Positions 1 through 32,000 of a DNA stretch of 32,000 nt are shown one piece after another. This stretch comes from Moraxella nasicaprae (lineage in GTDB: Bacteria > Pseudomonadota > Gammaproteobacteria > Pseudomonadales > Moraxellaceae): positions 1,230,001-1,262,000 of the forward strand of contig NZ_CP089977.1 of the NCBI RefSeq assembly GCF_025643275.1. The letters run 5' to 3'. Below the pieces are notes generated by a model. That model was not told the origin of the DNA and ran no database searches. It saw only the letters and a program-made list of their open reading frames with translations. The translations under genes and the position numbers were made by a program. Numbering within the stretch: position 1 is the first letter of the stretch; the number at the start of each line of letters is the position of its first letter.

Positions 1-2095
1 GACGCAATAAAGCCTCAGCATTGGCTTCTCGTCCACGAAACGCCATGTAGTTTTCTTTGGCGGAGCGAGAACTGCCACGAGCTAGGATTTCTTGGCGGAA
101 GGCTCTGCCAGTTTGTGGATTATAGATGCCTTCTTCTTCAAATTTGCCAAAGGCATCTGATGACAAGACTTCTGCCCAAATGTAAGAGTAGTAGCCACAC
201 GCATAGCCGCCTGCAAAGATGTGCGTAAAGCCATTACCAAAACGGTTGTAGCTTGGCGGAATGATGACTGCCACTTCTTCTCTGACTTTATCCATCACGG
301 CAAGAATGTCGTCAAACTCGATGTTGCCAAAGTGATTGATGGTTTTGGTATGCAAACGCAAATCAAATAAACCCAGCTCCATTTGACGCAGTGTCTGTAA
401 GCCTTTTTGGAAATTTTTGGTATCAATCAGTGCATTTAGTTTATCTTCTGGCAAAGGCTCGCCTGTTTGGATATGGCGACTGATGGCACGAATACCCTCA
501 GCATTGATGGCAAAATTTTCCATAAACTGACTGGGTAGCTCGACAGCGTCCCACTCGACACCATTGATGCCAGCAACTGCTGCAACATTGACCTGAGTGG
601 TGATGTGATGGAGAGCATGCCCAAATTCATGGAACAGTGTATTGACTTCATCAAAGTTGAGTAGGCTTGGCTTATCGTCAATGGGCGGTGCAAAATTACC
701 CACGATAAATCCCACAGGCAATGTGCTGTCATTGGCGGTCAGGTTGCGTTTTTGATAATCATCAAGCCATGCCCCACCTTGTTTGCCATGTCTGGCGAAC
801 AAATCTAGATACAGACCGCCCAGCAGCTCTTGGCTGATTTCATCATGAATTTGACAGAATAAGACATCATCATGCCAAGCGGTGTAGTCGGCTTTGTCGG
901 CGATGCTTAGCGTGATGCCAAACAGTTTGCGACAAATCTCAAACAAGCCATCTAATACCACAGGCAATGGAAAATAAGGACGAAGCTCATCGCTGGTGAG
1001 ATTAAATTTGGCAAGTTGTAATTTTTCTTCGATGTATGGAATGTCCCAAGGCATCACTTCATCAATGCCTAAGGTTTTGCCAAAGGCTTGAACTTCGGCA
1101 TATTCGCTTTCAGCTTTTGGGCGAGCGGCAGCAGAAAGCTGTAATAAAAATTGTTCAATTTGCTCACTACTGTCTGCCATTTTGGTTGCCAATGAGTATT
1201 CTGCATAATCCGACATGCCTAGCAGTGCTGCTGCTTGGGTGCGTAGATTGATGATTTTGGTCATCAAAGGGGCATTGTCAAACGCTGTGGTATCAGGGCT
1301 TTGGTCGGAGGCACGAGTTGTGTAGGCGTGATAGACTTCTTCACGCAAGACTCTATCATCAGCAAACTGCATGATGGCAAAGTACATCGGAATGTCTAAG
1401 GTTGCCACATAATCGGTTGGCAATTTGGCATCTGGATTTTTTTGCTTATAATTATCGCCAGCAGTTTTGAGTAGTGCCAGACCATTTTCGCTAATGCCAC
1501 TAAGTTCGTGAGCGTGCAATGGACGAGCATAATGATTACTGGCGTCCATGGTGTTGTCGGCAAACTTAGCACTCAGCAAGGACAACTCACTTTGAATTTG
1601 GGCAAATTGAGCTTTTTTGTCGTCATCTAGTGCCACGCCTGATAGCACGAAGTTTTGGAGTGCTTTGTTGATGGCTTGGGCGTGAGCGTCTGTTTGGTAT
1701 GCACCATCTAGTTGTTCAAAATTATCTTGTAAGGTTTTATAAATTTGGTACAACGCCACCGATTGTCCAACTTTGGTACTAAAAGAGGATAATTTTGGCA
1801 AAACTTCGTGATGTGCGTGACGGATTTTGTCGTTGCTGACTACATAGTTTAGGTGCATTAATATCCCAGCAGGGCGTTCGATTTTGGCGGTCAATGTATT
1901 AAATTGTTCGATGATGTCAATCGCTTGGTCAGGACTAAGCAGGCTAGTGTCGCCCAGATTATCCAAGAAATTTTCAGCATCTAGCAATGCTTGTTCGGTT
2001 AATTGTTGGAGTGTTTCTGGGGTCGCTTGACGAAAATCAATCAGTTTTAGGCGACTGTCCAATCGGCTGGTTGTCAAATCAAGTACAGACATCAT
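1..2095 (-). CDS. prlC: M3-family zinc metallopeptidase, oligopeptidase A-like; the C-terminal few residues run off the left window edge
   Basis: My own reverse-strand translation gives an uninterrupted frame from ATG (CAT at 2093-2095, second Met at 2090-2092) to position 1. It starts MMSVLDLTTSRLD and contains the HEFGHALHH zinc motif near nt 615-640, followed by GGYACGYYSYIWAEVLSSDAF. Length (about 700 aa) and motif position fit OpdA/Dcp-type M3A peptidases. It is not in the ORF track because it is edge-truncated. Confidence 0.85.
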   Translation of the reverse strand, partial: MMSVLDLTTSRLDSRLKLIDFRQATPETLQQLTEQALLDAENFLDNLGDTSLLSPDQAIDIIEQFNTLTAKIERPAGILMHLNYVVSNDKIRHAHHEVLPKLSSFSTKVGQSVALYQIYKTLQDNFEQLDGAYQTDAHAQAINKALQNFVLSGVALDDDKKAQFAQIQSELSLLSAKFADNTMDASNHYARPLHAHELSGISENGLALLKTAGDNYKQKNPDAKLPTDYVATLDIPMYFAIMQFADDRVLREEVYHAYTTRASDQSPDTTAFDNAPLMTKIINLRTQAAALLGMSDYAEYSLATKMADSSEQIEQFLLQLSAAARPKAESEYAEVQAFGKTLGIDEVMPWDIPYIEEKLQLAKFNLTSDELRPYFPLPVVLDGLFEICRKLFGITLSIADKADYTAWHDDVLFCQIHDEISQELLGGLYLDLFARHGKQGGAWLDDYQKRNLTANDSTLPVGFIVGNFAPPIDDKPSLLNFDEVNTLFHEFGHALHHITTQVNVAAVAGINGVEWDAVELPSQFMENFAINAEGIRAISRHIQTGEPLPEDKLNALIDTKNFQKGLQTLRQMELGLFDLRLHTKTINHFGNIEFDDILAVMDKVREEVAVIIPPSYNRFGNGFTHIFAGGYACGYYSYIWAEVLSSDAFGKFEEEGIYNPQTGRAFRQEILARGSSRSAKENYMAFRGREANAEALLR

Positions 2096-2234
2096 TATTT
2101 CCTTGTTGTTGAATGTTGATTGATGATTTTTTGTCATTCATGCTGATGACAAAACGTGCCATATTATGCCCCAAATCGTGCTACAATGCGATTATTTTTT
2201 AGCAAAATTATCTTAAATCATTGAGGGTAGTACA

Positions 2235-2843
2235 ATGCAAACTTGGGTTCTGGCAAGTAATAATCAGGGTAAATTAAGCGAATTTCAAGCCTTATTTGAT
2301 GGTGCTGATTTGGGAGTGCAAATCGTGGCACAAGGGACATTGGGCATTGATGACGCCATCGAAGATGGATTAAGTTTTGTGGAAAATGCCGTCATCAAGG
2401 CACGCCACGCTGCTCGTGCCAGCGGACTGCCTGCCATTGCTGATGATTCTGGACTTTGCGTGCCTGTTTTAGGTAATATGCCAGGCATCTATTCGGCACG
2501 CTATGCTGGTACGCACGGTGATGATGCCGCCAATAACGCCAAACTCATCAAAGAGCTGACCCCTTATTTTGAACAAGGGCAGGCGGTATCGGCTTTTTTT
2601 GTGTGCGTGCTTGTCTTTGTTCGCCATGCCAATGACCCACTACCCATCATCGCACAGGGCATCTGGTCTGGCGAGGTGTTGTCTAAGCCTGTGGGGGATA
2701 ATGGATTTGGCTATGACCCACTTTTTTGGCTGCCTGCACTTGGCAAAAGCTCAGCACAGCTTGAAAAAAGCCAAAAAAATCAGCTTAGCCATCGTGGTCA
2801 GGCGATGACTAAGCTACTAGAACAAATCAAAACCAGTCTTTAA
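2235..2843 (+). CDS. rdgB: dITP/XTP pyrophosphatase (Ham1/RdgB family)
   Basis: 202 aa with SNNQGKLSEF, IADDSGLCV, and GFGYDPLF...SHRG motifs typical of RdgB. GAGGG lies upstream of the ATG. Confidence 0.9.
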   Translation: MQTWVLASNNQGKLSEFQALFDGADLGVQIVAQGTLGIDDAIEDGLSFVENAVIKARHAARASGLPAIADDSGLCVPVLGNMPGIYSARYAGTHGDDAANNAKLIKELTPYFEQGQAVSAFFVCVLVFVRHANDPLPIIAQGIWSGEVLSKPVGDNGFGYDPLFWLPALGKSSAQLEKSQKNQLSHRGQAMTKLLEQIKTSL

Positions 2844-2848
2844 TTTTA

Positions 2849-3352
2849 TCAGCGAAGCCAAGCACGGATTTGCCTGATGTAGTATGGCACTGCTAAGGCT
2901 AAAATAGCCAGATTAAGTGCCATCATCACACCAGACGAGGCTGGCAGGTCGGTCCAATGGCGAGCATAAAACTGCACACCGCCCAGCAAAGCCAAGATGA
3001 ACAACAAGACTTCTTGTAGCCAATCTTGGTGGTGCTGACTGGGTGTAGGGGCGATGTTTTTGGTGTCAATCAGCTTAAATGAGGACAGCCACGCTCTTAG
3101 ACCAAATATGGCGGCAAATAAGATGACAAATTCCACGCCAAGCATCAGCCATACTGGTGTGCCGATACCATCTAGTGTGCCAAAAATCAGATGAGTCAGG
3201 GCAAAAAACACGCCCATATTGGCAGACAAGTACAGCATTGTCCAGTTGATGCTCTCATCTTGTTCTTGTTTGGCTAAGGAATCAAAATCTTGGGAGCTGC
3301 GATAAACAAGCTGATAGCGACCGATGGTTAAGATGGGTTTGTTGGCAGTCAT
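2849..3352 (-). CDS. hypothetical small integral membrane protein (about 4 predicted TM helices)
   Basis: 167-aa ORF with several long hydrophobic segments (MGVFFALTHLIFG, VWLMLGVEFVILFAAIFGL, VLLFILALLGGV, MMALNLAILALAVPYY). AAGGA Shine-Dalgarno lies upstream. I recognise no family. Confidence 0.55.
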   Translation of the reverse strand: MTANKPILTIGRYQLVYRSSQDFDSLAKQEQDESINWTMLYLSANMGVFFALTHLIFGTLDGIGTPVWLMLGVEFVILFAAIFGLRAWLSSFKLIDTKNIAPTPSQHHQDWLQEVLLFILALLGGVQFYARHWTDLPASSGVMMALNLAILALAVPYYIRQIRAWLR

Positions 3353-3665
3353 ACATAATCCTTTATGTGATGATTAAGGTTTGGTACTTATTGCTTGCAA
3401 ATATGATAAAAATCATAGCAATGTGATAATACACTCAATTCATATCAAAACTGTACAAACCGTTCGCCCTGAGATTGTTGAAGGGTAAAACGGTTTTTCG
3501 TTATGGCTTGACAAGCTCGCCACAAACAAAAAACTTTTGCTGGATTTTGAATTTAGTATACAGCAGCCGATATTGATAATCAATACTATTTTTAAGTATA
3601 AATAAGAAATTTTTTATGATTTATTGTCAATAAAACTGCTGCCATATTTGCATTGCCTAACACAG

Positions 3666-3694
3666 TTGTAATCTTGCCCAAAAAATACTATAAT
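3666..3694 (+). promoter_or_regulatory. candidate sigma70 promoter for tig (TTGTAA-17 bp-TATAAT)
   Basis: TTGTAA at 3666-3671, 17-bp spacer, perfect TATAAT at 3689-3694, about 90 nt upstream of the tig ATG. Confidence 0.45.
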
Positions 3695-3782
3695 GAATGA
3701 CTTTTATGGCATTTTTGCCAATCAGATTTTATGTTGATTATCAAGTGATTGATGATTGATTGAATTTTTATAAGGTGGAATT

Positions 3783-5117
3783 ATGAGCGATTTACAAGTC
3801 TCTGTGAATGTCATCTCTGACAAAGAAACACAGCTAACCGTTAAAGTGCCTGTTGGCAATATCCAAAACCAAGTTGAAAGCCGCATCCGCAGCGTGGCAA
3901 AAACTGCCAAGATTGATGGTTTCCGTAAGGGCAAAGTGCCTGTATCACACATTCGTGCCCAATATGGTGCTGGTATCCAACAAGAAGTCATCAACGATGT
4001 GATTCGTGATACTGTGTTTGAAGCACTGTCAAACGAAAAAATCCGTGTGGTTGGCGTGCCAAACATCGACGATGTTAAGCTAGAAGATGATTTCTTGGTA
4101 TATCAAGCAACCGTTGAAACTTTCCCAGAAGTGGAAGTCAAAGGTCTAAGCGACATCGAAGTAGAACGCCAAGTTGCCAGCGTGTCTGACGAAGATGTTG
4201 ATGTGATGATTGAAAACCTACAAAAACAACGCCAAACTTTTGAAATCAAAGATGGTGCGATTGAAGATGGCGACCAAGCGACTTTTGATTTTGAAGGCTC
4301 AATCGATGGCGAAAAATTTGAAGGCGGTAGTGCCACTGATTACACTTTGGTCATCGGCTCAGGTCGTATGATTCCAGGCTTTGAAGATGGCATGAAAGGC
4401 ATGAAAGCTGGCGAAGAAAAAACCATCACGGTTACTTTCCCAGAAGATTATCAAGCTGAAAACCTAAAAGGTAAAGAAGCTCAATTTGCCATCAAAGTTA
4501 AAGAAGTCAAAGTTGCAACTTTGCCAGAATTAAATGATGAATTCTTTGCTTTATTTGGTGTGACCGAAGGCGGTCTTGACAAGCTAAAAGCTGATGTTCG
4601 CAAAAACATGGAGCGTGAAGTGAAGCACGCTGGTCGCAACCAAGTCAAGCAGGCGGCTTTTGATGCATTGCTTGAAAAAAATGAGTTTGATGTGCCAAAA
4701 GCAATGCTTGACCAAGAGATTGACCGTCAGCGTCAGTTGATGCTAAGCCGTTTTGCTCAGCAGTTTGGTGCAAACCCAGCCAGCTTTGACGCTAATATGC
4801 TGCCAAATGAACTGTTTGAAGATCAAGCATTGCGTGCAGTGCGTTTGGGCGTATTGGTTAGCCAAATCATCGAAAGTCAAAAAATTGAAATCGACCAAGA
4901 GCGTGTGTCTGCATTCATCGCAGAAGCTGCTGAAAACTATGAAGACCCAGCAGAAGTCATCGAGTACTACACCAATGACAAAGCTCAGCGTGCCCAAGTA
5001 GAATCTGTGGTACTAGAAGACCAAGTGGTTGATTATCTACTAAGTCAAGGCAAGGTAACTAACAAAGAAGTCAAATACCAAGAGCTGCTAGCGGCTGCAC
5101 AGCAACAAGCCATCTAA
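3783..5117 (+). CDS. tig: trigger factor (ribosome-associated chaperone/PPIase)
   Basis: 444 aa with the ribosome-binding signature GFRKGKVP near the N-terminus and a central FKBP-like segment ([13 protein letters not shown]...IPGFEDG). Strong SD AAGGTGG. Conserved tig-clpP-clpX order. Confidence 0.95.
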
Positions 5118-5152
5118 GCCTAAGTTTGGCTAATTTTGGTTAAACTTATCTT

Positions 5153-5188
5153 AGCCCCAAACCTGCGATTGGCTTGTTTGGGGCTTTT
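5153..5188 (+). terminator. stem-loop/attenuator after tig
   Basis: Perfect 10-bp stem AGCCCCAAAC (5153-5162) / GTTTGGGGCT (5176-5185), followed by TTTT. Confidence 0.6.
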
Positions 5189-5222
5189 AGCCTTATTGAT
5201 GAATGGATTTTTGGTAAATATT

Positions 5223-5882
5223 ATGAATACTCTAAAAAATAATCCTTTTTATGATCAGCTGATGGACAGCTATCATGCACCGCAAAACGCACTTGTGCCG
5301 ATGGTTATCGAACAATCAGGTCGTGGCGAGCGTTCTTTTGATATTTTTTCTCGCTTGTTGCGTGAGCGAGTGATTTTTTTGACAGGACAAGTTGAAGACA
5401 ATATGGCAAATCTGATTGTTGCCCAGCTTTTGTTTTTGGAAGCGGACAATCCAGAAAAAGACATTCATTTGTACATCAACTCGCCAGGCGGTGTGGTGAC
5501 GGCTGGCATGGCGATTTATGATACGATGAATTTCATCAAGCCTGATGTTTCAACCATTTGCTTGGGACAGGCTGCCAGCATGGGTTCATTTTTGTTGTCA
5601 GCGGGTGAAAAAGGCAAACGCTACGCACTTGCCAATTCTCGTATCATGATTCATCAGCCTTTGGGTGGTTTTCGTGGTCAGGCATCAGACATTGAGATTC
5701 ATGCCAGAGAAATCATTGAACTAAAAGCCAAACTTAATCAACTGCTTGCTCAGCATACAGGTCAGACGGTTGAGCAATTGGAAAAAGATACTGACCGAGA
5801 TAACTTTATGAGTGCCGAACAAGCCAAAGCGTATGGTTTGGTCGATGTGGTTTTGGACAAACGCCCAAAAGCCTTGGCGTAA
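5223..5882 (+). CDS. clpP: ATP-dependent Clp protease proteolytic subunit
   Basis: [24 protein letters not shown], catalytic Ser context GQAASMGS, and His context MIHQPLGG. The ORF-track start at 5136 overlaps the tig terminator, so I trimmed it. ATG 5223 is chosen, and ATG 5262 (MDSYH...) is also possible. Confidence 0.88.
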
Positions 5883-5903
5883 TTGGAGCAGAACGAGAAA
5901 ATC

Positions 5904-7196
5904 ATGAGTAAAAAAGACCCATCAAGCTGTTCGTTTTGTGGTAAATCCAAGCCAGAGATTGACAAACTCATCGCAGGCAACGAAGAGGGCGTGTGCATTT
6001 GTAATGAATGCGTGGAAAATTGTGGTGATTTGTTGGGCTTAAAACCAACCAAGACCGCCAAAAAAAGCGATGACAAAACCAGCTTTGAAAAAGAGCAAGA
6101 CAGCGACCATGAATCGACTTGGGAATGGCTAAATAAACCACTGCCTACTCCTAAGCAGTTACGAGAGCATTTGGACGATTATGTCATCGGGCAAGACGCT
6201 GCCAAAAAAGCCTTGTCAGTGGCGGTGTACAATCATTATAAACGCCTAAAAGTTGCCCAAAATCAGCAAGAGAATCAAGAAACGATTGAGCTTGCCAAAA
6301 GTAATATTTTGTTGATTGGACCGACAGGTTCGGGCAAGACTTTGCTTGCACAGACTTTGGCAAAAATGCTTGATGTGCCATTTGCGATGGCGGACGCAAC
6401 CACTTTGACTGAGGCTGGCTATGTGGGTGAAGATGTCGAAAACATTGTCCAAAAGCTACTTCAAGCGGCAGACTATGACATCGAAAAGACCCAAAAGGGC
6501 ATCATCTATATTGATGAGATTGATAAAATCTCCAAAAAGAGCGAAAACCCGTCCATCACCCGTGATGTGTCAGGCGAGGGTGTGCAACAAGCCTTATTAA
6601 AACTTATTGAGGGAACGGTTGCCAACATTCCTCCACAAGGCGGTCGTAAGCACCCACGCCAAGAGATGATTCAGGTGGATACCAGTAACATATTGATGAT
6701 TGTGGGTGGGGCGTTTGCAGGACTTGATAAGGTCATTCGTCAGCGTACTGAGAAGACAGGCATTGGCTTTAATGCTGATGTCAAGGCACAGGACGAGTCG
6801 AGCATTACTGAGCTGTTTGGCGAAGTGGAAGTGGAGGACTTGATTAAATTTGGTCTGATTCCAGAGTTAATCGGTCGTCTCCCAGTCATCGCAAGTCTTG
6901 CAGAGCTTGATGAAGCGGCATTGGTGCAGATTCTAACTGAGCCAAAAAATGCTTTGGTGAAACAGTATCAGTATCTGTTTGAGATGGAAGGCGTGAAGCT
7001 AAGTTTTGAACCAGAGGCTTTGGTTGCCACCGCCAAGCAAGCGATGAAGCGAAAAACAGGAGCAAGGGGCTTGCGTTCAATCGTTGAGAATGCTTTGTTG
7101 GATACGATGTACGAGCTGCCAAGCATGCAAGGTATTAGCGAGGTGGTGGTTACTGCCGAAGTGATTAACGAGGGAAAATCGCCAATAATCCGCTAA
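5904..7196 (+). CDS. clpX: ATP-dependent Clp protease ATP-binding subunit ClpX
   Basis: N-terminal zinc ribbon CSFCGK...CICNEC, Walker A GPTGSGKT, Walker [10 protein letters not shown], sensor GARGLRS. I moved the start to ATG 5904 ([13 protein letters not shown]) rather than the TTG at 5883. Confidence 0.95.
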
Positions 7197-7201
7197 CTGA
7201 C

Positions 7202-7231
7202 AATCCCCAAGTAAAATGCTTGGGGATTTTT
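7202..7231 (+). terminator. rho-independent terminator after clpX
   Basis: Perfect 10-bp stem AATCCCCAAG / CTTGGGGATT with a 7-nt loop, followed by a T-run. Confidence 0.75.
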
Positions 7232-7245
7232 ATCGGCTTGATGAC

Positions 7246-7791
7246 TTATTTTGTAGGAAAGGTGCGTAGTTTGTCGGCATCAATCCACGCTTGAACCCAA
7301 GTGTCTGGCTCGATGATAAGGTCGCCATGACCGATGGCATCAAGTACCGTCTGTGCTGGCAAGGTTTTGCCTGACAGCAGATTGGTAACACCTGTACGCA
7401 GCAAAGCGTGCGAGGCAGGCTTGCCATTGCAATACATTACTTGTTCAATATAAAACCAGCGTTCATCAATGGCAGCAATGCGAGTATCAATGCGAATTTT
7501 ATCAAATAATCGCACTCGTTTGCGGTATTGAATGGTGCTACCAGCGACAACTAAGCCCCAGCGATTGGCGAGCAGTTTTTTGCCAAGCCCTGAACGAATG
7601 GCAAAATCATTTCGCCCCAAGTCGAACAAGGTCAAAATTCTGCCATTGTTCATTTCCAAAAAATTATCAATATCATTGATACTGCAAATAAACTCAACCT
7701 GACTGGTGTCGGTTGGTGCAAGCGTGTTGCCTTTTAGGGTGTGATAACTGCTTTTGCCAATGGTTTTGGCAAGACGAATGAATGGGTACAT
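7246..7791 (-). CDS. hotdog-fold thioesterase-like protein (acyl-CoA thioesterase superfamily)
   Basis: The sequence ...DIDNFLEMNNGRILTLFDLGRNDFAIRSGL...VVAGSTIQYRKRVRLFDKIRIDTRIAAIDERWFYIEQ resembles the thioesterase-like superfamily pattern (HMNNGRYL..DLGR...RW.Y.EH). I trimmed the start to MYPFIRL (CAT 7789-7791). The ORF-track N-terminus looks like read-through. Confidence 0.65.
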   Translation of the reverse strand: MYPFIRLAKTIGKSSYHTLKGNTLAPTDTSQVEFICSINDIDNFLEMNNGRILTLFDLGRNDFAIRSGLGKKLLANRWGLVVAGSTIQYRKRVRLFDKIRIDTRIAAIDERWFYIEQVMYCNGKPASHALLRTGVTNLLSGKTLPAQTVLDAIGHGDLIIEPDTWVQAWIDADKLRTFPTK

Positions 7792-7959
7792 ATGTTTACT
7801 TGGTGAAAATTTGGCTAATGATAGCAAAAATCCATGAATCACTAGAATAAAAATCATGACCCATCAGTCATTTTTCATCATCGCCTGATGTGCCAATCCA
7901 CCAATGGGTGTGCTATATTAGCAAAACAATGATGACAAACCTTTTAATCAGGAGAGTTT

Positions 7960-10119
7960 ATGATTTATCAAGGAAATAATCTTTGGCTGGACTTTGTCAA
8001 AGATGGCGATGGCATTGTGCAGCTGTGTTTTGATGCCAAAGACGGTAGCGTCAATAAATTTGACAAAACCACCAATCAAGAATTTGCCGAAGTGGTTGGC
8101 GTGCTTGAACAAACACCAAACATCAAAGGCTTGGTACTGACTTCCAATAAGTCGGTCTTTATTGCAGGGGCGGACATTACCGAATTTGTGGGGTATTTTG
8201 GACAGCCTCAGGAATGGCTTGAAAACTGGCTATTGCAGGTCAATCAGGTATTTAGCCGTTTTGAGGATTTGCCATTTCCAAAAGTCGCTGCCATTGGCGG
8301 TGCGGCATTGGGCGGTGGTTGTGAGATGACTTTGGTGTGTGAATACCGAGTGATGAATGGTTTGGGGCAAATTGGATTGCCTGAGACCAAGCTGGGTATT
8401 TATCCTGGTTGGGGCGGCACGGTGCGAGCCAGTCGTCTGATTGGTGTGGACAATGCCTTAGAGGCCATCGCCACAGGCAAAACCTATCGACCCTTAGATG
8501 CCCTAAAAATTGGTCTGGTTGATGCTGTGGTGGCTGATGAGCAGTTGTTTGATTCAGCGATGGATTTGGTGCAAAAGTGCATCAATGGTGATTTTGATTG
8601 GCAAGCTCGCCGTATTGAAAAACAAAGCCCCATTCAGCTTGGCGAGCTGGAACAGGCGATGGCATTTAATAGTGCCAAAGGCATGATTTTTGCCAAAGCC
8701 AATCCAAAACAATATCCAGCGGTTGCGTTGGCACTTGATGCCATTGAAAAACACGCCAATTTGCATCGTGATGAGGCGATTAAAATTGAGGTCGCAGGTT
8801 TTGCCAAAGCTGCCAAAACCTTGCAAGCACAGGCGTTGGTTGGATTATTTTTAAACGACCAACTGGTCAAAAAACTTGCCAAATCACACAGCAAGCACGC
8901 TCATGACATCAAGACGGCAGCCGTGCTTGGTGCAGGGATTATGGGTGGCGGTATCGCTTATCAAGCAGCGGTTAAAGGTCTGCCCATCATCATGAAAGAC
9001 ATTAAATCAGCCCAATTAGAACTCGGCATGAACGAGGCTGGCAAACTGCTTGCCAAAGAAGTGGACAAAGGCAAAATCAACCCAGTCAAAATGGGACAAG
9101 TGCTATCAACAATCCGACCAACGCTAAGCTATGCAGATTTTGGCGAGGTGGATATTGTCATTGAGGCGGTGGTTGAAAATCCAGCCATCAAAAAGAGCGT
9201 GCTTGCAGAGGTTGAGGCACTCACCAAAGATGATGCCATCATCGCTTCTAACACTTCAACCATTTCTATTACCAACCTTGCTACTGCGTTAAAACGCCCA
9301 GAAAATTTTGTGGGCATGCACTTTTTTAACCCTGTTCATCGAATGCCTTTGGTGGAAATCATCCGTGGCGAAAAGACCTCTGATGAAGCAGTGGCAACAA
9401 CTGTGGCGTTGGCTCAAAAGATGGGCAAAACACCGATTGTGGTCAATGATTGCCCTGGATTTTTGGTCAATCGTGTGTTATTTCCTTATTTTGGTGCGTT
9501 TGATTTGCTCATCAAAGAGGGGGCTGACTTTGTTCAGATTGACAAAGCGATGGAGCATTTTGGTTGGCCAATGGGGCCTGCGTATCTGATTGATGTGGTG
9601 GGCTTGGATACAGGTGTGCATGGTGCAGCCGTGATGGCAGAGGGTTTTCCTGACCGCATGAAGCCAGATTATACAGGTGGTATTGAGCATCTGTATGGAC
9701 AAAATCGTTTGGGTCAAAAAAATCAGCTTGGCTTTTATCGCTATGAAATTGATAAAAAAGGCAAACCAAAGAAACTGGTCGATGAAACAACTCATCAGCT
9801 ATTGGCAGAGGTACAAACAGACAAGCGAGCCTTTGATGACCAAGAAATCATCGACCGCATGATGGTGGCGTTTTGTAATGAAACGGTGCGTTGTTTGGAA
9901 GACAATATCGTGGCAAGTGCTGCCGAAGCGGACATGGCGATGATTTTGGGCGTGGGATTTCCGCCATTTAGGGGCGGTCCATGTCGCTACATCGACCAAA
10001 TTGGCGTTGAGGCATTTGTGGCATTGTGTGACCGTTATGCTCATCTTGGTAAGGCGTATCAAGCTCCTGACAAGCTGCGTCAAATGGCACAGACTGGCGA
10101 AACTTTTTATCAATCATAA
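7960..10119 (+). CDS. fadB: fatty-acid oxidation complex alpha subunit (enoyl-CoA hydratase / 3-hydroxyacyl-CoA dehydrogenase)
   Basis: 719 aa with an N-terminal crotonase fold ([16 protein letters not shown]) and a central Rossmann motif [10 protein letters not shown] of 3-hydroxyacyl-CoA dehydrogenase. SD CAGGAG. Followed by fadA. Confidence 0.95.
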
Positions 10120-11307
<1,188 letters not shown>

Positions 11308-11344
11308 GCCAGCCTTGTTTGTTGATGGATACACGCCAATCATT

Positions 11345-11388
11345 AAAAAAACCGCTTGTCCTTATCATCCTAGGGCAAGCGGTTTTTT
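11345..11388. terminator. bidirectional rho-independent terminator between fadA (+) and the patatin gene (-)
   Basis: A-run, stem ACCGCTTG (11351-11358) / CAAGCGGT (11376-11383), then T6. Convergent stops lie at 11307 and 11401. Confidence 0.75.
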
Positions 11389-11400
11389 GATGGGTGCTGA

Positions 11401-12579
11401 TTATTGAGTTGTGCCAACAAGGGTATATTTGGCGTTTTGTATGGCGTCTTTGATGGCGGGTATTTGGGCAAGTGTCGCTTGATAGCCAGATGTTATCAGA
11501 GCTTGGCGGTCTTCTTGATTAAAACCAACTTTGTATGTCTGTGGCTGAATCAGCACATCGCTTGCCTTAATGTCAGCAGCTTTGGCTTTATTGTTGATGC
11601 CAATATTGCCCAAAAATTGATAAAATTCCTCTTGGCTTTTTGGCAAAGTATTGGGCAGACCTTTTGGCAGGGGAATTTCAGCAATCTGTGGAAAAGCACC
11701 CAGCACGCCACCGATGATTTCTCCTAAGGGCAGCTCAAACGGCAGGTCTTTGGTGGCTTGGTCAATCTGTGATAAATCGATTGGGATATTAAAGGTGTCT
11801 TTGCCCCATTTGGCGGTGATGCCTTTATCGTCTCGACCGATGGAGATGGTGTTATTGGTGTTCTTGTCTTGATGTTCTAGGTCGTGTTGTGCGTTGGTGC
11901 GGTCTTTGGCATTTGCCATGATATCCACGCTGATGACGACATCTACCCCAAGTTCTTTGGCGATGGCGGCTGGCAGTAAAGCGGTGTTTGAGCCGTCAAT
12001 GTATTTTTTGCCAGTATCGACTGGAATGCGTGGCGGCACAAAGAAATTTGGCACGCTGGCAGAGGCTTGCACCATCAGCCCTGTCTCGCCTGATGAGAAT
12101 GCCACCGCCTTTTTATCCTGCATGTCAGTTGCTACCGCCACAAAACGAATGGGCAGCTGCTCGATGGGGCGATTGCCAGTTTGGGCGTTGATGTATTGGC
12201 GTAGCTTTTCCCCTGTTGCCAAGCCTTGTTTTGATGGGCTAAAATCAATCAGCTCATGTGGCGATAGTCGCAAGGCAATGCTTGTTAGACTTTTGCTGTC
12301 TTTGCCAGAGGCGTACATCGAGCCGACAATCGCCCCAGCACTGGTACCGACCACCATATTAGGATAAATGCCGTTTTCTTCTAGTGCCTGAATCGCACCC
12401 ACATGAGCAAAACCACGCAGACCGCCACCGCCCAGCACCAATGCCACCACAGGACGCTCTGGTGTGGCAGGTTTGACGGTGGTTTTTGGGGTGGTTGATG
12501 GTGCATCAATCGAGCTACACGCTGTCAGAAAAATCGCTGATAAAGAGGTGGCAACTGCCGTACGAAGTGCTGTATTCAT
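11401..12579 (-). CDS. patatin-like phospholipase family lipoprotein
   Basis: Lipobox LTAC after a hydrophobic leader (MNTALRTAVATSLSAIFLTAC). Oxyanion GGGGLRG, nucleophile elbow GTSAG, and catalytic Asp context IDGS. I trimmed the start to CAT 12577-12579. Confidence 0.8.
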   Translation of the reverse strand: MNTALRTAVATSLSAIFLTACSSIDAPSTTPKTTVKPATPERPVVALVLGGGGLRGFAHVGAIQALEENGIYPNMVVGTSAGAIVGSMYASGKDSKSLTSIALRLSPHELIDFSPSKQGLATGEKLRQYINAQTGNRPIEQLPIRFVAVATDMQDKKAVAFSSGETGLMVQASASVPNFFVPPRIPVDTGKKYIDGSNTALLPAAIAKELGVDVVISVDIMANAKDRTNAQHDLEHQDKNTNNTISIGRDDKGITAKWGKDTFNIPIDLSQIDQATKDLPFELPLGEIIGGVLGAFPQIAEIPLPKGLPNTLPKSQEEFYQFLGNIGINNKAKAADIKASDVLIQPQTYKVGFNQEDRQALITSGYQATLAQIPAIKDAIQNAKYTLVGTTQ

Positions 12580-12797
12580 AATCAACCTTGTGCTGGTTTG
12601 GCGTATTGACAAAACGCCCAATCAATTTTTGGCAAGTGTAGCACAGCTTGACCAGATATTTGGCAAAAAAGTAGTGGGCTTGCGTAGCGATTTTGTATCT
12701 GATATGCCATGATAAAATCATTTTTGCTTTTATGGATAAATTATTTTAAAATTTTGCTAACACTTTTTCGCGTCTAATCAATCAATAAGTAATCATT

Positions 12798-14894
12798 ATG
12801 TCTCATCAGATTCCTGCCGTTCATTTGCCCATCACTGCTTTGGCAGGCGTGGGGCAAGCATTGGCAAACCGTTTGGCACAGCTTGGCATTGTGCGTATTT
12901 TTGATATGCTCATGCACCTGCCACGAGATTATGAAGATCGCAGCCGTATTGTACCCATGATTCAGCTAGAACATGGCATGACGGCATTGGTATCAGGCGT
13001 GGTGATTGATGTTGAAAAAAATCGCACAGGTCTGTCGGTCACGCTTGAAGATGAGACAGGGCTTGTGGTGCTAAGGTTTTTTAGTAGCTATGCTTCGCTT
13101 GTCAATACGATGACGATTGGGGCAAAAATCACGGCATTTGGCGAAATTAAAATCAGCCATTATGGCGTGCAGATGTCGCACCCAGAGTTTTATTTGACAG
13201 GCACGCAATCTGCCCAGACAGGATTGCTGCCAATTTATCCATCGGTTAAGGGTCTGCACCAAAACAAGATTCGTCAGTTGGTACGCTTAGCCTTGCAAAC
13301 CGTTTCGCATGATGGGCTGTATGGATTGCATGATGAGCAGCTTGCCCTTGTTGGTATGGCAGGATTGAGCGATGTTTTGCCAGCATTACGGCAGATTCAT
13401 TTGCCTGACATACACGCTGATATTTTTAGCCAAACACAGCTTTTGGCAGGGCTAAAAGACCGTAGTCACCCAGCTTGTCGCAGGCTTATCATCGAAGAAT
13501 TGGTCGCTCATCAGCTAAGTTTTTTGTTTCGCAGAAATAATGTTTATGCCCATAAAGCACCCTTGTGTCAAACCGATAGCCCATTGGCGACAAAATTGGC
13601 AGAAGGGTTGCCGTTTAAGCTAACCAATGCTCAACAGCGAGTGATTGGCGATGCAGTGGCGGATATGGCAACCTCTCAGCCGATGCTTCGCTTGATACAA
13701 GGCGATGTCGGTGCTGGCAAAACGCTGGTCGCTGCGATGGTGGCGTGTCGTGCGTTGGATAGTGGGTGGCAGGTGGCAATCATGGCACCGACCGAGATTT
13801 TGGCGGAACAGCATCTCATCAATTTTCAAAAATGGTTTGAGCCACTTGGGATTGGTGTTGGCTGGTTGGCTGGCAAGCAGACTGCCAAAGAACGCTCACA
13901 GATGCTGCATCGCATTGCCGAAAATGAGGTGCAGATTGTCGTAGGGACGCACGCTTTGTTTCAAGACAGCGTGGTCTTTGCCAAATTGGGTTTGGTCATC
14001 ATTGATGAGCAACATCGATTTGGTGTGGAACAACGACTTAAACTCACCAATAAAGGCGTGGCAAACAGCACCCCACACCAACTGACGATGACCGCCACAC
14101 CCATTCCTCGTACGCTGGCAATGAGTATGTATGGCGACATGGATGTGTCCGTCATTGATGAACTGCCACCCAATCGCACTCCCATCACCACCGCCACCAT
14201 CAATCGAGACCGCCGAGATGAGGTCATCGAACGCATTCGTGAAAATTGCAAGGCAGGCAAACAGGCATATTGGGTGTGTCCTTTGGTTGAGGAATCTAGC
14301 ACGCTGGACGCTCAATCAGCACAGCTGATGTATGAAGATTTATGTGACCGATTGGATATTCGTTTGGGGTTGGTGCATGGCAAGATGAAAGCTGGCGAAA
14401 AACAGGCAACCATGCAGGCTTTTAAAGAGGGAAACATCGATTTGTTGGTGGCGACAACCGTCATTGAGGTGGGTGTTGATGTGCCAAATGCCTCTTTGAT
14501 GGTGATTGAGAATGCCGAGCGATTGGGGCTATCTCAGCTGCATCAGTTGCGTGGTCGGGTGGGGCGTGGCAGTGCCAAAAGTTTTTGTGTGCTGCTGTAT
14601 CAAGCACCGTTATCGCCCACAGGGATTGAGCGATTGAATGTATTAAGAGACAGTACGGACGGCTTTGTCATTGCTCAAAGAGACCTTGAACTGCGTGGTG
14701 CAGGCGAGTTGTTGGGCAAACGCCAAACAGGCGATATGGGTTATTATTTGGCGGATATTGTCCGTGATGAAGCGTTGCTAGAAGCAGCAGGCGTGATTGC
14801 TCGTCATCTTATTAACGACCCCAATAGCATCAAGCAAGCCTCCTTGATGATGAGTATGTGGTTGCCTGATGCCAAAGATTATGTCAATGTTTGA
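12798..14894 (+). CDS. recG: ATP-dependent DNA helicase RecG
   Basis: 698 aa with an N-terminal wedge/OB region, Walker A GDVGAGKT, DEQHRFG box, TATPIPRT, and QLRGRVGRG motifs. Confidence 0.95.
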   Translation: MSHQIPAVHLPITALAGVGQALANRLAQLGIVRIFDMLMHLPRDYEDRSRIVPMIQLEHGMTALVSGVVIDVEKNRTGLSVTLEDETGLVVLRFFSSYASLVNTMTIGAKITAFGEIKISHYGVQMSHPEFYLTGTQSAQTGLLPIYPSVKGLHQNKIRQLVRLALQTVSHDGLYGLHDEQLALVGMAGLSDVLPALRQIHLPDIHADIFSQTQLLAGLKDRSHPACRRLIIEELVAHQLSFLFRRNNVYAHKAPLCQTDSPLATKLAEGLPFKLTNAQQRVIGDAVADMATSQPMLRLIQGDVGAGKTLVAAMVACRALDSGWQVAIMAPTEILAEQHLINFQKWFEPLGIGVGWLAGKQTAKERSQMLHRIAENEVQIVVGTHALFQDSVVFAKLGLVIIDEQHRFGVEQRLKLTNKGVANSTPHQLTMTATPIPRTLAMSMYGDMDVSVIDELPPNRTPITTATINRDRRDEVIERIRENCKAGKQAYWVCPLVEESSTLDAQSAQLMYEDLCDRLDIRLGLVHGKMKAGEKQATMQAFKEGNIDLLVATTVIEVGVDVPNASLMVIENAERLGLSQLHQLRGRVGRGSAKSFCVLLYQAPLSPTGIERLNVLRDSTDGFVIAQRDLELRGAGELLGKRQTGDMGYYLADIVRDEALLEAAGVIARHLINDPNSIKQASLMMSMWLPDAKDYVNV

Positions 14895-14949
14895 GTGTTG
14901 TTATTGCTATCTTTGCATTTTTGCAAAATGAAGTTGCGTTTTTGTTGCC

Positions 14950-14978
14950 TTGTGCAACTGATGAAAACTTGGCATAAT
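14950..14978 (+). promoter_or_regulatory. candidate promoter for yceI (TTGTGC-17 bp-TGgCATAAT extended -10)
   Basis: TTGTGC at 14950-14955 and CATAAT at 14973-14978, preceded by TGg. Confidence 0.4.
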
Positions 14979-15014
14979 ACCAAACAGTATGATTCATTCA
15001 CTTTGCAGGAAAAT

Positions 15015-15584
15015 ATGATGAAAGCCAAACTATTGACCGCTCTTGTGGCGGTAGCGACTGCCAGCTCAGCGATGGCGGCAACTTATGAGATTGACCCATT
15101 TCACACCAATGCCAGATTTGCCATTGACCACTTTAAGACCAGCACCAATGTGGGTGGTTTTTATGGATTGACAGGTCAGGTTGATTTTGACCAAGCCAAA
15201 CGCAAGGGTAAGCTAGACATCGAGATTCCTGTCAAGAATCTACAAGCCAGCTCGCCACAATTTACCCAGCATCTGCTATCAGCGGATTTGTTCAATGCAG
15301 AAGCTTATCCGACAATGCGTTTTGAATCAACCAGATTTAATTTTGTAAAAAATAAACTTAAATCAGTTGATGGCAAGCTGACTTTGTTGGGCAAGACTCA
15401 CCCTGTTCGCTTGATTGCCAACAAATTTAATTGCTACGACAGCCCAATGCTAAAAACCCAAGTGTGTGGTGGTGATTTTACCGCAACCATCGACCGTACC
15501 AAATGGGGCATGAATTATTTGGTTGATGTGGGCATGAGTAAGTCAGTCAAACTTGACATTCAGATTGAGGCTGGCAAAAAATAA
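15015..15584 (+). CDS. yceI: YceI-family periplasmic polyisoprenoid-binding protein
   Basis: Signal peptide MMKAKLLTALVAVATASSAMA, then YEIDPFHTNARFAIDHF...G.F and DRTKWGM, typical of YceI-like proteins. I trimmed the start from 14895 to ATG 15015 (SD GCAGGA). Confidence 0.85.
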   Translation: MMKAKLLTALVAVATASSAMAATYEIDPFHTNARFAIDHFKTSTNVGGFYGLTGQVDFDQAKRKGKLDIEIPVKNLQASSPQFTQHLLSADLFNAEAYPTMRFESTRFNFVKNKLKSVDGKLTLLGKTHPVRLIANKFNCYDSPMLKTQVCGGDFTATIDRTKWGMNYLVDVGMSKSVKLDIQIEAGKK

Positions 15585-15658
15585 TGAGCTTGGGGCAAGT
15601 GGTATGTCAAGCTAATGTGACATACTGCTAAAACTTAGACTGCCCGCATGGCTTGATG

Positions 15659-15693
15659 ACGCAAGGTTTATTTGATGAATCTTGCGTTTTTTT
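15659..15693 (+). terminator. rho-independent terminator after yceI (overlaps the coaE stop)
   Basis: Stem ACGCAAG (15659-15665) / CTTGCGT (15681-15687), followed by T7. Confidence 0.6.
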
Positions 15694-16330
15694 ATTGGGC
15701 AGTATTTGACTGAGCAAGCTGTTGATATTTTTGGTGTAATGGGGCAAGTTTGGCAAACAGCTCATCAAGCGTGCCTGTATTTTGGATAATATCCGCCCCT
15801 AGCGTTGTTGCCAATGCCAGTCTGTCAGCACGGCTAATTTGTTTGTTGATGATGGATTGGATTTGGGCAAGGCTGTTACCGTCTCGCTGACTGGCTCTGG
15901 TTTGTTGTAGTGATGTTGGCACATCGATGACAAGTAAATAATCACACAAGGACAGTAGGCTTGGCTGGTTGTGTCTGGTTTCAAATAATAATGGCACTGA
16001 GAGTATCACATAGCTTGATGTCGCCATTGCCAGTGCTTGATTGATGGCATCTTTGATGGCAGGGTGCATGATGGCGTTAAGTTTTTGTAAGGCATCAGGG
16101 TTGTCAAAGACATAAGCTCGCATGGCTTTGCGGTCATAGTTACCTTCTTGGTCGATGACCCAATCGCCAAAGGTGTGCTGTAATTTTTTTAGAGTATCGC
16201 TGCCTTTTTGGGTGAGTTTGTGGGCGATGACATCAGCATCAATGACATCAATGCCAAGTCCTGCAAAATAGTCACTGACCGCTGTTTTGCCACTACCAAT
16301 ACCGCCTGTTAGACCAATGATAATCATCAT
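15692..16330 (-). CDS. coaE: dephospho-CoA kinase
   Basis: N-terminal P-loop MMIIIGLTGGIGSGKT. Length is about 212 aa. It has the conserved position downstream of pilBCD. The start is CAT 16328-16330 with SD CAGGAA. Confidence 0.9.
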   Translation of the reverse strand: MMIIIGLTGGIGSGKTAVSDYFAGLGIDVIDADVIAHKLTQKGSDTLKKLQHTFGDWVIDQEGNYDRKAMRAYVFDNPDALQKLNAIMHPAIKDAINQALAMATSSYVILSVPLLFETRHNQPSLLSLCDYLLVIDVPTSLQQTRASQRDGNSLAQIQSIINKQISRADRLALATTLGADIIQNTGTLDELFAKLAPLHQKYQQLAQSNTAQ

Positions 16331-16448
16331 AAATTCCTGTATTTTATTAAAAAAATGAGTTTGGGGCTTAAAAATAAGCAACCAAGAAAGCGGTGCATGG
16401 TTGGTTTGTCAAACGATAATGGCTTTCTTGTTCTAATGGTTTGGGGCG

Positions 16449-16478
16449 AAAAAAACTTGGTCTAAGCATATTTTAGAC
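16449..16478 (-). terminator. candidate terminator after pilD (minus strand)
   Basis: GGTCTAA (16459-16465) / TTAGACC (16472-16478) stem. On the minus strand it is followed by AAGTTTTTTT. Confidence 0.5.
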
Positions 16479-16492
16479 CGCCACCAACCAAT

Positions 16493-17356
16493 TCATCCGA
16501 TTGGCATGAATAGATACGCCATCACTGCCTTGCCAAAAAATAGCCCAACCACACCGCCGATGCTCAAATAAGGCCCAAAGGCAAAACGATGAGTGCCTTG
16601 TTTTTGATGATACAGACCTGCCGCCACCCCAAATAAAGCGGCGACAAACAGCACCAAAGGCAGCAGCCAAACTCCCAGCCAAATACCCAATACGCCCAGT
16701 AATTTGGCATCGCCAAGCCCCATGCCGTCATGCCCTGTGATGAGTCGATAGATGGCATTGATAAGCCATAACACACCAAAGCCTGCCACCGCACCAAGCA
16801 AGGCATCATTGGCTGTGGCAAAAGTATGATTGACATTGGCAATCATGCCCAGCAGTCCTAATATCACCACCAGTCGGTCGGGCAATAGCTGATGTTTGTA
16901 GTCAATGGCGGATAGTGCCAGCAAAAGATACACAAAAGCCAATACCCACAATAACTGCATGGATATGCCAAACACCCCAAGGCTCATCACGCTAAGCAAC
17001 ATTGCCATCAGTTCGATGAGTAGATAGCTTTTGGCGATTGGATTTTGGCAATGCCGACATCTGCCACCCAAAAGCAGATGGCTGATGATGGGAATGTTGT
17101 CACGCCAAGCAATGCGATGATGGCAATGCACACAATGTGATGCAGGATAGGATAGATTGATGGGCTGACTGTCAGACAGTTGGGCGATGAGTTCTGTTTG
17201 GCAGTCGGTGGATAAAGACTTCTCTTGCAAGTATTGTATGATGTCTTGATGCCATTGTTGATACATCATGATGGGCAAGCGATGAATGATGACATTGATA
17301 AAGCTGCCCATACAGGCTCCAATGATTGCCACGAATAGACCAATAATCCACATCAT
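16493..17356 (-). CDS. pilD: prepilin leader peptidase / N-methyltransferase (A24 family)
   Basis: 287 aa, polytopic. Cys pairs CVHCHH...CRHCQ of the methyltransferase domain and aspartyl peptidase motif GMGLGDAKLL. Confidence 0.9.
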   Translation of the reverse strand: MMWIIGLFVAIIGACMGSFINVIIHRLPIMMYQQWHQDIIQYLQEKSLSTDCQTELIAQLSDSQPINLSYPASHCVHCHHRIAWRDNIPIISHLLLGGRCRHCQNPIAKSYLLIELMAMLLSVMSLGVFGISMQLLWVLAFVYLLLALSAIDYKHQLLPDRLVVILGLLGMIANVNHTFATANDALLGAVAGFGVLWLINAIYRLITGHDGMGLGDAKLLGVLGIWLGVWLLPLVLFVAALFGVAAGLYHQKQGTHRFAFGPYLSIGGVVGLFFGKAVMAYLFMPIG

Positions 17357-17357
17357 C

Positions 17358-18563
17358 TTATGACCCTATGCCCAAATAAAAAATCGGTAAATACATCGCC
17401 AATACCAAAGTCCCAACCAATACGCCCAGCACAATCATGATGATGGGTTCTAGCATATTAAGCAGGGTTTTGGTTGTTTGTTGCACGGCATCTTGATGAT
17501 ACAAAGCGATTTTGTCAAGCATTTGTGTCAGCTGTCCAGATTCTTCGCCAATCATCATCAACTGTATGCTGATGGGTGTAAATAGACCCGATTGCTTGGC
17601 GGCGCTGGTTAGGGTGCTGCCTGTCTGCACTTGGGATTTGAGCGTGTGCATTTGCTCGATGAACAGTTCATCATTCGTGGCGTGGCTTGCCAGCTGTATG
17701 GCGTGTGGCAACGCCACCCCTGCACCAAAAGTGATGGCAAGTGCACTGGCAAATCTGGCATTGGCACTGTCTTTGAGTAATTGACCAATCACAGGTATTC
17801 GCATGATGTGCTTGATAAGATACAGACGAGTGGATTGACGACGACGATATCGCCAGCCGATGAATGCGGATATGGCAGCCAACATGATAAAACCATACCA
17901 AAAATAGGCACGCAATATTTCTGATAATTGTAGCACCAGCTGAGTCAATAACGGCAACTGACTACCCATCGATTCAAAGGTCTTGGCAAAACTTGGGACG
18001 ACTTTGAGTAGTAGCACCGTCATCACAATCAGTGCCACAGCCACAACCGCCACAGGATATCGCAGGGCTTGATGAAGGTTTTGTTTGAGTTTGACCTGAT
18101 TTTCATGATGATTGGCAAGCTGTATGAGCATCATATCTAGTGTGCCAGATTGTTCGCCAGCGTCGATGAGGGCGATGGTCAAGCGTCCAAAGATGTACTG
18201 GTGTTTTTTGATGGCATGGGCAAAACTTAGCCCAGATTCGATGTCTTGCCTGATTTGTGTGATGACTTGTTTTAGATGGCGATGATGGGTGTTTTGGGCG
18301 ATGATGGATAATGCTTTATCCAGCATGATGCCAGCCTGCACTAAGGTTGCCAGCGTTCTTAGTACGATGAGTAATTCTTTTGAGTGGACTTTGGTGCTGC
18401 GTGGCAACAGAGGTTTGCTGGCGACCGACAGGCGAATGTCAGACAACCCTTGTTTTGTCAGCGATACTTTGGCAAGAGCAGGATTGCTGGCTTGTATGTC
18501 GCCTTTGACTGTCTGTCCACGACGGTCGATGGCTTTGTAGCGAAAGTGTTTGGATTTAGTCAT
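17358..18563 (-). CDS. pilC: type IV pilus assembly platform protein PilC (GspF family)
   Basis: 401 aa with two T2SSF-type repeats (LRTLATLVQAGIMLDKAL / FASALAITFGAGVALPHAI) and three hydrophobic TM segments. It ends 1 nt before the pilD start. Confidence 0.9.
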   Translation of the reverse strand: MTKSKHFRYKAIDRRGQTVKGDIQASNPALAKVSLTKQGLSDIRLSVASKPLLPRSTKVHSKELLIVLRTLATLVQAGIMLDKALSIIAQNTHHRHLKQVITQIRQDIESGLSFAHAIKKHQYIFGRLTIALIDAGEQSGTLDMMLIQLANHHENQVKLKQNLHQALRYPVAVVAVALIVMTVLLLKVVPSFAKTFESMGSQLPLLTQLVLQLSEILRAYFWYGFIMLAAISAFIGWRYRRRQSTRLYLIKHIMRIPVIGQLLKDSANARFASALAITFGAGVALPHAIQLASHATNDELFIEQMHTLKSQVQTGSTLTSAAKQSGLFTPISIQLMMIGEESGQLTQMLDKIALYHQDAVQQTTKTLLNMLEPIIMIVLGVLVGTLVLAMYLPIFYLGIGS

Positions 18564-20217
18564 GTATCACCCGATACATTTCTTGCAAACTGATGATGCC
18601 GTCAGCCACCAATTGTAAGGCGGATTGTTTGAGGCTCAGATTGCCTGCTTGAAAGTTGTGTTTGGCGATGTCTTGACTGCTTTTTTGTTGAATAATCATA
18701 TCAGCGATGTCAGGCGTGATGGGCAGGCATTCAAAAACACCAATGCGTCCACGATAGCCATCTCGACAACGATGACAGCCCACCGCTTCAAAAATCACAG
18801 GTGGATTGTCACATTGTGCTGGCGAAAATCCTGCTTCGCTTAGGCTTTGTCTGGGGATTGTGATGGGGCGTTTGCAGTCACTGCATAGTTTTCTGGCAAG
18901 TCTTTGGGCGATGATGAGACTTACCGAATCAGCCAACAAAAAATTGACCACGCCCATGCTATGCAAGCGACCAACGGCTTCGCTGGATGAATTGGTGTGC
19001 AAAGTGGATAAGACCAAATGTCCTGTTTGGGCGGCTTTGATGGCGATTTGGGCGGTCTGAGTATCTCGTATCTCGCCCACCATAATCACATCAGGGTCTT
19101 GGCGTAAAAATGCTCGTAGTACTTCGGGAAAATCCAGTCCAATTTTTGGATTGATATTCACCTGATTGATGCCATTAAGATAGATTTCCACAGGGTCTTC
19201 GGCACTTAGAATATTACGATTTTCTTGATTGAGCAAACTAAGAGCGGTATATAATGACACCGTCTTGCCAGAGCCTGTTGGACCTGTGATGAGTATCATG
19301 CCTTGTGGTTTGTTGATGGCGGTCAAAAATTGCTGTTTTTGAATATCATTAAGACCAAGTTTGTCAATATCAATGAGAGATTTTTGCCCATCTAGGATTC
19401 TTAATACGACCTTTTCGCCAAATAAGGTGGGTAGGGTACTGACTCGAAAATCCACCGATTTGTGTTCACTGATGGGCAGTTTGATGCGTCCATCTTGGGG
19501 TTTTCTGCGTTCAGAAATATCCAGCGATGCCATGATTTTTAGGCGTGCGGCAATCTTATTGGCGTGACTGTTTGCCAAAGTGCTGATGGTGTGCATCACG
19601 CCATCAATGCGATAGCGAATGCGACACTGTGTCTCATAGGGTTCAAAATGAATGTCTGACGCTTGTAATTTTATGGCATCTGTTAGGATTTTATTCACAA
19701 ATTTGACGGTCGGTGTGTCCAAGATGGTTGTATCATCATCGGTGTTTTCGATGATTTCTTCGCCATCAAGCTCGATGGGTGTGCCAAAATGTTGTTTTTG
19801 GAGCCACTGGCTTAGCTTGTCTTCTTCGACCAGTACAGGCTCAATGTGCAATCTGGTGGCAAATCGAAAAGCGTCAATGGCTTCTTGATTGGTTGGGTCG
19901 CTCATCGCTAATTTAAGCCATTGTCCTTGTCTTTGCAAGGGCAACACTCGATGGCGAGTGATGAGTTTTTCGTCCAAATCATCAGGCAAAGCCTCATGCC
20001 AATCGTCCAAATCCATCACGGTCAATCCAAGCGTTTGGCTCAGTAGATTGGCGATGGTGCTGGCGGGCAGTAGATGCTGAGCGACCAAATGACTGACCAA
20101 GGGCATCGCCTGATTGCGTGCGTCTTGTATGGCGGTGTGCAGGGTTGTTTGGTCTAATAGTTGATGCGTGGATAAAATCTTGGCAAGCCCATGCCCAAAA
20201 ACAGCAGTATTCATCAT
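18556..20217 (-). CDS. pilB: type IV pilus extension ATPase PilB (GspE family)
   Basis: N-terminal GSPII-type domain, Walker A GPTGSGKT, Asp box, Walker B, His box, and a tetracysteine CSDC...CHRC motif. It has an 8-nt overlap with the pilC start. I trimmed the start to MMNTAVF (CAT 20215-20217), and 20214 is equally possible. Confidence 0.9.
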   Translation of the reverse strand: MMNTAVFGHGLAKILSTHQLLDQTTLHTAIQDARNQAMPLVSHLVAQHLLPASTIANLLSQTLGLTVMDLDDWHEALPDDLDEKLITRHRVLPLQRQGQWLKLAMSDPTNQEAIDAFRFATRLHIEPVLVEEDKLSQWLQKQHFGTPIELDGEEIIENTDDDTTILDTPTVKFVNKILTDAIKLQASDIHFEPYETQCRIRYRIDGVMHTISTLANSHANKIAARLKIMASLDISERRKPQDGRIKLPISEHKSVDFRVSTLPTLFGEKVVLRILDGQKSLIDIDKLGLNDIQKQQFLTAINKPQGMILITGPTGSGKTVSLYTALSLLNQENRNILSAEDPVEIYLNGINQVNINPKIGLDFPEVLRAFLRQDPDVIMVGEIRDTQTAQIAIKAAQTGHLVLSTLHTNSSSEAVGRLHSMGVVNFLLADSVSLIIAQRLARKLCSDCKRPITIPRQSLSEAGFSPAQCDNPPVIFEAVGCHRCRDGYRGRIGVFECLPITPDIADMIIQQKSSQDIAKHNFQAGNLSLKQSALQLVADGIISLQEMYRVIHD

Positions 20218-20388
20218 ACAAATTAAGCAAGTGGATAAAATATTGCCCTGATAGTAGCGTTTTTTGAGCAAAATACCAAGTGTTTTTGATGATTTTTGTG
20301 AAATTTACAAAATGCTTTTTATTTGTTGGCGAATTTAGGTTATAATGGTGCGTTTAGGGTGTATTGCTATTGTATCAATGGAAGTCTT

Positions 20389-21138
20389 ATGAAAAACAGC
20401 AAATATGTCATCGGTAATTGGAAAACCAATCCAGCCACCAAAGCCCAAGCGATGGAACTGGCACAGTTTTTGTCCACCTTAAACGGTCAGACCAAGACAG
20501 TGCAAGTGGGTTGTGCCCCAAGTTTGGTGCATCTTGATGCGGTGAGCGGTCTTTTGTCAAAGACGGATATTTTGGTTGGTTGCCAAGACATTTGTGCGTT
20601 TACCGCTGATGTGGGTGCTTACACAGGCGATGTGTCAGCCGCTCAGCTTGTTGATACAGGGGTTCAGTTTGTGCTTGTTGGGCATTCAGAACGCCGTTCG
20701 TATTATGGCGAAAGCACGATACTGCTGACTGCCAAGATACAGCAGGCACTGCATGCTGATTTGACAGTGGTGTTTTGCATTGGCGAGACCAAAGAACAAT
20801 ATACAGCCGCTCAGACACTCACCGTACTAGAAGAGCAGTTGGCGATTTTGTCATCAATTGAAGTGCCAGCAAGCAAGCTCATCATTGCCTATGAGCCTGT
20901 GTGGGCGATTGGCACGGGTCTGACACCAACGGTCGATGAAGTGGTGCATACCCATCGCCATATCCAAAGTGTCCTAACCAATATGGGCTTGTCAGGTGTT
21001 AGCGTTCTATATGGAGGCAGCGTCAATGCCAGCAATGCTGGGCAATTTGCCCAATTTGATGAAATTGGCGGTGCTTTGGTGGGTGGTGCGTCCCTAAAAG
21101 CAGACAGTTTTGCACAGATTATTGAAGCATTTGCTTGA
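20389..21138 (+). CDS. tpiA: triosephosphate isomerase
   Basis: IGNWKTN, VGHSERR, and AYEPVWAIGTG motifs. I trimmed the start to ATG 20389 (MKNSKYVIGNWK). Confidence 0.9.
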   Translation: MKNSKYVIGNWKTNPATKAQAMELAQFLSTLNGQTKTVQVGCAPSLVHLDAVSGLLSKTDILVGCQDICAFTADVGAYTGDVSAAQLVDTGVQFVLVGHSERRSYYGESTILLTAKIQQALHADLTVVFCIGETKEQYTAAQTLTVLEEQLAILSSIEVPASKLIIAYEPVWAIGTGLTPTVDEVVHTHRHIQSVLTNMGLSGVSVLYGGSVNASNAGQFAQFDEIGGALVGGASLKADSFAQIIEAFA

Positions 21139-21214
21139 TTTTGTGTCATCAGACCCTATTTAGCCAATCTGATGAGTTTATAAGAAAGCAGATTTTTGCT
21201 ATTTTGAGAAGATT

Positions 21215-21511
21215 ATGTTTACAGTTATTTTAGCCATTCATATTATTGTCGCCATCGTGATGAGCGGATTGATTTTGATTCAGCATGGCAAAGGGGCAGA
21301 TGCTGGTGCTTCGTTTGGCTCAGGTGCGGCAGGTACGGTATTTGGTGCATCAGGCTCTGCCAATTTTTTGACCCGTGCGACAGCGATTTTGGCAACCATC
21401 TTTTTTATCACCAGTCTTGCTTTGGCGTATCATGCCCAAAAACAAGCCCAAGACCAGCTAAGACTTGATGTGCCAGCAACTACCTCAGCTCCTGCACAAA
21501 AAACTCACTAA
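21215..21511 (+). CDS. secG: preprotein translocase subunit SecG
   Basis: 98 aa with two TM segments flanking [23 protein letters not shown]. It is followed by tRNA-Leu, as in E. coli secG-leuU. Confidence 0.85.
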
Positions 21512-21557
21512 GCTGCTTGCTATTGATTGAGTTTTTGGGTAGAATAACCCAAGTTTT

Positions 21558-21642
21558 GCGATCGTGGTGGAATTGGTAGACACGCCATCTTGAGGGGGTG
21601 GTGCTTCACGGCGTGAGGGTTCAAGTCCCTCCGATCGCACCA
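21558..21642 (+). tRNA. tRNA-Leu (anticodon GAG), long variable arm, encoded CCA
   Basis: Acceptor GCGATCG/CGATCGC. Anticodon stem CCATC/GGTGG with loop TTGAGGG. Long variable arm. T-arm GAGGGTTCAAGTCCCTC. It closely parallels E. coli tRNA-Leu architecture. Confidence 0.9.
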
Positions 21643-21666
21643 AATTAAAAATATTCAAAAAATTGC

Positions 21667-21694
21667 TTGACAATACCAAGAGATTGGTTATAAT
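21667..21694 (+). promoter_or_regulatory. near-consensus sigma70 promoter driving tRNA-fMet (and probably rimP-nusA-infB)
   Basis: Perfect TTGACA (21667-21672), 16-bp spacer, perfect TATAAT (21689-21694), 14 nt upstream of the tRNA 5' end. Confidence 0.7.
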
Positions 21695-21707
21695 AGTAGG
21701 ACATTGA

Positions 21708-21784
<77 letters not shown>

Positions 21785-21831
21785 CTTTTATAAAGAAAAT
21801 CCTAAGTTGGACAAAGTAAACCAAATTAGGT

Positions 21832-21852
21832 GTTTGGATTATCCAAACTTTT
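21832..21852 (+). terminator. small stem-loop + T4 after tRNA-fMet (attenuator)
   Basis: GTTTGGA / TCCAAAC stem with a 3-nt loop, followed by TTTT. Confidence 0.5.
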
Positions 21853-21870
21853 CGGCTGGTATTAAGATTG

Positions 21871-21901
21871 CCCACCAACGATGTGTTTTGTGGGTTTTTT
21901 T
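21871..21901 (+). terminator. second stem-loop + T7 upstream of rimP (attenuator)
   Basis: CCCAC...GTGGG stem, extendable with mismatches, followed by TTTTTTT. In E. coli, terminators also separate metY from rimP. Confidence 0.55.
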
Positions 21902-21944
21902 GTATTTATCATCTGCCATTTTTATAGGAATTTCATTGTAGATT

Positions 21945-22442
21945 ATGAAACCATCAAGTAAAGTTGCTGAATTGACAGAGTTGATTGCCCCTGCGGTTGC
22001 TGCGTGTGGCGTGGATTTGTGGGGCATTGAGTTTATGCCACAAGGACGCAAATCCTTACTTCGCATTTATATCGAAAGCCTGCCTGAAAATCGTGCGGCA
22101 GGTGAGCATGTTACCATCGAAGACTGCTCTGCGGTCAATCATCAGGTATCAGGCGTGCTCGATGTGCATGACCCCATCGCTGGCGAATATGTGCTGGAAG
22201 TGTCTAGCCCTGGCTTTGATCGTCCACTCTTTACTCGTGAGCAGGTGGCTGAATATGTGGGCGAAATCATCAATTTGCGATTGATTCATGCCATTGGTAC
22301 AGGCGATACCAAACGCCGAAAAGTGGTCGGTCGTTTGCAGGCAGTCAATGAAAATAGCATGACTGTGGTGACCGAAGATAAGCTAGAATTTGACATTGCT
22401 TTTGATAGTGTTGATAAGGCACATTTGGTTTACGAAGACTAA
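21945..22442 (+). CDS. rimP: ribosome maturation factor RimP
   Basis: 165 aa with LWGIEF...LRIYI and [14 protein letters not shown] motifs. Conserved position before nusA. Confidence 0.9.
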
Positions 22443-22486
22443 TTTTATCATTTTAATCACATTACCCTTCATAAGGATTCAAACAG

Positions 22487-23968
22487 ATGAGTCGTGAAAT
22501 TTTGACCGTGGTCGAGACCGTCAGTAACGAAAAAGGGCTAAATCCTGAAGATATTTTTGAAGCCATCGAACAGGCATTGGTTGTCTCTACCAAGAAAAAA
22601 GTTTATACCGAGCAGCCAGAAGTGGCGATTCGTGTGCATATTGACCGTAAGACAGGCGATTATGACACTTATCGTTTTTGGACGGTGGTGGCTGATGAAG
22701 ACCACGAGATGCCAGCTTGCCAGCTTGCCATCAGTGATTTGGACGAAAGCCAATATCAAATCGGCGACATTGTTGAAGAACAGATTGAGTCCATCGAATT
22801 TGGTCGTATTGCTGCTACCCAGGCAAAGCAAGTGATTATCCAAAAAATCCGTGAAGCAGAGCGTTCTTTGGTGGCTGATGCGTTTGAGTCGCATTTGGGC
22901 GAGATTGTTTCTGGTGAAATCAAAAAACAAAGCCGAGATGCGTATATCGTGGATTTGGGCGATAATGCAGAGGGTTATCTTGCCAAAGACCAGACCTTAC
23001 CAAGAGAATTGCTGCGTCCAAAAAGCCGTGTCAATGCCATTTTGTACCAAGTCAATCGTGATGGCAGAAGCCCGCAGTTGATGTTGTCTCGTACCAATAA
23101 TGAGATGCTGATTGCCTTGATGCATAAAGAAGTACCAGAAATCAGCGAGCAAATCATCGAGATTCGTGATGTGGCTCGTCTGCCTGGATTGCGTGCCAAA
23201 ATCTCGGTCAAGACCAACGACCATCGCATCGACCCTGTGGGGGCGTGTATCGGCATGCGTGGTACTCGTATTCAGGCGGTACAGCAAGAACTTGATGGCG
23301 AACGCATCGATGTGGTGGTGTGGAATGAAGACCCAGCACAGTACATCATTTCTAGCTTAGAGCCTGCCGATGTGAGTGGCTTGGTGATTGATGAAGACAC
23401 CAAGACAGCTGATGTGATTTTTGCTACCAGTGATCAGTTGGCTCGTGCCATTGGCTCACAAGGTCAAAATGTGCGTTTGGCATCAGAATTGACTGGTTAT
23501 AAGCTCAACATGATTTTAGAATCAGAGTACAATGAACGCCTACAATCAGAAAGCCAAGCGGTGATTGATTTGTTCTACGAGCGTCTAGAAGTGGATCGTG
23601 ATTTGGCAGAAGTCTTGGCGGAAGTCGGCTTTACCGACATTGAAAGTGTTGCCTACGCCCCAGCCGAAGAGTTTCATGAGATTGACGGCTTGGACGATGA
23701 AACCATCGCTGCTCTACAAGCCCGTGCCAAAGAAGTCATCATCGCTGATGAAATTGCCAAGCAGCAAAACATCAAAGAGCCAAGTGCTGAATTGCTTGCA
23801 CTGGACGACATGACACCAGCCATTGCCTACAAATTGGCTGAGCGTGACATCATCACGCTTGATGATTTGGCGGAGCAAGCGGTGTTCGACATCGAAGACA
23901 TTGAAGGCTTGGACGCAGACAGTGCAGGCAAGCTGATTATGAATGCTCGTCAATCATGGTTTGCGTAA
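22487..23968 (+). CDS. nusA: transcription termination/antitermination factor NusA
   Basis: 493 aa with an N-terminal NusA domain, an S1 domain (GEIVSGEIKK), two KH domains (GMRGTRIQ, GSQGQNVR), and C-terminal acidic HhH repeats. Confidence 0.95.
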   Translation: MSREILTVVETVSNEKGLNPEDIFEAIEQALVVSTKKKVYTEQPEVAIRVHIDRKTGDYDTYRFWTVVADEDHEMPACQLAISDLDESQYQIGDIVEEQIESIEFGRIAATQAKQVIIQKIREAERSLVADAFESHLGEIVSGEIKKQSRDAYIVDLGDNAEGYLAKDQTLPRELLRPKSRVNAILYQVNRDGRSPQLMLSRTNNEMLIALMHKEVPEISEQIIEIRDVARLPGLRAKISVKTNDHRIDPVGACIGMRGTRIQAVQQELDGERIDVVVWNEDPAQYIISSLEPADVSGLVIDEDTKTADVIFATSDQLARAIGSQGQNVRLASELTGYKLNMILESEYNERLQSESQAVIDLFYERLEVDRDLAEVLAEVGFTDIESVAYAPAEEFHEIDGLDDETIAALQARAKEVIIADEIAKQQNIKEPSAELLALDDMTPAIAYKLAERDIITLDDLAEQAVFDIEDIEGLDADSAGKLIMNARQSWFA

Positions 23969-24020
23969 TCATGCGTGCTGTGCTTGGTGCATGGCGATGA
24001 GCGTGCAACGATTTTAATAT

Positions 24021-24098
24021 TGCCAAAACCGCCTAATGGGTTTTGGCACACAATTTAAAAAAATCCAGTCTAAGTGCCGTTTTGGTATGGACTGGATT
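24021..24098 (+). other. two perfect 9-bp stem-loops in the nusA-infB spacer
   Basis: TGCCAAAAC (24021-24029)/GTTTTGGCA (24040-24048) and AATCCAGTC (24062-24070)/GACTGGATT (24090-24098). See findings. Confidence 0.5.
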
Positions 24099-24121
24099 GC
24101 CAAAACAAATTAGGTGAATGA

Positions 24122-26851
24122 ATGGCGAATAAGACAGTTAAAGAACTAGCCCAAATCTCAAAACAGACCCCAGAGGTGGTGTTAAAACAATTAACCGATG
24201 CAGGTTTGCCTGCTCGTGGCGAAAACGATGTCGTCAGCGAGGCGGAACAAGAGCATCTGGTCAGCTTTTTGAAACAAAGTCATGGCGAGAAAAAATCTCG
24301 CATCAGTCTAAAATCTCGAACCACTTCAACTGCCCAAGTGACAGGCACTTCTGGCAAATCTAAGACGGTCAATGTCGTACGCACCAAGAAAGTTGTGTAC
24401 GAAAAACCAGATCCAGCCAAGATTGAGGCTCAAATCGCTGCCCAAGCAAAAGCAGCCGAAGAAGAACGCCTCAAAGCCATCGAAGCAAAACAAGCCGCTG
24501 AACGCAGCAAAAAAGAAGCAGCAGAACGCCAAGCGGCAACTTTGGCTGCCATGCGTGCCAATACTGCTCCTGCCGAAAAAGCAGAAACCGCTTCTGTGGT
24601 GGTCAAAAAGACCAAAAAAGAAGAGGTGGCGGTTGAAATCAAGACTGATAAGAAAAAAGCTCAGCCAGCTAAGCCTGCCAAAACAGAATCTGCCGAAGAC
24701 AAAGCCGCTCGTCAGGCTCGTGAAGCAGAAGAAGACCGTTTGCGTCAAATGGAGGCTGAGACTCGCCGTAAAGCTGCCGAAGAAGCCCAAAAGCGTACTT
24801 TGGAGCAGATGAAGCAGATGGCAAGTCGCTACAATGATAATGAAGAGACCGCCACATCAGCTGTGGTGCGTACCAGAGATGATGCACCGCTTGCTGACGG
24901 TTTGGTGGGTAAGGCATTAGAAGAATCCTTTGAAAAAGAACGCCGTGAAATTAAGCGTGGCACGGCTGGCAACTCTGGCAAAAACAGTAAAAAAGGCGGT
25001 CGTCGCAACCAAGAAGAGCGAGAGATTAAGACCAAAGCTCGTGGTCTAAAATCATCTCAGGCAAATAAACACAAATTTGAGATGCCTGTCGAAAAAATCG
25101 TCCATAATGTTGAAGTGGGCGAGGGCATTGTGGTGTCGGATTTGGCTCAAAAAATGGCAGTCAAAGTCCGTGAAGTCATTAAGGCCTTAATGAAGATGGG
25201 CGAGATGGTGCGTGAAGGCGACACCATTGACCAAGATACCGCAGGGCTTGTCATCGAAGAATTTGGTCATATTTTAGTGCCTGTTTCTGAAACTAAGCTA
25301 GAAGATGATTTGCAAGAAGCCGTCAATGAAAAATCAGGCAACATTCAAACTCGTCCGCCTGTGGTGACCATCATGGGTCATGTTGACCATGGTAAGACCT
25401 CATTGTTGGATAAGATTCGTGCCACCAAAGTTGCTAGCGGCGAGGCTGGCGGCATCACTCAGCACATCGGTGCTTATCATGTGGAGACTGAGCGTGGTGT
25501 GATTACTTTCCTTGACACACCAGGACACGCTGCCTTTACAGCGATGCGTTCTCGTGGTGCTCAGGCGACCGATATTGTCGTGCTGGTTGTGGCGGCTGAT
25601 GATGGCATGATGCCACAGACCGAAGAGGCGATTGACCACGCTCGTGCAGCTGGTACGCCTTTGATTGTTGCCATCAACAAAATGGATAAAGATACCGCTG
25701 ACCCTGACCGTGTCATCAATGAGCTGTCTGTCAAAGAAGTCATTCCAGAAGAATGGGGCGGCGATGTGCCAATGGTGCGTGTTTCTGCCAAGAGCGGCAT
25801 GGGCATTGATGAGCTATTAGAAGTCATCAGCATTCAAGCTGAGGTCATGGAGCTTGAAGCTCCTGTGGACGGTGCAGCTCAAGGCGTGGTCATCGAATCT
25901 CGTCTGGACAAAGGTCGTGGTGCAGTAGCAAGTCTGCTTGTCAAAAAAGGCACATTAAATCAAGGCGATTTGGTACTGGCTGGCGAATACTACGGCAAGG
26001 TGCGTGCGATGACCGATGAAAATGGTCAGCGTATCAAGCATGCAGGCCCATCGATTCCTGTGGAGATTTTGGGCTTGCCAGAAGCACCAGCAGCAGGTTC
26101 AGAATTCTTGGTGGTGTCTGATGAGAAAAAAGCTCGTGAAGTTGCTGATTTCCGTGCCGCTCGTGAACGAGATCGTATCCTAGAACGCCAAAACAAAATG
26201 CGACTAGACACTTTGTTTGATAGTATGGGCAATAGCGAAGTTGCTACCTTAAATATCATTCTAAAAACAGATGTTCGTGGTTCGTTAGAGGCACTGCTTG
26301 GTGCGTTGGACGAGCTTTCTACCGATGAAGTCAAGGTGCGAGTCATCAGTTCTGGCGTGGGTGCGATTACTGAGTCTGATGTGATTTTGGCGGAGTCTAG
26401 CGAAGCGGTGCTACTTGGCTTTAATGTTCGTGCAGACAATGCAGGTAAGAAAAAAGCGGACGCAGCAGGCTTAGACATTCGTTATTATAGCGTGATTTAT
26501 GGCTTGATTGATGATGTCAAGGCAGCAATGAGTGGTATGCTTGCCCCTGAGCACCGTGAACAAATCTTGGGTATTGCTGAGGTGCGTGAAGTGTTCCGTT
26601 CAAGCAAGTTTGGGGCAGCGGCTGGTTGTATGGTTCAAGAAGGTACAATCCATCGCAACAAACCAATCCGTGTTTTGCGTGATGATAAGGTCATCTTTAC
26701 AGGTCAGTTGCAATCATTACGCCGTTACAAAGACGATGTCAATGAGGTCAAAGCTGGCATGGAATGTGGTCTTGCGGTCAAAGGCTATGAAGTGGCTGTG
26801 GGCGATAAGATTGAAGTCTTTGAAATCCACGAAGTTCGTCGTGAGCTGTAA
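24122..26851 (+). CDS. infB: translation initiation factor IF-2
   Basis: 909 aa with a K/E/A-rich N-terminal region, G domain [21 protein letters not shown], and C-terminal domains. SD AGGTGA. Confidence 0.95.
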
Positions 26852-26867
26852 TACCGCTCTAAACCCA

Positions 26868-26902
26868 CCAAAGCCCTGTGTATTGCAGGGTTTTGGTTTT
26901 TT
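26868..26902 (+). terminator. strong rho-independent terminator after infB
   Basis: 11-bp stem CCAAAGCCCTG / CAGGGTTTTGG (one G-U pair), 7-nt loop, then T6. Confidence 0.8.
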
Positions 26903-26905
26903 ATG

Positions 26906-26934
26906 CTGACAAGTTTTTTGAAAATTGTTATACT
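26906..26934 (+). promoter_or_regulatory. candidate promoter for rbfA-truB (CTGACA-17 bp-TATACT)
   Basis: CTGACA at 26906-26911 and TATACT at 26929-26934, 35 nt upstream of the rbfA ATG. Confidence 0.45.
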
Positions 26935-26968
26935 CAAATCATCTAATTTTTATCAATGTAGGAAAATT

Positions 26969-27364
26969 ATGAATCAACGCTTACAACGATTGGCTGACCA
27001 AATCCAGCGAACCTTATCAAGTCTAATCCGTGATGAGATTAACGACCCTCGTTTGACGGGGTTTGTGACCATTTCTGGTGTCAAAGTCAGTCCAGACTTA
27101 GGCTATGCAGATGTCTATGTGACCATCTTGGAACCAAATCAAGACACAGGCATGAATAAAGAATCGCATCAAGAAAGTATGCAAATTTTAAACCGTGCAT
27201 CAGGATTTTTGCGAACGCAGTTATCTGCCACGATGAAAACTCGTACCACGCCACGCCTAAGATTTCATTATGATGAAGTGACGGCACACGGCAACCACAT
27301 GATGGATTTGATTAGCCAAGCCATGCGAGAAACTGCCAAAAATGACCATCAAGACGATGAATAA
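26969..27364 (+). CDS. rbfA: ribosome-binding factor A
   Basis: MNQRLQRLADQIQRTLSSLIRDEINDPRL...VTISGVKVSPDL..A.VYV fits the RbfA KH-like fold pattern. I trimmed the start to ATG 26969 (SD AGGAAA). Confidence 0.9.
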   Translation: MNQRLQRLADQIQRTLSSLIRDEINDPRLTGFVTISGVKVSPDLGYADVYVTILEPNQDTGMNKESHQESMQILNRASGFLRTQLSATMKTRTTPRLRFHYDEVTAHGNHMMDLISQAMRETAKNDHQDDE

Positions 27365-28283
27365 GCAAGTTGTTTCAGGCATTTTATTGCTGGATAAATC
27401 ACAAGGCATCAGTTCGCATTCAGCATTGGCAAAAGCCAAATATCTGTTCAAATCCGATTGCCAAGATTCAAAAAAAGCAGGGCATACAGGCACGCTAGAT
27501 CCGATGGCGACAGGTCTGTTGCCATTGTGTTTTGGGGAGGCGACCAAATTTGCTCAATATGGATTGGACGCTGACAAAGGCTATCATGCCATCATCAAAT
27601 TGGGCGTGCAGACCGATTCTGGCGATGCTGATGGGCAAGTCATCGCTCATCAAGCCGTGCCAGCATTTGTACAAGAAACGCTAGATGGTATTGCAAGCCA
27701 AATGATGGGGCAAATCATGCAAACGCCACCGATGTATTCTGCCCTAAAAAAAGATGGCAAAAAGCTCTATGAATATGCTCGTCAAGGCATTGAAGTTGAG
27801 CGAGAAGCTAGACCCATCATCATACATCAGCTAAGACTTGCCAAAATAGGCGATGATGAAGTGATGATGAATGTGGTTTGCTCCAAAGGTACTTATGTGC
27901 GAGTGTTGGGTGAAAGTGTGGCAGAGGCACTTGGGACGGTGGGTCATTTGACGCAGTTAAGACGCACGCTGACAGGTGGGTTTGATGTTACTGATGCCAT
28001 TGAGTTATCTGTGCTTGAAGCGTTATCCATGCCAGAGAGGATGGCACGATTATTGCCCATCGATGCGATGCTGACACATTTACCGATTTTAAGTATTGAT
28101 GAAACCCAAAAATCACGCCTAAAACTTGGGCAACGCCTTAATGTCAAAGACAAATTGGCAACTTTGCCCACCTTTGATGAATTGCTGTTGGTGCGATTAT
28201 ATGCTGATGGCGTGTTCATTGGCTTGGGCGAGCTTGCCAATTCTGGTCGATTACAGCCCATCAGATTGGTGCAGTCAGTATAA
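27342..28283 (+). CDS. truB: tRNA pseudouridine(55) synthase TruB
   Basis: GILLLDKSQGISSH, the catalytic Asp motif GHTGTLDPMATGLL, and YSALKKDGKKLYEYAR. The start is ambiguous between 27342 (23-nt overlap with rbfA) and ATG 27357 (8-nt overlap). Confidence 0.9.
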   Translation: MTIKTMNKQVVSGILLLDKSQGISSHSALAKAKYLFKSDCQDSKKAGHTGTLDPMATGLLPLCFGEATKFAQYGLDADKGYHAIIKLGVQTDSGDADGQVIAHQAVPAFVQETLDGIASQMMGQIMQTPPMYSALKKDGKKLYEYARQGIEVEREARPIIIHQLRLAKIGDDEVMMNVVCSKGTYVRVLGESVAEALGTVGHLTQLRRTLTGGFDVTDAIELSVLEALSMPERMARLLPIDAMLTHLPILSIDETQKSRLKLGQRLNVKDKLATLPTFDELLLVRLYADGVFIGLGELANSGRLQPIRLVQSV

Positions 28284-28333
28284 GAAAAGACCAATCAGTG
28301 TTTAAATTTTTTTGTAAATTTACCATTTTTTGC

Positions 28334-28362
28334 TTGCCGAATGTTGCGGGGGGGGGTAGAAT
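28334..28362 (+). promoter_or_regulatory. candidate promoter of OMP paralog 1 with a G9 tract in the spacer (TTGCCG-17 bp-TAGAAT)
   Basis: TTGCCG at 28334-28339 and TAGAAT at 28357-28362. The 17-bp spacer ends in nine consecutive G (28348-28356) abutting the -10 hexamer. It lies 68 nt upstream of the ATG at 28430. Confidence 0.5.
28348..28356. repeat. homopolymeric G9 tract
   Basis: Directly read as gttgc GGGGGGGGG tagaat. It is the only G/C homopolymer of this length that I noticed in the window. Confidence 0.95.
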
Positions 28363-28429
28363 ATCTTTGCTTTGTTAAAAGCGTGTTTCTATAAACTCTC
28401 AAACGGTTTTACAGTTTTAAGGATGTATT

Positions 28430-29050
28430 ATGAAAAAGCTACTTTTAGCTACCCTGTTGGCAGGCACTTCAATCCTAGCAATGGCGAATACTGCTGGCTT
28501 GTATGTACAAGGCAACATCGGTGTGTCTAAACTAGAAGCCAAAGCAGACGGTGAAAAATTTAAAGATAATAACACAGGATATACTATCGCTGTGGGTAAA
28601 GATGCAGGTGCGGTGCGTTATCAAGCTGATTATACTAACTTTGGCAAAATCGAAGAAAGTGGATCGGATGGTGTTGCTGGCGTTGCTGGCTATGACGAGT
28701 GGGACTCGGTTCTAAAAGCTCAATCATTGGGCGTATCTGCCATCTATGATTTCCAAACTGTGTCAGGCTTTACCCCTTATGCAGGCGTGCGTGTTGGCGT
28801 GAATCAGCTGAAATTTGAAGAGGATGTGAGATATTCAACAATTGATTTGAATGGTGCTTACACGGTGTATTCTGCAAATGAATCATATAAAAAGACCAAA
28901 GTTGGTGCAGGTGTGCTTGCAGGTGTACAATATGCCATCAACCCGCAACTTGCTGTGGATGCTGGTGTTGAGTATAACTATCTTGGTAAACTCGAAGATA
29001 CTAAATTAAATCAATACGGTGCAAAAGTGGGTCTGCGTTACAATTTCTAA
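28430..29050 (+). CDS. small outer-membrane beta-barrel protein, Opa-like/OmpA-like 8-strand type (paralog 1)
   Basis: 206 aa with signal peptide MKKLLLATLLAGTSILAMA. Alternating-hydrophobicity strands and an aromatic C-terminus GLRYNF. SD TAAGGA. Confidence 0.8.
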   Translation: MKKLLLATLLAGTSILAMANTAGLYVQGNIGVSKLEAKADGEKFKDNNTGYTIAVGKDAGAVRYQADYTNFGKIEESGSDGVAGVAGYDEWDSVLKAQSLGVSAIYDFQTVSGFTPYAGVRVGVNQLKFEEDVRYSTIDLNGAYTVYSANESYKKTKVGAGVLAGVQYAINPQLAVDAGVEYNYLGKLEDTKLNQYGAKVGLRYNF

Positions 29051-29066
29051 TCGTCATGCCCGTATC

Positions 29067-29096
29067 AAACCCATCGTGCAAACGGTGGGTTTTTTG
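29067..29096 (+). terminator. rho-independent terminator after OMP paralog 1
   Basis: AAACCCATCG / CGGTGGGTTT stem (one G-U pair), then T-run. It is conserved after all three paralogs. Confidence 0.75.
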
Positions 29097-29102
29097 TGTT
29101 GT

Positions 29103-29131
29103 TTGACAAATGAACAAGTGTGCTTTATTAA
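29103..29131 (+). promoter_or_regulatory. candidate promoter (TTGACA-17 bp-TATTAA) in the conserved inter-paralog block
   Basis: Perfect -35 at 29103-29108 and TATTAA at 29126-29131. The same block recurs at 30034-30062. Confidence 0.45.
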
Positions 29132-29326
29132 AGGATTTGTTCATGAATTCTAAGTTCACTATTGATTATTTTGAAGGTGTTGTTTGGTAATATTTGGTAA
29201 AATCTTTACAAAATATTACTAATTGTTAGAAATTATCTATTATAATACCACCATCGATTGAATTTATATATCGATTGATTGGTATCGATGTACCAAATAA
29301 TCCATTGAATAAATAATAGGTGATTT

Positions 29327-29980
29327 ATGAAAAAGACAATTTTTGCAGCAGCAGCCTTAGCGTTATCAGCACAAGCATTGGCAATCGAATTGCCAACAAG
29401 CAACTCGCCATACTATGCACAAGCCGATGTTGGTTATTCACACATCAATGCTAAACACACTGGCGAAACCGTCAAAGAGGGCGATGTGGCGTTCCGTGTG
29501 GCGTTGGGTCGCACTTATGGCAACACTCGCTATGCGGTGGATTATACCCGTTTTGGTGGTGCTGAGAAGCGTGTTTATTCAGCCAAAACCGTAGCGGCAG
29601 GCGAGATGCCATTTGTACCAGCAGACACTTATACCCTAGAAAATTCAAATGATGTTGAAGTACATTCTGTGGGCGTGTCAGCGTATTATGATTTTGCTAA
29701 GATGAATCAATTCACACCGTATGTGGGTGCAAGATTGGGCGTAAACCGCCTAAGCCACGACATTGGCGAAGATTTGCACATTGGTGGCGAAGATTATGAC
29801 ATCAGCGGACATAGTGTTAATAAAACCAAAGTGGGTGCAGGCGTATCAGCAGGTGTACAATACGAAATCAATCCAGCATTGACGCTAGATGTTGGTGCAG
29901 AGTACAACCACTTTGGTAAAGTTGAAGACATCAAAGTGCATCAATATGGTGCAAAATTGGGTCTGCGTTACAATTTCTAA
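29327..29980 (+). CDS. small outer-membrane beta-barrel protein, Opa-like/OmpA-like type (paralog 2)
   Basis: 217 aa with signal peptide MKKTIFAAAALALSAQALA. It shares the strand blocks and the GLRYNF terminus with paralogs 1 and 3. SD TAGGTGA. Confidence 0.8.
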   Translation: MKKTIFAAAALALSAQALAIELPTSNSPYYAQADVGYSHINAKHTGETVKEGDVAFRVALGRTYGNTRYAVDYTRFGGAEKRVYSAKTVAAGEMPFVPADTYTLENSNDVEVHSVGVSAYYDFAKMNQFTPYVGARLGVNRLSHDIGEDLHIGGEDYDISGHSVNKTKVGAGVSAGVQYEINPALTLDVGAEYNHFGKVEDIKVHQYGAKLGLRYNF

Positions 29981-29997
29981 TCGTCATACCCATCATC

Positions 29998-30026
29998 AAA
30001 CCCATCGTGCAAGCGGTGGGTTTTTT
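29998..30026 (+). terminator. rho-independent terminator after OMP paralog 2
   Basis: AAACCCATCG / CGGTGGGTTT plus T6, the same element as at 29067. Confidence 0.75.
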
Positions 30027-30033
30027 GCGTTAT

Positions 30034-30062
30034 TTGACAAATGAACAAGTGTGCTTTATCAT
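30034..30062 (+). promoter_or_regulatory. candidate promoter of OMP paralog 3 (TTGACA-17 bp-TATCAT)
   Basis: Perfect -35 at 30034-30039 and TATCAT at 30057-30062, 37 nt before the ATG at 30099. Confidence 0.5.
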
Positions 30063-30098
30063 ATGCCTAAATCCATAATGTGAGTAAGGTTTTTTAAG

Positions 30099-30749
30099 AT
30101 GAATAAATTTTATCCAATCATTGCTTTGGCTTTATTTTCAACAGGAGCATTGGCAAATGTTGATGGTGTGTATGTGCAGGGTTCTGTTGGCTTATCCAAA
30201 TTAAGCACCAAACATGACGGTGAAAAATTGACCGATGATAAGGCACTCATCAGAGCAAGCGTTGGCAAGCAGGTTGGCAATATGCGTTATGCACTTGATT
30301 ATAGTGATTTTGGTAAAGTTGAGTCGGTACAGACAGAAGTGTTTGAGGCGGATGAAGGTTATCATAATGGACCTTATATTGAGACCGAAACCATGTTGGA
30401 TAACATCAAAGTGCGTTCATTTGGTGTATCGGCAATCTATGATTTTCCATTACATTCTGCCGTCAATGCGTATGCAGGTCTTAGAGTGGGGGCAAATAAG
30501 ATTGATGCCAAACAGCAAAGCAGAACAAAAACAGTCTATGACAACAAAGAGCTTGGCACAACTGAGGTTGCCAGTCAGCATCAGCAAGCCAAAACCAAGA
30601 TTGGCGTTGGTGTGTTAGCAGGTGTGCAATACCAGCTGACATCAAATGTGGCACTAGATGCAGGCGTGGAATACAATCAACTGGGCAAATCTGACCAAAT
30701 CAAGGCTCATCAGTATGGCATCACTGCTGGTCTGCGTTACAATTTCTAA
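30099..30749 (+). CDS. small outer-membrane beta-barrel protein, Opa-like/OmpA-like type (paralog 3)
   Basis: 216 aa with signal peptide MNKFYPIIALALFSTGALA. It has the same conserved strand blocks and GLRYNF terminus. Confidence 0.8.
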   Translation: MNKFYPIIALALFSTGALANVDGVYVQGSVGLSKLSTKHDGEKLTDDKALIRASVGKQVGNMRYALDYSDFGKVESVQTEVFEADEGYHNGPYIETETMLDNIKVRSFGVSAIYDFPLHSAVNAYAGLRVGANKIDAKQQSRTKTVYDNKELGTTEVASQHQQAKTKIGVGVLAGVQYQLTSNVALDAGVEYNQLGKSDQIKAHQYGITAGLRYNF

Positions 30750-30766
30750 TCGTCATGCCCATCATC

Positions 30767-30795
30767 AAACCCATCGTGCAGGCGGTGGGTTTTTG
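30767..30795 (+). terminator. rho-independent terminator after OMP paralog 3
   Basis: Third copy of the AAACCCATCG / CGGTGGGTTT hairpin plus T-run. Confidence 0.7.
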
Positions 30796-30829
30796 TATAA
30801 AAATCTGCCAATTTCCCAAAACAAAAAAG

Positions 30830-30858
30830 CTGACTTTTGCTAAATTAACTGTTATAAT
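30830..30858 (+). promoter_or_regulatory. candidate rpsO promoter (CTGACT-17 bp-TATAAT)
   Basis: Perfect TATAAT at 30853-30858 and a weak -35, CTGACT, at 30830-30835. Confidence 0.4.
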
Positions 30859-30863
30859 AATAA

Positions 30864-30949
30864 GCTAAGTGCCAATTTGGCTTAGGCAGGCTTTAGCAAT
30901 GCAACGCTTGCCCGAATAATATTGCATTGCCCAATTAGGAATATCGATT
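30864..30949 (+). promoter_or_regulatory. structured rpsO 5' leader (candidate S15 autoregulatory element)
   Basis: Two hairpins: CTAAG..CC/GG..CTTAG (about 30866-30886) and the perfect 8-bp GCAATGCA (30896-30903)/TGCATTGC (30923-30930), ending just before SD AGGAA. S15 is known to autoregulate through leader structures in gammaproteobacteria. Confidence 0.35.
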
Positions 30950-31216
30950 ATGCTAACTAATCAAGATCGTGAAGCAATCATTGCACAATACAAGCGTGGC
31001 GAGAATGACACTGGTAGCCCAGAGGTTCAAGTTGCCCTATTGACCGCTCGTATCAACGACCTACAAGACCACTTCAAAACTCACAAAGCTGACCATCACA
31101 GCCGTCGTGGTCTAATCCGTATGGTAAACCAACGCCGTAAATTGCTAGACTACCTAAAAGGTAAAGACCTAAACCGCTATACCGACCTAATCGGTTCATT
31201 GGGTCTGCGTCGTTAA
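30950..31216 (+). CDS. rpsO: 30S ribosomal protein S15
   Basis: 88 aa with [39 protein letters not shown], unmistakably S15. Confidence 0.95.
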
Positions 31217-31255
31217 TCACTCTGTTGAGTGGCGATGATTGCGTAACGCAACAAG

Positions 31256-31290
31256 AAACGGCGTGCTTTGGCGTGCCGTTTTTATTTTTT
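31256..31290 (+). terminator. rho-independent terminator/attenuator after rpsO
   Basis: About 11-bp stem AAACGGCGTGC / GCGTGCCGTTT (two G-U pairs), 4-nt loop, then TTTTTATTTTTT. Confidence 0.75.
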
Positions 31291-31383
31291 GATGGCGATT
31301 AGAACTCTAAGGCATAAGGTTGTCGGGCTTTATTCCTTAGGGCTTTAATTAAGCCATCTGACTGATAAATAAAAGGAAACAAT

Positions 31384-32000
31384 ATGTTTAATGTCATTCG
31401 TCAAGAATTTCAATACGGCAACCAGCAGGTTGTATTAGAAACAGGTCGTGTCGCTCGCCAAGCCAATTCGGTGGTGGTGCATATGGGCGGCGTGTCTGTG
31501 TTAGTGGCTGTCGTGGTTCGTCCAGAAGCTGTTGCAGGTCAGAACTTTTTTCCATTGACCGTCAATTATCAAGAAAAAATGTACGCATCAGGCAAAATCC
31601 CTGGTGGCTATGGCAAGCGTGAAGGTCGTGCCTCAGAATTTGAGACTTTGACCAGCCGTTTGATTGACCGTCCGATTCGTCCACTGTTCCCAGAAGGTTA
31701 TTTTAACGAAATTCAAGTGACCGCCACGGTGATTTCATCAGACAAATCACAAGATGCTGACATCGCAGCGATGATTGGTGCATCAGCAGCACTTGCCATT
31801 TCGCCAGCACCGTTTAATGGTCCGATTGGTGCTGCTCGTGTGGGCTTTATTGATGGCGAATATGTGCTAAACCCAAGCCTTGCCCAAATGAAACAAAGTC
31901 AGCTTGACCTTGTGGTGGCAGGTACTAAGGCTGCTGTTTTGATGGTAGAGTCAGAAGCTGATGAGCTGTCAGAAGACCAAATGCTTGGTGCGGTATTGTA
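31384..32000 (+). CDS. pnp: polynucleotide phosphorylase (N-terminal about 205 aa; continues past the right edge)
   Basis: My own translation gives [27 protein letters not shown]...[28 protein letters not shown]...[13 protein letters not shown]...[19 protein letters not shown]. This aligns closely to E. coli PNPase. SD AAGGAAA. It is not in the ORF track because it is edge-truncated. Confidence 0.95.

What the first reader, a model, noticed from the sequence alone, without database searches (positions are those of the whole stretch)
28284..30800. Three tandem, strongly diverged Opa-like beta-barrel OMP paralogs inserted in the conserved truB-rpsO junction
Three same-strand ORFs of 206, 217 and 216 aa each have a cleavable signal peptide ending in A-x-A and the identical C-terminus GLRYNF. 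A terminal Phe is typical of BAM substrates.

Aligned by eye, they share short blocks:
- YVQG.(I/V)G.SKL (paralogs 1 and 3)
- RY..DY..FG
- GVSA.YDF
- (P/A)Y.G.R.G.N
- KTK(V/I)G.GV.AGVQY
- D(A/V)G.EYN..GK
- QYG...GLRYNF

Three intervening stretches have no detectable similarity and differ in length. One example is ESGSDGVAGVAGYDEWDSVLKAQ versus AEKRVYSAKTVAAGEMPFVPADTYTLENSNDVEVH versus VESVQTEVFEADEGYHNGPYIETETMLDNIKVR. This conserved-strand and hypervariable-loop pattern is what is known for Neisseria Opa and other 8-stranded barrels under immune or phage selection.

Context: secG-tRNALeu / tRNAfMet-rimP-nusA-infB-rbfA-truB-rpsO-pnp is a very widely conserved arrangement in which rpsO directly follows truB in E. 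coli. Here about 2.6 kb of surface-protein genes with their own promoters and terminators sit in that junction. I see no integrase, transposase or flanking direct repeats, so local duplication and divergence is more likely than a mobile island.
Basis: partly seen in the sequence, partly recalled or inferred. Interest (0 to 1): 0.65.

Follow-up and report, generated by a model that had tools for sequence, protein, structure and literature searches.

The report
Switchable Opa-like surface protein gene array
A Moraxella genome carries three old, divergent copies of an Opa-type outer-membrane barrel gene between truB and rpsO; the copy number differs between strains, and the first copy sits behind a slippery run of Gs in its promoter that probably turns its expression up and down.

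Summary
Three same-strand ORFs (28430-29050, 29327-29980, 30099-30749) lie between truB and rpsO. All three match Pfam Opacity PF02462 (E 1e-27 to 3e-33). AlphaFold models of copies 1 and 2 are 8-stranded barrels, and the best PDB fold match is NspA. The conserved blocks are the membrane strands. The unalignable stretches are external loops 2 and 3.

The locus is not a strain-specific insertion. Seven other Moraxella lineages carry 1-2 Opa-family genes at truB-rpsO, and two near-identical strains lack copy 1.

The paralogs are ancient. Synonymous sites are saturated, and copy 1 is closer to a Neisseriaceae homolog than to its neighbours. Alleles within the species are nearly identical, with dN/dS of 0.1-0.25, so Neisseria-style hypervariability is not shown.

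It is G9, G10 or G11 in otherwise near-identical contigs. Three assemblies break exactly at it. The promoter is conserved across species, with an intact tract in four lineages and an interrupted one in three.

Best reading: a genus-wide, copy-number-variable Opa-family locus whose core gene is phase-variable at the level of transcription. This is a new variant of known kinds and of moderate interest.

The parts
27342..28283 (+). truB, the left flank. Its last ~4 codons lie inside the polymorphic segment.
   Evidence: Pfam TruB_N/TruB-C_2 in the near-identical L085. The breakpoint at window 28271/28272 comes.
28272..29130 (+). 859-nt segment that is present or absent between strains: promoter, copy 1, terminator and the D3 repeat. 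It is present in the window and L081-L084. In L085/L086 an unrelated 19 nt takes its place.
   Evidence: blastn; junction sequences.
28334..28362 (+). Promoter of copy 1: -35 TTGCCG (28334-28339), 17-nt spacer, -10 TAGAAT (28357-28362).
   Evidence: The homologous -35/-10 pair is conserved in seven Moraxella lineages.
28348..28356 (+). G9 homopolymer inside the promoter spacer; predicted slipped-strand switch.
   Evidence: It is the only G/C run of 6 or more in the 32 kb. Lengths are G9, G10, G11, G11 and G9 in otherwise near-identical contigs. Three contigs end exactly after nine Gs. Other species have G7, G10 or G11, or interrupted tracts.
28430..29050 (+). Copy 1 (opa1-type 'core' gene), 206 aa: signal peptide 1-19 and an 8-stranded barrel.
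   Evidence: Pfam PF02462 E 2.9e-33. AF2 pLDDT 91.4, 8 strands. Foldseek best hit NspA, E 3.7e-12. Orthologs are at the same locus in six other lineages.
29064..29128 (+). Repeat D3 copy 1: terminator hairpin (29067-29092) plus TTGACA-17-TATTAA (29103-29131).
   Evidence: The right end of the polymorphic segment coincides with the end of D3.
29184..29222 (.). AT-rich palindrome (18-nt arms) upstream of a TATAAT (29241-29246) that lacks a good -35; a possible regulator site for copy 2.
   Evidence: I2. Conserved in L085. Its function is inferred only.
29327..29980 (+). Copy 2, 217 aa, an accessory paralog with a long loop 2.
   Evidence: Pfam PF02462 E 1e-27. AF2 pLDDT 88.2, 8 strands. There is only one close database cluster (98%); the next is at 54%.
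29995..30062 (+). Repeat D3 copy 2: terminator (29998-30023) plus the copy-3 promoter TTGACA-17-TATCAT (30034-30062, 11 of 12 consensus matches).
30099..30749 (+). Copy 3, 216 aa, an accessory paralog.
   Evidence: Pfam PF02462 E 7.2e-30. The allele in L085/L086 is 91% identical and has a 7-aa insertion in loop 1.
30767..30792 (+). Third copy of the shared terminator hairpin.
   Evidence: 2 mismatches; D2 repeat.
30950..31216 (+). rpsO, the right flank, with its own promoter-like site (30830-30858) and terminator (31254-31283).

Best explanation
What it is. This is the Moraxella genus's resident Opa-family locus. It lies between truB and rpsO and here holds three independently transcribed genes. 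Each encodes a small outer-membrane protein with a signal peptide and an 8-stranded beta-barrel that ends in a C-terminal Phe. The strands are conserved, and external loops 2 and 3 are long and paralog-specific.

Copy 1 is the 'core' gene. Its orthologs occupy this locus in every sampled Moraxella lineage that has the locus, except two strains that lost it. Copies 2 and 3 are old, lineage-restricted accessory paralogs.

How the array changes. A near-identical 66-100 nt block (end of the CDS, terminator, promoter piece) follows each gene. It gives homology for recombination, and whole cassettes are gained, lost or exchanged between strains.

How copy 1 is switched (inferred). A poly-G tract in the spacer between -35 and -10 changes length by slipped-strand mispairing. 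G9 gives the optimal 17-nt spacer (high expression). G10 gives 18 nt and G11 gives 19 nt (low or off). A population would therefore always contain cells with and without this surface protein.

Likely protein role (inferred from Opa, NspA, OlpA and Ail, not tested). The proteins probably act in host adhesion and/or binding of complement regulators through loops 2 and 3.

Shown: family, fold, loop mapping, locus conservation, copy-number polymorphism, and tract-length polymorphism confined to the G run. Inferred: the promoter assignment, the effect of tract length on transcription, and the ligand function.
For: Family and fold. All three proteins match PF02462 far above the gathering score. By sequence they hit Opa60 (2e-17) and NspA (6e-16). 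The AF2 models have 8 strands, with pLDDT 91.4 and 88.2. Foldseek returns NspA, OmpA-TM, Ail and OmpX.

Loop mapping. Mean column entropy is 1.06 bits in the transmembrane strands against 2.76 in L2 and L3 over 98 homologs. It is 0.62 against 1.9-2.0 within the opa1-type group (permutation p<=1e-4). Between paralogs, strands are 55-62% identical, L2 14-25% and L3 24-33%.

Locus conservation and copy number:
- 1 copy: M. nasovis, L088-L091, L096-L099
- 2 copies: M. cuniculi, Moraxella sp. FZLJ2107, L095, L085/L086
- 3 copies: the window

Copy-1 polymorphism. L085 and L086 have truB 96.6% identical in DNA to the window's but lack the 859-nt copy-1 cassette.

Poly-G tract. It is the only G/C run of 6 or more in 32 kb. 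It lies in the spacer of TTGCCG-17-TAGAAT. It is G9, G10, G11, G11 and G9 in five contigs. Among L082, L083 and L084 the 170-nt region differs only in the tract. Three further contigs from sibling samples end exactly after nine Gs, as expected at an assembly-graph branch between G9 and longer alleles.

Promoter conservation. The same -35/tract/-10 layout occurs in L095 (G11), FZLJ2107 (G7, TTGACA-16-TAGAAT) and M. cuniculi (G10). The tract is interrupted, with a fixed 18-nt spacer, in M. nasovis, L096-L099 and L088. The genes with this promoter form one clade.

Precedent. Upstream G(n) tracts give graded transcription of uspA1 in M. catarrhalis (PMC7302503). Poly-C and poly-G tracts control the promoters of opc and porA in meningococci (references listed).
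Against: - No expression data exist, and the transcription start is not mapped. The -35 in the window is weak (4 of 6).
- Tract lengths come from short-read metagenome assemblies (Logan). Homopolymer miscalls or graph artefacts could mimic variation and contig breaks. No read-level data were available.
- The closest characterised Moraxella relative, OlpA of M. catarrhalis, is (from my memory of Brooks et al. 2007; the paper is not held) conserved and constitutively expressed. It is absent from the M. catarrhalis list of phase-variable loci.
- Three lineages have interrupted tracts, so switching is clearly dispensable.
- Within-species alleles are almost invariant and dN/dS is 0.1-0.25, which gives no direct sign of immune selection.
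- Periplasmic turns are also fairly variable (2.08 bits). Part of the loop divergence may therefore be relaxed constraint.
Confidence: 0.62

Rival explanations
1. These are ordinary, constitutively expressed small structural or serum-resistance barrels, like OlpA and NspA. On this view the G tract is just part of a promoter spacer, its length differences are neutral strain polymorphism or assembly error, and the three copies are stable old paralogs with separate fixed roles.
For: Within-species alleles are nearly identical and under purifying selection. Three lineages carry interrupted, non-slippery tracts with a fixed 18-nt spacer. OlpA is not among the M. catarrhalis phase-variable loci. Copies 2 and 3 have no repeats at all.
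Against: Three tract lengths occur in contigs that are otherwise identical over 170 nt. Three contigs break exactly at the tract. Uninterrupted G7-G11 tracts are kept at the same promoter position in four lineages whose truB genes are only ~70% identical in DNA. Copy number does differ between near-identical strains.
Confidence: 0.25
2. The array was built mainly by horizontal import of foreign Opa cassettes, by transformation and homologous recombination through the conserved 3' block and truB, rather than by local duplication.
For: Copy 1 is closer to a Bergeriella homolog (51%) than to copies 2 and 3 (44-45%). The accessory genes of different species are unrelated to each other (27-47%). 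Gene order differs: the core gene is next to rpsO in FZLJ2107 and M. cuniculi, but next to truB here. At the copy-1 breakpoint the truB tail switches allele type, from QPIRLVQSV to QPKKLVS.
Against: G+C content is like that of the flanks. No donor sequence was identified. The three terminators are near-identical within this genome, which fits in-place duplication or gene conversion equally well. Saturated dS cannot separate old duplication from import.
Confidence: 0.35
3. It is a mobile genomic island or phage-derived cargo inserted at truB-rpsO.
For: About 2.6 kb of extra DNA sits in a junction that is tight in many other proteobacteria. Direct repeats are present.
Against: There is no integrase, transposase or phage gene in the 32 kb. 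The repeats are internal cassette ends, not flanking att-like sites. The same locus is occupied across the genus. Composition is unremarkable.
Confidence: 0.03

Closest known systems
Neisseria Opa (opacity) adhesins, e.g. Opa60 (PDB 2MAF/2MLH)
   Same: Same Pfam family PF02462. Same 8-stranded barrel with four external loops. L1 is semi-variable, L2 and L3 are highly divergent and L4 is conserved. There are several paralogs per genome, and expression is (predicted to be) switched by repeat slippage.
   Different: There is no CTCTT pentamer repeat in the signal-peptide coding region. The predicted switch acts on transcription through a promoter poly-G tract, and only on one copy. The copies are tandem at one locus rather than dispersed. 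Alleles within the species are nearly identical, not hypervariable. The loops are shorter (206-217 aa precursors; the Opa60 chain in the PDB is 238 aa). Receptor binding is unknown.
Moraxella catarrhalis OlpA (Opa-like protein A; Brooks et al. 2007, J Bacteriol 189:76, cited in PMC4860680)
   Same: It is the Opa-family small barrel in the same genus. It is surface-exposed and linked to serum resistance (PMC5862889).
   Different: OlpA is reported as a single, conserved, constitutively expressed gene (my recollection of the paper, which was not available). It is not in the M. catarrhalis phase-variable catalogue. Here there are three copies, copy-number polymorphism and a variable promoter tract. 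Orthology and the genomic position of olpA could not be tested.
Neisseria NspA (PDB 1P4T)
   Same: It is the best structural match (Foldseek E 3.7e-12, 28% identity) and a sequence match (6e-16). It is an 8-stranded barrel.
   Different: NspA is smaller (155 aa chain), has short loops, is single-copy and is highly conserved.
Promoter-spacer homopolymer phase variation: meningococcal opc (poly-C) and porA (poly-G); M. catarrhalis uspA1 upstream G(n)
   Same: A G/C homopolymer of 7-11 nt sits between or next to the -35 and -10 elements of an outer-membrane protein gene. Its length varies between strains and sets the spacer length (16-19 nt here).
   Different: The effect on expression is not measured here. 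uspA1's tract lies 29 bp upstream of the ORF and belongs to a trimeric autotransporter gene, not an Opa-family gene.

Membership tests
Opacity family porin (Pfam PF02462) | HMM match above the gathering score over the whole model | tested here: met
   115.1, 97.2 and 104.1 bits against a cutoff of 21, covering model positions 1-126 or 2-126 of 126.
Opacity family porin (Pfam PF02462) | 8-stranded antiparallel beta-barrel with a signal peptide and a C-terminal aromatic residue | tested here: met
   AF2 gives 8 strands for copies 1 and 2. Foldseek hits are all 8-strand barrels. The signal peptides end in AxA and the proteins end in ...RYNF.
Neisseria Opa adhesins in the strict sense | Variable regions SV/HV1/HV2 lie on external loops 1-3, with loop 4 conserved | tested here: met
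   Entropy and identity by structural element. This holds between paralogs and between species only.
Neisseria Opa adhesins in the strict sense | Allelic hypervariability of HV1/HV2 within a species | tested here: not met
   Loop identity between same-species alleles is 100%, 96.6% and 89%, with dN/dS of 0.1-0.25. Few alleles were available.
Neisseria Opa adhesins in the strict sense | Translational phase variation by CTCTT repeats in the leader-peptide coding region | tested here: not met
   No pentamer repeats in or near the genes.
Neisseria Opa adhesins in the strict sense | Binding to CEACAM or heparan sulfate proteoglycan | not testable with these tools
   This needs binding assays.
M. 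catarrhalis OlpA orthologs | Sequence orthology to OlpA and the same genomic position | not tested
   No OlpA sequence or M. catarrhalis locus could be retrieved. The paper is not held, and no named M. catarrhalis hit appeared.
Promoter-spacer homopolymer phase variation (opc/porA type) | A homopolymer of about 7 nt or more between the -35 and -10 hexamers | tested here: met
   G9 lies in TTGCCG-17-TAGAAT. The hexamers are conserved in seven lineages.
Promoter-spacer homopolymer phase variation (opc/porA type) | Tract length differs between closely related strains while the flanks do not | tested here: met
   G9, G10, G11, G11 and G9. L082, L083 and L084 are identical apart from the tract.
Promoter-spacer homopolymer phase variation (opc/porA type) | Length heterogeneity within a single population | tested here: inconclusive
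   Three contigs from three samples stop exactly after nine Gs. This is consistent with a graph branch, but reads were not available.
Promoter-spacer homopolymer phase variation (opc/porA type) | Expression level follows tract length | not testable with these tools
   This needs reporter fusions, qRT-PCR or immunoblots.
Mobile genomic island | Integrase or transposase, flanking att repeats, atypical composition, patchy and variable location | tested here: not met
   No mobility genes. G+C of 0.40-0.45 is like the flanks. The site is the same across the genus.

The most novel reading that the evidence does not exclude
Moraxella species keep a single dedicated 'expression site' for Opa-family surface barrels at truB-rpsO, and it combines two kinds of variation. 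The first is a stochastic transcriptional switch (promoter poly-G slippage) on the core gene. The second is cassette-level gain, loss and exchange of highly divergent accessory paralogs, mediated by a conserved 66-100 nt 3' block. This would be a one-locus counterpart of the dispersed, coding-repeat-switched opa system of Neisseria. It would have evolved separately in a different class of Proteobacteria from the same protein family.
Probability: 0.3. Interest if true: 0.55.

Novelty: new variant of a known kind. Interest (0 to 1): 0.4.

Why it matters
Animal-associated Moraxella cause or accompany eye and airway disease such as bovine pinkeye, and vaccines against them work poorly. A surface barrel that is switched on and off and whose gene copy number differs between strains would be an unreliable vaccine antigen. 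It would also be a likely determinant of host attachment or complement evasion.

The locus also shows how the Opa family can acquire phase variation by a different route than in Neisseria: a promoter homopolymer rather than a coding pentamer. It gives a simple, testable marker (tract length at truB-rpsO) for population studies.

It is not a new principle. Both the protein family and the type of switch are well known.

Tried and rejected
- The single genome-contig scan, run with TruB, returned mostly Betaproteobacteria and only one Moraxella MAG. It served only as an outgroup set for truB-rpsO adjacency.
- Looking up copy 1 by window coordinates failed. The same protein worked as P0001.
- A scan of JGI metagenomes for the promoter plus G tract found nothing.
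- The OlpA paper could not be read by DOI or PMC id, so OlpA's properties rest on citing papers and on memory.
- The Neisseria chenwenguii homolog had no contig on record.
- Rfam found only the two tRNAs. It found nothing in the array or in the 470-nt insert of L088.
- Tests for positive selection (Nei-Gojobori by region) gave dN/dS below 1 everywhere it could be measured. Comparisons between paralogs are saturated.
- A search for a recent gene-conversion tract inside the coding regions found none. pS is 0.5-0.9 throughout, and only the last 21 nt of the CDS plus the terminator are homogenised.
- CTCTT-type coding repeats are absent.
- The mobile-island reading was rejected.
Full report

Yes. 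The ORF listing gives three + strand ORFs:

| Copy | Coordinates | Length |
|---|---|---|
| 1 | 28430-29050 | 206 aa |
| 2 | 29327-29980 | 217 aa |
| 3 | 30099-30749 | 216 aa |

They lie between truB (27342-28283) and rpsO (30950-31216). Pfam confirms the flanking genes rbfA and rpsO. The whole order is seen in the window and in the near-identical annotated locus L085: pilD/pilC/pilB, tpiA, secG, tRNA-Leu, tRNA-Met, rimP, nusA, infB, rbfA, truB, the Opa genes, rpsO, pnp.

The three proteins have signal peptides ending in AMA, ALA and ALA. All end in GLRYNF.

**2. What the proteins are**

All three match Pfam Opacity (PF02462) over the whole model, at E 2.9e-33, 1e-27 and 7.2e-30. Copy 1 hits Opa60 (2MAF, 2e-17) and NspA (1P4T, 6e-16) by sequence.

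AlphaFold2 with family alignments gives confident 8-stranded barrels. Copy 1 has pLDDT 91.4 and pTM 0.81. Copy 2 has pLDDT 88.2 and pTM 0.76. Foldseek against the PDB returns NspA first (E 3.7e-12), then the OmpA transmembrane domain, Ail and OmpX.

I took the three short periplasmic turns of the model as anchors. On that basis:
- The unalignable stretches are external loops L2 (residues 73-96 of copy 1) and L3 (125-158).
- L1 is semi-variable and L4 is conserved.

| Region | Mean entropy, 98 homologs (bits) | Mean entropy, opa1-type subgroup (bits) |
|---|---|---|
| Strands | 1.06 | 0.62 |
| L2, L3 | 2.76 | 1.9-2.0 |

The permutation p for the subgroup is <=1e-4. Between the three paralogs, strands are 55-62% identical, L2 14-25% and L3 24-33%.

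One caveat: the periplasmic turns are also fairly variable (2.08 bits). Part of the pattern may simply be weaker constraint outside the membrane.

**3. The locus in relatives**

The window comes from a 2.1-Mb Moraxella genome. NCBI already names these proteins 'opacity family porin' in many Moraxella species.

Content of the truB-rpsO interval in Moraxella:

| Lineage | Opa-family genes |
|---|---|
| M. nasovis | 1 |
| 2.78-Mb Moraxella genome and relatives (L088-L091) | 1 |
| L096-L099 | 1 |
| M. cuniculi | 2 |
| Moraxella sp. FZLJ2107 | 2 |
| L095 | 2 |
| This window | 3 |

Outside Moraxella:
- In 50 of 79 other proteobacterial truB loci, rpsO follows within 87-292 nt. None has an Opa gene.
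- A Bergeriella (Neisseriaceae) homolog sits at an unrelated site.
- One distant Moraxella MAG (L001) and two Acinetobacter loci do not have rpsO after truB at all.

The junction is therefore occupied across much of the genus. It is not a peculiarity of this strain.

**4. Copy-number polymorphism within the species**

L085 (a Moraxella MAG, GCA_030530725.1) and L086 have truB 96.6% identical in DNA to the window's, and they carry copies 2 and 3 at about 95% DNA identity. They lack copy 1. Window 28272-29130 (859 nt) holds the promoter, copy 1, its terminator and the D3 repeat. In L085 and L086 an unrelated 19 nt takes its place.

The left breakpoint is inside the last codons of truB. There the TruB tail changes from QPIRLVQSV to QPKKLVS, which is the type seen in FZLJ2107. 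The right breakpoint is exactly at the end of D3. This looks like allelic replacement by recombination rather than a clean deletion.

L081-L084 carry copy 1 at 99.5-100% protein identity to the window's. L081 also carries copy 2.

**5. Age and origin of the paralogs**

Synonymous sites between the paralogs are saturated: pS is 0.5-0.9 in every 25-codon window, and dS is above 1.4 or undefined.

In a tree of all locus genes, the genes with the G-tract promoter form one clade, together with gene 1 of M. cuniculi, which lacks the tract. This is the opa1-type or 'core' gene. The clade contains window copy 1, L096, L088, gene 1 of L095, gene B of FZLJ2107, M. nasovis and both M. cuniculi genes.

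Copies 2 and 3, gene A of FZLJ2107 and gene 2 of L095 are long, separate branches. They are 27-47% identical to everything else. Copy 1 is closer to the Bergeriella protein (51%) than to its own neighbours (44-45%). Copy 2 has only one close database cluster (98%), and the next is at 54%.

The duplication is therefore very old, or the accessory genes evolved fast, or they were imported. The data cannot decide between these.

In contrast, the last 21 nt of each CDS, the terminator hairpin and (after copies 1 and 2) a TTGACA promoter piece are 93-97% identical between copies. The hairpin occurs only at these three places in the window. This points to concerted evolution of the cassette ends, and it provides homology for cassette gain and loss.

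The G+C content of the array (0.40-0.45) is like that of the flanks. There are no mobility genes in the 32 kb.

**6. No evidence for Neisseria-like allelic hypervariability**

| Gene | Loop identity between same-species alleles |
|---|---|
| Copy 1 | 100% |
| Copy 2 | 96.6% |
| Copy 3 | 89% (plus a 7-aa insertion in L1) |

dN/dS is 0.1-0.25 in loops and about 0.1 in strands. Between species (copy 1 against its FZLJ2107 ortholog) loops are 66% identical and strands 88%, but dS is saturated. Few alleles were available, so this is absence of evidence rather than proof.

**7.

The only G or C run of 6 or more in the whole window is G9 at 28348-28356. It lies inside the 17-nt spacer of the promoter-like site TTGCCG-N17-TAGAAT (28334-28362), 67 nt upstream of the start codon.

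Five sequences of this species were compared:

| Sequence | Tract |
|---|---|
| window | G9 |
| L084 | G9 |
| L081 | G10 |
| L082 | G11 |
| L083 | G11 |

L082, L083 and L084 are identical over the 170-nt region apart from the tract. Three more contigs, from sibling samples SRR30679767, SRR30679778 and SRR30679768, end exactly after the ninth G. That is where a de Bruijn graph would branch if G9 and longer alleles coexist in a sample. This is suggestive, not proof.

The same promoter is conserved across species:

| Lineage | Tract | Spacer (nt) |
|---|---|---|
| L095 | G11 | 19 |
| FZLJ2107 gene B (TTGACA-N16-TAGAAT) | G7 | 16 |
| M. cuniculi gene 2 | G10 | 19 |
| M. nasovis | interrupted, GGGAGGGG | 18 |
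| L096-L099 | interrupted, GGAGAGGGG | 18 |
| L088 | interrupted, GGGGAGGAGG | 18 |

In each locus only one gene has this promoter. Copies 2 and 3 have no repeats. There are no CTCTT coding repeats of the Neisseria opa type.

**8. Mechanism proposed**

Slipped-strand mispairing changes the G-tract length and so the distance between -35 and -10. G9 gives 17 nt, the optimum for a sigma-70 promoter. G10 gives 18 nt and G11 gives 19 nt, which is poor. Transcription of copy 1 would then switch between high and low or off, reversibly and at random.

This is the known logic of poly-C in the meningococcal opc promoter and poly-G in porA (references listed). It is also the logic of the upstream G(n) tract of M. 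catarrhalis uspA1, where tract length changes mRNA about 20-fold (PMC7302503).

Copies 2 and 3 have their own promoters and terminators and are probably expressed independently. Copy 3 has a near-consensus TTGACA-17-TATCAT. Copy 2 has a TATAAT without a good -35, preceded by an 18-nt-arm palindrome (29184-29222) that may bind a regulator.

By analogy with Opa, NspA, OlpA and Ail, the proteins are likely to act in adhesion and/or binding of complement regulators through L2 and L3. This was not tested.

**9. Comparison with what is known**

- Pfam Opacity family: the genes are members, and all tested features are met.
- Neisseria Opa in the strict sense: they resemble it in fold and loop pattern. 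They fail two tested defining features, the coding pentamer switch and allelic hypervariability. They also differ in being tandem at one site.
- M. catarrhalis OlpA: this is the closest characterised protein in the genus. It is reported as single, conserved and constitutive (Brooks et al. 2007; I could not read the paper, so this rests on memory and on citing papers). It is not in the M. catarrhalis catalogue of phase-variable loci. I could not test orthology or whether olpA lies at truB-rpsO.
- Literature on this locus: I found no paper describing a truB-rpsO Opa array or its poly-G promoter in Moraxella.

**10. Verdict**

It needs correction on four points. The locus is genus-wide and old. 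Direct repeats are present. Hypervariability under selection is not shown. The main regulatory feature was missed.

The finding is a new variant of known kinds: an Opa-family locus combined with a promoter-homopolymer switch and cassette copy-number variation.

Confidence by part:
- About 0.95 for the identity of the proteins.
- About 0.6 for functional phase variation.
- About 0.3 for the fuller 'single expression site with cassette exchange' picture.

Interest is moderate (0.4). The finding is useful for Moraxella surface-antigen biology and for vaccine thinking, but it would not surprise a specialist.

Noticed in passing
window 29184-29222: AT-rich palindrome with 18-nt arms (TTGGTAATATTTGGTAAA / TTTACAAAATATTACTAA, 3 nt apart). 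It lies just upstream of a TATAAT (29241-29246) that has no good -35, ahead of copy 2. It is conserved in L085 and could be a regulator binding site.
   Followed up: partly
L088 5530-5995 (GCA_039693965.1, 2.78-Mb Moraxella genome): About 470 nt lies between the conserved (interrupted-G) promoter and the Opa start codon, against 41-69 nt in the other lineages. It looks like an insertion in the 5' leader. No Rfam family matched.
   Followed up: partly
window 28255-28283 vs L085 9765-9791: The last codons of truB differ at the copy-1 breakpoint (QPIRLVQSV* against QPKKLVS*). The L085 version resembles Moraxella sp. FZLJ2107, which suggests recombination with DNA from another lineage.
   Followed up: partly
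L085 10773-11444 and L086 2585-3256 vs window 30099-30749: The copy-3 allele of the two-copy strains carries a 7-residue insertion (SFGILLN) in external loop 1 and is 91% identical overall. It is the most variable of the three genes within the species.
   Followed up: partly
window 28669-28690: A 9-nt in-frame tandem repeat (TGGCGTTGC x 2.4) encodes GVAGVAG at the tip of loop 2 of copy 1. It did not vary among the same-species contigs seen.
   Followed up: partly
L001 6766-7984 (Moraxella MAG S5R_Sa_41): In this more distant Moraxella, truB is followed by a Sel1-like repeat protein gene (containing an assembly gap) and then sucA. It is not followed by Opa genes or rpsO, so the truB-rpsO linkage is not universal in the genus.
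   Followed up: no
L016, L033 (Acinetobacter) and ranking: The two Acinetobacter loci have no rpsO within 10 kb after truB. This Moraxella TruB also scored higher against Rhodocyclales/Azonexaceae TruB (48-50%) than against Acinetobacter TruB (42-43%). That may be an artefact of how candidates were pre-selected.
   Followed up: no
window 16493-20271 (- strand): Type IV pilus assembly genes lie upstream of tpiA-secG: prepilin peptidase, a PilC-like T2SSF protein and a PilB-like T2SSE ATPase. This fits a naturally transformable Moraxella, which is relevant to cassette exchange by recombination.
   Followed up: no

What the first reader, a model, noticed from the sequence alone, without database searches (positions are those of the whole stretch)
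28334..28362. G9 homopolymer forms half of the promoter spacer of the first OMP paralog: candidate slipped-strand phase or expression switch
Seen directly: TTGCCG (28334-28339), a 17-bp spacer whose last nine bases are GGGGGGGGG (28348-28356), then TAGAAT (28357-28362). This lies 68 nt upstream of a signal-peptide-bearing OMP gene.

With nine G the spacer is exactly the optimal 17 bp. Gain or loss of one G would give 18 or 16 bp and should change promoter strength.

Established knowledge: homopolymer tracts inside or next to promoters control surface-protein expression in mucosal pathogens. Examples are the poly-G between -35 and -10 of Neisseria meningitidis porA, the poly-C in the opc promoter, and the poly-G upstream of Moraxella catarrhalis uspA1.

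That this tract acts as a switch here is inference. Neither downstream paralog has such a tract; both instead carry a conserved TTGACA promoter block. So only one member of the array would be switchable.
Basis: partly seen in the sequence, partly recalled or inferred. Interest (0 to 1): 0.7.

Follow-up and report, generated by a model that had tools for sequence, protein, structure and literature searches.

The report
Variable poly-G promoter of Opa-like porin
A run of nine G's sits inside the promoter of a surface-protein gene of the goat nasal bacterium Moraxella nasicaprae, and its length differs (9, 10 or 11 G) between otherwise identical copies from other samples. It is therefore very probably a slippage-driven expression switch of the kind long known from the meningococcal porA gene.

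Summary
No other G/C run in the 32 kb exceeds 5.

The window is Moraxella nasicaprae (infB-rbfA-truB-OMP1-OMP2-OMP3-rpsO).

Complete tracts in eight copies of this promoter read G9, G9, G9, G10, G10, G11, G11, G11. Two contig types that are 100% identical over 1,810 nt differ only by G11 versus G9. Three more contigs from that clone stop exactly after the ninth G.

A second lineage shows G9 versus G13. Other Moraxella Opa-like genes carry G8, G9, G14 and G15 at the same promoter position. Relatives with interrupted or absent tracts have fixed 17-18-bp spacers. A tract-free promoter showed no indel in seven contigs.

A hairpin that starts at the 7th nt after the -10 hexamer in 11 of 16 leaders supports the promoter call.

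Verdict: a real, hypermutable promoter-spacer tract, a new member of the porA-type class and undescribed for Moraxella Opa-like porins. The effect on expression is inferred, not measured. The ON length may be G10 (18 bp) rather than G9.

The parts
28334..28339 (+). -35 hexamer TTGCCG (TTGCCA in all related copies)
   Evidence: The equivalent hexamers TTGACA, TTGCAA and TTGTCA are conserved in other Moraxella loci.
28340..28356 (+). Promoter spacer, 17 bp (AATGTTGC + G9)
   Evidence: The spacer is 18 bp in L001 and L119, and 19 bp in L002, L003 and L120.
28348..28356 (+). G9 homopolymer, the variable element
   Evidence: It is the only G/C run longer than 5 in the window. Its length is 9, 10 or 11 in homologous copies.
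28357..28362 (+). -10 hexamer TAGAAT, directly abutting the tract
   Evidence: TAGAAT, TATAAT or TACAAT is conserved directly 3' of the G run in 10 or more Moraxella loci.
28369..28382 (+). Predicted 5'-terminal mRNA hairpin (GCTTT-GTTA-AAAGC), starting at the 7th nt after the -10
   Evidence: The hairpin sits at the same offset in 11 of 16 leaders with different stem sequences (shuffle P = 0.0005).
28419..28423 (+). Shine-Dalgarno AAGGA, 6 nt before the ATG
   Evidence: Read.
28430..29050 (+). OMP1: Opacity-family 8-stranded beta-barrel porin gene, 206 aa, the regulated gene
   Evidence: Pfam PF02462, E = 2.9e-33. PDB matches to Opa60 (2e-17) and NspA. Two hypervariable loop regions are seen among alleles.
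29067..29092 (+). Intrinsic terminator of OMP1, which makes OMP1 its own transcription unit
28307..28324 (+). Conserved upstream T-rich TTTTGTAA(C) motif, about 10-25 nt 5' of the -35 (possible UP element or factor site)
   Evidence: The function was not tested.
28261..29130 (+). The OMP1 cassette (truB 3' tip, poly-G promoter, OMP1, terminator, TTGACA block), present or absent between strains
   Evidence: It is absent from L060 (GCA_030530725.1), L061 and L062, where truB is followed directly by the OMP2 orthologue.

Best explanation
The G tract is a hypermutable simple-sequence repeat in the spacer of the sigma-70-type promoter of OMP1, an Opa-like outer-membrane porin of Moraxella nasicaprae. 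Slipped-strand mispairing during replication adds or removes G's. That changes the -35/-10 distance (17, 18, 19 bp and beyond) and therefore how well RNA polymerase uses the promoter. A clonal population would then contain cells with high, intermediate and low or no OMP1. OMP1 has its own terminator, so the switch acts on this paralog alone. Shown here: the tract lies between conserved hexamers, and its length varies between otherwise identical DNA. Inferred: the hexamers are the working promoter, tract length sets the transcription level, and switching is fast and reversible.
For: (1) Anatomy: TTGCCG-17-TAGAAT with G9 abutting the -10.
(2) Length polymorphism confined to the tract. Complete tracts read G9 (window, L004, L063), G10 (L001, L119) and G11 (L002, L003, L120). 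L002 and L003 versus L004 give 1,810 aligned nt with 0 mismatches and one gap, G11 versus G9.
(3) L057, L058 and L059 come from three further samples and are 100% identical to that clone. Each ends exactly after the ninth G. That is what a de Bruijn assembler does when a G9 allele and a longer allele coexist in one sample.
(4) An independent lineage shows the same behaviour: L009 has G9 and L128 has G13 in the promoter TTGCAA-ATCTCA-Gn-A-TATAAT.
(5) The architecture recurs. M. cuniculi has G8, M. caviae G9, one Moraxella MAG (metagenome-assembled genome) G14, and the second paralog in L009 G15, all between a -35 and a -10. Relatives with interrupted runs (GGAGAGGGG, GGAGGGGG, GGGGGAGGG) or no run have fixed 17-18-bp spacers.
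(6) Controls. A tract-free promoter (P0013 lineage) is identical in length in 7 contigs. Two assemblies of M. cuniculi (L130 Logan, L131 NCBI DSM 21768; same strain presumed) are identical over 2,687 nt and agree on G8.
(7) Promoter placement. In 12 of 16 leaders a perfect hairpin follows the -10, and in 11 it starts at the 7th nt after the hexamer, where transcription should start (shuffle P = 0.0005).
(8) Precedent. In porA, 11G, 10G and 9G between -35 and -10 give graded expression and antibody escape (PMC3639595).
Against: There is no transcription-start, expression or switching-rate data for any of these loci. The related contigs come from short-read metagenome assemblies (Logan), and I could not inspect the reads. 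Homopolymers are error-prone, and two contig breaks (L118, L129) could equally be coverage drop-outs. No terminator was found between truB and the promoter, so some OMP1 transcription could come from truB read-through whatever the tract length. The promoter score is modest (9-10 of 12). The G-richness persists even in interrupted versions, so G's next to the -10 may have a role beyond setting length.
Confidence: 0.75

Rival explanations
1. The tract is genuinely polymorphic but has little effect on OMP1 output. Either the real promoter lies elsewhere, or OMP1 is transcribed by read-through from truB, and the length changes are near-neutral slippage noise.
For: No terminator was detected between truB (ends 28283) and OMP1. 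The hexamer match is only 9-10 of 12, and such matches are common in this AT-rich region (15 found against 8.5 expected).
Against: The -35 and -10 hexamers flanking the run are conserved across species whose surrounding sequence has diverged. A hairpin is fixed at the expected start site. Long pure G runs are otherwise absent from the window, yet they recur at exactly this promoter position in at least five lineages. Neutral slippage would not maintain that.
Confidence: 0.12
2. The tract works through a DNA-binding factor or through upstream-element phasing, not through plain -35/-10 spacing. Length changes would re-phase the conserved upstream TTTTGTAAC motif (an activator or UP element) relative to the -10. 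This resembles the C tract of Bordetella fim promoters or the distal repeats of nadA.
For: A conserved TTTTGTAAC(A/T)T motif lies upstream of the -35 in many Moraxella Opa-like promoters. Four or more G's next to the -10 are kept even in interrupted versions.
Against: A recognisable -35 hexamer is present in every locus at 16-21 bp. Non-variable relatives keep 17-18 bp, which is the signature of ordinary spacing constraint. No regulator has been identified.
Confidence: 0.08
3. The length differences are sequencing or assembly artefacts at a homopolymer, and the tract is stable in vivo.
For: Homopolymer lengths are the commonest assembly error. All comparison contigs are automatic metagenome assemblies. 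Contigs L118 and L129 break inside the tract in ways that allele mixtures do not readily explain.
Against: A 2-nt difference (G11 versus G9) lies between contigs with 0 mismatches in 1,810 nt, and G11 was reproduced in two samples. There is a 4-nt difference in a second lineage. Two assemblies of M. cuniculi (Logan and NCBI DSM 21768) agree on G8. No indel was seen in 7 contigs of a tract-free promoter.
Confidence: 0.05

Closest known systems
Neisseria meningitidis porA promoter poly-G tract
   Same: A homopolymeric G run of 9-11 lies between the -35 and -10 of an outer-membrane protein gene. Single-G changes alter the spacing and give graded expression and immune escape (PMC3639595). The tract lengths seen here (9, 10, 11) fall in the same range.
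   Different: PorA is a 16-stranded trimeric porin, whereas OMP1 is a small Opa/NspA-type barrel. Here the tract directly abuts the -10. The link between length and expression has not been measured, and the organism is a Moraxella from goats.
Neisseria opa gene family (CTCTT repeats in the signal-peptide coding region)
   Same: The protein family is the same (PF02462; Opa60 is the best PDB match). Both have several paralogs per genome, two hypervariable surface loops, and independent switching of individual paralogs.
   Different: Neisseria opa genes switch by translational frameshift at pentamer repeats inside the ORF (PMC3960869). No such repeat exists at the 5' end of OMP1. Here the repeat is a promoter homopolymer, so control would be transcriptional and graded.
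Neisseria meningitidis opc poly-C promoter tract; N. gonorrhoeae fetA poly-C between -10 and -35
   Same: Promoter-located homopolymers set the transcription of surface proteins (opc: PMC3960869; fetA: cited in PMC5084427, details from my own knowledge).
   Different: The proteins are unrelated (Opc is a 10-stranded barrel, FetA a TonB-dependent receptor). The tract is C on the coding strand.
Moraxella catarrhalis OlpA and the known M. catarrhalis phase-variable loci (uspA1, uspA2/uspA2H, mid/hag, modM/modN)
   Same: OlpA is the characterised Moraxella Opa-like protein and binds factor H (PMC10794618). Its gene also lies directly downstream of truB (L073-L079). uspA1 uses a poly-G tract.
   Different: The M. 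catarrhalis olpA-type promoter has no G tract (TTGACG-18-TAAAAT). The listed M. catarrhalis phase-variable loci do not include an Opa-like porin (PMC7302503). From my own knowledge, the uspA1 tract is not in the -35/-10 spacer.

Membership tests
Promoter-spacer homopolymer contingency locus (porA type) | [quoted passage not shown] | tested here: met
   G9 occupies 9 of the 17 spacer positions between TTGCCG and TAGAAT. The promoter is predicted, not mapped. It is supported by cross-species conservation and by the hairpin at the expected start site.
Promoter-spacer homopolymer contingency locus (porA type) | Tract length varies among otherwise isogenic or near-isogenic DNA | tested here: met
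   G9, G10 and G11 occur across eight copies. G11 versus G9 is the only difference in 1,810 nt. A second lineage shows G9 versus G13. Within-sample mixing is only suggested, by three contigs that end after G9.
Promoter-spacer homopolymer contingency locus (porA type) | Tract length determines transcript or protein level | not testable with these tools
   This needs reporter fusions, qRT-PCR or immunoblots of G8-G12 variants.
Promoter-spacer homopolymer contingency locus (porA type) | High-frequency, reversible switching within a clone | not testable with these tools
   This needs colony-level fragment analysis or deep sequencing, and a mutS comparison.
Promoter-spacer homopolymer contingency locus (porA type) | The regulated product is surface-exposed | tested here: met
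   OMP1 matches the Opacity porin family (E = 2.9e-33) and is homologous to Opa60 and NspA barrels. It has a signal-peptide-like N-terminus and hypervariable loops. Exposure itself is inferred from family membership.
Opacity family porin (Pfam PF02462) | Score above the Pfam gathering threshold over the full domain | tested here: met
   OMP1 scores 115.1 bits, OMP2 97.2 and OMP3 104.1, against a cut-off of 21.
Neisseria-type opa phase variation | CTCTT (pentamer) repeats within the signal-peptide coding region | tested here: not met
   No tandem repeat occurs at 28430-28500. The only repeat in the ORF is a 9-nt unit at 2.4 copies (28669-28690) in a loop.

The most novel reading that the evidence does not exclude
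Animal-associated Moraxella species (M. nasicaprae, M. cuniculi, M. caviae and several uncultured lineages) may share an ancestral, genus-wide system. Under this reading, each member of a small tandem repertoire of Opa-like porins next to truB is switched independently by a poly-G tract in its promoter spacer. This would be a transcriptional counterpart of the translational CTCTT switch of Neisseria opa genes. The tract has been repeatedly frozen by interruption, or lost, in other lineages, including human-adapted M. catarrhalis and M. nonliquefaciens. The OMP1 cassette itself comes and goes between strains.
Probability: 0.5. Interest if true: 0.6.

Novelty: new member of a known kind. Interest (0 to 1): 0.5.

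Why it matters
If the tract works as inferred, M. nasicaprae and its relatives vary a surface Opa-like porin stochastically. The M. catarrhalis homologue OlpA binds complement factor H, and the Neisseria homologues are adhesins. That bears on colonisation and immune evasion in the small-ruminant airway. It also affects any use of this protein as a vaccine or diagnostic antigen, because an antigen that can be switched off is a poor target.

It adds a promoter-spacer switch to the genus Moraxella, where the catalogued phase-variable loci are few. It also shows the same protein family being placed under repeat-mediated control by two different routes, transcriptional here and translational in Neisseria.

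The mechanism itself is textbook, so the gain is in breadth, not in principle.

Tried and rejected
- Exact-pattern scans for the promoter in genome contigs and metagenome contigs found nothing. The pattern fixed the window's TTGCCG, whereas every relative has TTGCCA, and the species is not among the GTDB representatives (best OMP identity 71%).
- The look-up of the window's own OMP1 found no record. It differs from the catalogued P0001 by one residue, I15T. Using P0001 and the TruB variants instead gave the informative contigs.
- The JGI/ENA metagenome survey returned mostly human Moraxella (nonliquefaciens and catarrhalis types) without pure tracts. It served only as a contrast.
- Rfam found no known RNA in the leader.
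- RNAalifold on a MAFFT alignment of the leaders gave no structure, because the short divergent sequences were out of register. I replaced it with a position-anchored hairpin count against shuffles.
- A sigma-32 or sigma-E promoter reading of GGGG-TAGAAT was considered and dropped. The motifs do not match those consensus sequences (my own knowledge).
- The G5-TAGAAT string upstream of a Rodentibacter homologue (L028) is most likely coincidence, because that stretch appears to be coding sequence of the neighbouring gene.
- The original OlpA paper (PMC1797210) and the porA multiple-mechanisms paper (PMC97767) are not held.

Full report
**Observation.** The sequence is exactly as described. TTGCCG lies at 28334-28339. 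The 17-bp spacer is AATGTTGC followed by G9 (28348-28356). TAGAAT lies at 28357-28362, and 67 nt further on is the ATG (28430) of a 206-aa ORF. The consensus scan reports the same site at 9 of 12 matches. On its own that score is ordinary for this AT-rich region (15 sites found, 8.5 expected). The tract is not ordinary. Only 5 of 100 dinucleotide-preserving shuffles contain any G9. The next-longest G or C run in the 32 kb is 5, and no A or T run reaches 8.

**Context.** The gene order is infB (24122-26851), rbfA, truB (27342-28283), OMP1 (28430-29050), OMP2 (29327-29980), OMP3 (30099-30749), rpsO (30950-31216).
- All three OMPs are Opacity-family porins (PF02462; E = 2.9e-33, 1e-27 and 7e-30).
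- The nearest solved structures are gonococcal Opa60 and NspA.
- Exact protein look-ups identify the source as the 2.1-Mb Moraxella nasicaprae genome (IF-2 UXZ04151, TruB WP_432806238.1, OMP2 UXZ04155, OMP3 UXZ04156).
- Each OMP gene is followed by a near-identical intrinsic terminator (for OMP1 and OMP2; the OMP3 copy was read), so OMP1 is its own transcription unit.
- No terminator separates truB from OMP1.

**The decisive test: does the tract vary?** A protein one residue different from OMP1 (P0001) and the TruB variants of this species led to independent contigs of the same locus in public sequencing runs. Two closely related OMP1 lineages gave more (P0003 and P0004, 78% and 76% identity). 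Every copy has the promoter TTGCCA-AATGTTGC-Gn-TAGAAT.
- Complete tracts read G9 (window, L004, L063), G10 (L001, L119) and G11 (L002, L003, L120).
- L002 and L003 align to L004 over 1,810 nt with no mismatch. The single gap is the tract, G11 versus G9.
- Three more contigs from other samples of the same run series (L057, L058, L059) are 100% identical to that clone and all stop exactly after the ninth G. A de Bruijn assembler does this when the next base is ambiguous, that is, when G9 coexists with a longer allele. This is suggestive evidence for within-sample heterogeneity, not proof.
- As controls, a related promoter without a tract (P0013 lineage) has the same length in seven contigs. Two assemblies of M. 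cuniculi (L130 Logan, L131 NCBI DSM 21768; same strain presumed) are identical over 2,687 nt, including G8.

**Is it really in a promoter?** A survey of Opa-like genes in one genome per species shows a recurrent architecture in Moraxella: TTGACA, TTGCAA or TTGCCA, then 6-9 nt, then a G-rich run, then TAGAAT, TATAAT or TACAAT.
- Pure tracts: M. cuniculi G8 (spacer 16), M. caviae G9 (18), the metagenome-assembled genome (MAG) S24M_Sa_18 G9 (16), and the MAG S11M_Sa_26 G14 (20).
- In the S24M_Sa_18 lineage a second sample has G13 instead of G9 (L128).
- The next paralog in that same array has its own tract, TTGCAA-ATCTCA-G15-TAGAAT.
- Other relatives carry interrupted runs (GGAGAGGGG, GGAGGGGG, GGGGGAGGG) or none at all. 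Their spacers are fixed at 18 bp, or 17 bp in one case.
- The hexamers therefore stay put while the sequence between and around them changes. That is the footprint of a working promoter.
- As a second line of evidence, 12 of 16 leaders have a perfect hairpin of 4 bp or more just after the -10. In 11 it starts at the 7th nt after the hexamer, with differing stem sequences (GCTTT, GCTTTAA, GCTC, CACCC, GCTTAT and others). Shuffled leaders give 3.9 of 16 on average (P = 0.0005).
- That offset is where a sigma-70 transcript should begin, so the mRNA would start with a 5'-terminal stem-loop. From my own knowledge, such a stem-loop stabilises E. coli ompA mRNA. In the window it is 28369-28382.

**Mechanism.**
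- Shown: a long G run occupies the promoter spacer, and it is the one place where otherwise identical copies differ in length.
- Inferred: slipped-strand mispairing changes the -35/-10 distance in 1-bp steps, and promoter strength follows.
- The observed states span 17-19 bp in the window's own promoter type (the M. nasicaprae clone and two related OMP1 lineages) and 16-21 bp across the genus. Some copies are therefore probably near maximal and others nearly off (G13-G15).
- Stable relatives favour 18 bp, so the strongest state here may be G10.
- The precedent is porA. Its 11G, 10G and 9G tracts between -35 and -10 give stepwise lower expression and allow escape from bactericidal antibody (PMC3639595).

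**Rivals.**
- Assembly artefact is unlikely. The differences are 2 and 4 nt, G11 was reproduced in two samples, and the controls are clean. I could not inspect the reads, however.
- A polymorphic but functionally idle tract is possible if truB read-through dominates. That does not explain why pure G runs recur at exactly this position in several lineages when they are absent elsewhere.
- A factor-dependent mechanism is conceivable, given a conserved TTTTGTAAC motif upstream of the -35. It is not required by the evidence.

**Comparison and novelty.** This is a porA-type promoter-spacer switch attached to an Opa-family gene. Neisseria opa genes belong to the same protein family but switch by CTCTT frameshifting inside the ORF (PMC3960869), and OMP1 has no such repeat. 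In M. catarrhalis the catalogued repeat loci are uspA1, uspA2/2H, mid/hag and the mod genes (PMC7302503). Its Opa-like gene also lies next to truB but has no G tract. Full-text searches found no report of a poly-G promoter on a Moraxella Opa-like porin. I therefore file it as a new member of a known kind.

OMP3 does have a TTGACA-17-TATCAT promoter (30034-30062). The similar block after OMP1 (29103-29131) ends in a degenerate TATTAA about 195 nt before OMP2. It also belongs to an 870-bp OMP1 cassette (28261-29130) that is missing from three related assemblies, where truB runs straight into the OMP2 orthologue with its own upstream region intact.

**Score.** The mechanism is well known and expression was not measured. 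Interest is 0.5.

Noticed in passing
window 28261-29130; L060 4905-4934; L061, L062: The whole OMP1 unit (last ~23 nt of truB, poly-G promoter, gene, terminator, TTGACA block) is an ~870-bp presence/absence polymorphism. The Moraxella sp. MAG GCA_030530725.1 and two ERR1274334x contigs go from truB straight to the OMP2 orthologue.
   Followed up: partly
L009 1169-1177 and 2003-2017 (MAG Moraxella sp. S24M_Sa_18): Two consecutive Opa-like paralogs downstream of truB each have their own promoter tract (G9 and G15) behind the same -35 and prefix (CCCTTGCAAATCTCA). This suggests a repertoire of independently switchable genes.
   Followed up: partly
window 28369-28382 and equivalent positions in L005, L009, L010, L014, L018, L024, L025, L027, L078, L120: A short perfect hairpin starts at the 7th nt after the -10 hexamer in 11 of 16 Opa-like leaders, with different stem sequences (P = 0.0005 against shuffles). 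It is probably a 5'-terminal mRNA stem-loop.
   Followed up: partly
window 28307-28324; L010, L014-L018, L021, L025 about 20-25 nt 5' of the -35: A conserved T-rich motif TTTTGTAAC(A/T)T lies upstream of the -35 of many Moraxella Opa-like promoters. The window has the variant TTTTTTTGTAAATTTACC. It could be an UP element or a regulator site.
   Followed up: no
window 29067-29131, 29998-30062, 30767-30792: Each of the three paralogs is followed by a near-identical terminator (AAACCCATCGTGCA..GGTGGGTTTTT). The first two are followed by a TTGACAAATGAACAAGTGTGCTTTAT block, which is the OMP3 promoter in the second copy and a degenerate remnant (TATTAA) in the first. These are traces of the tandem duplication that built the array.
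   Followed up: partly
window 28669-28690: A 9-nt tandem repeat (TGGCGTTGC, 2.4 copies) encodes GVAGVAG in the first hypervariable loop of OMP1. Alleles from related lineages differ in this loop by substitutions, not by copy number.
   Followed up: partly
window 28339, 28307-28313, 28326-28331: The window strain differs from every related copy by an A-to-G change in the last base of the -35 (TTGCCG versus TTGCCA) and by two single-T length differences in T runs upstream. These could be real or could be homopolymer errors of the genome assembly.
   Followed up: no
window 31239-31290: A weak Rfam match to Salmonella sRNA STnc320 (31.2 bits against a gathering score of 50, E = 0.004) coincides with the strong terminator hairpin after rpsO (31254-31283). 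It is most likely just the terminator.
   Followed up: no
L073-L079 (metagenome contigs of M. catarrhalis type), L121-L127: The Opa-like gene lies immediately downstream of truB (and before rpsO) in M. catarrhalis- and M. nonliquefaciens-type genomes too. The truB-rpsO gap is therefore a conserved home for this gene family across the genus, holding one to three copies.
   Followed up: partly
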